64,000 nt of DNA from Candidatus Aminicenantes bacterium (GCA_011049545.1 DRHQ01000083.1:29766-93765); one strand, 5' to 3'; positions 1 through 64,000 are shown, numbered from the stretch's first letter. Notes: generated by a model not told the origin, from the sequence alone. Made by a program: numbers and translations.

Positions 1-699
1 CGTATTGCTGAATTCTATGAGCGGGCAGGAAAAGTTATCTGCTTGGGCTCAGACAGGAGGCAAGGTGCCCTGAGTGTTATGGGTGCTGTTTCTCCTCCAG
101 GAGGAGATTTATCCGATCCAGTTGTTCAGGCTACACTCAAGGTAGTCAAAGTCTTCTGGGCATTGGATGATAAGCTGGCAAACACGCGGCACTTTCCCGC
201 CATTAACTGGCTTTTAAGCTATTCTCTGTATGTAGAGAACATAAAGAATTATATGAATAACAACGTAGCCGAAGAGTTTATCAGTCTCAGACAGGAAGCC
301 ATGGAGCTTCTTGAGGAGGAGTCGGAACTTCAAGAAATTGCCCGGCTTGTCGGCGTAGAATCCCTTTCAACCAAGGAAAGGCTTACCCTCGAGTCTACAA
401 GGTCGATCCGAGAAGACTTTCTCCATCAGAATGCCTTTCATCCGCAGGATACTTACACCTCCTTGAGGAAGCAGTATTTGATGCTTCGAACAATCCTGCA
501 TTTTCACAATTCAGGCCTTAAAGCTCTAGAGGAAGAAAAAAGCCTGGAAGAGATTTTAGCCCTTGGGGTCAGAGAGAAAATTTCAAAAATGAAATTCCTT
601 CCGGAAGGAGAATCTGATCTTCTCGAAGTTTATATCGAAATCGACAACGCCTTTAAAGAGCTGTTACAGAAGAAAGGAGTGAGTGAGGAAAATGTATAA
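1..699 (+). CDS. atpA: V-type ATP synthase catalytic subunit A, C-terminal portion (5' end lies outside window)
   Basis: ORF runs open from position 1 in frame 1. The translated C-terminal region (…NWLLSYSLY…, helical tail) looks like V/A-type ATPase A subunits. It is directly followed by the B and D subunit genes. Confidence 0.8.
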
Positions 700-2068
700 A
701 GAGTACCTGACTGTCTCCAATATTGTCGGACCTTTGGTTATTGTAGAGAAAATCAGGGATGTAAAGTTCGGCGAATTAGTAGAAATTGAAGCTGTGGGAG
801 GATCTTTACGCCGGGGCACGGTGCTTGATATTTCTACAGAAAGAGCAGTCGTTCAGGTTTTTGAAGGCACTATCGGCCTTGATGTGGCTAAATCTCGGGT
901 GAGGTTTTTAGGGCATTCCCAGCAGCTTGGCGTCTCAGAGGAGATTATCGGTCGAATTTTTGATGGTTCGGGAAGACCTAAAGACCACGGCCCTCAAATA
1001 ATTGCCAAAAAAATGATCGATATCAATGGGAATCCCATAAATCCTGATGCCCGGGACTACCCCTCTGAGTTCATCCAGACCGGAATATCTTCTATCGATG
1101 GAATGAATCCTCTGGTAAGGGGACAGAAACTTCCGTTGTTCTCAGGGAGCGGGCTGCCCCATGCCCGTATTGCTGCCCAGATTGCCCGACAGGCTACTGT
1201 GTTAGGGAAAGCAGAGAAATTTGCGGTAGTTTTTGGCGCAATGGGCATAACCTTTGAAGAGGCCAACTTTTTTATAGAAGATTTTCGTAACACAGGAGCA
1301 TTAGAGAGAGCGGTGCTTTTTCTCAATTTAGCTAACGAGCCTACGATCGAACGCATCGCCACACCACGTCTAGCTTTAACGTGTGCAGAGTATCTGGCAT
1401 TTGATCTGGATATGCACGTTCTGGTTATCTTAGTGGATATGACCTTCTATGCTGAGGCCCTTCGAGAAATCGCTGCGGCTCGAAAAGAAGTTCCAGGCCG
1501 AAGAGGATACCCGGGTTATCTCTATACAGACCTGGCTACTATGTATGAGAGAGCAGGAAGAATTAAAGACAAAAAGGGATCCATCACTCTGATCCCTATC
1601 CTCACGATGCCTGAGGATGATAAAACCCATCCTATTGCTGATTTGACGGGTTACATCACAGAAGGACAGATTATGATAAGTCGGGAGATTCATCGGAAGG
1701 GAATCTATCCTCCCATAGATGTGCTTCCCAGCCTTTCCCGGCTTAAGGATAAAGGGATTGGTGAAGGGAAAACACGGGAGGATCATGCCGATGTCCTCAA
1801 CCAGCTTTTTGCCTGTTATGCTCGAGGAAAAGAAGCCAGGGAGCTGGCGTTGATCCTGGGAGAGGCAGCCCTCAGTGATTTAGATAAGCTGTATTTAGAG
1901 TTTGCTGAGCATTACGAAGATGAGTTCGTTAGGCAGGGTGAGTTCGAATCTCGTTCTATCAACGACACCCTGGAACTGGGCTGGAAACTTCTCCATACAA
2001 TCCCGAGGGCAGAACTCAAGAGAATTCGTCCCGAATATCTAGAGAAATATTACCCTGAAAAGAAATGA
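683..2068 (+). CDS. atpB: V-type ATP synthase subunit B
   Basis: 461-aa ORF with regulatory-subunit nucleotide-binding fold motifs (…[11 protein letters not shown]…, …[14 protein letters not shown]…). GTG at 683 or ATG at 692 are both possible starts; the gene overlaps the end of subunit A. Confidence 0.9.
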
Positions 2069-2676
2069 GACTTTCTGTTAACCCTAATAGAATGGAGCTT
2101 ATGAAGCTCCGGAGACGTCTTGTTCTGGCTGAGAGAGGGCATAAACTTCTCAAGGGCAAGCTTGAAGAGATTATGCGCCGGTTTCTGCAGCTTATGAAAG
2201 AGCTTTATAATCTTCAAGAAATAGTGAGCTTGAAACTTAAAAAAGTCTTCCTTTCTTTTGTACTTGTCCGTTCCGGTAGCTCCCGTAAAGATCTGGAGAA
2301 GCTCATTCCGGAAGGGAAATTGATTTTAGCAACAAAGGAAGAAAAGATTCTCAATCTTACGATCCCTAGATTTGAGATAGAAGAAAAAGAAGTTTCTGAT
2401 TATGACTTTCTCAACACTGAAAGTGAGCTTGATGTCGGCCTAAAGAAAACACAGGAGTTACTCAAGGATTTGATGGAGATGTCCCGGCTCTGGAAGGCAG
2501 TGGAGCTTTTGTCCCACGAAATTGAGACCACACGCCGCCGAGTCAATGCTCTAGAGCATATTCTTATTCCCAGTATTAAAGAAACCATACGTTATATCTC
2601 CAGCCGTTTGGAAGAGATGGAGCGCTCCTATCAGGTCCAGCTCATGAGAGTTAAAGATATCGTCCGCCGCCATTAA
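2065..2676 (+). CDS. atpD: V-type ATP synthase subunit D
   Basis: 203-aa coiled-coil protein ([19 protein letters not shown]…) typical of V-type D subunits. Start overlaps the B stop (ATGA). Confidence 0.85.
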
Positions 2677-2759
2677 TCGGGACGTCCCTATCTGCACTAT
2701 CTATATTTTGTAACACTTTTTAAAATAACAACATTTCTGTATGCAGAGGTTTTTCTTAT

Positions 2760-3051
2760 GTAGGGGCTTGATTCATCAAGCCCACCTTATTTATATATGA
2801 ATTTACTTCTTGTCTGGATTTGGTTTTTCTTAAATGGTTTATTTCTTGTAGGGGCTTGATTCATCAAGCCCACCTTTTTGAATGTATAAATAAACTAAAG
2901 GGTTTTGTTTATCTTATGCAGGGGCATGATTCTTGTAGGGGCTTGATTCATCAAGCCCACCTTATTCATGTATGGATTTACTTCTTATCTGGATTTGGCT
3001 CTTCTGTAATGGTTTGCTTCTTGTAGGGGCTTGATTCATCAAGCCCACCTT
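2760..3051. repeat. Tandem array of 4 copies of a 29-bp hairpin repeat (GTAGGGGCTTGATTCATCAAGCCCACCTT; stem GGGCTTGA/TCAAGCCC) separated by ~59-bp spacers, two of which are ~80% identical to each other
   Basis: Copies at 2760-2788, 2848-2876, 2935-2963 and 3023-3051, with a degenerate copy at 2919-2933. The array lies between the convergent atpD and namZ-like genes. Confidence 0.85.
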
Positions 3052-3076
3052 TTAAAATCGATGAAATTATTTTTCC

Positions 3077-4366
3077 CTATTCATAGAGCAAATACTTCAG
3101 GCGCATCTGTCTGAATTGCTTTTCTTCTTCTTCCACTTGAGAAATTAATTTCTCATAGCTTATTTTTCCCTCAATATATTGGCTTAAAAGGTCATTTCCG
3201 AAGATCATGTTGAGGTAGCGCGGAGGGGCAGTGAATTTATATTGCTGTTGGTTTTTCAGGGCCTTAATGATTGCATACGAAAATCGAAGAGAGAAGAATT
3301 TTTCTTTTTGTAAGAACCGGACTCGTATTCCCTGGCACATTTTATTTTTATAAAGGGGATGAAGAGCTTTTCCGGGAAGAGAACGGGGAGTATAGTATAT
3401 AGCTTCAAGCTCAATCCCGAATTGTTCTCCTCCGTTTAATTCTTTAATCAGGGCTGAAGCGTCAAGCCAGGGTGCTCCGAATTGAAGAAAAGGGTAAGGT
3501 GTTCCCCTTCCTTCATTAAGTTTCAGGTTTCCTAGCAAGCTTGAGGCTGGATAAATGATGGCTGTTTCAGGCGATGGTATATTGGGGGAGGGGGCAATCC
3601 AGGGAAGACCTGTGTCTTCCCAGAAGTAGGCTCTCCTCCAGTTTTTCATTCTAACCACATGAAGGTCAACCTCTCTCGGGACCCATCCTTCGCCCTTCAT
3701 CATCATAGCCAGCTCGCCTGGAGTTAAACCATATCTCACAGGAATAGGTAATGCTCCGATGAAAGATTCGTATTCGGGACGCATAAGAGGACCCTCGATG
3801 ATATCGCCTCCGGTTGGATTGGGTCTGTCCAGAACATAGACCGGAATCTGAGCTTCCGCAGCTGCTTCGAGGACATATTTAAGGGTAGTGATGTAGGTGT
3901 AAAATCGGATTCCTACATCTTGGATATCATAAACAAAAGCATCAATTCCTTGAGTTTGCTCTGGTGTCGGCTTTTTGTTTTCTTCATAAAGGCTGTAAAT
4001 TATTATGTCTTTTAGCTGGCTGTCTTTTACTTCTGTTCCTGCTTCCACTGTTCCGGAGAACCCATGTTCCGGAGAAAAAATGGCTTGAATTTTTTGCCCT
4101 TTATCCAGAAGTGCCTGGACCAGAGACTTTCCTGGAGGGAGAACAGAGGAGTGATTGATAACAAGCCCCAGGGATTTTCCTTGAAGTTCGGATGAGAAGT
4201 TTTTAACGAACATTTCATTCCCGAGCTTCACTCTTCCTTTAGGTGCAAGAGAGATTTTTCTCGGGAAAGAACAAAAAAACAGGATTGCACTTATGAAAAA
4301 AATAGAAAGAACTCTTGCGGTATTTTTTCTCCTTTGCGCTTTTTTATTTTTATTGAGATGTAACAT
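3077..4366 (-). CDS. DUF1343 / NamZ-like exo-beta-N-acetylmuramidase family protein with N-terminal hydrophobic anchor or signal
   Basis: 429-aa ORF containing …GLVINHSSV…IFSPEHGFSG… (compared from memory with DUF1343 GLVTNQTG…FGPEHGF). The N-terminus is hydrophobic. Confidence 0.6.
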   Translation of the reverse strand: MLHLNKNKKAQRRKNTARVLSIFFISAILFFCSFPRKISLAPKGRVKLGNEMFVKNFSSELQGKSLGLVINHSSVLPPGKSLVQALLDKGQKIQAIFSPEHGFSGTVEAGTEVKDSQLKDIIIYSLYEENKKPTPEQTQGIDAFVYDIQDVGIRFYTYITTLKYVLEAAAEAQIPVYVLDRPNPTGGDIIEGPLMRPEYESFIGALPIPVRYGLTPGELAMMMKGEGWVPREVDLHVVRMKNWRRAYFWEDTGLPWIAPSPNIPSPETAIIYPASSLLGNLKLNEGRGTPYPFLQFGAPWLDASALIKELNGGEQFGIELEAIYYTPRSLPGKALHPLYKNKMCQGIRVRFLQKEKFFSLRFSYAIIKALKNQQQYKFTAPPRYLNMIFGNDLLSQYIEGKISYEKLISQVEEEEKQFRQMRLKYLLYE

Positions 4367-6518
4367 TTGAAAGATACTGGCTTAGTCCTGTTTCTTTTAC
4401 GATTTTTAAGGTCTTACTTCGTATGAGGCCTTTTTCTAGTCGAAAGGACTCAAGGATCCGAATAATAGAAAAGGCGACTTCTGCGGTCTGTCCCGACTCT
4501 TTCTTTTTGTTTTTGAGATAATTTATGGCATCAAACAAGACAGCGTTTGCTTCGCCGTAAGAAATTGGGTTTCGGATTCCATGAGGCCTTACCCATTGCG
4601 GATGCCTCAGGACGTCGTTGACATGGGATTGAATGAGGTATGTCGCCCGACCAATGAGCTTGAGATTACTGGGGCTGACGTTGGTCATTGTGTTTCCGAT
4701 GACCTTTCCCAGACGCGCCATGACCCCTGTTGAATGGGCGTTAAGCAGGATCTTGAGGGCAATCCGCTGATTGATGCCCAGTGGGTCGTTTGTCGTCCCG
4801 ATGTTCACAACGATAAAGGAGTTTTTCCCTTCAGCTGCGCCATCAGGTATTTTCCGGATGAGTCTTGATATTTTCCTCGAGGATTTGTCAGTTATAAGAA
4901 TAACGGCCACCCTCGCCCCCTTCTTCGAGAAGAGGTCGATGAATTTTCGGATATCAGAATTTTTCTTTCCAAGCTCAGCTTCTTCAGGACTGATAAGCAC
5001 TGCAACTCCCAGGTCTCCTTGTGTGGGTTCTCGATTCTTCAGGTTGAAATCAGCGAAAGAAAAATCGTACAGAAACTGCTGGTCATCTCCTGCGTTTTTA
5101 AGGCTTTCCAGGGCTGCTTTTTTTAAGTAGGCGTCATCTATTTCATCTTCAAATGGTTTTCTGTAGAATTCCGAGGAGAGTCCTCTGAATGGCCTTCCGA
5201 GAAATGCTTGCCAGGCATCCTGGAGATTGGCGGCGGGGGTCCAGACCTGAATCCAGCTTTTTCTTTTTGCTTGCTTGACTGTATCCAAGGGAAAAAGGCG
5301 AAACGTTGGGCTTCTTTCAGTGCTGTCGATAAAGACTGTGATCAAGCCTTTTTGGGCAAAATAGGTAGAGAAATTCCCTGTCTTATAAGTTTGGGCTTCA
5401 AGCTTTGTGAATTTGGCTATGGCCGAAAGGTTTTCTTTGACCTGTTTCAGAATATGAGAAAATTCCTTTAGTTTGTCTTCAAGATGAAGTTCACTTTTGA
5501 ATCCAAGGGCTGCCATTTCTTTTTTGGAGAGGAATTTTCTTAGAGAGCGATCAAGCGCTTGCTGTAGAATATTCCCCACGACAAAAGTTTCGATTGTTGT
5601 AGCCTGCATCCGGGTAGAGCCGGTTATCGACTGAGGTCCTGTTGTGAGATTTATTTTTGTGATTCCGGGTTCTTCAAGGACTCTTCGACTCCTATCGAAG
5701 GGGCGAAGTTTTTCGTCAGGGTTGTTGTAAATAAAATAGAGCTTCTTTTTTGTCTTTTCCGGGTCATAGGACTCGGCTGTTCTCCACTGGTCTAAAGCGG
5801 CTAAAATCGTTCCGATAACAGAAGAAGTTTCACCTCCTTCAGTCACGCAGATGACCACATCCCCTTTCTCGATTTTTCTGTCCTCAAGCTGGAGACGTCC
5901 TATAAGCAGCAGGTCTTCAAATCCTTCAAGAGAACTGATAAGGGCTCTGTCTCCGCCGGTCATCTCTCCGATGAGCTGATTCTCGACGTTATCCCCAAAA
6001 TGGAGCTGGATCTTTGACCAGATCTTTTTCTTTTTTCTGACTTTTTGCCAGAAAGGACGCCAGAAAGTGCTTTCCATCTGTTTGGCCAGACGGCCTGTGG
6101 CACCGCAGCCGTAGATGTATATTTTTTGCCCGGAGAAGAGGGCTTTTTCTATGGCCTGAACAGCTTGTTCCAGGGTATCTTTTTCTCCGGCCAGTGCTGT
6201 AAGTTTTCCCACAATATCTTCGTCTACAGAGAAAAGTAGACGAAGGCCGCTCTTGCAGTCCTTCTGTATTCTTTTGCTTAAATCCCAGGTTTTTGGATGA
6301 CGTTGTTCAGTAAGAAGCGTATGAAGCTGAAATTGAGTTTTATTATGGACATAATCTATGGATTCAGAAGAAGGGCTGATCCTCAGGAGATTAAGGATGC
6401 TGACCTTGGTTGTAGAGACTGCTTGCGTTTCCTGTTGGCCGATGGAAAAAACTTGAAACCCCAGTAGGAGAGATACCAGTACGAGGAAAAAGGTAAAGAA
6501 AATTAGGCGCGAGCTCAT
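4350..6518 (-). CDS. MurQ/GCKR-family SIS-domain protein (N-acetylmuramic acid 6-phosphate etherase-like), atypically long with a predicted signal peptide
   Basis: 722-aa ORF containing N-terminal LLTEQRHPKTWDL, mid GSTRMQATT and C-terminal STGVMARLGKVIGN, read here as MurQ/GCKR-family landmarks (etherase motifs recalled from memory), with large insertions. The N-terminus looks like a signal peptide. Its 3' end overlaps the namZ-like start. Confidence 0.55.
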   Translation of the reverse strand: MSSRLIFFTFFLVLVSLLLGFQVFSIGQQETQAVSTTKVSILNLLRISPSSESIDYVHNKTQFQLHTLLTEQRHPKTWDLSKRIQKDCKSGLRLLFSVDEDIVGKLTALAGEKDTLEQAVQAIEKALFSGQKIYIYGCGATGRLAKQMESTFWRPFWQKVRKKKKIWSKIQLHFGDNVENQLIGEMTGGDRALISSLEGFEDLLLIGRLQLEDRKIEKGDVVICVTEGGETSSVIGTILAALDQWRTAESYDPEKTKKKLYFIYNNPDEKLRPFDRSRRVLEEPGITKINLTTGPQSITGSTRMQATTIETFVVGNILQQALDRSLRKFLSKKEMAALGFKSELHLEDKLKEFSHILKQVKENLSAIAKFTKLEAQTYKTGNFSTYFAQKGLITVFIDSTERSPTFRLFPLDTVKQAKRKSWIQVWTPAANLQDAWQAFLGRPFRGLSSEFYRKPFEDEIDDAYLKKAALESLKNAGDDQQFLYDFSFADFNLKNREPTQGDLGVAVLISPEEAELGKKNSDIRKFIDLFSKKGARVAVILITDKSSRKISRLIRKIPDGAAEGKNSFIVVNIGTTNDPLGINQRIALKILLNAHSTGVMARLGKVIGNTMTNVSPSNLKLIGRATYLIQSHVNDVLRHPQWVRPHGIRNPISYGEANAVLFDAINYLKNKKKESGQTAEVAFSIIRILESFRLEKGLIRSKTLKIVKETGLSQYLSNVTSQ

Positions 6519-6583
6519 TTTAAATCCTCCGTATATATTCGAATATCATTCTGCAAATATCTGCAGAAGGGATTTAAATCATC

Positions 6584-7093
6584 TTAGCCATATTGGTGGC
6601 TATCATCGAGAATATCATTTTCCTGCCAATCCTTAGTCCAGTCGTTTAAATGGAACATTTTCATTTTACCATCTGCTGTAGAGCAGATTATACGGTTAAG
6701 GCCGGCATTTATAATCATTTTCTTGCAAATAAAACAGGGGAAAGCATCTATTGTTTCATTTTTTCCGAAAGCACTGCCGTAGATGTACATGTCGCCTCCC
6801 AGGAGGCTGACTCCAGCTCGGGCAGCATTGATGATAGCGTTTTGTTCTGCATGGACGCTCCGGCACAGCTCATAGCGCTGGCCGTGGGGTATTTTCAACT
6901 TATCCCTGAGGCAAAAGCCGTGTTCGAGGCTGCTCTTGGTTTTCCTCGGGGCACCCACGTATCCCGTGGAGATGATTTGGTCATCCCGGATGATGATGGC
7001 CCCTATGGATCGACGCCAGCAGGTGCTGCGCCGTCCAACTTCCTCTGCGATACCCAAATAGTACTCGTCTTTGGAAATTCTTTTCTTTTTCAT
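6584..7093 (-). CDS. dCMP/cytidine deaminase family zinc enzyme
   Basis: 169-aa ORF with the CRSVHAEQNAI (H-A-E) and PCFICKK (PCxxC) zinc-ligand motifs. Confidence 0.8.
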   Translation of the reverse strand: MKKKRISKDEYYLGIAEEVGRRSTCWRRSIGAIIIRDDQIISTGYVGAPRKTKSSLEHGFCLRDKLKIPHGQRYELCRSVHAEQNAIINAARAGVSLLGGDMYIYGSAFGKNETIDAFPCFICKKMIINAGLNRIICSTADGKMKMFHLNDWTKDWQENDILDDSHQYG

Positions 7094-7632
7094 AACAATC
7101 CCTCCAGCTTTCGGTACAAATCTTTGAAGGAACCATCATTGATCACGAGGAAATCTGCCATCTTCATGCAGTTATGAAGCTGCTGTCCTTTTTCGAGATC
7201 TGTCATCTCTTCTGCCTCTTTTTTGATGAATTCCTCAAGAGTTGAGGCTGACTCTGCTCTCCCTCTCTGTTTCGCTCTCTCATATCTTAAATCAACAGGC
7301 GCATCAACGGCCAGAAGGATAAAGTCTTTTTGCTTTCTCAAATATTCAATCTCTCCGGGGTTGCGAATGCTGTCAACTAAGGATTTGTCCTTGACCTTTT
7401 TCATAACAAGTTTAGCCAGGATATCATGGCCACCTTTTTCTCTCAACTCGTTTCCCATTTTTATCAAGTTGTCTCTGGTCGGGTCTTTTCCTATTTTTTG
7501 GAGTTCTTCGCGAATCAGGTCAGAGAGAGAGAAATAGGCGTAGCCCTTCTTGGCAAAGTAAGCAGCCACCTCTCCTTTTCCAGCGCAGTTTGTGCCTGTT
7601 AAACCTATAAGTCTCGTATCTTTTCTTTTCAT
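7090..7632 (-). CDS. P-loop nucleotide kinase family protein (CoaE / dNMP-kinase-like)
   Basis: 180-aa ORF with Walker A IGLTGTNCAGKGEV and a VDAP…RYERAKQRGR lid-like segment. Its stop overlaps the deaminase start. Confidence 0.5.
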   Translation of the reverse strand: MKRKDTRLIGLTGTNCAGKGEVAAYFAKKGYAYFSLSDLIREELQKIGKDPTRDNLIKMGNELREKGGHDILAKLVMKKVKDKSLVDSIRNPGEIEYLRKQKDFILLAVDAPVDLRYERAKQRGRAESASTLEEFIKKEAEEMTDLEKGQQLHNCMKMADFLVINDGSFKDLYRKLEGLL

Positions 7633-7637
7633 CCGGC

Positions 7638-8420
7638 CTACCCGGCTAAATCTTCTTCATCTTTTTTCTTTTTTTTCTTTCTCCTTTTTTCTGAAAAGAA
7701 GGCGATCAGAATACTCAAGCCGTAAAGGGCTAACATGGGGCCAGCGATGATACTTTGAGTTATCATGTCTGGAGTGGGAGTGATAATAGCAGCAATGATA
7801 AAAATAGCCAGGACTGCATACTTGAAGTTTTTTATCATCCATCTGGAGGTAATAAGTCCCATACGGGAGAGGAAGAAAACGAGAGTGGGTAACTCAAAAA
7901 CCAGAGCGATCCCCAGGAGCACCCGGAGAGCCAGACTGAAATATTGTTTGACGGTAATGACGGCCCGGAAGTCAGCTCCCATACCTATGAAAAATCGGCA
8001 GGCGAAGGGGAAGACCACAAGGTAGGCGAAAGCGCCTCCCAGGATGAAAAAGAACGTTGTTAAAAAAACAAAGGGAATAGCATATTTTTTTTCTTTCTTG
8101 TAGAGGCCGGGAGCAGTAAACAACCAGAATTGAAGAAAGATAAAGGGTGAAGTGGCAAAAATTGCAGTCAAAAACGAGACCTTGATGTAGAGCATAAAGG
8201 GTTCGGTCAGCGAGGTGAAAGCTAACATCTCCCCTTCAGGGAGGTACTGGATGACCGGGTGAGCTAAGAATCCGAAGATATCTTTACTGAAAAACCAGGC
8301 TGGGATGACAGCGAGGATGATGACAATGAAGGAGTAAAATATCCTTTTTCTGAGGTCATCGAGATGCTCGAGGAAGGTCATACGGTCAGGAGTCTTTTTT
8401 CCCTTCCTCATTTCCTTCAA
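7638..8420 (-). CDS. tatC: Twin-arginine translocase subunit TatC
   Basis: 260-aa polytopic membrane protein with a TatC-like N-terminus (…FLEHLDDLRKRI…). Confidence 0.9.
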   Translation of the reverse strand: MKEMRKGKKTPDRMTFLEHLDDLRKRIFYSFIVIILAVIPAWFFSKDIFGFLAHPVIQYLPEGEMLAFTSLTEPFMLYIKVSFLTAIFATSPFIFLQFWLFTAPGLYKKEKKYAIPFVFLTTFFFILGGAFAYLVVFPFACRFFIGMGADFRAVITVKQYFSLALRVLLGIALVFELPTLVFFLSRMGLITSRWMIKNFKYAVLAIFIIAAIITPTPDMITQSIIAGPMLALYGLSILIAFFSEKRRKKKKKKDEEDLAG

Positions 8421-8631
8421 TATCCTTTTTAAACTCTTCCTTTATGTCTTTAAACTCGTCAACTTGGATCTCTTCTTCAATCTTTTCTTTGATTTCGTCA
8501 GTTGTTCTTCTGAATTCTCGGAGGGCCTTACCAATAGACCTTCCTACCTCAGGGAGTTTTTTGGGCCCAAAGATGAGAAGAGCAACAGCGAGAATGATAA
8601 GTAATTCAGGGAATCCTATGTTTCCGAACAT
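8386..8631 (-). CDS. tatA: Twin-arginine translocase subunit TatA/E
   Basis: 81-aa ORF: MFGNIGFPELLIILAVALLIFGPKKLPEVGRSIGKALREF. Confidence 0.85.
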   Translation of the reverse strand: MFGNIGFPELLIILAVALLIFGPKKLPEVGRSIGKALREFRRTTDEIKEKIEEEIQVDEFKDIKEEFKKDIEGNEEGKKDS

Positions 8632-8723
8632 TTCTATCCTTTCTTTAGAGACCTGAAAGCGTATAGAAATATAGCCGTTCAGCCGGATTAAGTCAAGTTA
8701 ACATCTCCAAATCCATGATTGAG

Positions 8724-8748
8724 AAAAAATGGGGCCAGGCCCCATTTT
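8724..8748. repeat. Palindromic repeat family P1 (AAAATGGGGCCAGGCCCCATTTT)
   Basis: Perfect hairpin ATGGGGCC/GGCCCCAT. First of a pair flanking a 40-bp segment in the tatA/ctpA divergent region. Confidence 0.85.
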
Positions 8749-8788
8749 CTGCTGTTATGTCCTCAAGTTGAGAATGTCCTCTTTCTTA

Positions 8789-8814
8789 CAAAATGGGGCC
8801 TGGCCCCATTTTTT
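8789..8814. repeat. Palindromic repeat family P1
   Basis: aaatggggcctggccccatttttt. Confidence 0.85.
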
Positions 8815-8921
8815 CTTGAACAGAGCAACCAGTTATCACGGAAAAAAGAGGCGTCCCTAACTCATCAAGAACTTTACAAGAACAAGAGGCTCTGGTAAAA
8901 TTTGAGTGGACTGAAACAAGA

Positions 8922-10496
8922 ATGAAGAGAAAAATTTTCTTACTATTTACTTTGATTTTTGTGCTCATCCTTGTTCCTGCTCGGAATGAGGATACCTGGA
9001 GTTCATATTTTGATAAAGTATCCTCAATTGTTTTCCTCATAGAAGAAAACTATTTTCGGGATATTGACCAGGAGGAGCTTGCCTATTCCTCTATAAAAGG
9101 GATGCTTCAGACTTTGGATCCGCATTCTTATTTTCTTGATCCAAGTCATTTTTCTCGTTTGAGAGAAGAACACGTGGGGAAATATCACGGCCTGGGAATC
9201 ATAATCCAGAAGCAGGAACAGCGTTTGGTTGTGATCTCTCCTATAGAGGGAGGGCCTGCATACAGGCTGGGAATTCAGGCTGGAGATATTATTTCTCATA
9301 TCAACGGCGAGAGCACAAAGCCGATAACGAGTTACGAAGCAATGCTAAAGTTAAGGGGTATTAAGGGAACCAAGGTCAACATAACGGTCGTCCGCCATGG
9401 GATGGAAAAGCCTTTTGAGTTGACCATAGTGAGGGCGGAGATCCCTCTTTACAGTGTTCCCTATTCCTTTATGCTTCAAGACGAAATTGGATACATTTTC
9501 ATCCGAAATTTTGGTGGGACCACGACCAAGGAATTTGAAGAAAAAATGGAGTCGTTAATCAAGCAAGGAATGAAGGGCCTCATCCTTGATATGAGGTCGA
9601 ATGGTGGCGGCACTTTTGTTCAATCGATAGAGATTTCGGATGAATTTCTATCAAGAGGAACTCTTGTTGTTTCAGTGAAAGGGAAGAACAAGGAACTCAA
9701 TAGAGAATTCCGGGCTCTATACGACAATCAATATGAGGATATTCCCCTTGTAATACTGATAAATCGAGGAAGTGCCAGCGCTCCTGAAATCGTAAGCGGG
9801 GCCATAAAGGATAACGACAGAGGTTTTATCGTGGGCGAAACCTCCTTTGGAAAAGGGTTGGTCCAGACGGTTCATCCCCTTTCTATGAATACTGCGGTTG
9901 CCCTGACGACTGCAAAATATTTTACGCCGAGCGGCAGGTCAATCCAGCGAGATTATACTCGTCTTGAAGATTATAGGTTCACAAGAACAGTTCAAGGAGA
10001 AAGAGAAGTGAGGTATACTTCGGGAGGAAGAAAGGTCCTGGGCCAAGGAGGAATATCTCCCGATTATGAAGTGAAATTCTCTTTTAAGACTATTACGGCA
10101 AAACTGCTGATTAAGGGAGCATTTTTCTCCTATGCTCAAAAGTTCACAAACAAAAACACTCCTCTGTCGAAAAAAATCAGCTTTCCCCCTAAAAGCCAGA
10201 CGCAGGAAAAAGATTCTGGAAGAAAAAAAGTTGTTGGAAGAGATTTTATCGTTGGTTCTCTGGTAATGGAAGATTTCAAGGACTATCTTCGAGAAAGTAA
10301 AATTGATTATGATTCAGATCAATTTGAAAAGGCGAAAGAAGGAATAAAAAGAGAACTGGAAAGAGAGATATTTGGTTCACTCTGGGGTATTGAGGAAGGG
10401 GTAAAGGTTTACCGGAATAGCGATCCTGTTGTTTTAAAAGCTATAGAAGTTTTACCCGAAGCTTCAACCCTCATAGAAAAAGACGAAGCAAATTAA
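8922..10496 (+). CDS. S41 family carboxyl-terminal processing peptidase with PDZ domain
   Basis: 524-aa ORF with a signal peptide, a PDZ-like region and the S41 core (…GGGTFVQSIE…, …GSASAPEIVSGA…). Confidence 0.85.
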   Translation: MKRKIFLLFTLIFVLILVPARNEDTWSSYFDKVSSIVFLIEENYFRDIDQEELAYSSIKGMLQTLDPHSYFLDPSHFSRLREEHVGKYHGLGIIIQKQEQRLVVISPIEGGPAYRLGIQAGDIISHINGESTKPITSYEAMLKLRGIKGTKVNITVVRHGMEKPFELTIVRAEIPLYSVPYSFMLQDEIGYIFIRNFGGTTTKEFEEKMESLIKQGMKGLILDMRSNGGGTFVQSIEISDEFLSRGTLVVSVKGKNKELNREFRALYDNQYEDIPLVILINRGSASAPEIVSGAIKDNDRGFIVGETSFGKGLVQTVHPLSMNTAVALTTAKYFTPSGRSIQRDYTRLEDYRFTRTVQGEREVRYTSGGRKVLGQGGISPDYEVKFSFKTITAKLLIKGAFFSYAQKFTNKNTPLSKKISFPPKSQTQEKDSGRKKVVGRDFIVGSLVMEDFKDYLRESKIDYDSDQFEKAKEGIKRELEREIFGSLWGIEEGVKVYRNSDPVVLKAIEVLPEASTLIEKDEAN

Positions 10497-10518
10497 AATG
10501 GGGCCAGGCCCCAATTCC
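10495..10518. repeat. Palindromic repeat family P1
   Basis: aaaatggggccaggccccaatt immediately after the peptidase stop; a terminator-like hairpin. Confidence 0.8.
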
Positions 10519-10524
10519 CATCTT

Positions 10525-10553
10525 GTAGGGGCTTGATTCATCAAGCCCACCTT
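10525..10553. repeat. Hairpin repeat family P2 (GTAGGGGCTTGATTCATCAAGCCCACCTT)
   Basis: Identical to the 2760-3051 units, including the following …tttttgaat[ag]tat[ac]aataaact… flank. Confidence 0.85.
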
Positions 10554-10593
10554 TTTGAATATATCAATAAACTGTATGTCATTAAAATGGGGC

Positions 10594-10616
10594 CAGGCCC
10601 CATTTCCCAAAAAGTA
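10594..10616. repeat. Palindromic repeat family P1
   Basis: aaaatggggccaggccccattt. Confidence 0.8.
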
Positions 10617-10672
10617 AGCCATCTTAATGGGCACAACCCTCAATATTGATCTTTTTTTGTAGGCGTTTGATT

Positions 10673-10701
10673 GTAGGGGCTTGATTCATCAAGCCCACCT
10701 T
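10673..10701. repeat. Hairpin repeat family P2
   Basis: gtaggggcttgattcatcaagcccacctt, preceded by a degenerate half-copy (gtaggcgtttgat). Confidence 0.8.
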
Positions 10702-10795
10702 TTTAATATTAATAATTTATTTGTATTTTTGATAAATCAACCACCTTCACAAATAAAAGGAATCCAAACACCCATTGCCCTTCTACAAGACATTC

Positions 10796-10829
10796 TTGTG
10801 TTTAACACTCTTTAAAATATTGTTATAAT
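10796..10829 (+). promoter_or_regulatory. Candidate sigma70 promoter with extended -10 (TGtTATAAT) upstream of rpiB
   Basis: tgttataat at 10821-10829 with a weak -35 (tttaac or ttgtgt) 17-22 bp upstream, about 90 bp before the rpiB start. Confidence 0.4.
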
Positions 10830-10916
10830 GACAAATCAATAATTGCAGGAAAAAAGAATAAATCTTTCAGGAAGAATAAAGGGGATAGTCCCCATCCTTA
10901 ACAAGAGGAGGAATAG

Positions 10917-11381
10917 GTGAAAATTGCCACAGCCTCGGATCATGCAGGGTATGAGCTTAAAAAGGGAATCACAGCCTATCTTTCAGAGAAAGGTATAAAA
11001 TACGAGGATTTCGGCTGTGGTCCAGATGAAAAAGTTGATTATGTTGATTATGCGGAGAAGGCCGCAGAGAGGGTTTCTTCAGGTGAGTATGACCGGGCAA
11101 TCCTTGTTTGCGGGACAGGCCTTGGGATGGCTATCGTTGCCAACAAGCACAAAGGGATAAGAGCAACTTCCTGCCTGGATGATTATACGGCAGAAATGAG
11201 CCGCAAGCACAACGATTCAAACTGCCTTACTTTAGGAGCGAGGATCGTTCCCCTGGATGAGGGCCTCAACATTGTCCGGATATGGCTTGAAACAGAGTTT
11301 GAGGGTGAACGGCATCAAAAAAGAATCGATAAAATCTTCGATATAGAAGCGAGAAATTTTAAATCAGGCAGAGAGGAGTAA
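10917..11381 (+). CDS. rpiB: Ribose-5-phosphate isomerase B (RpiB/LacAB family)
   Basis: 154-aa ORF with MKIATASDHAGYELK…ILVCGTGLGMAIVANK. GTG start after an AGGAGG site. Confidence 0.85.
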   Translation: MKIATASDHAGYELKKGITAYLSEKGIKYEDFGCGPDEKVDYVDYAEKAAERVSSGEYDRAILVCGTGLGMAIVANKHKGIRATSCLDDYTAEMSRKHNDSNCLTLGARIVPLDEGLNIVRIWLETEFEGERHQKRIDKIFDIEARNFKSGREE

Positions 11382-11386
11382 GAACA

Positions 11387-12823
11387 ATGTCTTCATTTTA
11401 TGAAAAAATCCAAAATTTATCTCAAAAGATAATAGAGAATAATAACTGGAGGCAGCGGGAAACTTTCAACCTCATTCCCTCTGAAACGACTCCTTCTCCT
11501 CTGGTGAAGATGTGCGAGATATCTGATCCTTCCGGCCGTTATGCTGAACACAGGACTATGAAGGGAGAGGAAATCTATTTTTACCAGGGAATAGATTTCA
11601 TAAGGGATGTTGAAGAGGAAGCACGGCGCGAATTCCAGCGTTACTTTGATTGTACAGAAGTGGAATTAAGAACAATAAGCGGACAGATGGCCAACGAAGT
11701 TGTATTTAAAGGCTTGGTTCGTTTTCTCAATCGCGACCGCCCTCAGGGACAGCCGATGCGGAAGATGAAGCTGGTCATGAATAATGAACTTACCAAAGGA
11801 GGACATCTCAGCTCTCAGCCCATGGGATCCCTTTTCAACTTCGTGGAGGAAGATCCGGAAACAGGAAAGGAAAATGTCGTCAATTTTCCTGTTCTAAGCG
11901 AAAATCAGTACAAGCCTGACCTTGCCAGACTCGGAGAGCTTTTAGACCAGCACAAGCCTGAACTCATGGTGTTTGGCAAAAGCATGTTTCTCTACCAGGA
12001 GCCTGTCAAATTTGTTCATGATATTGTTAAAGACTGGGATGTGCCGCCCGTTATCATGGTTGATATGGCTCATGTTTTGGGGATATATGGCGCCTTTCAG
12101 ACACCCTTAAGCGAAGGAGCAAATGTTATAACCGGAAGCACCCATAAAACCTTTTTCGGTCCTCAACGTGGTGTAATAGCGGGCAACTTTCCCAAAGGGA
12201 GCCCGCTTCGGAAGTTATGGCTGGATATCAAAGGCCGTGCTTTTCCCGGTTCAACCAGCAACCATCATTTGGGAACCCTCCTCGCTCTCTTGATGGCTGC
12301 TTATGAAATGAATGAGTTTAAAGAAGAATACCAGAAACAGGTCAGAGCTAACGCCAAAGCTTTTGCCCGGGCTTTAAAGGACACGGGAATTCAGGTAGAG
12401 GGAGACGAAAAAGATGGATTTACAGAGACTCATCAAGTTCTTATCCGCATCAAAGCCCACGGCGACGGCCAGGAAATTGCCCGCCGTCTGGAAGAAAACA
12501 ATATTGTAACCAATTATCAGGCGCTGCCGGATGATGAGACCTTTCTCAAATCGAGTGGAATACGAATGGGCGCCCAGGAAATGACCCGCTTTGGGATGAA
12601 GGAGAAAGACTTTGAGAAGCTTTCAGGTTTCGTAGCAGATGTTATTGTCAGGAACAAAAATGTTAAGGAAGAGGTAAAAAAATATCGCGAAAACTTCCTC
12701 CAGATGAAATACTGCCTCTCTCCCCAGGAAGCACTCCCTATCGCAGCGAAAATAATTAAAAGCATCTTTCCCTACCCTGATTTTGCTGATTTGTTCATAG
12801 AGAACTTAGAGAAAAATATCTAA
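11387..12823 (+). CDS. glyA: Serine hydroxymethyltransferase family PLP enzyme (divergent GlyA-like)
   Basis: 478-aa ORF. Segments collinear with E. coli GlyA: NLIPSETTPSPLV/ELIASENYTSPRV, TKGGHLS/AHGGHLT, VDMAHVLG/VDMAHVAG, GSTHKTFFGPQRGVI/TTTHKTLAGPRGGLI, SGIRMG/SGIRVG. Confidence 0.7.
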   Translation: MSSFYEKIQNLSQKIIENNNWRQRETFNLIPSETTPSPLVKMCEISDPSGRYAEHRTMKGEEIYFYQGIDFIRDVEEEARREFQRYFDCTEVELRTISGQMANEVVFKGLVRFLNRDRPQGQPMRKMKLVMNNELTKGGHLSSQPMGSLFNFVEEDPETGKENVVNFPVLSENQYKPDLARLGELLDQHKPELMVFGKSMFLYQEPVKFVHDIVKDWDVPPVIMVDMAHVLGIYGAFQTPLSEGANVITGSTHKTFFGPQRGVIAGNFPKGSPLRKLWLDIKGRAFPGSTSNHHLGTLLALLMAAYEMNEFKEEYQKQVRANAKAFARALKDTGIQVEGDEKDGFTETHQVLIRIKAHGDGQEIARRLEENNIVTNYQALPDDETFLKSSGIRMGAQEMTRFGMKEKDFEKLSGFVADVIVRNKNVKEEVKKYRENFLQMKYCLSPQEALPIAAKIIKSIFPYPDFADLFIENLEKNI

Positions 12824-12830
12824 AACGGAG

Positions 12831-12919
12831 AAAAAGGGGACAGGCTACTTTTTCTGAAATAAAGAGGACAGTCGCTACTCGCGGAAAGAACATCAGGAAA
12901 AGTAGCCTGTCCCCTTTTT
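12831..12919. repeat. MITE-like inverted-repeat element (TIR AAAAAGGGGACAGGCTACTTTTTC … GAAAAGTAGCCTGTCCCCTTTTT) that also acts as a terminator-like hairpin after the SHMT-like gene
   Basis: ~24-bp perfect inverted arms around a 42-bp core. The same TIRs recur at 58331-58485. Confidence 0.8.
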
Positions 12920-12986
12920 CTCCTCTTTTATTGACGGATAGAGCCTTTTTTGTCAGAATGATTCAAAGAATAATGAGAGAGTCAAG

Positions 12987-14261
12987 ATGAAGATTTTAGT
13001 CATTGGTTCAGGCGGGAGAGAACATGCCCTTGCCTGGAAAATAGCTCAGAGCCCCCACCTTGAGAAACTTTTCTGCGTTCCGGGAAACCCAGGCACGATG
13101 AGCATCGCTGAAAATGTCGCCATCGATTCTTCTGATATAAAGGGACTAACTGATTTTGCCGCACAGGAGAAGATTGGTTTGACCGTCGTAGGCCCCGAGC
13201 TTCCTTTGACAATGGGCATAGTTGATGAGTTTGAGGAAAGAGGTTTAAAGATTTTCGGGCCAGATAAAAGAACAGCCGAGCTGGAAGGAAGCAAAGTATT
13301 TGCCAAGCAATTCATGGAACGCCACAAAATACCAACTGCCATATCCAAAATCGCAGAGTCTCCAGAGGAGGCAGCAGAAATCTTGAATTCAGGAAAATTT
13401 TCTTTTCCCCTGGTTGTAAAAGCAGACGGATTGGCTGCCGGCAAAGGAGTCATAATCTGTGAAAACCTGAAAGAAGCAGAGAAAGCTATCCACTTAATCA
13501 TGGTAGAGCGGAAATTCGGTGACGCAGGAAAAAGAGCTATTGTAGAAGAATGCTTGAGAGGAAAAGAGACTTCCTTCATAGTCCTATCAGATGGGAAAGA
13601 AGTAGTGCCGCTGGTCACGACCATGGACCATAAACCTGTCTATGAAGGCGATAAGGGCCCGAATACAGGAGGGATGGGAGCAATTTCCCCCTCTCCTTTT
13701 ATTGACGAAGAGCTGTTTTCAGAAATCATGAGTTCCATAGTGCTTCCGACAGTGACTCACATGCGTGAAGAGGGAAGAAAATATAAGGGTGTTCTTTATG
13801 TAGGATTGATGCTGACCGAGGAGGGGCCTAAGGTGCTCGAGTACAACTGCCGTTTTGGAGACCCGGAAACTCAACCCCAGATGTTAAGAATGGAGAGCGA
13901 CCTGGTGGATATTCTCCTGGCCATAATAGAAGAAGATGCGCAAGGAAAGGAAATACAATGGAGCCCTAAAGCTTCTGGCTGTGTGGTCCTGGCTTCAGGT
14001 GGTTATCCGCTCGCCTACGAGAAGGGAAAGCGGATAGAAGGCCTGAACCAGGCCTCAGAAACACCGGGCATTGCTATCTTCCACGCAGGCACAAAGTTCC
14101 AGGACGGAGAATATTACACAAACGGTGGCAGAGTGTTAGGGATCTGTGCCTCGGAGGAAAATCTAAGCGTTACTATGGAAAAGATATACAAAACCATCTC
14201 AGGAATATCTTTTGAGGGCATGCATTTCCGCAGGGATATCGGTGCTCTTAAGGAGGAATAA
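12987..14261 (+). CDS. purD: Phosphoribosylamine--glycine ligase
   Basis: 424-aa ORF: MKILVIGSGGREHALAWK…, ATP-grasp motifs. Confidence 0.9.
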   Translation: MKILVIGSGGREHALAWKIAQSPHLEKLFCVPGNPGTMSIAENVAIDSSDIKGLTDFAAQEKIGLTVVGPELPLTMGIVDEFEERGLKIFGPDKRTAELEGSKVFAKQFMERHKIPTAISKIAESPEEAAEILNSGKFSFPLVVKADGLAAGKGVIICENLKEAEKAIHLIMVERKFGDAGKRAIVEECLRGKETSFIVLSDGKEVVPLVTTMDHKPVYEGDKGPNTGGMGAISPSPFIDEELFSEIMSSIVLPTVTHMREEGRKYKGVLYVGLMLTEEGPKVLEYNCRFGDPETQPQMLRMESDLVDILLAIIEEDAQGKEIQWSPKASGCVVLASGGYPLAYEKGKRIEGLNQASETPGIAIFHAGTKFQDGEYYTNGGRVLGICASEENLSVTMEKIYKTISGISFEGMHFRRDIGALKEE

Positions 14262-14263
14262 GT

Positions 14264-14755
14264 ATGAAAGTTGCAATATTTATCGGGAGTGACTCGGATT
14301 ATGATGTTGTAAAGGATGCTCAGGCCATACTCAAAGAGTTTGAAGTCCCTTTCGCCCTGGAGGTTACATCAGCCCACCGTTCTCCTGCCAGAACCCTCAA
14401 ACTCATAAAGGATTATGAGGAGAAAGGAGTCGAGATTTTCATCGCTGTCGCAGGTAAAGCTGCTCATTTAGCGGGCATTGTGGCTGCGCACACCGTCAAG
14501 CCTGTGATCGGAGTTCCGGTAGAGAGTTCTTCTCTTGATGGTCTCGATGCTCTTCTCTCCACAGTTCAGATGCCCAAAGGAGTGCCAGTGGCAACTATGG
14601 GCCTGGGCAAATCCGGCGCTTCAAACTCGGCCCTCCTGGCCATCCAGATTTTAAGCCTCAATGACTCTTCCCTTGTAAGAAAATTGAAAGAATCCCGGGA
14701 GGAAATGGCCGCCCAGGTTGAAGCTAAGTCAAAAAAAATTCAGCAAAAATTATGA
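14264..14755 (+). CDS. purE: N5-carboxyaminoimidazole ribonucleotide mutase (PurE)
   Basis: 163-aa ORF: MKVAIFIGSDSDYDVV…GVPV…; immediately downstream of purD. Confidence 0.9.
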   Translation: MKVAIFIGSDSDYDVVKDAQAILKEFEVPFALEVTSAHRSPARTLKLIKDYEEKGVEIFIAVAGKAAHLAGIVAAHTVKPVIGVPVESSSLDGLDALLSTVQMPKGVPVATMGLGKSGASNSALLAIQILSLNDSSLVRKLKESREEMAAQVEAKSKKIQQKL

Positions 14756-16008
14756 CATCCTTTTCTATTCAAACCTTTGGCTGCCGTTCGAATCAAGCTG
14801 AGGCTTTTTTATGGGCAAATGAGTTTCAAAAGCATGGGCTGAAGTATGAAAAAGATTTTTCCCGAAGCGACTTAATCGTAGTAAACTCCTGTACACTTAC
14901 CGGACGAGCGGACAGCGATACAAGAAGCTTTATTAGAAGAGTTTCGCGCCTAAACCCAAAGGCAAGATTGATCGTTACCGGATGCTATGCCCAGCGTGCC
15001 CCTGAAGAATTAAAAAATATGCCCCAGGTCTCATGCCTTTTATCCAATACAGAAAAGAAAGATTTAGACGCAAAAATCCTCTCTTTTGCTGGTCCAGGGA
15101 AGGAAAGACAAATTTCACCTTTCCGTTCCCGTGCCTCTGTTAAAATTCAGGACGGGTGCAATTTTCAATGCACTTTTTGTATTATTCCCAGCGTCAGGGG
15201 GAAAAGTGTAAGCCTTGAAAAAAAAGAAATCCTCGCCCGAATAAAGGAGTTCATAAGCCAGGGTTCCAGGGAGATTGTTCTGACAGGAATTCATCTTTGT
15301 TCTTATGGCCTTGATCTTAACACTAAGAGCTCGCTGCTCGAGCTGCTCCAGGAAATAGAAAGCTTAAAAGAGCTCCGCAAATTGCGGTTGAGTTCTCTTG
15401 ACCCTCGATTTTTAAGCCCCTCCTTAATTGAGCACATCACAGCCAGCGGGAAAGTATGCCCTCATTTTCATCTTTCTTTACAGAGCGGATCCGATGATAT
15501 ACTGCATCGTATGGGGCGCAAGATACAAATTGAAGATTACACAAACATTCTCACTTTGTTGCGCGAGAAGTCTCCCCGGGCATCTTTGGGAGCGGACATT
15601 ATTGTGGGATTCCCTGGAGAAACCGGGGAAGATTTCAGCCAGACTTATAGCTTCCTGGAACAGTCACCGTTGACCTATCTTCATGTGTTCTCCTATTCTC
15701 CTCGCCCCGGGACCGCTGCTGCTTCCTGGCAGCAGGTAAACGGCAAGGTGAAGAAGGAGAGGGCGAGACTTTTGAGAGATTTGTCCAGCAGGAAGAATAC
15801 GAACTTTCGCCGGCTTTTTGTGGGGAAGGAATGCGAGGCAATTGTTATAAAAAAAGAAAAAGCAAGGACTGAAGTTTTGACGTCCAATTATTTTAAGGTT
15901 TTTATTCCTTCCTGTTCTCAAAATGAAGGAAAAGAAGTAAAAGTAAAAATCACGAAGGTGGATACTAAAAAAACAACAGGGCAAATAGTCAATTCATCCA
16001 GTTCTTAA
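14752..16008 (+). CDS. Radical-SAM methylthiotransferase, MiaB/RimO/MtaB family (MtaB-like) with C-terminal TRAM
   Basis: 418-aa ORF with an N-terminal MTTase domain (FGCRSNQAE), radical-SAM CxxxCxxC (CNFQCTFC) and a TRAM-like tail. Confidence 0.8.
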   Translation: MTSFSIQTFGCRSNQAEAFLWANEFQKHGLKYEKDFSRSDLIVVNSCTLTGRADSDTRSFIRRVSRLNPKARLIVTGCYAQRAPEELKNMPQVSCLLSNTEKKDLDAKILSFAGPGKERQISPFRSRASVKIQDGCNFQCTFCIIPSVRGKSVSLEKKEILARIKEFISQGSREIVLTGIHLCSYGLDLNTKSSLLELLQEIESLKELRKLRLSSLDPRFLSPSLIEHITASGKVCPHFHLSLQSGSDDILHRMGRKIQIEDYTNILTLLREKSPRASLGADIIVGFPGETGEDFSQTYSFLEQSPLTYLHVFSYSPRPGTAAASWQQVNGKVKKERARLLRDLSSRKNTNFRRLFVGKECEAIVIKKEKARTEVLTSNYFKVFIPSCSQNEGKEVKVKITKVDTKKTTGQIVNSSSS

Positions 16009-16011
16009 AAA

Positions 16012-16590
16012 ATGATACTCCCCGTTTCATTCTATTCCCGCTCAACGCTTAAAGTCTTGGTTGACCTGATTGGAAAGGTCTTGGTCAGGAAGTCAGAAGA
16101 TGGCTTGACTTCCGGAATTATCGTGGAAGCTGAGGCTTATTCAGGGGAAGATGACCCGGCTTCTTATGCCTTTAGTGGGAGAACGAAAAGAAGTGAAATA
16201 ATGTACGGGCCGCCGGGCAGGGCGTTCGTCCACTTTACCTACGGAATGCATCATATGCTTAATCTGGTAACAGAAAAAAAAGAGTTTCCGGCTGCAATTC
16301 TAATCCGGGCTCTCGAACCTCGTGATGGGATTTCGTTGATGAAGAAAAGGCGCCAGACTGAGGAGCCTTTTAATTTATGCTCAGGACCAGCCAAGATATG
16401 CCAGGCCTTTGCTATAGATCGGTCTCACAACGGTGTCTCGCTTTCCTCTTCAAACTCTCCAATTTTCATTAAAGAGGGAGAGAAAAGGAAAGAAGAGCTA
16501 ATCTGGACGTCAAGGATAGGAGTCAGTGAAGGAAAAGATAGGTTGTGGCGAGCCTATCTAAAGGGGAGTCCTTTCATCTCAGTTAAATAA
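16012..16590 (+). CDS. DNA-3-methyladenine glycosylase (AAG/Mpg family)
   Basis: 192-aa ORF: …IVEAEAYSGEDDPASYAFSGRTKRSEIMYGPPGRAFVHFTYGMHHMLNLV… — segments read here as typical of AAG/Mpg-family glycosylases. Confidence 0.8.
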   Translation: MILPVSFYSRSTLKVLVDLIGKVLVRKSEDGLTSGIIVEAEAYSGEDDPASYAFSGRTKRSEIMYGPPGRAFVHFTYGMHHMLNLVTEKKEFPAAILIRALEPRDGISLMKKRRQTEEPFNLCSGPAKICQAFAIDRSHNGVSLSSSNSPIFIKEGEKRKEELIWTSRIGVSEGKDRLWRAYLKGSPFISVK

Positions 16591-16732
16591 GAAGCCTTAT
16601 TATCTAGGTTGAACAACACAAGCATTGACAAGTGGTGTTAAATCAAGGTTTGCTTAATGATGAAGAGTTTATTTCTCCCCCTCCTTCGGCTTAAGCTCCA
16701 TGCCGAGTTGTTGCATTACCGCTGACTTCGAG

Positions 16733-16786
16733 AAAAAAGGGAATAATCCGTAACGTCCAGCTTCTGCTCGTTATTCCTTTTTTGGT
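16733..16786. terminator. Bidirectional Rho-independent terminator between convergent genes
   Basis: AAAAAAGGGAATAA…TTATTCCTTTTTTGG: a 14-bp stem flanked by A-run and T-run. Confidence 0.6.
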
Positions 16787-16797
16787 GGCGGAGGAGA

Positions 16798-17307
16798 CTA
16801 ATACAGGTCTGGTATGCGAGTGTCTATTGCGATGAGCCATGAGCCATCCTCTTGTTTTCGCAATATCTGTAAGAACTTCCCAGTGACTTGCGTGGGCTCC
16901 ATGGGCTCGGGTAAGCCTTCCGCTGTCATTGTGAGATAAGCCGTTCCTAGGACAAAGGCAAGGTTATCTCGCCCATCAATTTTCACGATTGTTTGGTTGA
17001 ATGCCGTGACGGTCGCAGATGCTTTACTGAGAGCCTTTCTTTCCTCCTTAAGTGCTTCTCGCCCCTGAATCATTGGCCCCCCTGCAACCACCATGATTGT
17101 ATCCTCGGTATAGAACTCTGTGGTTGCCTCCATACCGCCTTCCAGCGCAGCTTGCACATAAGCATCATTTGCTGTTTTAATTGCCGCCACATCCTCATCT
17201 GATAAACCTGCAATCCCAGCCTCCTCAGCTATCTCTTCACCCTGTTGGCAGCCAAAAGCAAAACAAAGCAGAATGACTAAAGGAATGACCATAAGTAGTT
17301 TATTCAT
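16798..17307 (-). CDS. Lipoprotein with NTF2-like/SnoaL-like (DUF4440-type) domain
   Basis: 169-aa ORF with a signal peptide and lipobox (…CFAFGCQQ). Paralogous to the adjacent upstream ORF. Confidence 0.5.
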   Translation of the reverse strand: MNKLLMVIPLVILLCFAFGCQQGEEIAEEAGIAGLSDEDVAAIKTANDAYVQAALEGGMEATTEFYTEDTIMVVAGGPMIQGREALKEERKALSKASATVTAFNQTIVKIDGRDNLAFVLGTAYLTMTAEGLPEPMEPTQVTGKFLQILRKQEDGSWLIAIDTRIPDLY

Positions 17308-17818
17308 TGTTCCTCCTTTTGTTTAGTTTTGCAAAAAGAGCAGAAATATGGACATGTCTGATTTTCCATTCGTCCTCTTCATAATTAAAGACCCATGTCC
17401 AAGCGTCTTTTCCCTCGAATGTATTATCTGATTTATCTTTCATCATATAGCTGTAAAATCCATAAAGAACTGCCACATCAGCCGAGAGTACATCCACTTC
17501 AATCTCACCCATTGTATATTTAAGCTCTACCATATTAGCCATCATCTCATGTGCAATCTTTTTGTGTTCCTCCCAAGAATAATCTATCATGCCATGTTCG
17601 ATGGTTATTGTGTTATCACTGAAATAGCTGAACATTCTATCTAGTTCATTATTGCTTCCCGCCTCGAAGGCTTCTTTGGTGATTTGTTTGATAGTCTCCG
17701 TTATTTCAGCTTTCTGTGATTCATCGAGTGTTACTTTCCTTTGTTGACAGCTGATACTAAAACATAGCAAGAAACAAAGAGAAATTACTAAGGATAATGG
17801 AGTGAGTAGTTTTTTCAT
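17300..17818 (-). CDS. Lipoprotein with NTF2-like/SnoaL-like domain (paralogue of 16798..17307)
   Basis: Start placed at the ATG (MKKLLTPL…) preceded by AAGGAGGG. The ORF-track TTG start at 17863 lacks an RBS. Lipobox FSISCQQ. Confidence 0.5.
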   Translation of the reverse strand: MKKLLTPLSLVISLCFLLCFSISCQQRKVTLDESQKAEITETIKQITKEAFEAGSNNELDRMFSYFSDNTITIEHGMIDYSWEEHKKIAHEMMANMVELKYTMGEIEVDVLSADVAVLYGFYSYMMKDKSDNTFEGKDAWTWVFNYEEDEWKIRHVHISALFAKLNKRRNNE

Positions 17819-18035
17819 TTTCCCTCCTTTTTTCTTATGAGAATGCCTATTTGCTTGTAACAATTAAACCTAACTTTACAATCCGTGTCAACTTGATTGT
17901 TGGTCATTCCATCTTATCTTATAATTGCCATTACGAGGAGGGAAGCGACGCGGCAATCTCAACCTGATTTTTTGAATTGACATCGCAAAATTTTTATCTG
18001 GTTATCAAATTAAAATAAGGATAAAATAATATCAG

Positions 18036-19757
18036 ATGAAAAAAATTATCGTTCTTCCGCCTGAAATATCCCTGAAAATTGCTGCGGGTGAAGTCATCGA
18101 GAGACCTTTTTCAGTTGTCAAGGAATTGGTGGAGAACTCTTTGGATGCCAGTGCTTCGGAGATAAAAGTCGAGCTTCTTTCCGGAGGAAAGAAACTGGTA
18201 AGAGTTACGGACAATGGCCATGGAATGAGACGAGAAGATGCCAATCTGTGTTTTGAAAGGCATTCAACCAGCAAGATTCGAAGTGTCGAAGACCTCAGCC
18301 TGATTGCAACCCTGGGTTTTAGAGGAGAGGCTCTGCCCAGTATCTCTGCTGTCTCCAGGGTTGTTTTAAAGACATCCGATGGCAAAGAGGAGAAAGGTAC
18401 TCTGATTGAAAAAGAAGGAGAGAAGATAATCCAAACTTCAGACGTCGCTTTTCCGCTGGGAACATCCGTTGAAGTCAGAGACCTATTCTTTAATTTACCT
18501 GCGAGGGAAAAATTTCTCCGCTCAGATAGATCTGAACTTAACCTGATTGTGAAATTCATGACTTTTGCTTCCATAGCTTACCCGGAAGTGAGGTTTTCTT
18601 TAATCCACGGTAAAAGGCAGGTCTTTGATTATCCACCTGTAAGCAGTCTCAAGGAAAGGATTTTTCAGGTTTTCGGGAAATCCATGTTAGAACGACTCCT
18701 GGAGATTGATTACAAGGAGGATGATAAGCAGCTTTATGGATATGCTTCTCTTCCGCCAGCAGGGCATCGAGATAGAACCCTCCAGCTCTTTTATGTGAAC
18801 AAAAGACCGGTAAGAGATCGAACTCTCCTGGCTGCCCTGAATCAAGCTTACAGAGGCTTTTTAGAAAAAGATAGATATGCCGAAGCTTTCCTTTTTCTCT
18901 CCTATCCCTATACTGAGGTCGACATAAATGTCCATCCAGCCAAAGCAGAAGTCAGGTTTAAAGATTCCCGCCCTGTTTTTCAGCTTGTATACCGGAGTAT
19001 CGAGCAGGCCATTCTCAGGGAGAAAGGAGTAAAAAAGATCTATCCTACTAAGGAAGAAGAAATGGGTTCCAGGATGGAGGAAAAAAGAAGCTTCGGCATA
19101 GGAGAGGAAAGAGATGGGCCTGCTGTTATGAGGATCGGGGAACGGAAGCGAGAATGGAAAGATTTGTTCACTCCCCTTGCCAAGCAGGAAGAGACATCCC
19201 CGCACCTCCTGGGGCAGTATCTGGATATATATATAGTTGCCTGTTCTGAAGAGGGCATACTTATCGTCGATCAGCACAATGCCCATGAGAGGATTCTTTT
19301 TGAAAAATATGAAGAAATAGATAAAGAAAAGAAATGGCCTCAAAAATTGGCTCTTCTTCCTATTCTTTTCGAGCTCTCTCCATCCCAGCTTTTGAGTTTT
19401 GAAAATAATCAAGCCATGCTGGAGGAGGCAGGATTCAGGGTGGAGGCCATGGGAGGGCAGAGCTTTGCCTTAAAAGAGTACCCTGATATATTTAAAGAGG
19501 AGGAAGCAAAGGATATATTTATCTCTCTTCTTGAAGAAAAGAAGGGAGAGCAAATCGAGGATAAAAAAAAGAGACTGTTAGCCACACTGGCCTGTAAGAC
19601 TGCTATAAAAGCAGGGCAGATTTTATCTTACGAAAAGATGAATTACCTGGTGGAAGAGCTTTTCAAAACATCAAATTCATCCCTCTGCCCTCATGGAAGG
19701 CCCATTATCGTCAAGATAGATAAGAAGGAAATAGAGCGGGGTTTAAAAAGGAGCTGA
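18036..19757 (+). CDS. mutL: DNA mismatch repair protein MutL
   Basis: 573-aa ORF. N-terminal GHKL ATPase motifs (…AAGEVIERPFSVVKELVENSLDA…) and a C-terminal dimerisation domain. Confidence 0.9.
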   Translation: MKKIIVLPPEISLKIAAGEVIERPFSVVKELVENSLDASASEIKVELLSGGKKLVRVTDNGHGMRREDANLCFERHSTSKIRSVEDLSLIATLGFRGEALPSISAVSRVVLKTSDGKEEKGTLIEKEGEKIIQTSDVAFPLGTSVEVRDLFFNLPAREKFLRSDRSELNLIVKFMTFASIAYPEVRFSLIHGKRQVFDYPPVSSLKERIFQVFGKSMLERLLEIDYKEDDKQLYGYASLPPAGHRDRTLQLFYVNKRPVRDRTLLAALNQAYRGFLEKDRYAEAFLFLSYPYTEVDINVHPAKAEVRFKDSRPVFQLVYRSIEQAILREKGVKKIYPTKEEEMGSRMEEKRSFGIGEERDGPAVMRIGERKREWKDLFTPLAKQEETSPHLLGQYLDIYIVACSEEGILIVDQHNAHERILFEKYEEIDKEKKWPQKLALLPILFELSPSQLLSFENNQAMLEEAGFRVEAMGGQSFALKEYPDIFKEEEAKDIFISLLEEKKGEQIEDKKKRLLATLACKTAIKAGQILSYEKMNYLVEELFKTSNSSLCPHGRPIIVKIDKKEIERGLKRS

Positions 19758-19759
19758 AA

Positions 19760-19788
19760 TTGACAACTTTTCCCTGTTTTGCTAAGAT
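19760..19788 (+). promoter_or_regulatory. Candidate sigma70 promoter for the tRNA-Pro/tRNA-Arg pair
   Basis: TTGACA(19760-19765)-N17-TAAGAT(19783-19788), about 80 bp upstream of tRNA-Pro. Confidence 0.4.
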
Positions 19789-19867
19789 TAACGGGGCCAA
19801 AAGCCAGGGCAAGAACGGGGACTGTTCCCTTTATCTCGCTTGGAATACACGCTCGTCTTACAAGTTT

Positions 19868-19942
19868 CGGGGAGTAGCGTAGCCTGGTTAGCGCGCCTGC
19901 TTTGGGAGCAGGAGGTCGTCGGTTCGAATCCGATCTCCCCGA
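19868..19942 (+). tRNA. tRNA-Pro (anticodon TGG)
   Basis: Manual fold: acceptor cggggag/ctccccg, D arm, anticodon stem cctgc/gcagg with loop ttTGGga, T arm gtcgg-ttcgaat-ccgat, discriminator A. No encoded CCA. Confidence 0.85.
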
Positions 19943-20011
19943 TTAAAACTTAAGACGGATAAAGGAACAATCGGATATAGAAGCCGATTGAGATAGAAAA
20001 ATATCAAGGAT

Positions 20012-20089
20012 GCGCCTGTAGCTCAGTCAGGATAGAGCAGCTGCCTTCTAAGCAGCGGGTCGGAGGTTCGAGTCCTTCCAGGCGTGCCA
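20012..20089 (+). tRNA. tRNA-Arg (anticodon TCT)
   Basis: Acceptor gcgcctg/caggcgt (G1·U72), anticodon stem gctgc/gcagc with loop ctTCTaa, T arm ggagg-ttcgagt-ccttc, encoded CCA. Confidence 0.8.
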
Positions 20090-20235
20090 CCCTTCCTCCT
20101 TATTTACCAATAGCTTTCCTTGGATTTTGATTTCATAGAGCCTATACTATTTTTAGTTTTTTTGACACAAAAATGTCAAAGGAGTGACAAATTCGACATC
20201 CCACTGTTACACGGGCTGATGTCTGGTTTTTTCTC

Positions 20236-20300
20236 ATTGACTTGAAACTTTTTCTTATGATATAAGTCAAAGAGTCACAGCTTAGGGACATCGTGAGCAA
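20236..20300 (+). promoter_or_regulatory. Repeated promoter + conserved leader module, copy 1 (TTGACt-N17-TGATATAAG-TCAAAGAGTCACAGCTTAGGGA)
   Basis: One of three near-identical modules (with 21192-21247 and 30104-30200), each ~120-150 bp after a tRNA or tRNA fragment and before an ORF. A possible 22-codon GTG-initiated leader ORF lies at 20293-20361. Confidence 0.45.
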
Positions 20301-20381
20301 CGCAAGAGGGAAGAACTTTTGCCTACATCATAAAGGCAGAATTCTATCTCCATATCTATAAACCAAAAAAGGAGGTATTTT

Positions 20382-20912
20382 ATGAAGAACAGAATTATCG
20401 TAGGAACAATTCTTTTTGCTTTTCTTCTTTCTGGAACTGTTTTTGCTCAAGAGAAAAAACAGAAAGTTGAAGCACCTCAATTAACAGTAGAGCAGAAATG
20501 GAAACGTGCTATGTCTAATCTGAATGCGATATTCATTGCAAGTATTGCCTATGCCAAATCTCAGGGAAAATCGCCATCACACTATGGTAAGTATATGGGA
20601 GAATTATTTGCGACAAGCTGGGAAGGAGTTAAAGGCGTAACAGATTTCATAGAGGCAATGCATTGGAATTGGCAAATGTGGGAAGATTTCCAGATTGAAG
20701 TCTTGGAAGAGTCTGAGAACTTTTATAAAGCGAAGATTAAAGGGATAGGCGAAAAATACATCACAGAAGGGTCGGAAGCAGGAGTCACATTAAACGAATA
20801 TTATGATTGCTGGGAACAACTTATGATGCCGATAACGAATTATTTAGGTCTGGAATACAAACAAAAAATAGAAGGAGATTGGATAGTATTTACAGTTAAA
20901 GAAAAGAAATAG
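20382..20912 (+). CDS. Hypothetical secreted protein (signal peptide)
   Basis: 176-aa ORF with a good RBS (AAAGGAGG). N-terminal signal MKNRIIVGTILFAFLLSGTVFAQ. No recognisable domain. Confidence 0.5.
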   Translation: MKNRIIVGTILFAFLLSGTVFAQEKKQKVEAPQLTVEQKWKRAMSNLNAIFIASIAYAKSQGKSPSHYGKYMGELFATSWEGVKGVTDFIEAMHWNWQMWEDFQIEVLEESENFYKAKIKGIGEKYITEGSEAGVTLNEYYDCWEQLMMPITNYLGLEYKQKIEGDWIVFTVKEKK

Positions 20913-21022
20913 ACACTCATAGCATACAAATCCAAGCCTTCCTGAGGTTGAGGATGCCAGGAAGAGGCTGGTTCCGTCCAGATCTTCTTATAAGCCCAAA
21001 GAAAAATAGGCTACGAAGGCCG

Positions 21023-21084
21023 AGCGGGTGGCTGTTAACCACTAGGTTGTAGGTTCGAGTCCTACCCGAGGAGCCATCTTTTTA
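21023..21084 (+). repeat. 3' fragment of a tRNA-Asn(GTT)-like gene (anticodon arm + T arm + acceptor 3' + CCA), direct repeat copy 1
   Basis: ggtgg-ctGTTaa-ccact…gtagg-ttcgagt-cctac-ccgagga-g-cca. No matching 5' acceptor or D arm upstream. ~95% identical to 29921-29982. Confidence 0.75.
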
Positions 21085-21191
21085 TGGGGTAAAAAGCTCT
21101 CGACTATTTAAGCAACCTTATCCGTAGTTAGGCAAGTTTAGGCATTTATTGACACACCACTGACACACAGGAATAGGTGTGTTTTTCTTGT

Positions 21192-21247
21192 TTGAATCTA
21201 ATTTTCCATTGTGAAATAAGTCAAAGAGTCACGGCTAGGGGAGCATA
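21192..21247 (+). promoter_or_regulatory. Repeated promoter + leader module, copy 2
   Basis: ttgaat-N16-gtgaaataag-tcaaagagtcacggctagggga, then the ATG of the 21248 ORF. Confidence 0.45.
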
Positions 21248-21691
21248 ATGAACCCAGCAAAGGAAGGAATCATGTTTGCCGCCCTTTACACTAAAAAGTG
21301 TATAAAGGAACAGGCACAAGATGAGCTTCAATATTTTCGTATGTATCCCACTGAAAGAGATGAAAGTGGGCGCACCATGTTGCTACCATTTGCATTCAAA
21401 GAGAGAGACTATTTCAATTGTCCAGAAAGAATGAAAGACGATGAGGTAAAAGTCGTAAAGGAGTATTCACCCCATCATGTATACACTTCTGACCCAAGAG
21501 AGTCATATCTAATTGACGAATGTAAATGGATTCCAACAGCAGACCAACTTAGGAAAGGTCTAGAAAGGATAGGTTATTCTATTGGAGATACTTCATATAT
21601 GAATGAAGAGCAAATACTTGATTTAATAATGAGAGAACGAAAAAAGATGAGGTGGAGTAGAGAAAAAGAAAACTGGGTAAAGGTTTTGTAG
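21248..21691 (+). CDS. Hypothetical protein
   Basis: 147-aa ORF with RBS AGGGGA. No recognisable domain. Confidence 0.5.
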   Translation: MNPAKEGIMFAALYTKKCIKEQAQDELQYFRMYPTERDESGRTMLLPFAFKERDYFNCPERMKDDEVKVVKEYSPHHVYTSDPRESYLIDECKWIPTADQLRKGLERIGYSIGDTSYMNEEQILDLIMRERKKMRWSREKENWVKVL

Positions 21692-21839
21692 AAGAGACTA
21701 TAATATACACCTACAATCGTAAACCCGTCGCTCCAGCGCACAATCTCACGACAAAACGACCTTCCTTGACTTCACGGATACCTGAGCATAAAATCATTTC
21801 GAGATTGTCAGTAATCAAAAGACTTAATGAGAAGGGGAG

Positions 21840-22280
21840 GTGAAAAAAATGGAACAACCCCTTTTAATATTACTTGGAGCATTATTAGCAATAGGAGGAG
21901 GTTTTATTAGCCAACACAACCAAAGCCGTCTTGATCAAAGGAGACAAGATAGAGAGTTTTTCCATCAGGCAGAAGAGATTTTAATTGAGATGCAGCCTTA
22001 TTTGGAAGAGGTCATGACTCCTCCTAGTAAAGAATTACATGAGTTAAGTAAAAAACTTCTTTATGCTGCTATGAGAATCAAAACAAAAGGCTATCTTGAC
22101 TTAGCATTAAAATTAGTTGAATTTGCTAGAATGGATGCCAAAAAGACTAAGGATGAAGCAATTAGTCTCATCCAGGAGGTTGCTGCGACAAGTAAAAGTG
22201 CGCTCGATATGCATCACAGAAAACGAAATGAAATTGTCAAAAAAGCCTGGGAAGAGCTAAAAAAGATTGGAAGGGGATAG
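21840..22280 (+). CDS. Hypothetical protein with N-terminal transmembrane helix
   Basis: 146-aa ORF with RBS GGGGAGG. TM segment LLILLGALLAIGGGFI, then a helical/charged region. Confidence 0.5.
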   Translation: MKKMEQPLLILLGALLAIGGGFISQHNQSRLDQRRQDREFFHQAEEILIEMQPYLEEVMTPPSKELHELSKKLLYAAMRIKTKGYLDLALKLVEFARMDAKKTKDEAISLIQEVAATSKSALDMHHRKRNEIVKKAWEELKKIGRG

Positions 22281-22474
22281 CGAAGAGAAGCATTGATTAA
22301 TACACTCCTAAAATTTAATAAATCTTTTGATCTCGATTTTTACTCCCTGCCTTTCAATACTCCCAATCTCGACTGGCGATCTGTGTCGCACGATGGGTAT
22401 TATGTAAACTTGCTACCTTGTAAAATGACCTTGAGAGCGGGAGAATAGATTATTGAGGGAAAAGGAGGGGGACA

Positions 22475-22620
22475 TGAAAAAACTTTGCATGATTATTCCT
22501 CTGATCCTGGTTCTATGTTTTATCGTCAGCTGTCAAAATCAGGAAGCAATGGCAGAGCTTGAAGAGATGAAGGCCCAGGCAGAGGTTGAGGAGCAGAATA
22601 AGGAAGTAATCGAAATTTAG
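22475..22620 (+). CDS. Possible small lipoprotein (48 aa), not in the ORF track
   Basis: ATG after AAGGAGGGGGA. MKKLCMIIPLILVLCFIVSCQNQ… has signal and lipobox features. Short and unverified. Confidence 0.3.
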
Positions 22621-22626
22621 TAAGAA

Positions 22627-24114
22627 ATGAGCGATATATATAGAAAGTTAGACAAAGTTTTCTTAGAACTAACTCAAGCCCTTTCTATCTATAGTAAATC
22701 AAAATTCTTGCAAGATTATTTTATAACTTCCTACATTTCATTTATATATGCAAATATTATTAAAAATTTTTTTATTAATTTGACAAGAGAGACTATAAAA
22801 AAATTAAATTTACCTAAAAGCCAAATAGGTGAAATCAAAAAAAAATATAAAGAAATACAGAAAGAAATAAATTTAGCAATATCTATTTCATTGAAGGGTA
22901 AAAAAATAGATGAAAAATATTACAGTAAATTTAAATCTAATATTAAAAAAGATTTCCCTGAATTTATAAAAATATTATCTACAGTTGAAAAAGAGATTAA
23001 AATTGCGAGGCTAAAGAAATTTATTAACAAAAAGAAAATAGAGATAAAAAGGGTAGGTCAAGATGAAGCAGATCTTCATAAAGATTTATTAACAAAAGCA
23101 TTAGAAGCGTATATTCAGGAAAAAAAAGAAATTCCGAGTATGATAAAAGTAAAAAACCTTATTAATACTATTGGAAGAGAAATCTTACCAAAATTTTCAG
23201 AAGCTTTAACGGCAGATCTTATTAAGGATAGACACGCGTTTTTATCAGATCAAAGAAAACTCCAAAAGGGATTTGAGACTCGATTATATGAAAGGTGGAA
23301 GGATCCTTTAGACCTCTTTGAATGCTTAATTCAAATTTCTTTAGAATCTGGAGAAAAACGTAAAAAAAAGTTAAATAATAAGAAAAATAATAAAAATAAT
23401 TCTAAATATGACGCGCTAATTAAACTTCATGCCAGAGCCTTACATATTTCTAACGAAATAGCTATTTTGCTGAAATCGGGTTATGCAGATGGTGCAAACG
23501 CCAGATGGAGGAGCCTCCATGAATTAGCTGTTATTTCTTTTTTCCTATGTGAAAATAATAATGATGCTTCAAAAAGATATTTAGAGCATAGCGTTATAAG
23601 AGCACTAAAAGAGGCAAAGGATTATAGAACCTATTATAAAAAATTGGGATATCCTCCTATAAAAAGAAAAGAGCTTCTGATGTTAGAAAAGGAAGCAGAG
23701 AGGCTATGCAAAAAGTATAGTGATAGATTTCAAGATGATTATGGTTGGATTCCCAGCTCCATATTAAAAGAAAGAAATTTTAAAGCTCTAGCACAATCTG
23801 TTAAGCTTGATAAATTACGTCCATACTATAACCTTGCTTGCGATTCTTCCCATGGAGGTTCAAAGGGGTTTTATAGACTTGGTTTAATGGATGATTCTCA
23901 AGACAAAATATTTCTTGTTGGTTCAAGTAATTATGGACTTGCTAGTCCTCTCCAAAATTCTGCTATTTCTTTATTACACGTTTCCTCTTGCTTATTAACT
24001 TTGGAGCCTGACTTTGAAAGCATTATACAAATATATGTGATGGGTAATTTTATGAACGAAATTTGTGATAAAGCAGTTGAAGTTCAAAGTAAGATTGAAA
24101 AGGAAACAGATTAA
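22627..24114 (+). CDS. Large Lys/Ile-rich hypothetical protein with a C-terminal HEPN-like R-x4-H motif (Abi-like candidate)
   Basis: 495-aa ORF in very AT-rich DNA. The C-terminal region has …GANARWRSLHELAV… (R-x4-H) inside a predicted helical domain. No other recognisable motif. Confidence 0.55.
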   Translation: MSDIYRKLDKVFLELTQALSIYSKSKFLQDYFITSYISFIYANIIKNFFINLTRETIKKLNLPKSQIGEIKKKYKEIQKEINLAISISLKGKKIDEKYYSKFKSNIKKDFPEFIKILSTVEKEIKIARLKKFINKKKIEIKRVGQDEADLHKDLLTKALEAYIQEKKEIPSMIKVKNLINTIGREILPKFSEALTADLIKDRHAFLSDQRKLQKGFETRLYERWKDPLDLFECLIQISLESGEKRKKKLNNKKNNKNNSKYDALIKLHARALHISNEIAILLKSGYADGANARWRSLHELAVISFFLCENNNDASKRYLEHSVIRALKEAKDYRTYYKKLGYPPIKRKELLMLEKEAERLCKKYSDRFQDDYGWIPSSILKERNFKALAQSVKLDKLRPYYNLACDSSHGGSKGFYRLGLMDDSQDKIFLVGSSNYGLASPLQNSAISLLHVSSCLLTLEPDFESIIQIYVMGNFMNEICDKAVEVQSKIEKETD

Positions 24115-24192
24115 TAGTAATTCTGCTTCTTTAATAATCATTATGTTAACTCGCTCCGTATGAAATGACCTTTATATATTTTAGGAGTAGAC

Positions 24193-24645
24193 ATGAGCAC
24201 AACTCAATTAATATTTCCTTGGTACCATAGGATAAGACATGTAGATTTAAAGAAAATAAAACACCCTACATCTTTGTTGGATTTTCAAGAATTATCATAT
24301 ACAGAAAGATATGATTCTCGATATTTTAAATATCTTAACTTGTCAAATAAGAAATTGTCTACAAACTGGCTAGACTCGTGGGAATCAATATTTGTAGTCG
24401 GTCCATTTATAGAAAGAAAACAGAAATATAATAAAATTCCGTTCATTGTCTTTATAACAGAGGGAAGCATTTATAGCCAATTGGTGGTTTTAAGCAGAAG
24501 ACTTGAGCTGCCTTATTATGAGTTCGGGATAATGCCAGATTTATATATATATCCTTCTAAGCTTCACAAATATTTCACTATGAAAAAGGATAAGCTTTGG
24601 CTTAGAACTGAAGCCGTTTCTATTAGACTTAAGAAAGGAGGATGA
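24193..24645 (+). CDS. Hypothetical protein, translationally coupled upstream partner of the HEPN-like ORF
   Basis: 150-aa ORF whose stop is 1 nt before the next ATG. No canonical nucleotidyltransferase G[SG]…D.D motif found. Confidence 0.5.
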   Translation: MSTTQLIFPWYHRIRHVDLKKIKHPTSLLDFQELSYTERYDSRYFKYLNLSNKKLSTNWLDSWESIFVVGPFIERKQKYNKIPFIVFITEGSIYSQLVVLSRRLELPYYEFGIMPDLYIYPSKLHKYFTMKKDKLWLRTEAVSIRLKKGG

Positions 24646-24646
24646 A

Positions 24647-25042
24647 ATGCCCAATCCAAACCAGTACAAAAAAATATCAGATAGATATCTAAATGCTTCG
24701 GATTTATTGGTTGATGATGTTCATGAGGCAGCAGGATTTTCTTTATATCATGCCTTTGAATCCATGGGAGCTGCATGGATAAGAACGAATGCTAGAGTTG
24801 TGCCTCATAGACATGAAAGCAAAATTAATATGTTCGTATCTTTAACGAGAGAAACTGGGCACAGAACTGGTATTGGGCTGGTAGGTATTTTATTAAACTC
24901 ATTGAGAAATAAGATGCTTTATCCAATTCCTGAAATTCCGTCAGGTTTTTCGATACCTCACATTAAATTCTCAGTCTCAGAAATAAAAAATTTGAGCCGA
25001 AGGGTAAAAGGTATTTTAAATATAATAAGACCTCTAATCTAA
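24647..25042 (+). CDS. HEPN-domain-like small protein
   Basis: 131-aa ORF. ASDLLVDDVHEAAGFSLYHAFESMGAAWIRTNARVVPHRHESKINMF follows the helical HEPN pattern (…A.DL…A..y.a.E…KA…p..H…L.). Confidence 0.45.
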   Translation: MPNPNQYKKISDRYLNASDLLVDDVHEAAGFSLYHAFESMGAAWIRTNARVVPHRHESKINMFVSLTRETGHRTGIGLVGILLNSLRNKMLYPIPEIPSGFSIPHIKFSVSEIKNLSRRVKGILNIIRPLI

Positions 25043-25059
25043 TTACTCAAGAATATTGT

Positions 25060-25560
25060 ATGGATAAAGATAGATTTCTTCGTGTTTTCAAGGAATCATT
25101 GGAAGTAATAACAGAAAAACGCTTCTTCTCATCTGAGCTAGGTTATCAAGGACAACTTGTATCTGAGCTAAATAAAAGATTAATAATGGAGTTGGTTTTT
25201 TCAAACAGGGCAGTCGTTGAGCAAGAATACCAAAAAAGATTGAAGGACCATGGTATCAGAATAAGGCCGGACATAATTATTCATGTCCCATACTCAGAAG
25301 GAATTCATTCCTCAAGGAAAGAAGATAATTACGTGGTTATCCAGCTAAAAAAGAACTCATCAAAAAAAGATGCTTTAGATGATTTAAAAAAAATTGACTT
25401 ATTATTTCAGAATTTAGATTATCCACTTGGTGTTTTTCTGAATATAGGTTCTGAGAAAAATTTTTATAGTTATTATTTAGGAGAATATAGAGATCGAATT
25501 CATTGTTTTGCAGTTCTATTGTCAGCAGAAGACAAGGTAATCATACACAAATCACCATAA
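25060..25560 (+). CDS. Hypothetical protein, possible PD-(D/E)xK nuclease-like fold
   Basis: 166-aa ORF 17 bp after the HEPN-like gene. Contains …E…RPDIIIH…VVIQLKK…, a weak E/PD/QxK arrangement. Confidence 0.45.
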   Translation: MDKDRFLRVFKESLEVITEKRFFSSELGYQGQLVSELNKRLIMELVFSNRAVVEQEYQKRLKDHGIRIRPDIIIHVPYSEGIHSSRKEDNYVVIQLKKNSSKKDALDDLKKIDLLFQNLDYPLGVFLNIGSEKNFYSYYLGEYRDRIHCFAVLLSAEDKVIIHKSP

Positions 25561-25647
25561 AACTTATTTGTCTAAGAGCTAATACCTCTAATGCTTTGCT
25601 ACCTTCTAAGATAAAGAGCCTAAAATAAAGATGGAAGTTTAGACAAG

Positions 25648-25700
25648 TGGAAGTCAAAAACCCTAAAGCCCTAGCTTCCCCGATTTCTGAAAAAGACAGT
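25648..25700 (+). repeat. Island hairpin motif family P5, copy A (GGAAG[CT]CAAA-N-CCTAAAGCC-YTRGCTTCCC-N-GAT[TT]GAAAAAG)
   Basis: Imperfect inverted repeat GGAAGCCAA/TTGGCTTCC followed by GATTGAAAAAG. Four copies, each 60-130 bp upstream of an ORF (25780, 28174, 31890, 32334). Confidence 0.7.
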
Positions 25701-25779
25701 AGAGCGAATTTAAAGCTAATTTCTCTTTCCCGGGAAGATTGTGCCGCACAATCGATATTATGTAAACTTATAAAAACCT

Positions 25780-26688
25780 ATGTCGAATCATAAAAAACAA
25801 CATTCTGTTCCCAAATGTTATCTCAGGGAATTTATTGACCCAGAAACTCCAGGTGGATATGAGCCTTTTATTTGGATTTTTGATAAAAACGGCAAGAACA
25901 AAAGAAAGAAGGCACCTAAAAATGTATTAACAAGTAACAATCTATACACTATTGAAGTCGAAGGGAAGGCTAGGGATTATTCTATTGAAAAAAGCCTCTC
26001 TTCTATTGAGAACGATTTTGCAATTTTGTTCAGACAGAAAATCAAAAATCTATTGCCATTATCAGAGGAGGAGCACATATCTTTGTGCATTTTTATAGCC
26101 ACTATGCTCCAGAGAACTGTTAGCCAGAAAGCTAATCTAGAACATTTCCTTGATGAGCTAATTTCACATGGCGAAAAATTAGCAGCACATCATGGAATTA
26201 AGTCGAGGACTGTTGAGAGCCTAAAAAACTACAAAAGAGATGCTCATAAACTCAATATTTTGAAGATGTTTCCAGAAGTGACTCAAATTTTATTAAATAT
26301 GAGCTTGGCATTCGTAATAGTGGGGAGAAGCAAATCTCGGTTTATTACCTCCGATGACCCATGCACCCTTTTTAATCCAAAATTAAGAGAGCAACGCCTT
26401 ATGGGTCCAGGATTGGGTCAGAAGGAAGTTGAATTGACTATTCCATTATCTCCTGAGATTGCACTCTGTTTGAGCTGGAGTAATTTTCGGGGATTTATTG
26501 AAATTGGAAAACGACAGATTGAAGAATTAAATAGAACAACGCGAGCCCATTGCTATGAACTCTTTATTTCCTCTAGTTCCCATAAAAAATTTAGATGGTT
26601 TTTAAAATACCCTTTGAGCCTAATTTTTGTCATGAAAGTTATCAGACAGAAGTTTAATTATAGAATTCATAGAAATTTTCACTCATGA
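25780..26688 (+). CDS. DUF4238-like protein
   Basis: 302-aa ORF whose N-terminus (HSVPKCYLREF) fits, to my recollection, the family signature H-x-V/I-P-x-x-YL-R/K-x-F. Preceded by a repeated tattatgtaaactt -10-like element. Confidence 0.55.
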   Translation: MSNHKKQHSVPKCYLREFIDPETPGGYEPFIWIFDKNGKNKRKKAPKNVLTSNNLYTIEVEGKARDYSIEKSLSSIENDFAILFRQKIKNLLPLSEEEHISLCIFIATMLQRTVSQKANLEHFLDELISHGEKLAAHHGIKSRTVESLKNYKRDAHKLNILKMFPEVTQILLNMSLAFVIVGRSKSRFITSDDPCTLFNPKLREQRLMGPGLGQKEVELTIPLSPEIALCLSWSNFRGFIEIGKRQIEELNRTTRAHCYELFISSSSHKKFRWFLKYPLSLIFVMKVIRQKFNYRIHRNFHS

Positions 26689-26697
26689 ATTCAAGTT

Positions 26698-27564
26698 ATG
26701 GCAAAAGAAGATAGATATTCACTCGCGTTATATTTAGCCTCTAAAGGCCAACTGGACAAAGCCTCATTCCTTCTGTGGAAGATAGTTGAGAAAACAAATA
26801 GTGCAGAGTTAATGCTGAACTCCATATTGGCTTTGGTTACTATGTTGGGGCGAAAAGAAAACAACGAAAAAATTATAAATCTATGTGATAAGGGAATTGA
26901 ACTCTCTTATAGACTCAATAATGAGAATGCCAAAGCATTTCTAATGGCGACTAAAGCTCTAAGCATAATAATTGAAGTCGAATTCAATCTACACAAGAAG
27001 AAGAATCTTGTTTTAGCACCGGGGTGGAAGGAATTTGCCTTGGAATCCATAAAGGAGGAGTTCACAGTCCTTACAAGAAAGATTGAGCAAAACCGGAGTG
27101 AATCACAACAATTGATAACTGAATCCTTCAAAGGAATCAGTTCAAGTCAAATTAGTGAAACACTAGCAGACGTTTTAATGATAAAAGGTGAATATCATTT
27201 TGATGAATACCTGAATTACAAAATAGAAAATATCAAAACTACAAAATTTAGACTGTTTCTAAAGAACGTCAGTAACATTGACTCTTTTCTTTATAATCAG
27301 AGTAGCCAAAAAACTACAAAAAGAATTTTAAAGGACTCAAAGAAGTGCATCATTGATGCAGCACAGATTTATAAGAATCTAGGAGATGAAATAAATCAAG
27401 CAAATGCTTATTTAAACTTAGCAAATCAAGCGATTTCGATAAATCGTAAAAAGGAAGCGAGGAAATATCTAAAAAAAGCAATTACTGAAGTTCAAAACAA
27501 TAAAAATTTGGAAATATTGAACAGAATTAGAAATTTGGAAGAACGATTAATGAAACATGATTAG
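26698..27564 (+). CDS. Hypothetical alpha-helical (TPR-like) protein, probably co-transcribed with the DUF4238-like gene
   Basis: 288-aa ORF 9 bp downstream of the previous stop. Repetitive helical hairpin pattern (…AYLNLANQAISINRKKEARKYLKKA…). Confidence 0.5.
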   Translation: MAKEDRYSLALYLASKGQLDKASFLLWKIVEKTNSAELMLNSILALVTMLGRKENNEKIINLCDKGIELSYRLNNENAKAFLMATKALSIIIEVEFNLHKKKNLVLAPGWKEFALESIKEEFTVLTRKIEQNRSESQQLITESFKGISSSQISETLADVLMIKGEYHFDEYLNYKIENIKTTKFRLFLKNVSNIDSFLYNQSSQKTTKRILKDSKKCIIDAAQIYKNLGDEINQANAYLNLANQAISINRKKEARKYLKKAITEVQNNKNLEILNRIRNLEERLMKHD

Positions 27565-28065
27565 TAGTATTGGAAATAGCACTTAGGAATATAACTCCCC
27601 GTTGGGGAATGTCATTTACAATGATTTAAGCGAAATGGAGACTCAACCATTTTGAAGTAGGTCCCCAATAAAGAAGCTTCAGTCCTTCGGTGTTTGGATG
27701 TTCAGATTGAGCTAAACATAGTAAAGAACACAAACTACTATACAAAGGTCACATATTAAAAGAAAAGCAATACTTCAGTTAGATCCATGCCCCATAATCA
27801 TATTCATCCCTGGATACTCCATTCTAATCTTCAGTTCTGAATATCCCTTCAACTTGTGATATAATATCCTCAAAAGTCCTTCATTCGGTTTGAAGGCGGC
27901 CTGAATAAGGCTCACTTCCGGTGAAGCCTTGGTGGCACATTTAAATAGCTGGTCCATTGTCCTCCAGGAACTTCTTACTTAATTCGTTTTTTTTGTACTA
28001 CAATTATGGCATTTTTTCAACATGGGGGATTTCCAAATTCTATACTAAAAAAATTTTAGGTAGAG

Positions 28066-28115
28066 CTTAAGCCAAATACCCTAAAGCCCTGGCTTCCCTA
28101 GATTGAAAAAGATAT
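28066..28115 (+). repeat. Island hairpin motif family P5, copy B
   Basis: aagccaaataccctaaagccctggcttccctagattgaaaaag. Confidence 0.7.
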
Positions 28116-28173
28116 CATTAAGGGTGGAAATTACCCTCAAGAACATAGACTGATTTTATAGGGGGACATTCTC

Positions 28174-29187
28174 GTGTTACTTTTTGATGACGGTTTATTT
28201 TCTCTTGATAGTCCGAAAGAGAGTTTTGCGGATGAAAGCTGGTCTGGAAATCTTTGGTATCGGACTAATGTAATTGCTCCTATAGAATCCCCTAAGGATT
28301 TAAGCTGGCTTTTTGAAATTGAACAAGAAGCAAGAAAGCTAGGTTATCTTGGAGAAGTAAAATCATATTTTGCTTATCAAATTATTATCCATTTAGATGT
28401 CAAAAGAAGAAATAGAATTTGGAGATTAATTCAAGATGTTCCTATTCTTATAATTGACCCAAAATATTATTTAAGAGAATTCGGAATAAAAATTATAAAT
28501 CAATACAGTTATTCATTTGAAATATATGGAGTAAAATTCCAAATAAATCGGTCAGACCAGATGTTTAAAAAATATGAAGAACTTCTTCAAGAATTATTAT
28601 CCCAGAGAGTACTCATTGATTCTCTTTTACCTGATTTAGAAAATGCCATAAGAAATATTTCAGCTCGCTATGATGTGTTTCCAGGCATATATGACTTCGA
28701 ACCGAAAAGAATATTGAAACAATTAAATTTCAAGAAACCAAAAAAGCAAATAATAAATGTTGTCAAACTCTCATCAAGGCTTCATAGCGCTTTTATTGAA
28801 CTGGGTGATAGAGATTCAATAAATTCTGCAATGGACGGATTATCATATTTTAAAATGGATTTACTGTTCCCATTATCTCACTTTTATAGGGATTTATTGA
28901 TTAAATCTATATCAAGAAACTGCTATTTTGATGAAGGTGACACGAAGTCCATTGAATTTATTAGAGGATTAATCAATAAAGTTAAGACTGGTTTAACTCA
29001 TGATATTTTTGGAAAATATTCGGCCATTCCAGAAGCAAAAATTGAAGAAATCAAATCTGAAGAAGATATAAGAATGCGCGCTTCAGATGTAATATCTGGG
29101 ATTGCCAGAATGATTTATGATTCTGAGGGGATAAGAGGTTTAAAGAACAAATTTTCTTATATATTTTTTAATGGTCGCAGAATATAG
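28174..29187 (+). CDS. Hypothetical protein
   Basis: 337-aa ORF with GTG start after AGGGGGAC. AT-rich, no recognisable domain. Confidence 0.5.
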   Translation: MLLFDDGLFSLDSPKESFADESWSGNLWYRTNVIAPIESPKDLSWLFEIEQEARKLGYLGEVKSYFAYQIIIHLDVKRRNRIWRLIQDVPILIIDPKYYLREFGIKIINQYSYSFEIYGVKFQINRSDQMFKKYEELLQELLSQRVLIDSLLPDLENAIRNISARYDVFPGIYDFEPKRILKQLNFKKPKKQIINVVKLSSRLHSAFIELGDRDSINSAMDGLSYFKMDLLFPLSHFYRDLLIKSISRNCYFDEGDTKSIEFIRGLINKVKTGLTHDIFGKYSAIPEAKIEEIKSEEDIRMRASDVISGIARMIYDSEGIRGLKNKFSYIFFNGRRI

Positions 29188-29484
29188 AATAAAGAAAATA
29201 TTTGGAAGGTATACACTTTACCCCAAGTATTTTGTTTGCCTTCTTTCCAGTTAATTGCACTCGTTCACTTTCTCATTCTATGTTTCTCGTTTGGGCAATA
29301 AAGCCAATCCTCAAGCCTTGAACATCAATCCACCCTGTCCCCAGGCGAAGGATTGCGTCGCATATCTATTATTATGTATACTACTATAACTCACATAATA
29401 TCAGTAAGTTGCGATGATTTAGATTTGAAATATTATCCCATTTTGGGCCAAAAAAAGGGGGTAAATTCCCGTTTTTCAAATAGG

Positions 29485-29575
29485 GGTGGCGTCTGACTGC
29501 GAATCAGAAGGTCGTCGGTTCGAATTCGATCTCCCCGATTAAAGCTTAAGACGGATAAAGGAACAATCGGATATA
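29485..29575 (+). repeat. tRNA 3'-fragment direct repeat (copy of tRNA-Pro T arm, acceptor 3' end and 37 bp of downstream flank)
   Basis: 29510-29575 matches 19914-19979 at 64/66 positions (…ggtcgtcggttcgaat[ct]cgatctccccgattaaa[ag]cttaagacggataaaggaacaatcggatata). It is preceded by an unrelated anticodon-arm-like hairpin and has no 5' tRNA half. Confidence 0.8.
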
Positions 29576-29659
29576 AAAATAAGTTCTTCCTGTCTTCTCA
29601 CCTTCAGCCAGATTTAGAGGGGTCTAAATGAATCTGATATTACCAAGCTCTGTAAGCCA

Positions 29660-29860
29660 TTACGGAATTACATCTTTAAACTTCTCTGAAGCAGGTTCTC
29701 CACCAATTCCCCAGTGTGATTTTTGGATTTCATGAATAATCACTTCTACAGCCTGAGTGGGAATCCCTAAATCTACAAAGACCTTAGTTATATTTTGGAT
29801 TGTGATTTTTGCTTTTTCCTGTCCGAAACCTTCCCAGACATTTACATGGATAACGGGCAT
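29660..29860 (-). CDS. Tautomerase family protein (4-oxalocrotonate tautomerase-like)
   Basis: 66-aa ORF starting MPVIHVNVWEG… with catalytic Pro1 after Met, at the typical tautomerase-family length. Confidence 0.6.
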   Translation of the reverse strand: MPVIHVNVWEGFGQEKAKITIQNITKVFVDLGIPTQAVEVIIHEIQKSHWGIGGEPASEKFKDVIP

Positions 29861-29920
29861 TTATTACCTCCAAAGTTTTGTTGATAATAATACTCTACTA
29901 TCTGGATTCTGAAAAATCAA

Positions 29921-29982
29921 AGCGGGTGGCTGTTAACCACTAGGTTGTAGGTTCGAGTCCTGCCCGAGGAGCCATCTTTTTA
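29921..29982 (+). repeat. 3' fragment of a tRNA-Asn(GTT)-like gene, direct repeat copy 2
   Basis: Same as 21023-21084 with one T-stem substitution (cctgc vs cctac). No 5' half present. Confidence 0.75.
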
Positions 29983-30103
29983 GGGGCCAGAGACAACCTC
30001 TCATTTACTCACCATTAGGCAATAGCGAGCAATTGTAGTCATTTTGTGTCATGCGGACGTCACCGGTCTATCACATGGCAGAAAACAGGTCATTATTACG
30101 TGG

Positions 30104-30200
30104 GCTTGACATTTGTCTTCCAACAATTGACCTCATTTTTTCCCTGTGATATAAGCCATAGAGAGTGTTAGCTTCAGCTAGTTGGTGGGATCGTTAATTC
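30104..30200 (+). promoter_or_regulatory. Repeated promoter + leader module, copy 3
   Basis: ttgacc-N17-tgatataag-ccatagagagtgttagcttcagctag, upstream of the 30276 ORF. Confidence 0.4.
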
Positions 30201-30275
30201 TGCTCCTGCTATTTTCATTAGGCTGATTTCACGAAAAATTAAATCTAGCTCAAAGATTAGGAGGGATAACCAGTA

Positions 30276-31760
30276 ATGAAGAAAAACTGGATGGCAGAAC
30301 TCACCTATCATTATGAAAAAACTCGGCGCCGATATCCTCAAGATCGGCTGATGATTCTTTTTGATATCGACGGTACAATTCTAGATATGCGCTATATGGT
30401 ATTTCATGTCCTGAAAGCCTTTGATAAAAAGCATGACACCCATTTTTTTCGAAAGCTTAATGTCTCTGATATTACTGTACACGAGAATCAAGTGGATAGT
30501 TTTTTAGCAGAGTTACGAATTCCATCAGAGGAACAGAGAGAGATCATAAAGTGGTATAATCAGCATCGCTGGTCTTCGGAGTATATCCTTCAGTCCCACC
30601 ATCCATTTTCTGGAGTGCTTGAGGTTATTCGATGGTTCCAACTCCAGCCAAATACCTTTGTTGGCTTGAATACTGGCCGGCCTGAATCAATTCTAAGCGA
30701 CACCTTGAGATCCCTGAATAAATTAGGTAAAGAGTATAAAGTTCAATTTAGTGATGAACTGTTGCGTATGAATCCTGGGGGCTGGGAACAAGAAGTAGAA
30801 AATTCGAAGGTTGCTGGAGTGCGCTATTTTCAAAAAAAAGGGTATCACATCTTCGCCTTTGTAGACAACGAGCCCAATAATTTGAAGGTGGTTTCCAATA
30901 TTGATCCAGATCAAGAAATTCTCCTACTTCATGCGAATACTATCTTCGAATCTAAAAGGACCAGATTACCTTCCCGTACGGTCAAAGGTAAAGCATACGA
31001 CATAACTGAACTAATTCCCGAGAAAGAACTGCCCCAGCATATTCAATTTGTTTGGCATGGTATAAACGACGAAGTGAACTTACGTCAATTTCTAGCTTCT
31101 GAGATTACTTGGGGGGAATGTGATGTTCGTATGGATCCCATAGCCAATGAGTTGATTCTTCGTCACGATTCCTTTGTAGAACTCCCTCTGGATGTAGACG
31201 AAGATTGGTTTAGTTTGGATCGTCTGCTCCATCGCTTGTTAAAAACAGGCAAGTCAATTAAGCTCGATTTAAAGTCAGGCGGTATTTTGGTAGATAAGGC
31301 TTTGAAATTCATTGAATCTTCCAGCTTTGATGAATCTCGCCTGTGGTTTAACGGCAATGTGGAAAGACTGCAAGAGCAAGGGTTCAGAAAATTAGCCAGT
31401 GCCCACCCCGATGCTATTTTGCAATGCCCTGTTGATTTTTTAGCTCCTCTGATTAGCAGTGCCCCAGAAAAAGCTCAGGAAATACTCGATATGTTTATAA
31501 AATGGGGTATCAACCGCTTTTCCATTAATTGGAAAACTCAGAACATGCGCAATTTCTTTGATCAGATGGATAAATGGGGATTTGAAGTCAATATTTACAA
31601 CGTTCCTGATTTAGAGTCATTCCTGGAGATGGTGCTTCTCATGCCGCGATCTATCACGTCCGATTTCAATTTTCCTAAATGGCATTATTATGGCAGAGGC
31701 TCAGGAGAAGATGGTAGCCATTATGAATATTCTATACGAAAGACGAAAGGAAGAAAGTAG
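30276..31760 (+). CDS. Fusion protein: N-terminal HAD-superfamily phosphatase domain + C-terminal GDPD/PLC-like phosphodiesterase (TIM-barrel) domain
   Basis: 494-aa ORF. Carries HAD motif I ILFDIDGTILD. The C-terminal half (FVWHGINDEVN…ECDVRMDPIANELILRHDSF) parallels the GDPD pattern H-R-G…E-N…E-x-D-V…H-D. Confidence 0.55.
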   Translation: MKKNWMAELTYHYEKTRRRYPQDRLMILFDIDGTILDMRYMVFHVLKAFDKKHDTHFFRKLNVSDITVHENQVDSFLAELRIPSEEQREIIKWYNQHRWSSEYILQSHHPFSGVLEVIRWFQLQPNTFVGLNTGRPESILSDTLRSLNKLGKEYKVQFSDELLRMNPGGWEQEVENSKVAGVRYFQKKGYHIFAFVDNEPNNLKVVSNIDPDQEILLLHANTIFESKRTRLPSRTVKGKAYDITELIPEKELPQHIQFVWHGINDEVNLRQFLASEITWGECDVRMDPIANELILRHDSFVELPLDVDEDWFSLDRLLHRLLKTGKSIKLDLKSGGILVDKALKFIESSSFDESRLWFNGNVERLQEQGFRKLASAHPDAILQCPVDFLAPLISSAPEKAQEILDMFIKWGINRFSINWKTQNMRNFFDQMDKWGFEVNIYNVPDLESFLEMVLLMPRSITSDFNFPKWHYYGRGSGEDGSHYEYSIRKTKGRK

Positions 31761-31802
31761 GTGCAACTAGAAGTTTACACACCATGAAAAATTATCCAGA
31801 GC

Positions 31803-31850
31803 AGGAAGCCAAAGACATTAAAGCCTTGGCTTCCCTGGATTGAAAAAGGA
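31803..31850 (+). repeat. Island hairpin motif family P5, copy C
   Basis: ggaagccaaagacattaaagccttggcttccctggattgaaaaag (best palindrome of the family). Confidence 0.7.
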
Positions 31851-31889
31851 CGCTGATCGAGTTAGAATTCTTATAAGGGAGTAAAAAAT

Positions 31890-32243
31890 ATGAAAGTTTT
31901 ACTCATTATTAACGATGCACCGTATGGGACAGAAAAAGCCTACAATGCTATGCGGCTAGCGATGATGATTCAAAAAGAACACGCTGATGCAGAGGTTCGT
32001 ATTTTCCTGCTGGCAGATGCAGTAACATGTGCGGTCCCAAAACAGTCAACTCCAGAGGGATACTACAATCTAGAACGGATGTTTAAATCGGTCATAAAAA
32101 AGGGTGGAGTAGTGAAGGCTTGTGGTACGTGTGCCAACGCTCGCGGAATCAAAGGAATAAACCTGATAGATGGTATTGAAATAAGCACAATGAGCCAATT
32201 GAGCCAATGGACAGTAAGTTCAGACAAAGTTTTAACCTTCTGA
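31890..32243 (+). CDS. DsrE/DsrF-like (TusD-like sulfur-relay fold) family protein
   Basis: 117-aa ORF: MKVLLIINDAPYGTEKAYNAMRLA…KACGTCANARGI… — length and motifs recalled as DsrE/DsrF-family-like. Confidence 0.55.
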   Translation: MKVLLIINDAPYGTEKAYNAMRLAMMIQKEHADAEVRIFLLADAVTCAVPKQSTPEGYYNLERMFKSVIKKGGVVKACGTCANARGIKGINLIDGIEISTMSQLSQWTVSSDKVLTF

Positions 32244-32296
32244 AGCTACAATATTAAAGTTATATAATCCTGAATTTTCATATCTTTTGAGGCGAG

Positions 32297-32330
32297 TGGA
32301 AGCCAAATCTCCTAAAGCCTTCGACTTCCC
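32297..32330 (+). repeat. Island hairpin motif family P5, copy D (degenerate)
   Basis: ggaagccaaatctcctaaagccttcgacttccc. Confidence 0.55.
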
Positions 32331-32333
32331 ATT

Positions 32334-32555
32334 ATGCAGGAGGTGGTTGAGAAGCACCCCGATTATAGCAATCCGAAGAATGGATTTGCGCAAATCTGGT
32401 ATTCGGAGCATTGTACGGAAGAGCTTTTATCCTTGGTAGCGCTGCGGAAGCCTAACTGCAAGGATCAGATGCGGTCTATTTGTTGCCTGCATCCGCTTGT
32501 TGGGCAGTCAGTGCGACGTAGATCACCGATGGAGTTTTCGAATCGTCTCGTTTGA
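32334..32555 (+). CDS. Possible small hypothetical ORF (73 aa) overlapping the 3' end of the convergent NYN gene
   Basis: ATG directly after P5 copy D with an AGGAGG-like site. Overlaps the opposite-strand gene by ~80 bp; may be spurious. Confidence 0.25.
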   Translation: MQEVVEKHPDYSNPKNGFAQIWYSEHCTEELLSLVALRKPNCKDQMRSICCLHPLVGQSVRRRSPMEFSNRLV

Positions 32556-33225
32556 GTGTAAATGTTTTGCGGCAATCCTTAATGAGCGACAGGAGACCTT
32601 TGTGACCAAATGTCCGGGGATCAAATGCCGGGTCCAATCGACGAAGAACAGACCCCATTGTCGACAGATTAATCCATTCTTCTTCCCTCGCAACCATCTC
32701 GAACGCTTTAAGAAGAAGAGGCTCAGGGTCAGACAGATCAGACTTCTCTTCCTTTTTCGTTATTTTGTTCGTTTCCTTTGTTTCAGTAAGGTTCTCGCAA
32801 TAGATAAATTGATTGCATGCGTTGGTGAAGGCTTCTGGAGTTTTCTTCTCCCCGACTCCAATGACAAAAAGCCCTTCCTCTCTTATTCTTGTTGCTAGTC
32901 GTGTGTAATCGCTATCACTGGAAACAATGCAAAAGCCGCCAACATCGTTGCTGTGGAGTAGATCCATCGCATCGATTATCATCGCGCTATCTGTTGCATT
33001 CTTGCCGACCGTATACCTGAACTGCTGAATCGGTTGAATAGCATGTTTGTGGAGTAATTTTTTCCAGCTATTCATGCTTGTAGTGGTCCAGTCTCCATAT
33101 ATCCGCTTGACTGTGATCATGCCGAATTTGCTAATTTCTGCCAAGATCTGAGGAAGAAGTGACGCTTGCGCATTGTCTCCATCAATGAGTACGGCAAACT
33201 TTTCTTGCTTAGATTGTTCATCCAT
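32476..33225 (-). CDS. NYN (LabA-like) nuclease domain protein with C-terminal OST-HTH/LOTUS domain
   Basis: Start chosen at the ATG preceded by GGAGGG (MDEQSKQEKFAVLIDGDNA…). Carries NYN acidic residues (D-x-D-N, …SSDSDY…) and a C-terminal LOTUS-like helix-turn-helix. Confidence 0.65.
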   Translation of the reverse strand: MDEQSKQEKFAVLIDGDNAQASLLPQILAEISKFGMITVKRIYGDWTTTSMNSWKKLLHKHAIQPIQQFRYTVGKNATDSAMIIDAMDLLHSNDVGGFCIVSSDSDYTRLATRIREEGLFVIGVGEKKTPEAFTNACNQFIYCENLTETKETNKITKKEEKSDLSDPEPLLLKAFEMVAREEEWINLSTMGSVLRRLDPAFDPRTFGHKGLLSLIKDCRKTFTLKRDDSKTPSVIYVALTAQQADAGNK

Positions 33226-33409
33226 TTTGTAGCCCTCCACTGGTCGATTTAGGCCCAACAATTACTATACCGCATGCAATAAAATGTGAAAACTGAAGCT
33301 CAAATAACATCTTGAATTAATGAACCCATGCATCATAGCAATGAAAACACAGTAATATTCTATCAATATCCTTGTTATGCTACAAGCCTCATATCTATTA
33401 TTATGTTAA

Positions 33410-33460
33410 CCTGTGATTTCAAAGTTATTGATTATCAAAAAATCAGAAAAATAATGAAAT
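33410..33460 (+). repeat. ~50-bp direct repeat (CCTGTGA[CT]TTCAAAGTTATTGATTATCAA…AATAATGAAA), left copy
   Basis: Matches 35026-35075 at ~85%. The two copies bracket the Zn-ribbon and membrane-protein genes. Confidence 0.7.
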
Positions 33461-33537
33461 TTGAAATCCGGAATTTGGGGCTGGAATTCAGGAATGCTCT
33501 CTCATCCTTCAGCAATTATTCTATGGAAATTGATCCG

Positions 33538-33559
33538 TAAATGGGGCCTGTCCCCATTT
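33538..33559. repeat. Palindromic repeat family P1 (variant aaatggggcctgtccccattt)
   Basis: Lies inside the ORF-track ORF 33461..33934, which argues that ORF's 5' part is non-coding. Confidence 0.75.
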
Positions 33560-33643
33560 CTCTACCCTGCTAGCGTAATCCTTACCTTGACTTCATGGCC
33601 CCCTGCGAATAAAATCTTCCCTCAATCAAAATGGAGATGGAAG

Positions 33644-33934
33644 ATGAGATGTAAACATTGTCTTAAAGATGTGACGCAATATGATCCTCTTGGCTACTGT
33701 GTTCAGTGTGGCGTATGGTACAAAGCCGAAGGCGAAGAAATAAAGGGTGTATACATGCGCTGTTCTACAAGAGACGACAATCCAGAAAAGTGCAATCTGG
33801 TAGTTCAAAGCCAGTTCAGAGGGGCTGAAGAATTGCCAGAAAGTAGAGAAAAACCTATTGCTACAGCAAGAATGCCCAACATTCGTAAAGCTGATAAGAT
33901 CTGTGCTTCTTGTGCGGATAAACACTTTGTTTAG
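33644..33934 (+). CDS. Small zinc-ribbon protein (two CxxC pairs)
   Basis: 96-aa ORF from the ATG after GGAG: MRCKHCLKDV…CVQCG…CASCADKHFV. The upstream part of the track ORF contains a palindromic repeat. Confidence 0.5.
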   Translation: MRCKHCLKDVTQYDPLGYCVQCGVWYKAEGEEIKGVYMRCSTRDDNPEKCNLVVQSQFRGAEELPESREKPIATARMPNIRKADKICASCADKHFV

Positions 33935-33957
33935 TAGTTTTTTAATTAGACCTTAGA

Positions 33958-33985
33958 GCGGTCAGATTCGTGGCCGTTTTTTTTT
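33958..33985 (+). terminator. Rho-independent terminator after the Zn-ribbon gene (part of a repeated 'agagcggtYagattYgYggccgTTTTTTT' module)
   Basis: Stem cggtca/tggccg followed by T9. A similar module recurs at 35262-35297. Confidence 0.55.
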
Positions 33986-34017
33986 ATCCGGAGAAAACCA
34001 TATCCTTTCACGGGTCC

Positions 34018-34040
34018 GAAAATGGGGCCAGGCCCCATTT
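34018..34040. repeat. Palindromic repeat family P1
   Basis: aaatggggccaggccccattt. Confidence 0.8.
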
Positions 34041-34090
34041 CTCTAACGATTATTGAGGAAGGATAAATGAATTATGTTTCCTATTGAGTC

Positions 34091-34885
34091 ATGATCGATA
34101 CGTTCATTATTAAGTTGGTCCTTTCCTTCATTGTGGGCGGTGCTTGGGTCACAATCGCGACTTTGATCGCTGATAAATATGGAACAAAATTAGGCGGTAT
34201 TATCATAGGTCTTCCCTCCACTCTGCTCGTGTCTCTGTTTTTCATCGGTTGGACGCAGTCTCCTGGTGTGGCAGTTGAAGCGACAACGATTGTGCCGATC
34301 ATCGGAGCTGTCAACGCGTTGTTTCTGGTTGCGTATATCGCCCTGGTCAGAGTGAACTTTTGGATGGCGTTATCTGGCTCGGCACTTTTTTGGGCTTTGT
34401 GTTCGTTTAGTTTGTTAGTTTTTAAGTTCAGCAATTTTTATCTTTCATTAATGATCTATGTCATCGTGGTGTTCATTTCGTATTTCATAATTGAAAAGGG
34501 AATTAGAGTAAAATCAAAGTCCGCCCGAGAGATAACGCACACTGTCGGCACTTTACTGTTCCGGGGACTCTTAAGCGGAACGATAATTGCTCTCGCAGTG
34601 GCGATGGGAAAGATCGGGGGCCCGCTGTTGGGCGGCATATTCGCCATGTTTCCAGCCATGTTCCTGAGCACTGTATTGATCACTTATTTTTCTCAGGGAC
34701 CGCTGTTTTCCTCTGCGGTGATGAAAGTTGCACTTTTCAGTGCAGTGAGCGTGGTTTTGTATGGAGTGCTTGTGAGGTCCACGTATATCCCGCTTGGGTT
34801 GGGGTGGGGGACTCTTGTATCGATCATCATTTCTTTTTCCACTGCGTTTTTTATTCATGTCCTTGTCATCAAGAGAATATCCTGA
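34091..34885 (+). CDS. Polytopic integral membrane protein (≥6 TM helices), unknown function
   Basis: 264-aa ORF that is hydrophobic throughout. The two halves look internally similar (…GGIIIGLPSTLLVS… / …GGIFAMFPAMFLST…). Confidence 0.6.
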   Translation: MIDTFIIKLVLSFIVGGAWVTIATLIADKYGTKLGGIIIGLPSTLLVSLFFIGWTQSPGVAVEATTIVPIIGAVNALFLVAYIALVRVNFWMALSGSALFWALCSFSLLVFKFSNFYLSLMIYVIVVFISYFIIEKGIRVKSKSAREITHTVGTLLFRGLLSGTIIALAVAMGKIGGPLLGGIFAMFPAMFLSTVLITYFSQGPLFSSAVMKVALFSAVSVVLYGVLVRSTYIPLGLGWGTLVSIIISFSTAFFIHVLVIKRIS

Positions 34886-35025
34886 TAACTCCGGGGAAAG
34901 AGATAAGGACAGGTATTTATGCTCAGTAATTAGGTAACATTTTTGCTCTATCTGTCGAAGAAAAAAGTGTCATTGCGGGCGTAATACTAAAAAATCGATG
35001 AGGAATATAATATAAATTATGTCTA

Positions 35026-35075
35026 CCTGTGACTTCAAAGTTATTGATTATCAAGAAGTCTATAAATAATGAAAG
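35026..35075 (+). repeat. ~50-bp direct repeat, right copy (pairs with 33410-33460)
   Basis: cctgtgacttcaaagttattgattatcaagaagtctataaataatgaaag. Confidence 0.7.
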
Positions 35076-35238
35076 ACGGGATAGTTTGACAATTTATGTT
35101 TAAAATTCGGTCCATCTTTAGGTGAAGATAGATTTTATTTTTCGGGAAGCACAAACTCATAATCAATGAAATATTTATATTTGTTCGTATGATAGTAAAC
35201 AAGATCTGGATTCATAGAGCCGACGCATAAAAGGCGTA

Positions 35239-35260
35239 AATGGGGCCTGGCCCCATTTCT
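35239..35260. repeat. Palindromic repeat family P1
   Basis: aaatggggcctggccccattt; a half copy also sits at 35296-35320. Confidence 0.8.
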
Positions 35261-35676
35261 CATAGAGCGGTTAGATTTGCGGCCGGTTTTTTTAAAAGCA
35301 GCCTGGCCCCATTTCCCAACACCTCATTTCCCAACATCTCCCAGTCTGTAGGGTGATTTTGGCTTGTATGTATCCTCGACTGCGGTGAACTTTTTAGCCT
35401 TTTCAGGTGAGGGAATGAATGCAAAATTCATCTTTCATATCCTCTCTACTGATGATTGACAGTATGAGAGCACTCTGCAACCATATGAGCTTGCTGTTAA
35501 TAACCTGTGGAGACTATTTGAAGAAACTGTTTTTGGGAAGAAGAGAAAAATAACCTGCAGTGACCGTCTATTATTTATGAATTATTTGAGAGCTGTTTCA
35601 AGAAAGACAAACTTGATAGGAGTTGACAAATATTGTCAAATTGTTTATTTTTAAAGGAACCTTTTGAGGATCAATA

Positions 35677-37431
35677 ATGGGATCAAACCTTGGCGAACTT
35701 CTTGTCCGTGAAAAAGTCATAAATAAAGACCAACTGAAGACTGCTTTTGATTATGAAAAGAAGAATAAAGTTTCTATCGGAAGTGCTCTAGTAACCTTAG
35801 GTCATGTTTCAGAAGAAGAAATGGCCCAGGCATTGAGCCGCCAGCTGGGCTATCCTTATATTGACCTCAGTCAATTCGAAGTCTACCCCGATGTCATCAA
35901 TCTTATCCCCGTCGACATTGCCAAAAAACACATGATTATGCCTATTCATAGAATTCGGTCTTTTTTAACAATGGCCATGGTCGACCCAACAGATTTGGAT
36001 GTCATCGAAAATGTCAGGTTTCGTACGAGCTTGAGCATCCAGCCTGTTATTGCCTCAGAGTCCGGGATTAATGATGCCATAAACAAATATTACGGCTCTA
36101 CTGATTCCGACCGTGTTAAAGAAATAATAGATGAAATCGCGCATGCTGATGACGGAGCAGTAGACGTCATTGAGGAAGAAGGGGAAGAGTATAGTATGGA
36201 GGAGCTGGTTCATTCCACAGAAGAAGCTCCTGTCATCACTCTTGTGAACACGATATTTATGGATGCCATAAGAAAAGGAGCCAGTGATGTCCATTTTGAG
36301 CCGTATGAGCGCTCCTTCCGAGTGAGATACCGCATTGACGGCATTCTTCATGAAATGATGGATCTAGCCATGAAGTTCAAAAATCCGGTGCTATCACGGG
36401 TAAAGATCCTCGCTACAATGGATATAGCAGAAAAGAGGCTGCCTCAGGACGGGCGGATAAAAATGAGAGTAAAATGGGGGGAGAACAATCGCAAAGAAGT
36501 TGATATGAGAGTATCTTGCATCCCAACGATTTTTGGGGAGAAAATTGTTTCCCGTATTCTTGACCGTGAAATGTTGCAGTTAGACCTTACGAAATTAGGT
36601 TTTGAGCGAGAATCTCTTGACGTTTTTGAGAAAGCTATCGTCAGGCCCTGGGGAATTATTCTGGTCACTGGACCTACAGGAAGCGGGAAGACAAATACTT
36701 TGTATTCCGCTATTTCCAATTTAAACGCCAAGGAAAAAAACATCATGACGGCTGAAGATCCTGTAGAGTTTTATATGCCTGGAATAAACCAGGTTAATAT
36801 AAAGGACGAGATTGGTTTAAATTTTGCTACTTCTCTTAGATCTTTCTTAAGACAGGATCCGGATATCATGCTCGTCGGTGAGATGAGGGATTATGAGACT
36901 GTTGATATTGCTATTAAAGCTGCGCTAACTGGCCATCTGGTCTTCTCCACTGTTCATACCAACGATGCAGCAGGCACAATTATGAGGCTGGTGAACATGG
37001 ATGTCGAACCCTTTTTGATCGCAGACTCTCTTGCTCTAATCGTAGCCCAAAGGCTTGTGAGACGCCTGTGCAAAAAATGCCGTGAAGAACAAAAACTTGC
37101 TCCTGAAGCCCTTGTTGACATTGGCTTTTCTCCAGAAGAAGCAGGGAAAGTGAAAGCCTTTAAAACCAAGGGTTGTTCTGCTTGCAATGACACAGGCTAC
37201 AAAGGAAGGACCGGTCTTTTTGAAGTCATGGAAATAACTGATCGTATAAGAGAGATTATTTTGAGTAAGGGGCAACCCAGGGAAATAAAAGCGGTAGCTA
37301 TCAAGAACGGAATGATCAGCTTGCGTCAAAGCGGGTTGACTAAGATAAAAGACGGAGTTACAACCATCGAGGAAGTTTTAAGAGAAACTGTAAAGGACGC
37401 GGAGACAAAAAATGACACAAACAATGCATGA
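35677..37431 (+). CDS. pilB: Type IV pilus assembly ATPase PilB (GspE family)
   Basis: 584-aa ORF with an N-terminal GSPII-type domain, Walker A GPTGSGKT, Asp/His boxes and a tetracysteine motif (CKKC…CSAC). Confidence 0.9.
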   Translation: MGSNLGELLVREKVINKDQLKTAFDYEKKNKVSIGSALVTLGHVSEEEMAQALSRQLGYPYIDLSQFEVYPDVINLIPVDIAKKHMIMPIHRIRSFLTMAMVDPTDLDVIENVRFRTSLSIQPVIASESGINDAINKYYGSTDSDRVKEIIDEIAHADDGAVDVIEEEGEEYSMEELVHSTEEAPVITLVNTIFMDAIRKGASDVHFEPYERSFRVRYRIDGILHEMMDLAMKFKNPVLSRVKILATMDIAEKRLPQDGRIKMRVKWGENNRKEVDMRVSCIPTIFGEKIVSRILDREMLQLDLTKLGFERESLDVFEKAIVRPWGIILVTGPTGSGKTNTLYSAISNLNAKEKNIMTAEDPVEFYMPGINQVNIKDEIGLNFATSLRSFLRQDPDIMLVGEMRDYETVDIAIKAALTGHLVFSTVHTNDAAGTIMRLVNMDVEPFLIADSLALIVAQRLVRRLCKKCREEQKLAPEALVDIGFSPEEAGKVKAFKTKGCSACNDTGYKGRTGLFEVMEITDRIREIILSKGQPREIKAVAIKNGMISLRQSGLTKIKDGVTTIEEVLRETVKDAETKNDTNNA

Positions 37432-38530
37432 AATGCTTAAAGTTGCATGTGATAGGAATGCAAGTGATTTACATATAACAACCAACATCCCACCACGGAT
37501 CCGAGTGGATGGCAGATTGATCTCGCTCGACCACCCACCTTTAACTGCGGTTGAAACCAAGAATCTTATCTATAGTTTATTAACAGATAAGCAGAAGAAA
37601 ACGTTTGAACAGAAATTGGAGCTTGATTTCTCTTTTGGCATAAAAGAGATGGGACGCTTTCGGGGGAATGTCTTCATGCAGAGAGGATCAGTTGCAGGAG
37701 CCTTTCGGAGATTTCTTAGCCAGATGTGGAGCTTTTCTAAGTTGGGCGTTCCGCCAAGAGTTGCCCAGCTTTGCGCTCTGCCCCGGGGATTGGTCTTGGT
37801 GACAGGGTCAACAGGCTGTGGGAAGTCAACAACTCTAGCTTGCATGATTGAACATATCAATGCAGAAAGAGGAGTTCATATAGTAACCATAGAAGATCCT
37901 ATTGAATATTTTTTCTCTGCTGGTAAGGCCATGATAAACCAAAGGGAACTCGGTTCTGACACATTGTCTTACCCCAACGCGCTTCGTTCTGTTTTAAGAG
38001 AAGATCCAGATGTTGTTTTTGTCGGGGAAATGAGAGATTTGGAGACCGTGGAAGCCACCTTGCACGTGGCCGAAACCGGGCATCTTACTCTCTCAACCCT
38101 TCATACTAATTCAGCATCTGAGACGGTTTCAAGGATTGTCGATATTTTCCCTGCTCAGTACCAGGCTCAAGTAAGAATCACACTTTCCATGTGCTTGGAA
38201 GCGGTGTTGACTCAGGCCCTCTTGCCTCGAGCGGACGGAAACGGAAGAGTTCTGGCTATGGAGATCCTCATCCCTAATGCAGCGATCAGGAATCTCATAA
38301 GAGAAAATAAACTCCACCAAATATACTCCGCCATGCAGATGGGCCAAGAGAAATATGGGATGATGACTTTTAACCAATCTTTGGCCAGCCTTTATACCAG
38401 AGGGCAAATCACCCTCGAGACCGCCATGAGAGTATCCTACAGACCGGAAGAATTGACAGAGATAATTGAAAGAGGAGGAGTCGGCAAAATGGCAACTGAA
38501 GGCTTTTCTCGATCTAATATGAGAAAATAA
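37412..38530 (+). CDS. pilT: Twitching motility ATPase PilT
   Basis: 372-aa ORF: GSTGCGKSTTLA… plus PilT family His box. Overlaps the pilB end. Confidence 0.9.
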   Translation: MTQTMHEMLKVACDRNASDLHITTNIPPRIRVDGRLISLDHPPLTAVETKNLIYSLLTDKQKKTFEQKLELDFSFGIKEMGRFRGNVFMQRGSVAGAFRRFLSQMWSFSKLGVPPRVAQLCALPRGLVLVTGSTGCGKSTTLACMIEHINAERGVHIVTIEDPIEYFFSAGKAMINQRELGSDTLSYPNALRSVLREDPDVVFVGEMRDLETVEATLHVAETGHLTLSTLHTNSASETVSRIVDIFPAQYQAQVRITLSMCLEAVLTQALLPRADGNGRVLAMEILIPNAAIRNLIRENKLHQIYSAMQMGQEKYGMMTFNQSLASLYTRGQITLETAMRVSYRPEELTEIIERGGVGKMATEGFSRSNMRK

Positions 38531-38543
38531 AAGGAGGAATGAG

Positions 38544-39746
38544 ATGGCTGTTTTTGTCTGGAAAGGTAAAAATCGTTATGGAGATGTTGTCAATGGAGAG
38601 CGTGTTGCTAAGTCCATAGCAGACTTGACAAGAACTCTGAAGAGAGAGCAGATAACCGTCTTTGATGTCTCAAAGAAAAGAGTTGAGATAAAGATCCCCT
38701 TTCTTAAAAGAGAAAAAGTCAATCTCAAAGAATTATCGATCTACAGCAGGCAAATTTCTGTTTTGGTAGACGCAGATCTTCCTTTGATTCAAAGCTTGAC
38801 CATGCTGGCCGATCAGACAAAGAACGTTTATTTTAAAACTGTAATTCAAACCATTAGGAAAGATGTTGAGTCTGGTTCCACTTTAAATGAGGCCAAAAGG
38901 AAATTTCCCAAGGTCTTTGATAACCTCTACTGCAATCTTGTGGCCTCAGGAGAGCAGAGCGGTTCGCTTGATGTTATGCTGCAGCGCTTAGCCGAGTATT
39001 TGGAAAGTATTGTCAAGTTAAAGGCCCAGATCAAACAGGCAATGACATACCCTGTGGCTGTTTTGATTTTTTCTATTGTAATTACGATTTTCATGATGTG
39101 GAAGGTTGTTCCGGTCTTTTCTAATATTTTTATCGAGTTGGGAGCAGATATGCCCCTCCTTACGTTGGTGGTTATGGTTATCAGTCAGTTTGTCGAGAAA
39201 TATATATTGTTCATCTTTCTCGGGTTTATAGGCGGTATTTTTCTTTTCAGGTATTTTAAGAAAACAAAGGTAGGAAGAAGGATCATTGATATATCGATGC
39301 TTAAAATGCCTCTTTTTGGACAATTGTTCCGGAAGGTTGCCTTCTCTCGAATCACGCGAACTTTAGCCACACTCCTTTCTGGAGGTGTGCCCATGCTGGA
39401 AAGTCTTAAAATCACCTCCACTACGGCTGGAAATGTTGTCTTAGAAGAGCGTATTGTTGCGGCCCGAACCATGGTCTCCGAGGGAGGAAATCTTACAGAT
39501 GCCCTTAGAGAAAAAGCTATGTTTCCCATAATGGTAACACAGATGGTAAGTGTGGGTGAAGCCACGGGAAATCTGGATTCAATGTTGGGGAAGGTAGCCG
39601 ATTTTTATGATGATGAGGTTGAAACTGCAGTGGGGTCCCTTCTTTCTATATTGGAGCCCATTCTTCTTATCTGCATCGGAGGATTAATCGGATCGATCGT
39701 TATTTCCATGTACCTGCCTGTCTTCAGTCTGATGCAGCAGTTTTAA
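38544..39746 (+). CDS. pilC: Type IV pilus platform protein PilC (GspF family)
   Basis: 400-aa ORF with two GspF repeats and 3 TM segments. Confidence 0.85.
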   Translation: MAVFVWKGKNRYGDVVNGERVAKSIADLTRTLKREQITVFDVSKKRVEIKIPFLKREKVNLKELSIYSRQISVLVDADLPLIQSLTMLADQTKNVYFKTVIQTIRKDVESGSTLNEAKRKFPKVFDNLYCNLVASGEQSGSLDVMLQRLAEYLESIVKLKAQIKQAMTYPVAVLIFSIVITIFMMWKVVPVFSNIFIELGADMPLLTLVVMVISQFVEKYILFIFLGFIGGIFLFRYFKKTKVGRRIIDISMLKMPLFGQLFRKVAFSRITRTLATLLSGGVPMLESLKITSTTAGNVVLEERIVAARTMVSEGGNLTDALREKAMFPIMVTQMVSVGEATGNLDSMLGKVADFYDDEVETAVGSLLSILEPILLICIGGLIGSIVISMYLPVFSLMQQF

Positions 39747-39820
39747 GGAGTAGATAGACAGAAGACAAAGATAATTTTCGCAAGACAGGGGGTCGAAAAG
39801 AATCAAGAAGAACATCCAAA

Positions 39821-41149
39821 ATGCAAAAAAGACGGGAAACTGAGGAGATAGATACAAAAAAAAAAGATATCTTATGGCTAATTCTCCTTCGTTTAATCAT
39901 AGTAACGTCTCTTGTAGTTTCAGCCGTTATAATTCAATACAGCACATCAGTTTTTCTCCCGCTTAATTCCTTTTACTACTTAATCCTCTTATTCTACGTT
40001 CTCTCAGTCATCTATTTTATTTTTTATATCTGGGGAAAATATCTTATCCCTCAGGCTTACTTACAAATATTCTTCGACCTCCTTTTGATTACAGCCCTTG
40101 TCTATATTTCTGGAGGATTACAAGGGTCTTTTTACTTCCTTTATATTTTAGGAATAATTGCAGCAAGCATCGTTCTCTCCAAGCGGGCTGCCTATCTGAC
40201 TGCGGCCCTCTCTGCCATCTTTTTTGGTTATCTTGTGGTTTTGATGTATCGGAGAATCATTCCTTCTTTTGCTCCCGAGGAAATTCCGGAAATTTCTCTG
40301 GGTCTTGTTATAAACAATATTTTTATTGCCTGGAGTGCCTTTTTCCTCGTGGCCTTTTTAATGAATTACCTGACCGGGAGTTTACAGAAAACGAGGGACG
40401 AGCTTCGCCTGATTCAAAAAGAGCTTGAAATAAAAAATCGGCTGGCAGTGGCTGGAGAGGTCTCAGCCCAACTGGCTCATGAAATCCGGAATCCCCTGGC
40501 AGCAATCTCAGGCTCTGTTCAGGTTCTGAAAGACGAATTAAACCTGCACGAAGAGCAAAAAGATCTGATGAATATCATTGTTAAAGAATCAGGGAGAGTT
40601 TCTCGATCCATTGAGCAATTCCTGAATTTAGCTTCCCCGGTCAAGCAAGCCTTTTCCTCTATCGACCTCTCAGCTATTTTAGAAGAAACCGTGGTCTTGC
40701 TTCAAAGCGGCGGCGAGCTAAACGGGAACTTTCGGGTTGAGGGGAATTTCAAATCAGTCCATGTTCGATATTTTGGAAGCGGCAGCCAGTTCAAGCAGTT
40801 GTTCTGGAATATCATTAAGAATTCGCTCAGAGCAATGCCCGATGGCGGGACGTTGACTGTTGATTTCAACCAGGAGAAAAAGGATGAAATCCAATTAAGG
40901 ATGGCCGATACCGGAAAGGGCATGACCGAAGAAGAAAAAGAAAGGATTTTTGAACCTTTCTATTCTGGTTTTGAGGGTGGGCAGGGAATTGGGATGGCTG
41001 TTGTTCACCGGATTGTGGGCGACTATAAAGGGGAAATCAAGATTGACTCTGAGCTTGATAAAGGAACAGAGATCGTCATAACTCTTCCCCTGAGGGGACC
41101 TGGAAATCCAAGAATACTGAAAAGTGTAAAGAAAAAGAAAGATGGATAA
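39821..41149 (+). CDS. Membrane sensor histidine kinase (PilS-like)
   Basis: 442-aa ORF with a multi-TM N-terminus, HisKA H-box (LAHEIRNPLAAISGS) and HATPase_c G-boxes. Confidence 0.85.
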   Translation: MQKRRETEEIDTKKKDILWLILLRLIIVTSLVVSAVIIQYSTSVFLPLNSFYYLILLFYVLSVIYFIFYIWGKYLIPQAYLQIFFDLLLITALVYISGGLQGSFYFLYILGIIAASIVLSKRAAYLTAALSAIFFGYLVVLMYRRIIPSFAPEEIPEISLGLVINNIFIAWSAFFLVAFLMNYLTGSLQKTRDELRLIQKELEIKNRLAVAGEVSAQLAHEIRNPLAAISGSVQVLKDELNLHEEQKDLMNIIVKESGRVSRSIEQFLNLASPVKQAFSSIDLSAILEETVVLLQSGGELNGNFRVEGNFKSVHVRYFGSGSQFKQLFWNIIKNSLRAMPDGGTLTVDFNQEKKDEIQLRMADTGKGMTEEEKERIFEPFYSGFEGGQGIGMAVVHRIVGDYKGEIKIDSELDKGTEIVITLPLRGPGNPRILKSVKKKKDG

Positions 41150-42509
41150 AATACTCATAATAGACGATGAAAAGAGCGTTCTCGATATGCTCAACGTAAT
41201 CTTTAAAAAGGAAGGCTACAGAGTAAAGAAATCCCTTTCTGCCCAAAAAGCCCTTGAATTGATAGATGAAGAAGACTTTGACCTTATTCTCTCCGATATA
41301 AGGCTCCCGCAGATAAGCGGAATGGAGCTTCTCCGCAAGGTCAAGGAGAAAAAGCCCGGGATTCCTGTCATCATGATAACAGCTTACGGGACAATCAAAC
41401 AGGCGGTGGAGGCTTTTAAAGCAGGGGCCATAGATTATGTGGTGAAGCCTTTTGACGTGGAAGAGCTGAAAATCATTGTTTCTCAAGGGCTGGAAAAGAT
41501 AAAGCTTAAAGAAGAGAATATTTTTCTTAAAAAAGAACTCAAGGAGAAATATAGTTTCAAGAACATGGTGGGCAAAAGTAAGAAAATGAAGGAGATCTAC
41601 AGCTTGATTGAAAAGCTTGCGGCAACAGATTCCACCGTACTTATAACTGGAGAAAGCGGTACGGGAAAAGAGATGGCTGCCAGAGCGGTTCATCTTCTCA
41701 GCCAGCGCTGGGATAATCGGTTTGTCTCCATAAACTGCGGCGCTCTTCCCGAAAATCTGCTGGAGAGCGAGCTTTTTGGCCATGTGAAGGGGTCTTTTAC
41801 AGGCGCAGTGGTTAATAAAAAAGGCATGTTCGAAGTGGCAGAGAAAGGAGTTTTATTTTTAGACGAGGTGGGAGAGATGTCTCCCTGGACTCAGGTGAAG
41901 CTCCTTGGGGCTATCCAGGATAAGAAGGTAAGAAGAGTGGGTGGGACTGAGGAAATTCCGGTTGATGTCCGGATCATCGCCGCTACCAATCAAAATTTAA
42001 AGAAGAAAATCGAGGAAGAGAAATTCAGGGAAGACCTCTTTTACCGCCTGAATGTCATTTCTTTTGAAATGCCCCCTTTAAGAGAGAAAAAAGAAGACCT
42101 GCCTCTCCTTGTCTCTCATTTCCTCAAGAAATACTGCAAAAAGATGGGAAAAAAGATGAAAAGAATTGTTCCCGAAGTGATGAATATCTTCGAATCCTAC
42201 CCTTGGCCAGGGAATGTCAGGGAGCTCGAGAATCTGATAGAAAGAATCGTCGCCATCGAGGATAGGGGGACAATAACAGAAGACAGCCTTCCTGAAGAAC
42301 TTTTAAAACCCCATAAAAAGCCGGAAACCAACCTCCTTTTTCAGCAGGGTTTTAACCTCAATTCACATCTTGATGAAATTGCCCAAAATTATATCAAAGA
42401 GGCTCGCCAGGCTGCCAACGGTAACCTCAAGGAAACAGCTTCTCACCTTGGCGTCAGCTACCGCACATTGCGGTACCTCATCGATAAATACGGTTTAAAA
42501 TCTTCCTGA
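41142..42509 (+). CDS. Sigma-54-dependent response regulator (NtrC family, PilR-like)
   Basis: 455-aa ORF with a receiver domain (DD…D…K), AAA+ sigma54-activator core (GESGTGKE, GAFTGA motif) and a C-terminal Fis-type HTH. Confidence 0.9.
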   Translation: MDKILIIDDEKSVLDMLNVIFKKEGYRVKKSLSAQKALELIDEEDFDLILSDIRLPQISGMELLRKVKEKKPGIPVIMITAYGTIKQAVEAFKAGAIDYVVKPFDVEELKIIVSQGLEKIKLKEENIFLKKELKEKYSFKNMVGKSKKMKEIYSLIEKLAATDSTVLITGESGTGKEMAARAVHLLSQRWDNRFVSINCGALPENLLESELFGHVKGSFTGAVVNKKGMFEVAEKGVLFLDEVGEMSPWTQVKLLGAIQDKKVRRVGGTEEIPVDVRIIAATNQNLKKKIEEEKFREDLFYRLNVISFEMPPLREKKEDLPLLVSHFLKKYCKKMGKKMKRIVPEVMNIFESYPWPGNVRELENLIERIVAIEDRGTITEDSLPEELLKPHKKPETNLLFQQGFNLNSHLDEIAQNYIKEARQAANGNLKETASHLGVSYRTLRYLIDKYGLKSS

Positions 42510-42670
42510 AAAACTCCATAAGAAGAAAAAGTAAAGGAGATAATAGAATTTTGCCTGATAAGTGACATATTTTGTCAAATGAGAGACAAAAGATGTCATT
42601 TTGGAGTAAGGAAATTGAGATCTTAAAATATAACCTATTTATTTTCAATAAGTTAATATTTTTTTTAATT

Positions 42671-42686
42671 TGGCACAGAAATTGCT
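42671..42686 (+). promoter_or_regulatory. Sigma-54 (-24/-12) promoter TGGCAC-N5-TTGCT upstream of the first pilin
   Basis: Exact GG-N10-GC consensus spacing, ~95 bp before the pilin start. The PilR-like activator gene is adjacent. Confidence 0.7.
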
Positions 42687-42781
42687 AAATAAAGATTGCA
42701 CATTAAATTTTAATAATGTCAAATTTAACATTCTCTGGCGGACTAGAACAATAAAGTCACCAGAGCCAAGGAGGTTTTTAA

Positions 42782-43318
42782 ATGTTAAAAAAAGTAAGAG
42801 GTTTTACACTGATTGAGCTGCTTATCGTTGTTGCTATCTTAGGAATTCTTGCCGCTCTTCTCATCCCCAACGCTATTACCGCCATTCAGAAAGCGAAGCA
42901 GAAAAGCACCATGAAAGATATCGTTGTCATTTCCACAGCTGTCACAGATTATGTTACTGATAACGGAGTCACTCCCACTCAAGATGGTACTTACACAGCC
43001 ACATCTGCCTTCTATACCGGGCTTTCCCCCTTCTACGTCAAAGTCCTTCCCCTTACCGACCAGTGGGGTACTTTTTATAATGCTTACTGTGGTACTGATG
43101 TAGACGGAAATTATGGAATTAGTGGAGCAGCTGGAGATGATTTCGTAATTGCTTCCTATGGACGTGCTGGAATATTAGAAAGTTTTACCTTCAGTCCTAC
43201 CAATCCAGAAGCGGGGTTGTTTGTGGTAAGCCAGTCAGCCCATTTCAACAATGATTTAGTAATGTGGAATGGTTCCTGGATTCGTGCGCCAAGGACTTCT
43301 GCTGCAGCCGGCACCTAA
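42782..43318 (+). CDS. pilA: Type IV pilin (prepilin-type N-terminal methylation motif)
   Basis: MLKKVRG|FTLIELLIVVAILGILAAL: class III leader with G-1/F+1/E+5. Confidence 0.85.
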   Translation: MLKKVRGFTLIELLIVVAILGILAALLIPNAITAIQKAKQKSTMKDIVVISTAVTDYVTDNGVTPTQDGTYTATSAFYTGLSPFYVKVLPLTDQWGTFYNAYCGTDVDGNYGISGAAGDDFVIASYGRAGILESFTFSPTNPEAGLFVVSQSAHFNNDLVMWNGSWIRAPRTSAAAGT

Positions 43319-43358
43319 TTTCAAGCTGGTACTCGCTAAAGTACTTTCCAAACTTGTA

Positions 43359-43398
43359 AGAGGGCGATACATCAAGCAGTGTATCGCCCTCTTCTTTT
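43359..43398 (+). terminator. Rho-independent terminator after pilA
   Basis: AGAGGGCGATAC-loop-GTATCGCCCTCT followed by TCTTTT. Confidence 0.7.
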
Positions 43399-43579
43399 AT
43401 CTAACGCAATATATATTTTTACAATGTAATTGCGAGCCCTGAAAGGGCGTGGCAATCTCATCCTATAAAGACGAGATCGCCACGTCGCTTCGCTCCTCGC
43501 GATGACACTGGAATAATTGCGTTTGTATTAGTAACAAAATATAGTATAATTTTTTCTCTGGAGCTGCTTTAAAAAGAGA

Positions 43580-44143
43580 ATGCAAATGTTGAAAAAAGCA
43601 AGGGGTTTCACATTGGTTGAATTAATCATCGTTGTTGCTATCGTCGGGATCCTCTCGGCGCTTGTAATCCCCAATGCCGTAGTCGCCATACAGAAAGCTA
43701 AACAAAAAGAAACGATGAAGCAAATTACACACCTGGCCACCGCCATTGCAGATTATGTAACTACGGTTGGATACGCTCCTGATGCTGGAAATCAATCAGG
43801 TGCTATTCAATCCAGCGGCAATTTCCTAAGTTCTATTTCCCCTATGTTTTTAAGAGTTTGTCCTATAAATGATCAATGGGGGAATCCTTTTCTAGTTTAT
43901 ACAGGCACAGCCGTAACCTCGGTTTACGATATTCCTGCAGAAGATATATATGATGATGACTTTTTAATTGTTTCCTTAGGACGAGACGGAGAGGACGGCG
44001 GAGATGATAGCTTTACTTATAATACCGCTAATCCTTTTGCCGGCATGTATCAGATAGAGTCTATTGCGGATTTCAATAATGATTTGATCAATTTGGATGG
44101 AGCTTGGCTTCATGCTCCTCGAATAATGTTAAGTGGTTCATGA
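43580..44143 (+). CDS. Second type IV pilin paralogue
   Basis: …MLKKARG|FTLVELIIVVAIVGIL… The true start may be the third codon (43586), giving the same 7-aa leader as pilA. Confidence 0.8.
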   Translation: MQMLKKARGFTLVELIIVVAIVGILSALVIPNAVVAIQKAKQKETMKQITHLATAIADYVTTVGYAPDAGNQSGAIQSSGNFLSSISPMFLRVCPINDQWGNPFLVYTGTAVTSVYDIPAEDIYDDDFLIVSLGRDGEDGGDDSFTYNTANPFAGMYQIESIADFNNDLINLDGAWLHAPRIMLSGS

Positions 44144-44167
44144 TTTAAATAATTTTTAGCTATGTCG

Positions 44168-44279
44168 CCTGGGGTCAGGCCTCCATAACTTCTATAACTT
44201 TGAGGTCAGGCCTTGCCATTGGGAAGAGATATTTTCCCGCATTCTTGCCCTTATGGCATCCCCTGGGATAAGACCCCAG
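44168..44279. repeat. MITE-like element with terminal inverted repeat CTGGGGTC…GACCCCAG and an internal GGTCAGGCC duplication
   Basis: Core …ggtcaggccttgccat[tc]g[ga]gaa[ga]agatattttcc[c]gca[tc]tcttg[ct]cc… is shared with 58374-58461. Confidence 0.65.
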
Positions 44280-44354
44280 ATAATGACCCCATACCTGACT
44301 GATCCCCGCTCTCCTTTTATTCAAGGACTTATGTTATAATCTCAGCAACAAGGA

Positions 44355-45050
44355 ATGCGAACAATTGTCCTTTTGATTACATATGCTCTTCTGACGATTC
44401 TTCTCATTCCTATTCTTCTTTTCTGCTCCCCGCTAAAGTTTGCTCAGCCTATTATCTTGGTCACCAGGTGGGCTTTGTGGGTTGGGCAGAAAATATTGGG
44501 GATTCGCCTTGATGCTTCCGGAATCGAGAGAATAAATAAAAGAGTGCCCTATGTTTTCATGGCTAACCATCAGAGTTTAATCGACGGTCCTTTGCTTTAT
44601 CTGATCATTCCTCAATTTGTTAGAGTTCTCCTGAAAAAAGAAGCTTTCAGGATCCCTGTTATCGGCCAGGCTATGAGACAGGTGGGTTTTGTTTCTGTTG
44701 ATAGAAAAGGTTTAAGGGGAGGAAAAAAGAGCATAGATCGAGCCACTTGCATGATAAAAGAGAAGGGCATTTCCTTCCTGATATTTTCCGAAGGCACGAG
44801 GAGTCGAGACGGGAAACTTCAGCCATTCAAGCGGGGAGGATTCTTCCTGGCGGTCAACAGCCAGGTTCCCATCTTTCCTGTGAGCATAAAGGGAAGCTAC
44901 GCACTCCTACCCAAAGGTTCTTTTTTTGCTAAAAAAGGAAAAGTGGGCGTGATATTTCATCCGCCCGTTTCTGTCCAGGGATTTGACAGGAACAACCTCT
45001 CCCAGCTCATGGGTAAAGTCAGAAGCGTCATACAGAGTGGATTAGATTGA
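44355..45050 (+). CDS. plsC: 1-acyl-sn-glycerol-3-phosphate acyltransferase (PlsC family)
   Basis: 231-aa ORF with the HxxxxD motif (ANHQSLIDG) and FSEGTRS box. Confidence 0.8.
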   Translation: MRTIVLLITYALLTILLIPILLFCSPLKFAQPIILVTRWALWVGQKILGIRLDASGIERINKRVPYVFMANHQSLIDGPLLYLIIPQFVRVLLKKEAFRIPVIGQAMRQVGFVSVDRKGLRGGKKSIDRATCMIKEKGISFLIFSEGTRSRDGKLQPFKRGGFFLAVNSQVPIFPVSIKGSYALLPKGSFFAKKGKVGVIFHPPVSVQGFDRNNLSQLMGKVRSVIQSGLD

Positions 45051-45088
45051 AAATTTTCAAGAAACTTTATTATTAGCCAGGAGGGAAG

Positions 45089-45649
45089 ATGGATTATCAA
45101 AATGTTATCGAGGAATGGAGACAAATTGCCGGGGATTTTTTTGCAGCCAGGAGTGATCTTTTCGAAAAAGTGGTGAGCCTTTTGGTCGAAAAGCTAAGAG
45201 CCGGGCATAAGATTCTGATTTTTGGTAACGGCGGAAGCGCTGCCCAGGCTCAACATTTTGCTGCAGAGCTTGTGAATAAATTTCTAAAGGAGAGGGCTCC
45301 TATTCGAGCAATCTCCTTAACCACAGACACATCTACCCTCACGTCTATCGCTAATGATATATCTTACGACTATGTCTTCAGCCGCCAGACAGAAGCCCTT
45401 GGGGACAAAGGGGATGTTGTCCTTGGCCTTTCCACAAGCGGAAACTCACCCAACGTAATGGAAGCCATGAAAGTTGCCAAAGAGAGAGGATTGCTAACCG
45501 TGGCCTTCACCGGAAAGGGAGGAGGAAAGCTCAGCTCTCTCGTTGATTATCTCCTTGATGTGCCTTCAGAGAGCACTCCCAGGATTCAGGAGGTTCATCT
45601 TCTCCTGCTTCATCTTTTAGCTCAGGAGATAGAGAAAAGGTTGGAATAA
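45089..45649 (+). CDS. gmhA: SIS-domain phosphoheptose isomerase (GmhA/DiaA family)
   Basis: 186-aa ORF: ILIFGNGGSAAQAQHFAAEL…GLSTSGNSPNV…. Confidence 0.8.
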   Translation: MDYQNVIEEWRQIAGDFFAARSDLFEKVVSLLVEKLRAGHKILIFGNGGSAAQAQHFAAELVNKFLKERAPIRAISLTTDTSTLTSIANDISYDYVFSRQTEALGDKGDVVLGLSTSGNSPNVMEAMKVAKERGLLTVAFTGKGGGKLSSLVDYLLDVPSESTPRIQEVHLLLLHLLAQEIEKRLE

Positions 45650-45853
45650 AACTCTTTACCTTGACCGCCAGAACCTCTCCCTGTGCGGTCTGGATTTGGA
45701 TTCCCTGAACGTGAGGGGCTTTTCCTCCGCAACTGGGCTTTCAGGCCCGGGTGAAAAACCGGCAGAGCAGAGTATCATTGAAGCTTAAGACTTGGTGGAA
45801 TCGGATTTTTATCCGAAAGGCTTCTTTTTTATGCCTTTTGCCCCTCGGTCATG

Positions 45854-47515
45854 TTATCCTTTTGATAGCCTTTTTGGTCCGGCATCAATCACTATTTGCG
45901 AGCAACCACTTTTGAAGAGTTTAAAATTCTCAATAAACCGTGCCGCTAATGCATCATATTTTTTCCAATACTCGTCTTTTTCACCCCAAGAATTGGATGG
46001 TTCAAGAACATCATCGGGAACATCCGGGCAAACAATAGGAACTTCAAAGCCAAACAGCTTATCCTTACGGTATTCTACATCATTCAGCTTGCCTTCCAGG
46101 GTTGCATTAAGGAGGTTACGTGTGTGGCGAATACTAATGCGTTTACCAACACCGAATCGTCCCCCCACCCAGCCGGTATTAACCAGCCAGCATTGAGAAT
46201 CGTGTTTAAGCATTCGTTGTTTAAGCATCTCGGCGTATTCAAACGGAGGCCGTACCATGAACGGGGCGCCAAAACATGCACTGAAAGTGATCTGTGGTTC
46301 AATACCAAGTCCGATTTCGGTTCCTGCTATTTTGGAAGTGTAACCGCTGATAAAATGATACTGGGCCTGTTCTGGGGTAAGTCGGGCTATTGGCGGCATA
46401 ACACCGGATGCATCACATGTTAGAAAAATAATGTTCTTAGGATGAGAATTTACCATTTTCTCGGGTACTACATTGGGAATAAACTCAAGCGGATATGAAG
46501 CACGTGTGTTTTCAGTAATTATGTCATCGTCCAGGTCAATCCTGCGAGTAACTGAATCATAAACTACATTTTCTAGAATGGTGCCAAAACTTCTGGTGCA
46601 AGCATAAATTTGTGGTTCATGTTCAGCGGAAAGACGAATAACTTTGGCATAACAACCGCCTTCAAAATTAAACACACCGTTTGAACTCCAGCCATGCTCG
46701 TCATCACCAATGAGCCTTCTTTTAGGATCTGCAGAAAGGGAGGTTTTTCCTGTTCCGCTGAGTCCGAAAAAAAGAGCCACATCCCCAGCCTTCCCTACAT
46801 TGGCGGAACAGTGCATAGGAAGCACATTATCGAATGTCAAAAGGAAATTCAAAACAGTAAAGAGCGATTTTTTGATTTCGCCACCATATAGGGAATTTGC
46901 TATTATAGCCATCCGTTCCGCGAAATTAATTACGATTGCCGTGTTGGTTCTTGTGCCGTCTATTTTGGGGTCCAATTTAAAGCCAGGTACGGAAATTATG
47001 GTAAACTCTGGAATAAAATGTTTAAGCTTGTCTTGATTATTTGTAGTAATAAACATATTGCGGGCGAACAAACTATGCCACGCTTTCTCTGTAATAATTC
47101 TCACCTGTATACGGTATTCGGGATCAGCCCCGGCGTAGCAATCCTGAACAAATAATTCTTTGTCCTGTGCAAAGGCCTGCACCCGTGTTAACAGTGCATT
47201 GAATTTTTCAACACTGATGGGACGGTTGTATTCACCCCACCAAATTTTGTCTTCGGTGGTTTCTTCCCTTACAACAAATTTATCTGCAGCCGCACGTGCT
47301 GTGTGTTTTCCGGTATTTACCAGTAAGGGTCCAGCATGAGCGATATGTCCTTCATTCCGAAAAACAATTTCCTCATAAAGAGCGGATTCAGGCAGATTCC
47401 AGTAAACTCTCTCAAGATGAACCAGTCCGTGATTCTTAAGACTGTAGTCCGAAGCCAGTTCCTTGGCCTCTTTAATGGCGGGTGTATTGAATTCAAGGTA
47501 TTTGCTCATGTCCAA
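45854..47515 (-). CDS. pckA: Phosphoenolpyruvate carboxykinase (ATP)
   Basis: 553-aa ORF with kinase-1a P-loop (GLSGTGKTSLS) and PEPCK-ATP N-terminal motifs. Confidence 0.9.
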   Translation of the reverse strand: MDMSKYLEFNTPAIKEAKELASDYSLKNHGLVHLERVYWNLPESALYEEIVFRNEGHIAHAGPLLVNTGKHTARAAADKFVVREETTEDKIWWGEYNRPISVEKFNALLTRVQAFAQDKELFVQDCYAGADPEYRIQVRIITEKAWHSLFARNMFITTNNQDKLKHFIPEFTIISVPGFKLDPKIDGTRTNTAIVINFAERMAIIANSLYGGEIKKSLFTVLNFLLTFDNVLPMHCSANVGKAGDVALFFGLSGTGKTSLSADPKRRLIGDDEHGWSSNGVFNFEGGCYAKVIRLSAEHEPQIYACTRSFGTILENVVYDSVTRRIDLDDDIITENTRASYPLEFIPNVVPEKMVNSHPKNIIFLTCDASGVMPPIARLTPEQAQYHFISGYTSKIAGTEIGLGIEPQITFSACFGAPFMVRPPFEYAEMLKQRMLKHDSQCWLVNTGWVGGRFGVGKRISIRHTRNLLNATLEGKLNDVEYRKDKLFGFEVPIVCPDVPDDVLEPSNSWGEKDEYWKKYDALAARFIENFKLFKSGCSQIVIDAGPKRLSKG

Positions 47516-48723
47516 TCCCTCACTAATTTGCGGTCACCGATATAAAGTTCGTTTGGAGAATTCGGATCTAATGCCCATTTCATACGTTCGACGCCTTCAG
47601 TGATGTCTTTTATTGAACCGCAGAAGCTCATTCTCAGATAACCTTCCATACCAAACTCAACTCCAGGCACGGCTAATACCAGAACCTTATTAATTAAAAA
47701 TTCTGAAATTTTAGTTGATTCTTTTCCATAAACGCTAAAATCTGCAAAACAATAGAAAGCACCATCGGGTTTTGTGACTTTAATTCCCTCAAATGAATTC
47801 AGATTTTCTATCATAACATTACGATTGTTCTCTAAGGTTACCCGAAGGTTCTCTACACTGGATTGTATTCCATTAATAGCCCCGACTGCAGCTTTTTGAA
47901 GTACTACCGAAGGGCCCCCAGTTTGATGTCCTTGAATATTGGTCATGACCTCTATAAGCTTTTTATTTGCTACTGCCCAGCCGATTCTGAAACCGGTCAT
48001 TGCATACTGCTTAGAAATCCCATTGATTACAATTAGCTTTGAATTCTCTGATAAATCTTTGGCGTATTCATAGCAGTTAATCGGTCTTCTGTTATCAAAA
48101 ATCAGCCGGTGGTAAATGTCATCCATTATTAGATATAAATCCCGTTTTTCACATAAGTCCACTACATCGGCGATGAACTCTTTCGAATACATTGCTCCTG
48201 TTGGATTATTGGGGCTGTTAATTAGGATTGCTTTTGTATAAGATCCCACCTTTTGTTCTATATCCTGAATTCTGGGATAAAAAGTGCCATCTTCGGGCAG
48301 AACGGGCACTCCAATAGCTCCGCATAACTTAGCCATCTCAGGATAACTTACCCAATATGGTGCAGGATAAATGACTTCCTCTTGAGGATTAAGAATAGCC
48401 TGCAATGCTACCATGATCGCCTGCTTAGCACCTCCGGAGGCCATAACATTTTCAGGCTCCACAAGACGATTATAATGCTCTTCTGTATAATGGATTATGG
48501 CCTTTTTCAACGCGGGAACACCATCAGCAGGCGCATATCTGATTTCCCCGGTGTTCAGATGTGCTGCTGCCGCCATAATGGCATCCATGGGTGCTTTGCT
48601 CTTTGGTTCGCCGGCGCCCAGATGAATGACAGGTTCTCCTTTTTCACGAAGGATAGCCGCTTTTTCGTTTAGCGTGAGGGTGGGTGATGCACTAATTGTT
48701 CTGGCAATTTGACTTATGCTCAT
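47506..48723 (-). CDS. Class I/II pyridoxal-phosphate aminotransferase (aspartate aminotransferase-like)
   Basis: 405-aa ORF: …NSPNNPTGAMY…, Lys in …NGISKQYAMTG… Overlaps the pckA start, suggesting an operon. Confidence 0.85.
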   Translation of the reverse strand: MSISQIARTISASPTLTLNEKAAILREKGEPVIHLGAGEPKSKAPMDAIMAAAAHLNTGEIRYAPADGVPALKKAIIHYTEEHYNRLVEPENVMASGGAKQAIMVALQAILNPQEEVIYPAPYWVSYPEMAKLCGAIGVPVLPEDGTFYPRIQDIEQKVGSYTKAILINSPNNPTGAMYSKEFIADVVDLCEKRDLYLIMDDIYHRLIFDNRRPINCYEYAKDLSENSKLIVINGISKQYAMTGFRIGWAVANKKLIEVMTNIQGHQTGGPSVVLQKAAVGAINGIQSSVENLRVTLENNRNVMIENLNSFEGIKVTKPDGAFYCFADFSVYGKESTKISEFLINKVLVLAVPGVEFGMEGYLRMSFCGSIKDITEGVERMKWALDPNSPNELYIGDRKLVRDWT

Positions 48724-48955
48724 TTCTAATCCTTAGATTAAATAACCAATTTTTTGCAAAAATGAAAGATTGCCTATCAATCCTTTTTTATCCTAATTGA
48801 ATTTTAAAGCAATACATTGTTATTTGTCAAAGGGATAAGAATTTGGCTTTTATCGGGATGGCATAAAATGCATCTCTGTCCCGATTTTCCCTTCCAATCA
48901 TAATGGGGAATTATAAATTTGGCCTCAAAAGATGTCAAGGACCTGGCTCTGTTAC

Positions 48956-48981
48956 AAAAATTGGGGCCAGGCACCAATTTT
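48956..48981. repeat. Palindromic repeat family P1 variant (aaaaattggggccaggcaccaatttt)
   Basis: Same GGGCC core with TT/AA variant arms. Confidence 0.6.
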
Positions 48982-49164
48982 CGTAACTCAAAACCCATAC
49001 TTTGTACGTGGGACTCAAGTCTCAATATTTAACATATCCTCCATTCTTTTAAAATTGATAATTAGTGCTTTCCTCCTGATAAATATGTCAAATGTTGCTT
49101 TCGTTGATACCTGTCTCCTTGATTAAACTTCGCTAAGTAAAATTTGTGCCTGATAATAGGGGGG

Positions 49165-50109
49165 CTATCTTTTCTTAATGTCCAGTTTTTCTCTAAAGTA
49201 GGCGATGGTTTTGAGCAGTCCCTCCTCTAGACCTATTTTTGGCTGCCAGCCGAGTTTTTCTTTGGCTAATGAGATATCCGGACATCGTCGCACAGGGTCA
49301 TCCGAGGGCAGAGGCTTGCGGATGATCTTGGAAGAGCTTTTGGTGAGCGTGATTATTTTTTCGGCTAATTCAAGGATAGTGGATTCTGCTGGATTTCCCA
49401 GGTTCACAGGCTGTGTAAAACCTTCTTTATCCATCGTCAATATGAAAGCATCAATGAGGTCTGAGACATAGCAAAAGGAGCGTGTTTGAGTTCCGTCTCC
49501 GTAAACGGTGACTGGTTCTCCTCTTAGTGCCTGAACGATAAAGTTGCTGACAACCCTTCCGTCATTTATGGCCATCCGCGGCCCGTAGGTGTTAAATATA
49601 CGGACTATTCTGGTGTCAACGTTGTTCTGACGGTGGTAGTCCATCATCAGCGTTTCAGCCACTCTTTTTCCTTCGTCATAGCAGCTTCGGACACCGACAG
49701 GATTAACGTTTCCCCAGTAACTTTCTTTTTGAGGGTGAACTGCCGGATTCCCGTAAACTTCAGATGTGGAAGCGAGGAGGATGCGGGCTTTTATCCTCTT
49801 GGCCATGCCCAGCATATTTATGGTCCCCATGACGCTGGTCTTTACCGTTTTTATCGCATTGTTCTGGTAGTAGAGTGGTGAGGCAGGGCAAGCGAGATTA
49901 TAAATTTTATCAACCTCTAAAAAGAGAGGATGGATAATGTCGTGGCGGATCAGTTCGAAATAAGAGTGGGAAAAGAGATGCCGGATATTATCTTTGTAGC
50001 CTGAGAAAAAATTGTCGACACAGACCACATCCGCCCCCCTTTCTAAAAGAGCGTCGCAAAGATGGCTGCCTAAAAAACCGGCTCCTCCTGTTATAAGGAT
50101 TCGATTCAT
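49165..50109 (-). CDS. NAD-dependent UDP-glucuronate decarboxylase (UDP-xylose synthase-like SDR)
   Basis: 314-aa ORF with Rossmann [10 protein letters not shown] and catalytic YxxxK, similar to UXS1 family. Confidence 0.8.
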
Positions 50110-50124
50110 ATTTTTTTCTCCTTT

Positions 50125-50868
50125 TTACATGTAAGCCATGAAGAGAATGCTCTTTTTTTTGAGGGCGTCCTTCTGAACTTGGGCTATTTCTTTTATTCCT
50201 TTATAGGCTAAGTTTAAAAGAGTGCTCAGTTCTTTTCTTGAAAATGGATTTTTCTCTGCTGTTGCCTGTAATTCCACGAGCTGCTCCTTCTCTGTACCGA
50301 CAACATTCATGTCAATTTCTGCATTTGAATCCTCGGAGTAATCGAGGTCAAGGAGGACTTCTCGTTCCACAATGCCCACACTGATGCCGCTGACAAGGTA
50401 TTTGAGGGGCATCCGGTCGATGATCTTTTCGTCCATCATCTTTTTCAAGGCGAGGGCTAAGGCAAGGCAGGCGGCTGTTACCGAAGCTGTTCTTGTCCCC
50501 CCGTCAGCCTGGAGGACGTCACAGTCAAGGATGATAGTCCTCTCTCCAAGGACGCTAAGATCTGTCACGGCACGAAGTGAGCGTCCTATGAGGCGCTGAA
50601 TTTCCTGACTTCGGCCCGAAATACGAGCATGTGTTCTTTCTCTAATATTTCTTTTTTTAGTGGAGCGGGGAAGCATGGAGTATTCGGCCGTGATCCAGCC
50701 AGTTCCGCTTTTCTTAAGGAAGGGCGGAACCTTCTCTTCAATTGTAGCTGCAGCAACGATCCTGGTTTTGCCGATCTCTATGAAAGCAGAACCGTCAGCA
50801 AAATCCAGATAATCTAGCTTGATTTTTATCGGCCTTAATTCATCGAAAGATCTCTTATTGGCTCTCAT
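50125..50868 (-). CDS. rph: Ribonuclease PH
   Basis: 247-aa ORF: …[13 protein letters not shown]…[12 protein letters not shown]…[12 protein letters not shown]…. Confidence 0.9.
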
Positions 50869-50968
50869 TTTCCCGTTTCCTTTAGAATCCTCGCATCCAC
50901 TCGGATATGCTTGTTGAAATTTTAGTTTTTCTTTCCTTATATATCAAGGATTTGACCATTTTCAAAAT

Positions 50969-51868
50969 TCAAGCCTCCTCTTCCTCTGGTCTCGTTTTCC
51001 ACCTATTGTGGAACCAAAGCCAATAATCTGGATTCTTCCGTATCTGATTTTCTATAATCTTAGTGCATATTTGGGTAATTTTCAATACATCCTGGTTGTA
51101 ATTTCCTTCCAAGGTGATGCTTAGAGGGCTGAATATTTTAATGTGATAGGCATGGGATGATGTAGGATAGCAAAATACCGGGATTAGAGGTGATTTTGTC
51201 TTGAGGGAAAAAGATGCCAGGCTTGGGGTTGTGGCTGCTTTCTTGCCAAAAAAATCGACAAAGACAGCTTGTCTTCTGAGAACATTCTGATCTATCAAAA
51301 AGGCAACCATTTCTCCTGCCTGCAGAGATCGAAGAATCTTTTTTGCTGCCTGATGTTTGTAGATGATGCGGGATCCATGGCTTGTTCTGAGCTTGAGGAG
51401 CTCTTTCTCCAGGAGCTTGTTATCCAAGGCGCGGGCAACGCCACTTAGTTTTCCCTTTGTGGTGAAAAAACTCATAGCGATTTCCCAGCTTCCATAATGA
51501 GCAGAAAAGGGGAGCACTCCTTTTTTTTCTCGAAGAGCTTTAAGCAGATTTTCTTCGCCTTCGACATTTATCAGGGTATTTATTTTCTCTTCTTTAAGTT
51601 GAGGAAGCTTTATGATATCCATGAGGGTCTTTCCGAAATGCATAAAGGAGTTGCGGGCTATTCTTTTAAGCTCAGAAGAGGGCAATTCCTTTCCAAAAGC
51701 GATTTTCAGGTTGGCTAAGGCAATCAGGCGATGCTTTTTATCCAGGTAATAAAAGGCTAACCCTAAGGTTTGTCCCAAAGCGAGACACAGTTTCCGGGAA
51801 AGAATGGACAAAGGAGCTTTGGCTATTTTAAAGAGTGAAAATTCAAATAATTCTTTTAAACTTGCCAT
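50969..51868 (-). CDS. Lipid A biosynthesis acyltransferase (LpxL/HtrB family)
   Basis: 299-aa ORF with a Lip_A_acyltrans-like layout and HxxxxD-type motif (SAHYGSWE). Confidence 0.75.
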   Translation of the reverse strand: MASLKELFEFSLFKIAKAPLSILSRKLCLALGQTLGLAFYYLDKKHRLIALANLKIAFGKELPSSELKRIARNSFMHFGKTLMDIIKLPQLKEEKINTLINVEGEENLLKALREKKGVLPFSAHYGSWEIAMSFFTTKGKLSGVARALDNKLLEKELLKLRTSHGSRIIYKHQAAKKILRSLQAGEMVAFLIDQNVLRRQAVFVDFFGKKAATTPSLASFSLKTKSPLIPVFCYPTSSHAYHIKIFSPLSITLEGNYNQDVLKITQICTKIIENQIRKNPDYWLWFHNRWKTRPEEEEA

Positions 51869-51877
51869 TTTAGAATA

Positions 51878-52870
51878 TTATACCCAATTTTGGAGTAGAT
51901 TTGATATTCTAGCGTAAAATTTATCCTCCACTTCGAGGTCGATCTTTAAATAAAAAACAGGGATTTTTTTAAGGCTGTTGCTGTGAATAATCTTCAAGGC
52001 ATCTTTCTCAGTAGTGATGATTGCTTCAGCGTTGATTTCTTTGTATTTTTTTGTGATTTTTTCTAGGGAAGATTTGGGATAGGGATGATGATCAGGAAAT
52101 TTAAAGAAAAACGATGGCTTTATGCCTTCCTCATGCAGGGTGGATAAGAATCTTTCAGGCCGGGCTATTCCGCAAAAAGCGAGAACTTTTTTTCTTTTAA
52201 GCTTTTCACCCGGCTCTCTCTCTTTCTCTGCTAACTTGAAGAAACCCCTATTTTTAACAGAGTATTCAAAGACGGTTGATTCAGGAAAGCGTTCCCTTAT
52301 TCTTTTTTTTCTCTGAGGATCGACTCCTTTCTTCATCAAAAGAATGTTGGCTCTTTTAAGGGAAGAGATAGGTTCGCGAAATGCAATTTTCTCTGCCGGA
52401 GTGTAAAGAACAATGTCCAAATCTCTGTGGAGGCGGCGATGCTGGAAGCCGTCATCCAGCACAGCAAGCTCGAAACCCAGGCTCTTTGCTTTTTGGCAAG
52501 AGAGAAGACGATTTTTACCGATGAAAACTCCAGCCTGAGGAATGCTTTGGGCGACCATAAATGGCTCATCACCGGAATCCTCCCAGGCAGCCTGAATGCT
52601 TTTTCCGTCAGAGAGAATGCCTCCGCTCTTTTCCCATCTCCCTTTATATCCACGGGAGATCAGGGCAGGTTTGAAGCCGTGTTTAATGAGATAGGTTATC
52701 AGATTTATGACTAATGGTGTTTTTTCTGTCCCCCCAAAGGCGATGCTTCCCACGCTGATAACGGACAAAGGCGCTTTTTTTGGTGTTGATATTTTCTTTT
52801 TGTAAAACCAATTTTTAATCTGGCATCCTGAGCGGTTGAAAAGAGAAAGAAGGAATATGAGGAATTTCAT
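51878..52870 (-). CDS. lpxK: Tetraacyldisaccharide 4'-kinase
   Basis: 330-aa ORF with P-loop SVGSIAFGGTEKTP and the LpxK fold. Confidence 0.85.
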   Translation of the reverse strand: MKFLIFLLSLFNRSGCQIKNWFYKKKISTPKKAPLSVISVGSIAFGGTEKTPLVINLITYLIKHGFKPALISRGYKGRWEKSGGILSDGKSIQAAWEDSGDEPFMVAQSIPQAGVFIGKNRLLSCQKAKSLGFELAVLDDGFQHRRLHRDLDIVLYTPAEKIAFREPISSLKRANILLMKKGVDPQRKKRIRERFPESTVFEYSVKNRGFFKLAEKEREPGEKLKRKKVLAFCGIARPERFLSTLHEEGIKPSFFFKFPDHHPYPKSSLEKITKKYKEINAEAIITTEKDALKIIHSNSLKKIPVFYLKIDLEVEDKFYARISNLLQNWV

Positions 52871-53292
52871 CCTCTGGGGAATATACTATATTCGATTTCC
52901 TCTTTCAAGAAGTCATTAATGAGCGTGCCCCTTGAAAGCATCTCCAAATCCTTTATTGCTTAATAAGAGTATTTGGGAATGGTCTCGCTCCCAAAAGATT
53001 TTTAACGCCATTCAAATTCCGCTCTTCTCGGTGGCTGCGTAACTCACCCATAAATGGGTTCAGACATACTTGCCAGTCCACTGCGTGGACTCCCCTCGAA
53101 GAACGGAATTTGAAGGCTAAATCTTTTAAGGTCGCCTCACCCATCCCCAAATACTCTTACCTTATGAATGACTATTTATTCATCGCGGAAATGGAGATGC
53201 TTACCCGGTCCCCATTTTTGCTTTGACTTTTTTCTTTGGCTTATGGTAGTTTTTGCTTTCCATTCAAAACATAAGATGAGTATTTTGGCATA

Positions 53293-56200
53293 ATGCTCGT
53301 TCATCACAAGGATAAAGGAGGATATGATATGAAAAAAAGAATATTTTCGTCCAGGGTTCTATTGGTTCTGTGTCTGGGATTAGCCGTAAGCCTTTTCCTC
53401 GGTGCGAAAAAAGCAAAGAAAGAACCTGAACCTCTTATAAAGGAATCAATCCTTGACGGGATGAAATGGAGATGTATCGGCCCATCCAATATGGGAGGAC
53501 GGATTGATGATTTTGCTGTTGTGGAAAGCAATCCTAAAATCATTTATGCAGGGACTGCCTCAGGGGGAGTGTGGAAGACCACCAATAATGGCGTAACCTG
53601 GGAATCCATTTTCGACGACCAGATTACTAGCTCCATCGGCGATGTGACCGTGGCGCCTTCCAATCCGGGTATAATCTGGGTTGGCACTGGAGAACCGAAC
53701 AATCGTCAGAGTTCTTCCTGGGGAGACGGGGTTTATAAATCTACTGACAGCGGCAGGACATGGAAAAATATGGGACTTCGTGATACCCATCATATTGGTC
53801 GCATTGTCATCCATCCCACCAATCCGGATATAGTTTATGTTGCAGCCTTGGGGCATCTTTGGGGTCCGAACAAAGAAAGGGGCCTGTTTCGAACCATGGA
53901 CGGCGGAAAAACCTGGACCAATACCAAGTTTATTGATAAGAATACAGGTTTTGTGGATGTTGCTATAGACTTTGAGAATCCCAATGTTTTATATGCAGCA
54001 GCTTACCAGAGGCGCCGCCGCGGCTGGGGTTTTAATGGGGGAGGACTTGGCAGTGGTCTTTACAGGACGACCGATAGCGGAGAAACATGGGCCCGTCTGA
54101 CAAATGGACTGCCTTCGGGTAACATAGGACGTATCGGAATCGATATTTACCAAAGAAACTCCAGCATTGTCTATGCCGTTATTGAACACAAACAGGGAGG
54201 ATTTTTTCGTTCTGAAAATAAAGGCTTAACCTGGAAAAAGATGTCAAGCACCAATCCCCGGCCCATGTATTACAGCAAAATACGCATCGACCCGAACAAT
54301 GAGCAGAAGATCTGGGTTCTCGGAGGTTCTATGTATGTATCTGAGGACGGAGGGAAGACTTTCCGCACGGATATTGTAAGGGGGGAGGTCCATGAAGACC
54401 ATCATGCCCTGTGGATTGATCCTTCTGATTCCGATCACATGGTTCTCGGCTCAGATGGAGGGATTTATTTTTCCTATGATTGCGGCAAATCATGGGATTT
54501 TGTCAATACTCTCCCTCTTGGACAGTTTTACGAAATAGGCTTTGACATGCGCAAACCTTATTATGTCTATGGAGGCTTGCAGGATAACGGAAGCTGGGGA
54601 GGGCCGAGTGCAACCTGGCATATGGGGGGAATCACCAACGAAGATTGGATCTTAATCGGGTGGGGAGATGGCTTTTACGCTAAAGTCGATCCAACGGACT
54701 ACAACACCATTTATGCCGAAATGCAGAATGGCAACCTCTTTCGGTTTGATTTAAGGTCAGGAGAGACCAAGTCAATAAGACCTGATCCTGAGGATGAGAA
54801 AGAGGTTTATAGGTTCAACTGGAACTCTCCGATTTTAATATCTCCCCATGATCCCAAGACAATCTATTATGGGGGTAACAAACTATTTAAATCTAAAAAC
54901 AGAGGAGAGACTTGGGAAGCCTCGATTGATCTGACCACTCAGCAGGACAGAGAAAAGCTTCCGCTTATGGGAGTGCTTCTAGGCAAAGACACCCTTTCCC
55001 GACATGACGGCATTTCCTATTACGGCGATATCACAACAGTTTCTGAGTCCCCTCTTAAAGAAGGCCTCATCTATGCAGGCACAGATGACGGTAACCTACA
55101 GGTCTCCCGCGATGGCGGGAAGAATTGGAAGAATGTGATCAGCAAAGTTCCTCGGGTGCCCAAGTATACCTATGTCACCAGGGTTGTAGCTTCCCGCTTT
55201 AAAGAAGGGACAGCCTATGCCACATTTGACGGCCACCGCAATAATGATTTCAAAGCCTATGTCTTTATGACAACCGATTATGGTGAAAGCTGGAAGAGTA
55301 TCTCTTTCAATCTGCCTCAAGGCGGAATTGTCAATGTTATAAGAGAGCATCACCGGAACCCCAATCTTCTTTTTATCGGAACAGAACGAGGCGCCTACTT
55401 CTCTATTGACAGGGGAAAGAAGTGGGTGAAATTTAAGAGCAACTTCCCTACCGTTCCCGTTGATGACATTGCCATTCATCCTCGAGAGAATGACCTGATT
55501 TTCGCCACCCATGGCCGGAGTGTATGGATTTTAGATGACATCACACCTTTAGAACAGCTTACGAAAAATACCCTGGCCTCTCCTGCATCTCTTTTTGACA
55601 TACGCCAAGCGACAATCTTTAATCCTTACCGCCACAGGGAGAGTCTTGGTCACAAATTATTTGTCGCTCCAAATCCGCCTTTTGGGGCTATGATAAGTTA
55701 CTACCTGAAAGAAGAAGCAAAAGAAGATGTAAAGATAATCATTCAGGATAGCACAAGTGGAGCAATAAGGGAGCTCGAGGGTTCGAAGAGTGCTGGAATC
55801 AATCGCATTACTTGGGATTTGAGGTATGGGCTTCCAGAGGTCCCTGGAGAGCAAAGGGCAGGTCGTAGATTCAGAGTTCGAGCCCCTTTTGTTCTTCCCG
55901 GAGAGTATCAGGTGAAATTGAAAGCGGCAGGTCAGGAGATGACAAAGGCTGTTCAGGTTGAAGGAGATCCAAGGATTGATATTTCCTTCGAAGACAGGAA
56001 AACTCAGCATGATGCCCTCTTAAGTATTTATAAGCTCTCCCCGTCTCTTTCAGCAGCGAGCCGTGCTTCAGATAGTATAAGAAAGGAGATAAAAAAGCAG
56101 GAAGGCGCTCTAAAAAAGATACCTAGCGCCCCCGAGTCAATTCATGAATCACTTAAGGCTATTTCCAAAGAGATCGATGACATTCGGCTTAAATTGTTAG

Positions 56201-56460
56201 GGAATCCGGAATTAGGTCGGAGGGGGATGCGCTTTTCAGTCAGGGGACGACTCCTCGGTCTAGGGAGGTCTATCGGAGGATATACAGGTGCTCCTTCTGA
56301 ACGTCAGGTTCAGCAGATAAGCAAGGATTCTGAAGTATTAAAGACACTTATTGAGAGGATAAACAAGATAATAGAAGTGGATATTCCCAAACTGAATGAG
56401 TTGATGAACAAAAACAGCATCCCCCGTATATTTGCTGGAAAAAAAATAAGAATTAACTAG
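53293..56460 (+). CDS. Large secreted BNR/Asp-box repeat protein (sortilin/VPS10- or GH74-like beta-propeller tandem)
   Basis: 1055-aa ORF with a signal peptide and at least 11 S-x-D-x-G-x-T-W Asp-box motifs (STDSGRTWKN, TMDGGKTWTN, SRDGGKNWKN, …). Confidence 0.75.
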   Translation: MLVHHKDKGGYDMKKRIFSSRVLLVLCLGLAVSLFLGAKKAKKEPEPLIKESILDGMKWRCIGPSNMGGRIDDFAVVESNPKIIYAGTASGGVWKTTNNGVTWESIFDDQITSSIGDVTVAPSNPGIIWVGTGEPNNRQSSSWGDGVYKSTDSGRTWKNMGLRDTHHIGRIVIHPTNPDIVYVAALGHLWGPNKERGLFRTMDGGKTWTNTKFIDKNTGFVDVAIDFENPNVLYAAAYQRRRRGWGFNGGGLGSGLYRTTDSGETWARLTNGLPSGNIGRIGIDIYQRNSSIVYAVIEHKQGGFFRSENKGLTWKKMSSTNPRPMYYSKIRIDPNNEQKIWVLGGSMYVSEDGGKTFRTDIVRGEVHEDHHALWIDPSDSDHMVLGSDGGIYFSYDCGKSWDFVNTLPLGQFYEIGFDMRKPYYVYGGLQDNGSWGGPSATWHMGGITNEDWILIGWGDGFYAKVDPTDYNTIYAEMQNGNLFRFDLRSGETKSIRPDPEDEKEVYRFNWNSPILISPHDPKTIYYGGNKLFKSKNRGETWEASIDLTTQQDREKLPLMGVLLGKDTLSRHDGISYYGDITTVSESPLKEGLIYAGTDDGNLQVSRDGGKNWKNVISKVPRVPKYTYVTRVVASRFKEGTAYATFDGHRNNDFKAYVFMTTDYGESWKSISFNLPQGGIVNVIREHHRNPNLLFIGTERGAYFSIDRGKKWVKFKSNFPTVPVDDIAIHPRENDLIFATHGRSVWILDDITPLEQLTKNTLASPASLFDIRQATIFNPYRHRESLGHKLFVAPNPPFGAMISYYLKEEAKEDVKIIIQDSTSGAIRELEGSKSAGINRITWDLRYGLPEVPGEQRAGRRFRVRAPFVLPGEYQVKLKAAGQEMTKAVQVEGDPRIDISFEDRKTQHDALLSIYKLSPSLSAASRASDSIRKEIKKQEGALKKIPSAPESIHESLKAISKEIDDIRLKLLGNPELGRRGMRFSVRGRLLGLGRSIGGYTGAPSERQVQQISKDSEVLKTLIERINKIIEVDIPKLNELMNKNSIPRIFAGKKIRIN

Positions 56461-56469
56461 AGTTGCAGG

Positions 56470-57366
56470 ATGGCAAGCCTGGATTATTCACGGATCGAGA
56501 TTATAAGGAAGGTAGCAGGAATCTTTCTAGTTGTGCAGATAGCATTTGTCTCTTTCAGCTGCAAGAAGCAGACGCAGATCAGGGGGGTCGAACTCGAGGT
56601 GAGCTTTTCTGAAGCGACTTTATCAGATGACCTGATTACTGATATCCAGTATAGATGGAAGACGAAGAAGGACTTTGTAGGGATAAAAGAAGACTACAAT
56701 GCTTATGTGCATTTTTGGCATAGATATAACCTTATTTTCTATGATAATCATTCCCCCGAAATTCCAACATCTCAATGGGAGCCGGAAAAAGAATACACTT
56801 ATTCACGAAGAATATATATTCCCGCCTTTATTGATAAGTCTGGCCCTGTGTTCAAGGGAGAAGATATTTTAAGATTGTCTATCGGATTGAACTCTCCTTA
56901 TGACAGGTCCGGGAAACTACCAGAGCCTCTTCTTGAAAAAAGATTAAAGTTTTCGCCTGCTCCTCCCGATATTCCCAAAATCAGCTACGAGGACGGATGG
57001 TATGATTTAGAAATAAGCCCGGGGACTTCTCTTAAAAGGTGGAGATGGACAGCCAATGAAGCCAGATGCAAAATTGATAATCCCCGTCAGGATGCACTGC
57101 TGTTTATAAAAGGGGGGGTGAATCTGGGAGTATTGAATAATCAAAAAGTTGTCTTCAAAGTCAACGATTCGATTATAGATGAATTCATCCCAGAAGAAAG
57201 TCAATTCGAGAAATCATACAGGATAAAAAAAGAAATACTTGGCGAGGCGGATAAATTTTATCTCGTTATCTCTACAGATAAAACGTTTATCCCGAAGCAG
57301 GTTATACTTCGTTCTAAGGATGAGAGAGAGTTAGGGATCCAGATTTCTTTTATTTATTTTAGATAG
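56470..57366 (+). CDS. Hypothetical protein (N-terminal TM/lipoprotein-like), possibly co-transcribed with the BNR protein
   Basis: 298-aa ORF 10 bp after the BNR gene stop. …VSFSCKKQ… is lipobox-like. Confidence 0.5.
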   Translation: MASLDYSRIEIIRKVAGIFLVVQIAFVSFSCKKQTQIRGVELEVSFSEATLSDDLITDIQYRWKTKKDFVGIKEDYNAYVHFWHRYNLIFYDNHSPEIPTSQWEPEKEYTYSRRIYIPAFIDKSGPVFKGEDILRLSIGLNSPYDRSGKLPEPLLEKRLKFSPAPPDIPKISYEDGWYDLEISPGTSLKRWRWTANEARCKIDNPRQDALLFIKGGVNLGVLNNQKVVFKVNDSIIDEFIPEESQFEKSYRIKKEILGEADKFYLVISTDKTFIPKQVILRSKDERELGIQISFIYFR

Positions 57367-57442
57367 GTAAACGCAAATAAAGGAGAGCGGAACACCTTAG
57401 AGAACTTTCTCTTTCCCCTTATTCTTGATTTTCTTGTTAGGG

Positions 57443-58012
57443 CTATCTTCTCTTTCTGGCTCCGGTCCTTGCCTTCTGATATTCTTTCCTGGCCTTGGCT
57501 TCCTCTTCTTTAGCTTTCTGAAGTCTCAGAGAAGTTTCGCTTATATTTCTCTGAATGTTTTCTCTGGAACTCATGTCATCCATGCTGTAAAATTCTTGCC
57601 ATAGACCGTTCACTCTCGTGGTGAATAAACCTACTTGCTCTCTCGCGCTCTTCCATTTCTGCTCGAGTTCATCTGGTGTATTTTCTTGAGGCTTCGCTCT
57701 GTCCTGGCTTCTAGCCACTGATGATCTTGCTCTGGCTCTTGATGGCTCCGCTTTATCTTGTGCAGACATCTCAGATGAAGATCCTGCCGTTGCGCTTCCT
57801 TCGGAGTAGTCTGCTTGTCTTGAAATGGTAAGAGCCGGCCCTCTTTTAATATTTGACAGATCAGCATTGGTAACAACTGTCTTTTCTTGATTCTTTAGTT
57901 TTTCTCTTCTTTCTTTTTCCTTTTTGGCTAAATCAACCAAACTTTGGGAAGAAAGGACACAGGTAAGGAATAAAGGGAGAGAAATTGCTACGATAATTTT
58001 TTTAAAACTCAT
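57443..58012 (-). CDS. Hypothetical secreted low-complexity (Arg/Ser/Glu/Lys-rich) protein
   Basis: 189-aa ORF with a signal peptide, then charged coiled-coil-like sequence. Confidence 0.45.
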   Translation of the reverse strand: MSFKKIIVAISLPLFLTCVLSSQSLVDLAKKEKERREKLKNQEKTVVTNADLSNIKRGPALTISRQADYSEGSATAGSSSEMSAQDKAEPSRARARSSVARSQDRAKPQENTPDELEQKWKSAREQVGLFTTRVNGLWQEFYSMDDMSSRENIQRNISETSLRLQKAKEEEAKARKEYQKARTGARKRR

Positions 58013-58330
58013 TTTTCCTTCTCTTTAAAATTTATTTTATACATCAGAACTTTTTATGTCAATCAAACGAATAACTAACGCTCGCCAAGAATTACTGGCT
58101 CTTTCACACCTCTATTTGGCAATAAATACCGTCGGAGATTCATTATTGCCGCAAACATAATGTAATAAAAACCCTGATATAAGTAAATACCCCTTTGAGG
58201 TGATTTGGGGAATGATTTTGTTTCTTTTTTTCCTCACCTAAAAAGATGACCTACCCTCACCATTTCAGTTTACCTGATTTATTCATAAATTATGCCGACA
58301 CCAATATTCATTTTCATTGATATCTGGTAA

Positions 58331-58624
58331 AAAAAGGGGACAGGCTACTTTTTCTATAAGAAACAGGACAGCTCTGGGGTCAGGCCTTGCCATCGAGAAA
58401 AGATATTTTCCGCACTCTTGTCCCTGCAGCATTCCCTCGGACAAGGTCTGGCCCCAAAAGGCCCATCAGAAAAAGTAGCCTGTTGTACTAGCTCAATAAT
58501 TCGGTAACACTTTTTAGATGTCATTGCCACACTCCCTTCGGTCGCTCGCAATGACACTTCTGTCTTCAATATCATTACAGAAAGTGTTACCTAATTACTG
58601 AGCATAAACACCTGTCCCCTTTTA
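58331..58624. repeat. Composite nested MITE-like element: outer TIRs AAAAAGGGGACAGGCTACTTTTTC / GAAAAAGTAGCCTGT (family of 12831-12919) enclosing a CTGGGGTC…GGTCTGGCCCC unit (family of 44168-44279) and a GGTAACACTTT…AAAGTGTTACC / GTCATTGC…GCAATGAC hairpin
   Basis: Direct comparison of the arms against 12831-12919 and 44168-44279. A terminal CACCTGTCCCCTTTT (58610-58624) again complements the left arm. Confidence 0.7.
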
Positions 58625-58632
58625 TTTGTTTT

Positions 58633-61002
58633 CTACTGAGCTGTCCGAATAAAAATTGTCCGCCCATCTGAGGAGACTTCTACGGCTCCATGAACATCGG
58701 TGCGGAAGACTTTGGCTCCTATTTTTTTGTACCTTCCTAAAATTTCTTGATCTGGAAAGCCGTACCTGTTGCCCGCGCCCAGGGAGATCACAACGATTTC
58801 AGGAGATATCCTGAGGAGAAACGCTTCGGTGCTTGAAGATAGGCTTCCGTGGTGAGGAGATTTGAGCACCTGGCTTTTGATTTGCCCGGGGCTTTCTAAA
58901 ATCTTTTTTTCAGCATCCATGCCGATATCACCTGAGAGAAGAAATGAAATTTGATTATAGGAGAGTCTGAGTACAAGAGAGTGGTCATTGCTTATAGTGT
59001 AAACATAAGGCTCTCCTTTATCAGGATGAAGAACTTCGATTCTCACCTTTCTTTCATGATGGGAGTAGCCACGGAAAAGCCTTTTGCGAGAGACAGATGA
59101 AGAGAGCGATCTTGTGAATTCCGTGTATGGATCACTTTCCAAGGGACTGAAAGCTTCCCAGTATTCACCTATTTTAAAATTTCTGGCAACTGCTAGTAAG
59201 CCGTTTAGATGATCGGGATGTGCATGGGTTAAAACAAGGTAATCAATTTTTTTTATTCCTTTCTCCCAAAGGAAAGGAGAAACTACATGTTCGCCTATAT
59301 CAAAAGTTCCCCCTGGATGACCGCCTCCATCGATAAGCATTTTTTTACGGCCTGGAAATTCAACCAATATAGACTCTCCCTGTCCGACATCGATAAAAGT
59401 GAGCTTAAGGTTTTTGGAAAAAGAGGGAAAAGGATAGGATATCAGAACAGTAAAGAAGACAAGAAAAAGGAAGATAAAGACCAATTTTTGTCTCCTTATT
59501 TTGGAAGGAAGGAGCAAGAGAAGCAAAAAAAGGAAATAGCCGATTATGGTGAGGAGATGGGGTGTGGGTATTCGGTAGGAAATGAAAGAGACTTTTTCAA
59601 AGAGATGTGAACAACTGATAAGAAGGTTTATGAAAGATTCCATGCCTTTGGCAAGAAATTGGGACAGGAAAGAGCTTGCGAAGGAAAGGGGGAAGAATAT
59701 ATAACCGCCGGCCATGATCAGCCCTACCAGAGGTAACGCGACATAGTTAAGGATAAGAGAGGAGAAAGTCACCCTGTTAAAAGAGCTGGCAATAAAAGGG
59801 AGAACTCCGAGTTGGGCTGTAAGGGAGAGAACAAGGATCTCGCTGATTCTGAAGGGAAGGCGGGGGAAGTATTTAATGATCCTGGGAAAAAAGAGAATGA
59901 TGGAAAAGGTGGCAGCAAAAGTAAGCTGGAAACCTACATTAAACAGACTAAAGGGATTGAAAACAAGAAGGATAACGGCGCTGATGGAGATCGTGTTGAT
60001 GAGGTTGACATTCCTCCAGATGAGTTTCCCCAGGAGAAATGCCACAGCCATTATTGTAGCCCTCATTACAGATGGCCTGCCTTCCACCAAAAAGGCATAA
60101 AAAACAAGAAAGAAAATCACGAACAGATAAGAGAGGCGTGTGGGCACTCTCGAAAGCTTCAAAAGAGAGAAAAGAAAGAAGGAAATAATTGCAATATGAG
60201 CTCCAGAAATAGCAAAAAGATGATAAATTCCCGCCTTTTGGAGAGACTGGGTGATAGAAGGATCCATTCTTGATCTTTCACCCAAGAGGAGCGCTTCAAG
60301 AACAGCTCCCTGAGAAGAAAGTGCGCTTGTTTCAGAGGAAAAGTAATTTTCGATTTTTTGCTGTAATTTTTGGCGAATAACAGATACTAAATGTAAGGGA
60401 GAGTACTTTTTTCCGGATTCTAATCTTTCTACAAGAAGCGCGCTTTTGGAAAAAGCCCTGTTGTGTATGTTCTGGCTCTTGAGATATGCATTCATGGAAG
60501 ATGCTTTAAAGTTTCTAAAACCTCTGGAAGAAAGAAGACGGGCAGAAACCTTGATTTTATCATGGATAAAAAGGTTGAGAGAGGAGGAAGACTCTGAGGA
60601 ATGAGGCACTGTGATCCTCAGATTCCCTCTGATTTTTTCCTCCTTATTCTCGTAAAAAACTTTTTTTACTTTTATGAAGAGAACGTCCCTGTCAAGTCCA
60701 CGAGAGGGAGATTTGTATAAAGTGCCGTAAAAATCGGCATAATTTGAGAGCTTTAGCCTCTGAAGAGAATTTTCTTCGAAATTTCTGTTGGAGAGAGAAT
60801 AGAGACTTGCACCGAAAAGAAAAGTAGAGAGGAGAATTACAAGGAAAGAGTGTCTTTCTTTTCTGATGATAAAGAAGAGCCAGGCACAAGCGAGAGATGT
60901 TACCAAGGATAAGATCCAGGTTAGCAAGGAGAAGGAGAGAAAAGAAGATAGTAAAATTCCTGATGCCAGCGATAAAGCCAGGAAGAGGAACGGAAAAAGC
61001 AT
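58633..61002 (-). CDS. comEC: DNA internalisation competence protein ComEC/Rec2
   Basis: 789-aa ORF with a polytopic Competence domain plus C-terminal metallo-beta-lactamase motif (LVLTHAHPDHLNGL). Confidence 0.85.
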   Translation of the reverse strand: MLFPFLFLALSLASGILLSSFLSFSLLTWILSLVTSLACAWLFFIIRKERHSFLVILLSTFLFGASLYSLSNRNFEENSLQRLKLSNYADFYGTLYKSPSRGLDRDVLFIKVKKVFYENKEEKIRGNLRITVPHSSESSSSLNLFIHDKIKVSARLLSSRGFRNFKASSMNAYLKSQNIHNRAFSKSALLVERLESGKKYSPLHLVSVIRQKLQQKIENYFSSETSALSSQGAVLEALLLGERSRMDPSITQSLQKAGIYHLFAISGAHIAIISFFLFSLLKLSRVPTRLSYLFVIFFLVFYAFLVEGRPSVMRATIMAVAFLLGKLIWRNVNLINTISISAVILLVFNPFSLFNVGFQLTFAATFSIILFFPRIIKYFPRLPFRISEILVLSLTAQLGVLPFIASSFNRVTFSSLILNYVALPLVGLIMAGGYIFFPLSFASSFLSQFLAKGMESFINLLISCSHLFEKVSFISYRIPTPHLLTIIGYFLFLLLLLLPSKIRRQKLVFIFLFLVFFTVLISYPFPSFSKNLKLTFIDVGQGESILVEFPGRKKMLIDGGGHPGGTFDIGEHVVSPFLWEKGIKKIDYLVLTHAHPDHLNGLLAVARNFKIGEYWEAFSPLESDPYTEFTRSLSSSVSRKRLFRGYSHHERKVRIEVLHPDKGEPYVYTISNDHSLVLRLSYNQISFLLSGDIGMDAEKKILESPGQIKSQVLKSPHHGSLSSSTEAFLLRISPEIVVISLGAGNRYGFPDQEILGRYKKIGAKVFRTDVHGAVEVSSDGRTIFIRTAQ

Positions 61003-61016
61003 CGGTTTAATGAAGA

Positions 61017-62321
61017 CTAAGGTGAATATGATTCAAGATGGCCCTGACGCTCAAGACAATCCAAGAGAAGGTGGCACATAATTTTGATGCCCAGGGTTAT
61101 GCTTCCTTCATCAGGATTAAAATAAGGATTGTGAAGCGGAGCCACGGTTTCTTGTCCGGGGTTTTTAACACCCAAGAAAAAATAGAAACCTGGAATTTCC
61201 TGGCAGTAATACGAGAAATCCTCAGCTACCATCTGCGGAGCTAGCTCTTTGACGTGCTCTTCTCCCAGGACTTTCAAAAGAGTGGGGAGCATGATTTTTG
61301 CCAATTCTGGATGGTTGTATAGAGATGGGGCGCCTTTTCTATAGTTAAAAGTGTAGTCTGCTCCGAACGAATGAGTGATTCCTTTTACTATATTTTCCAT
61401 CAATTGTGGAATTTTTTCCCTGTTCCTTTCACTCAGAGTCCTAACCGTTCCCTCAAGAATAACTTTTTGAGCAATAATATTAGATCTTGTTCCTCCATTG
61501 ATCTTTCCGATAGTCAACACAGCAGGGTCAGTGGGATTGGTTGTGCGGCTGATAACAGATTGGAGACTCATCACTATATTAGAAGCCAGGGCAATGGAAT
61601 CAACTCCCTTGTGAGGCTGGGCTCCATGAGAGCTTTTTCCTTTGATGACGATTTGAAACCAGTCTGAGCTTGCCATCATATGGCCTGGGATAAAGTATGC
61701 TTTTCCTAGATCTTCAGGCCAAACGTGAAGCCCAAAAATCGCTCCAACAGAAGGCTCTTGCAGAACGCCTTCTTTTATCATCAGACTCGCCCCGCCCTCC
61801 TCGCCGGGAGGGGGCCCCTCTTCGGCAGGCTGGAAGATAAATTTGATGTTGCCTTTGATTTTGTCTCTCAGCCCAGTCAGGACCATGGCTGTGCCTAGAG
61901 CAATGGAGGTATGGATATCGTGACCGCAGGCGTGCATGACTCCTGGATTTAGCGATTTAAAAGGAACGTCCGTCAATTCCTGGATGGGTAAAGCATCCAT
62001 ATCTGCTCTTATGCCCACTGTGGCTCCTTGCTGAGAGCCGCGGAGCAAAGCCACCACACCAGTTTTAGCGATTCCTTTTTTGACTTCCAGGCCTAAGGAT
62101 ATGAGCTTAGCACCCACGAGTTTAGCCGTCTCATACTCACGATTGCTTAGTTCTGGGTTCATGTGTAAGAAGCGTCGCATTTTTATGATTTCAAGGTTAT
62201 GTTTTTGGATTTCTTTTTCTATCCGAAGTGCTGTGGTTTTATCAACTGTGATGCCTTTTAGGGGAAAAAGAAGCAGGGCAAATGAGAGCAATAAAATTTT
62301 ATACCTGAGATTCCCTTGCAT
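61017..62321 (-). CDS. M20D family amidohydrolase/peptidase (signal peptide)
   Basis: 434-aa ORF with metal ligands …HACGHD…; read here as aminoacylase/hippurate-hydrolase-like. Carries an N-terminal signal. Confidence 0.75.
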   Translation of the reverse strand: MQGNLRYKILLLSFALLLFPLKGITVDKTTALRIEKEIQKHNLEIIKMRRFLHMNPELSNREYETAKLVGAKLISLGLEVKKGIAKTGVVALLRGSQQGATVGIRADMDALPIQELTDVPFKSLNPGVMHACGHDIHTSIALGTAMVLTGLRDKIKGNIKFIFQPAEEGPPPGEEGGASLMIKEGVLQEPSVGAIFGLHVWPEDLGKAYFIPGHMMASSDWFQIVIKGKSSHGAQPHKGVDSIALASNIVMSLQSVISRTTNPTDPAVLTIGKINGGTRSNIIAQKVILEGTVRTLSERNREKIPQLMENIVKGITHSFGADYTFNYRKGAPSLYNHPELAKIMLPTLLKVLGEEHVKELAPQMVAEDFSYYCQEIPGFYFFLGVKNPGQETVAPLHNPYFNPDEGSITLGIKIMCHLLLDCLERQGHLESYSP

Positions 62322-62374
62322 GGATTTATCTTAGATTTGCTGCAGGATAAAGTCAAGAAATCATATAAGATGGC

Positions 62375-63982
62375 TCAGATGGCGATTGTTTCCTTAAAAG
62401 TGCCGTAAGCATCTTTGAGGACGGAAGATATTTCCCCGAGAGTGGCCATTGCTTTTACAGCATTCATTATATAAGGAAAAAGGTTCTTTTCAGCCTCAAG
62501 CGCCTCTCTTAATGCCTGCAACTGCTTTTTCACATGTTCTGCTGACCTTTTATCTTTTAAGAGATTGAGTTTTTTTATTTGAGCCTTTTCTAACTTTTTT
62601 GGAGGATAATAGAGCCTAAAGCGAATTTTTTCTTCCTTATTTTTGTACTCGTTAAGACCAACGATAATCTGTTCTTTGCTTTCAATTTGTTTTTGATATT
62701 TATAGGCACTTTCTTGAATTTCCTTCTGAATAAATCCTTTTTCAATAGCGGCGAGCATTCCTCCCCATTCTTCTATTTTCTGGAGATATTCCATTACTTT
62801 TTCCTCAATCTGGTTAGTCAAGCTCTCTATAAAATAAGAGGATCCTAAAGGATCTACTGTATTAGCCACTCCACTTTCGTGGGCAATGATTTGTTGTGTC
62901 CGGAGCGCTATTTGGACCGATTCCTCGCTGGGGAGAGCCAGGGCCTCGTCCCTGGAGTTTGTGTGAAGAGATTGTGTGCCTCCCAAGATTGCGGCTAGAG
63001 CTTGAAGGGTGATCCTGATGACGTTGTTTTCAGGCTGTTGGGCTAAAAGAGCCACTCCGCTTGTCTGAGTGTGGAACCTGAATTTCCAGGAGAGAGGATT
63101 TTTCGCCTTATACTTTTCTCTCATGAGCTTGGCCCATATTCGCCTTGCAGCGCGAAACTTGGCAATCTCTTCAAAGAAGTTATTATGGGATGCCAGAAAA
63201 AAAGAAAGGCGAGGGGCGAAGGTGTCCACCTCAAGGCCTGCTTTTCGAGCAGCCTCGACATAGGTGATAGCATTAGCCAAGGTGAAAGCCAGTTCCTGAA
63301 CAGCCGTAGCTCCCGCTTCTCTGATATGGTAGCCGCTGATGCTCATCGTGTTCCATTGAGGAACATTTTTTTGGCAGAAGGCAAGAATGTCTGTGATGAT
63401 TTTAAGAGAAGCATGAGGAGGGTATATATAGGTTCCTCGCGCGATATATTCTTTGAGAATATCGTTTTGGATTGTCCCTGAGAGCTTGCTCCATTCAATC
63501 CCTTTTTTTTCTGCTAAGGCCAAGTACATGGCGAGAATAATGGCTGCTGTGGAGTTGATTGTCATGGAAACGCTGACTTTATCGAGGGGAATGTGGTTGA
63601 AAAGTATTTCCATATCATCGAGGGAGTCGATAGCCACTCCTACTTTGCCCACTTCCCCACTGGCAAGAGGATGGTCCGAATCAAAACCAAGCTGGGTTGG
63701 AAGATCAAAAGCCACACTTAGTCCTGTCTGGCCTTGGGAGAGGAGAAAGCGGTATCTTCTGTTGGACTCTTCCGCTGTTCCAAAACCAGCATACTGGCGC
63801 ATAGTCCACAGCTTTCCCCTGTACATAGTTGGATAAATGCCCCGGGTAAAAGGATATTTACCGGGATCACCCAGATCCTGAGAGAAGTTGAAGTTCGTTA
63901 GATCTTTTTCGCTGTAGATATTTTTAATTTCAATCCGGGAAGGAGTTGAAAATTTATCTTTTCTTTCTTTATCTGAGGCCAT
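62375..63982 (-). CDS. Methylmalonyl-CoA mutase family large subunit (catalytic TIM-barrel domain only; B12-binding domain not in this ORF)
   Basis: 535-aa ORF: …[37 protein letters not shown]…; looks like acyl-CoA mutase N-terminal domains. The start lies 18 bp from the window edge. Confidence 0.8.
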
Positions 63983-64000
63983 AATCCGCTCAGACTTCTA

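Follow-up and report, generated by a model that had tools for sequence, protein, structure and literature searches.

To our knowledge, integrons have so far been the main documented means of maintaining ordered stocks of single-gene cassettes in bacteria; recent work reportedly found that they store phage-defence systems. Integron/attC arrays, including CALINs, consist mostly of co-oriented, single-ORF cassettes with an imperfect palindrome just after each ORF, and the same architecture was found in the repeat arrays described here. Both kinds of array carry a highly diverse cargo that partly serves phage defence, include a minority of reversed cassettes, and in many cases have no adjacent integrase. 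However, the repeat is not an attC site. The consensus of 262 copies contains no conserved AAC...GTT pair and no pair of RYYYAAC (R'') and GTTRRRY (R') core sites; (A/G)TTGAGG in the left box and ATTGAAA in the tail form direct repeats and are not complementary. Instead of the long R''-L''...L'-R' hairpin of attC (57–141 nt), the repeat has a stem of 8–9 bp and a loop of 13–15 nt, and whereas attC conserves structure but not sequence, the repeat conserves sequence (>90% of core positions) but not structure. Its crossover positions are scattered, unlike those of integrons. No IntI or attI was found by the arrays, either among the ORFs examined in the window (the whole 64-kb stretch of DNA analysed) or in the related loci, although the contigs are fragments and a distant intI is possible; the tyrosine recombinases present in five loci scored 62–76 bits, against the cut-off of 265 of the integron integrase model TIGR02249.

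PeSLs (promoter-early stem-loops) are mobile regulatory cassettes of T4-type phages (PMC2839356, PMC4122927), with crossovers located within the loop or next to the stem (PMC2839356). By analogy, this "mobile regulatory cassette" appears to be the closest counterpart of the repeat. Each is a short, conserved repeat between genes in which a stem-loop is joined to sequence resembling a promoter, complete here in a minority of copies. Each has the same orientation as the genes, lies next to small orphan genes of hyperplastic regions, and is found where close relatives differ by insertion, deletion or replacement. The crossovers of either lie in the loop or near the stem, and a dedicated recombinase is known for neither. 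Orphan genes in hypervariable regions and breakpoints inside the repeat, by which PeSLs are recognised, were likewise observed here. In contrast to PeSLs, which reside in T4-type phage genomes, the repeat lies in a bacterial chromosome and has 0 viral matches; the two sequences are unrelated, and no more than about 13% of repeat copies have a full sigma-70 promoter. The PeSL stem-loop terminates transcription; the hairpin of the repeat has a long conserved loop and neither a U-run nor G/C tracts.

Xer modules (pdif of Acinetobacter plasmids; IMEX at dif), in which a host-type tyrosine recombinase acts on short recombination sites that bound small gene modules, resemble the present arrays. Genuine dif-like 28-bp sites occur in the same arrays, co-oriented with the repeat and sometimes 9 nt after it, and one of them forms the right junction of an island replacement between the window and locus L004. 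The repeat itself does not have the form of an Xer/dif site, since its arms of 8–9 bp surround a centre of 13–15 bp, as against 11-bp arms and a 6-bp spacer. The dif-like sites here are direct repeats, whereas pdif sites alternate in inverted orientation, and a dif-like site lies within 300 nt downstream of no more than about 12 of the roughly 300 repeat copies. REP/BIME and Correia-type elements are, like the repeat, short palindromic intergenic sequences that may carry promoter or processing signals and serve as recombination substrates. In contrast, they are dispersed genome-wide, often in both orientations or paired, and are tied to RAYT transposases or TIR/TA duplications, none of which was seen here. 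The hallmarks of a dispersed repeat of the REP/MITE type were not found: there are 0 copies in the 57 kb outside the island, the copies form one-strand clusters, and no filled/empty polymorphism was seen.

The repeat may well be a cassette-boundary seam for recombination that sometimes carries expression signals, functionally PeSL-like in a bacterial chromosome. This reading is held with middling confidence.

Repeat copies and cassettes in the window

Four copies lie on the + strand at 25649, 28067, 31804 and 32298, and none elsewhere in the 64 kb, against a chance expectation of about 0. A degenerate pattern recovered three of the four (0 expected from 100 shuffles); a profile made from the four copies recovered all of them with E of about 1e-15, the next match in the window having E = 0.14, and a repeat search of the window returned the same family (D6). 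The searches thus confirmed the four co-oriented copies that an earlier note on this DNA had described. The context is that of a bacterial chromosome, with mutL, tRNA genes, pilBTC and lpxK, and core genes flank the arrays, namely mutL and pilB for the window array and PTA and RecD2 for that of L079. The features of the array are as follows.

25634..25739, + strand: repeat copy 1, core inverted repeat 25649-25680, nhmmer E = 3.5e-20
25741..25768, + strand: dif-like 28-bp site, GTGCCGCACAA-TCGATA-TTATGTAAACT
25780-26688, + strand: DUF4238 protein, cassette between copies 1 and 2, PADLOC model DUF4238-Pers
26698-27564, + strand: 288-aa TPR protein, cassette between copies 1 and 2
28053..28173, + strand: repeat copy 2, core 28067-28098, nhmmer E = 6.8e-17
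28174..29187, + strand: 337-aa orphan ORF, cassette after copy 2, no Pfam or PADLOC match
29895..29920, + strand: repeat-tail remnant CTGGATTCTGAAAAATCAA, fused to a tRNA-Asn 3' fragment at 29921-29986
30276..31760, + strand: 494-aa HAD/Menorin-like protein, cassette upstream of copy 3
31803..31887, + strand: repeat copy 3, best hairpin, GGAAGCCAA/TTGGCTTCC at 31804-31834
31890..32243, + strand: 117-aa DsrE/DsrF-like protein, cassette between copies 3 and 4
32283..32340, + strand: repeat copy 4, last of the array, perfect left box TTGAGGCGAGTGG at 32287-32299, nhmmer/profile match
32476-33261, - strand: NYN/LOTUS gene, convergent

Copy 1 has the degenerate left box TTTAGACAAGTGG, and its tail GATTTCTGAAAAAGACAGTAGAGCGAATTT, of a type that recurs in L026 at 1786, runs into the dif-like site. 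This site starts 60 nt past the copy 1 core and ends 12 nt before the DUF4238 start codon, and its right arm is identical to the B. subtilis dif right arm printed in PMC3025954; it lies next to the repeat without belonging to it. Copy 2 has a degenerate left arm (TTAAGCC) and, in the comparison of tail types, a long "type B" tail, whose end ...GACATTCTC abuts the GTG start at 28174. The stem of copy 3 is 9 bp long, and its folding z-scores are -2.5 (+ strand) and -3.4 (- strand). Its tail contains TTGAAA (31840), a 17-nt spacer, TAGAAT (to 31868) and an AAGGGAG ribosome-binding site before the ATG at 31890, so that the composite of stem-loop and promoter is complete, matching 10 of 12 consensus positions. 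The same 85-nt leader also precedes unrelated 6-bladed-propeller genes in L013, L014, L031, L024 and L028. Copy 4 has a perfect left arm and loop, a degenerate right arm (TTCGACTTCC) and no tail, and is followed by the convergent NYN/LOTUS gene; in strain L005 the loop of its counterpart is inverted. The remnant at 29895 was recognised from an alignment with a metagenomic repeat-to-tRNA junction and from repeat family D5.

Several details of the earlier description need revision. The conserved inverted repeat holds for copy 3, which forms a good hairpin, and fails in copies 1, 2 and 4, whose stems are broken without compensatory substitutions and which fold no better than shuffles. The downstream tail, described as fixed, is exactly GATTGAAAAAG in copy 2 (28101-28111) and copy 3, reads GATTTCTGAAAAAG in copy 1, and is absent from copy 4. 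ORF starts had been placed 60–130 bp downstream; the measured distances are 131 nt (DUF4238, 25780), 107 nt (GTG 28174) and 86 nt (DsrE-like, 31890). The 73-aa ORF assigned to copy 4 (32334-32555) runs into the 3' end of the NYN/LOTUS gene, which is convergent to it, and is unlikely to be a real gene; copy 4 is better placed as lying 44 nt downstream of the DsrE stop, which ends at 32243 (left box from 32287). The conserved unit, given as 45 bp, is larger, with a sharp left edge RTTGAGGCGAGTGG and a tail reaching about +70 (GATTGAAAAAGACAGCTGAGCGAATTAG). By contrast, the view that the repeat is not terminator-like was borne out: a T-run follows the stem on neither strand, a scan lists no terminator-like site at any copy, and an intrinsic terminator was rejected on these grounds.

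Layout and conservation of the repeat family

The wider search for the motif that had been proposed, together with a catalogue of adjoining genes, was carried out with nhmmer on public genome and metagenome scans and yielded 311 copies in 147 loci (738 kb) with diverse cargo; because these loci were collected by motif search, copies per genome and absence from the core are known for one window only. The motif is carried by 25 genome loci (22 true copies) and at least 120 metagenome loci. The sources are mostly MAGs labelled Candidatus Aminicenantes, a candidate phylum known mostly from metagenomes, and contigs from marine or deep-subsurface sediment. The label "island-specific" therefore stands inside the window only, since related genomes contain 300 or more copies of the family. 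Random orientation or position relative to genes, which the earlier note had named as evidence against its proposal, was not found over the public loci. All copies lie on a single strand in 85 multi-copy loci and on mixed strands in five, and the largest arrays hold 8 copies in 12.7 kb. The 158 intervals between consecutive co-oriented copies have a median spacing of 1235 bp; one ORF is enclosed in 108 of them, 137 contain only co-oriented ORFs, and seven contain only reversed ORFs, around which the orientation of the repeat still follows that of the array. For the 177 copies whose flanks were long enough, a same-strand ORF ends upstream in 158 and starts downstream in 153, with a median distance of 47 nt from the upstream stop versus 147 nt to the downstream start (interquartile range 101–212 nt).

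The consensus reads RTTGAGGCGAGTGG-AAGCCAAA-NN-CCCTAAAGCC-YTGGCTTCCC-nGGATTGAAAAAGACAGCTGAGCGAATTAG, in a unit of about 45–90 bp. The 19-nt core CCTAAAGCCCTGGCTTCCC is conserved at almost all of its positions across hundreds of copies, and the repeat contains three AAGCC half-sites, two direct and one inverted. Half copies exist, some comprising only the right half and some only the left, and at least 11 left-truncated copies begin in or just before the loop motif (CC)TAAAGCCCTGGCTTCCC, one of them being the first copy of the L079 array. In a short-loop sub-family the stem is kept and the loop replaced. The family is undescribed: literature searches under the motif sequence or under Aminicenantes plus attC gave nothing relevant. 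The 2.9 million viral contigs of IMG/VR contain 0 matches, and a phage origin was rejected on this basis.

Covariation of the stem, a check put forward in the earlier note, did not rise above shuffles, with a score of 0.109 versus 0.108 over 95 copies. Six of the nine stem pairs vary one-sidedly, without compensating changes, indicating that the sequence is conserved and not the pairing. Rfam holds no family matching the repeat at the gathering threshold (window and 20 loci) or at E up to 10 (two sub-regions); the searches returned only tRNAs and one group II intron domain. The idea of a structured RNA of ~100 nt closed by an outer helix (TGAGGCG/CGCCTCA, helix 1) was rejected, because the arms matched their own partner no more often (27 of 122 cases) than a shuffled one (97 of 610); this helix is 58% paired, without excess covariation. 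A small ORF, GTG-GAA-GCC-AAA-..., in which the Leu codon variants CTG/TTG/CTA looked synonymous, was also rejected, as third codon positions are conserved as much as the others and the variable positions are the first two of one codon. No coding periodicity was found in the repeat.

A -10 box at the right spacing (16–18 nt) is present in 18 of 135 copies (13%), copy 3 included; the others of this set have the -35-like TTGAAA with no -10 box at 16–18 nt. A general sigma-70 promoter was rejected for this reason, and the "regulatory cassette" half of the PeSL analogy thus holds for a minority of copies. A sigma-54 reading of TGGCTT...TTGA was rejected because the spacing, judged by eye, is off by 2 nt.

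Breakpoints at the repeat and competing explanations

The copies occupy strain-variable regions. In L005 and L010, homology with the window begins exactly at 31803/31804, and the genes to the left differ; the slot of the 494-aa HAD/Menorin-like gene is taken by AbiEii/AbiEi in L005 and by other genes in L010. The DsrE/DsrF-like gene to the right is present in 21 contigs with variable left neighbours. Internal homology ends fell within -80 to +180 of a copy in 83 of 237 cases (35% versus 11% expected), and six cassette-sized blocks of homology, each 300 bp or longer, have a copy at either end in both loci and flanks that are unrelated. Whole cassettes delimited by copies recur amid different neighbours, and synteny breaks at or inside the repeat between strains as well as between metagenomic contigs. 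Copy pairs that share flank on one side only (nine downstream, eight upstream) have breakpoints scattered over the element. The crossovers in these 17 informative pairs range from the left edge (-15) to +40 relative to the core, breakpoints inside the element being resolved only coarsely because BLAST extends through any conserved repeat. Such scatter fits RecA-type recombination or gene conversion better than one fixed cleavage point. Strain comparisons showed no single-cassette presence/absence polymorphism at a copy, the only two indels lying elsewhere, and no recombination event or circle junction at the repeat was observed directly.

Among the roles suggested earlier (operator, recombination site, structured 5' UTR), recombination is the one favoured by the evidence, in the form of a seam with scattered crossovers, and structured RNA is disfavoured. 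Because the same 45–90 bp ends every cassette, the repeat would supply a portable patch of homology through which cassettes may be deleted, inserted (e.g., from incoming DNA) or reshuffled. Passive homology does not by itself account for the near-complete conservation of the core. The sequence may be kept by a hypothetical sequence-specific reader, most likely a DNA-binding protein recognising the three AAGCC half-sites. In the sub-type to which window copy 3 belongs, the tail may also give the downstream gene a sigma-70-like promoter and ribosome-binding site.

A true site-specific recombination site, the attC counterpart of an undescribed cassette system with a dedicated recombinase, e.g., Xer-like, is a tentative alternative and not a very likely one. 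Such an enzyme would recognise the inverted AAGCC arms, carry out strand exchange within or next to the loop, and excise and insert one-gene circles. The integron-like layout, with one orientation, about one ORF per interval, few reversed cassettes and diverse cargo, is consistent with this, as are the sequence-conserved inverted arms of 8–9 bp around an asymmetric centre and the loop inverted between its arms in one strain. The first copy of L079 is left-truncated and the last copy of the window right-degenerate, as hybrid sites at array ends would look. In five loci a cluster with an Xer-like integrase lies downstream of the arrays, and in at least six loci dif-like sites follow the repeat directly at the fixed distance of 9 nt. 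However, the 17 crossovers do not converge on a single point, no recombinase is consistently adjacent (integrase in five of 147 loci), and none is encoded among the ORFs examined in the 64-kb window. The integrase is part of an HTH-ORF-integrase module typical of tRNA-targeting islands, and since the operator-like sequence of this module also lies beside the tRNA-Arg of the window, the integrase probably belongs to such islands. It is rather unlikely that the repeat serves a hitherto unrecognised, integron-independent cassette-capture system, in which an Xer-like tyrosine recombinase, dedicated or co-opted, would excise and insert cassettes at the AAGCC inverted repeat, perhaps with the help of the adjacent dif-like sites.

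The inverted repeat, conserved as sequence without covariation and in fixed orientation relative to genes, could also be an operator or promoter-proximal site for one transcription factor controlling many acquired genes, with the breakpoints as a by-product. TTGAAA at a fixed distance speaks for this reading, as does the full promoter that, in copy 3 and its sub-type, it forms with a TAGAAT 17 nt further on; the reading is nonetheless improbable: the right-spaced -10 box is confined to 13% of copies, the distance to the start varies widely although that from the upstream stop is short, the array orientation is held around reversed ORFs, the repeat also follows the last gene of an array (e.g., window copy 4), and a candidate regulator was not found. 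Still less probable is a selfish mobile repeat of miniature size, like MITE, REP or PATE elements, that inserts itself between genes. High copy number, near-identical copies across genomes, the sharp left edge and truncated copies would suit such an element, and the genome has other short repeat families, including a REP-like one of GTAG plus hairpin. The ends, judged by eye, show neither terminal inverted repeats nor target duplications, and the one-strand arrays, the absence from 57 kb of the window outside the island, the lack of any strain pair with the repeat alone present versus absent, and the 0 matches in viral contigs argue against it. Finally, the tie between orientation and direction of transcription, and the short-loop sub-family with its retained stem, could point to a structured RNA acting in the transcript as a 5' leader, intercistronic processing site or stabiliser hairpin; the tail GGATTGAAA, which we take to resemble the 3' end of some CRISPR repeats, was counted on the same side. 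This is highly improbable in view of a covariation equal to shuffles, one-sided stem deviations, an outer helix at chance level, three of four window copies that fold no better than shuffles, and no Rfam match even at E up to 10.

Cassette cargo and implications

The 668 ORFs of these loci fall into 471 clusters, 392 of them singletons, so that 59% of the ORFs are without a relative in the set. Matches to 92 Pfam families were obtained for 148 non-redundant cassette ORFs and include OLD/Gabija-like ATPases, DNA methylases, Mrr, Shedu, SMODS+SLATT and Schlafen; 6-bladed propellers account for 18 cassette ORFs. Many cassettes encode phage-defence or surface proteins. The high proportion of ORFs without a relative, together with the known defence genes among them, makes the arrays a well-delimited target in the search for new defence and surface functions.

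The layout of an integron is thus found here around a different, sequence-conserved repeat, without attC or an integron integrase. Should the repeat do no more than supply homology, the principle known from phage PeSLs, in which portable seams make gene shuffling efficient, would extend to the chromosomes of bacteria. Should it instead be a true recombination site, the arrays would represent a new cassette system and a second "biobank" for defence and surface genes, of independent evolutionary origin. Either way, the 19-nt pattern provides a practical handle by which hundreds of accessory cassettes can be retrieved from metagenomes.

The repeat array in the window

All four copies of the repeat in which the earlier note had seen a hairpin motif were confirmed, all on the + strand; a pattern search has a chance expectation of 0 matches in the window. 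A profile built from these copies and searched over the 64 kb detected no fifth copy, the next match having E = 0.14. The copies sit in a variable stretch flanked by core genes on both sides.

Repeat copies and neighbouring features of the window
18036-19757, mutL, core gene on one side of the variable stretch
19867, tRNA-Pro, same side as mutL
20012, tRNA-Arg, same side as mutL
21009-21088, tRNA gene 3' fragment (tRNA-Asn)
25649-25680, + strand, core of copy 1
28067-28098, + strand, core of copy 2
29489-29578, tRNA gene 3' fragment (tRNA-Pro-like part and 35 nt of downstream flank)
29921-29986, tRNA gene 3' fragment (tRNA-Asn)
31804-31835, + strand, core of copy 3
32298-32330, + strand, core of copy 4
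from 35677, pilB, pilT and pilC, core genes on the other side

The proposed hairpin held for copy 3 only (z = -2.5 on the + strand and -3.4 on the - strand), the stems of copies 1, 2, and 4 being broken without compensating changes. The GATTGAAAAAG tail, previously described as fixed, matches exactly in copies 2 and 3 but is broken up in copy 1 and lacking in copy 4. The 73-aa ORF that had been placed under copy 4 is a doubtful gene overlapping a convergent NYN/LOTUS gene; copy 4, which ends the array and whose left half is perfect but whose right half has degenerated, is better described as an element 3' of the DsrE-like gene.

Genes between the copies encode a DUF4238 protein, which matches a PADLOC candidate defence model, and a TPR protein, a 337-aa orphan, a HAD/Menorin-like protein, and the DsrE-like protein. 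The G+C content is 32% at 22-29.5 kb versus about 44% in the rest of the window. The tRNA 3' fragments beyond the intact tRNA-Pro and tRNA-Arg are the footprint of repeated integration by tRNA-targeting elements. Such fragments also occur in L013 (3410-3480 and 4380-4425), one of the genome and metagenome loci compared with the window (L numbers), and the repeat is fused directly to tRNA fragments in a metagenomic copy, at L079:6859 and L132:372, and in a remnant at window 29895-29920.

The lipid A genes in the window, lpxK and an acyltransferase, indicate that the host is diderm. The MutL of L013 is 93% identical to that of the window (18036-19757), and the mutL-tRNA-Pro-tRNA-Arg synteny is shared; together with the lipid A enzymes, this makes the label "uncultured Eubacteriales" of the L013 MAG a likely mis-assignment. 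The archaeal labels on some other repeat matches are probably mis-assignments as well.

A family conserved as sequence

Species-representative genomes scanned for the exact pattern yielded 25 loci, of which 22 are true copies. Most of these loci are MAGs labelled Candidatus Aminicenantes, and the few bins carrying other labels, including archaeal ones, may reflect binning errors. At least 120 loci with the motif were found in metagenomes, and a profile search over all loci (738 kb in total) yielded at least 311 copies in 147 loci, every locus having been retrieved by the motif itself, on short contigs and with taxon labels taken from MAG records. Among the matches listed, the strand is uniform in 85 multi-copy loci and mixed in five, and the largest arrays hold eight copies in 12.7 kb (L128) and six copies each (L079 and L132).

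The consensus of 262 copies is longer than the motif described earlier, running from an A-rich run through RTTGAGGCGAGTGG, an inverted repeat with a conserved loop, and CCC to (T)GGATTGAAAAAGACAGCTGAGCGAATTAG. Of its three AAGCC units, one lies in the left arm, one in the loop, and one, in inverted form, in the right arm. Several alternative modules (types A-D) follow the consensus tail.

Modules 3' of the consensus tail
Type A, promoter-like TTGAAA-17-TAGAAT, then ribosome-binding site; copy 3 and many 6-bladed-propeller genes
Type B, longer, ending ...GGGAAATTCTCA right before the ribosome-binding site or start codon; copy 2
Types C and D, running into a dif-like site; copy 1 is type D

At least eleven copies are truncated on the left and begin inside (CC)TAAAGCCCTGGCTTCCC or directly ahead of it; the L079 array opens with such a copy. 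A few other copies retain the left half only. A short-loop sub-family, GGAAGCCAG(G)-N5-7-(C)CTGGCCTCC, occurs in L098, L120:3670, L108:8347, L121:3282, and L092:2029; its stem is kept and lengthened, the CCTAAAGCC loop is missing, and on the opposite strand the one mismatch in the stem would become a G-T wobble.

Stem deviations in 244 copies are nearly all one-sided mismatches, with about three compensatory doubles, and among 95 aligned copies, variation is confined to one side in six of the nine stem pairs. Covariation in the same 95 copies scored 0.109, a value reached by 210 of 500 shuffles, versus 0.108 in the shuffles. No codon periodicity was found in the repeat alignment, and no Rfam family matches the repeat. 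Taken together, these results indicate that the repeat is conserved as sequence. The outer helix, tried as a candidate, is unsupported by the pairing and covariation tests. A -10 box lies 17 nt after TTGAAA in 18 of 135 copies; copy 3 is the only window copy scoring as a promoter, and promoter-like sites overall in the window are not above chance.

Cassettes and exchange at the repeat

Gene distances were counted for the 177 copies with enough flanking sequence. A same-strand ORF ends upstream in 158 of them (median 47 nt from stop to AAGCC), and in approximately 10% the stop codon is no more than about 11 nt away from the core and coincides, or nearly so, with the left-box TGA; in 153, a same-strand ORF starts downstream (median 147 nt). 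The 158 intervals between consecutive co-oriented copies, which delimit what we call cassettes, have a median of 1235 bp among the matches listed and contain one ORF in 108 cases and two in 27. All ORFs are co-oriented in 137 intervals; in seven, every ORF points the other way and the repeats on both sides stay in line with the array, as around a Shedu gene in L079. Cargo diversity is very high: among the matches listed, the 668 ORFs of the array loci fall into 471 clusters, 392 of them singletons, and 148 non-redundant cassette ORFs match 92 Pfam families, including 6-bladed propellers (18), outer-membrane beta-barrels (6), OLD/GajA/AriA-like ATPases (4), DNA methylases (3), and Mrr-type nucleases (2). 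Separate Pfam scans of individual array ORFs identified SMODS+SLATT, Shedu, Schlafen, and an M78 peptidase.

Genes for the exact DsrE-like protein of the window occur on 21 marine-sediment metagenome contigs, with a left neighbour that varies: the HAD-like gene, AbiEii/AbiEi in opposite orientation (L005), or other genes (L010). The left edge of copy 3 (31803/31804) is precisely where the homology of L005 and L010 to the window starts, and between strains this copy is 77% identical in its left arm and loop and about 96% identical from about +40 on. In L004, the entire 20.2-29.3 kb segment is swapped for an AIPR gene and a 236-aa ORF. At L005 2723-2783, the counterpart of copy 4, the arms are unchanged and the loop between them is turned around (GGCTTTAGGGCC in place of ..TCCTAAAGCC), as would be expected of hairpin-mediated template switching or inversion across the arms.

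Across the loci, 83 of 237 internal ends of homology are located between -80 and +180 relative to a copy, versus 11% expected. Six homology blocks (301-1893 bp, 82-96% identity) have copies at both ends in both loci and unrelated flanks, and thus the same cassette is present in different arrays. Single-cassette insertion/deletion polymorphism at copies was not found among the loci compared. By these alignments, the repeat marks cassette boundaries, and exchanges evidently occur there.

The 45-90 bp common to the copies would allow general recombination to delete, insert, and reshuffle cassettes. The breakpoints in 17 copy pairs sharing one flank only map to the left edge, the junction of arm and loop, the position right after CTTCCC, or the vicinity of +40, and this scatter favours general recombination over the single fixed cleavage point of a site-specific recombinase. 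The near-invariant 19-nt core would require a sequence-specific reader, so that a site-specific recombinase acting on the repeat stays a serious rival. An Xer-like tyrosine recombinase is encoded downstream of the arrays in five loci, but it belongs to an HTH-ORF-integrase module resembling a tRNA-targeting island. We judge it unlikely that the repeat serves as the site of a new recombination system for cassettes.

Conserved modules 3' of arrays (small HTH gene, ORF of no assigned function, Xer-like tyrosine recombinase)
L020 5526-6917
L063 150-1202
L123 2194-3282
L126 1-1048
L127 2590-3660

The operator-like TTGACAAATGTCACAAACTTGAC of this module resembles window 20160-20195, just after tRNA-Arg, where the window, L004, and L013 cease to be alike.

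Neighbouring repeats and known systems

Dif-like sites and other repeats (window coordinates unless a locus is named)
22383-22410, 25741-25768, 29355-29382, 28-bp dif-like sites, direct orientation in the island, GYGTCGCAYAA-N6-TTATGTMAACT
24124, 33384, 35000, weaker dif-like sites
L026:1880, L034:837, L110, L074, L097, L119, L121, L150, dif-like sites in other loci
2756-3071, four REP-like TTGTAGGGGCTTGATTCATCAAGCCCACC copies, 88-bp period
10521-10573, 10669-10721, REP-like TTGTAGGGGCTTGATTCATCAAGCCCACC copies
8723, 8787, 10492, 10581, 33535, 34016, 35234, 35290, 48955, nine intergenic palindromes AAAATGGGGCCAGGCCCCATTTT

The right arm of the dif-like sites is identical to that of B. subtilis dif, and sequence diverges directly after it. 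The loci that bear the repeat contain about 28 such sites, nearly all in the same orientation as the repeat, and where the island is replaced between the window and L004, the site at 29355 lies at the right junction, which suggests Xer-dependent modules or IMEX-like insertions. Of the six copies of the REP-like family (GTAG, then a hairpin), four form a short tandem array, and the AAAATGGGGCCAGGCCCCATTTT palindrome could be a terminator or a further repeat family. A 1366-bp segment (33984-35350) with a DUF3147 gene (34091-34885) is missing from the related contig L034; it is bordered by GGGGCC palindromes and a 45-nt direct repeat (33400, 35016) that overlaps weak dif-like sites.

The arrays share their architecture with those of integrons, but the core sites and long structural hairpin of attC, and likewise IntI, were not found. 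The repeat itself is no dif site, though genuine dif-like sites accompany it, and its clustering and strand bias argue against a REP or MITE. In T4-type phages, promoter-early stem-loops (PeSLs), repeats of a stem-loop and a promoter, flank orphan genes in hyperplastic regions and shuffle by homologous recombination, with crossover points inside the loop or adjacent to the stem (PMC2839356). The repeat resembles them in behaviour, but carries a predicted promoter only in a sub-type and lies outside a phage context. A literature search for the repeat sequence and for such arrays in Aminicenantes found nothing. The repeat is a widespread, undescribed cassette-boundary element with an integron-like layout and PeSL-like behaviour.
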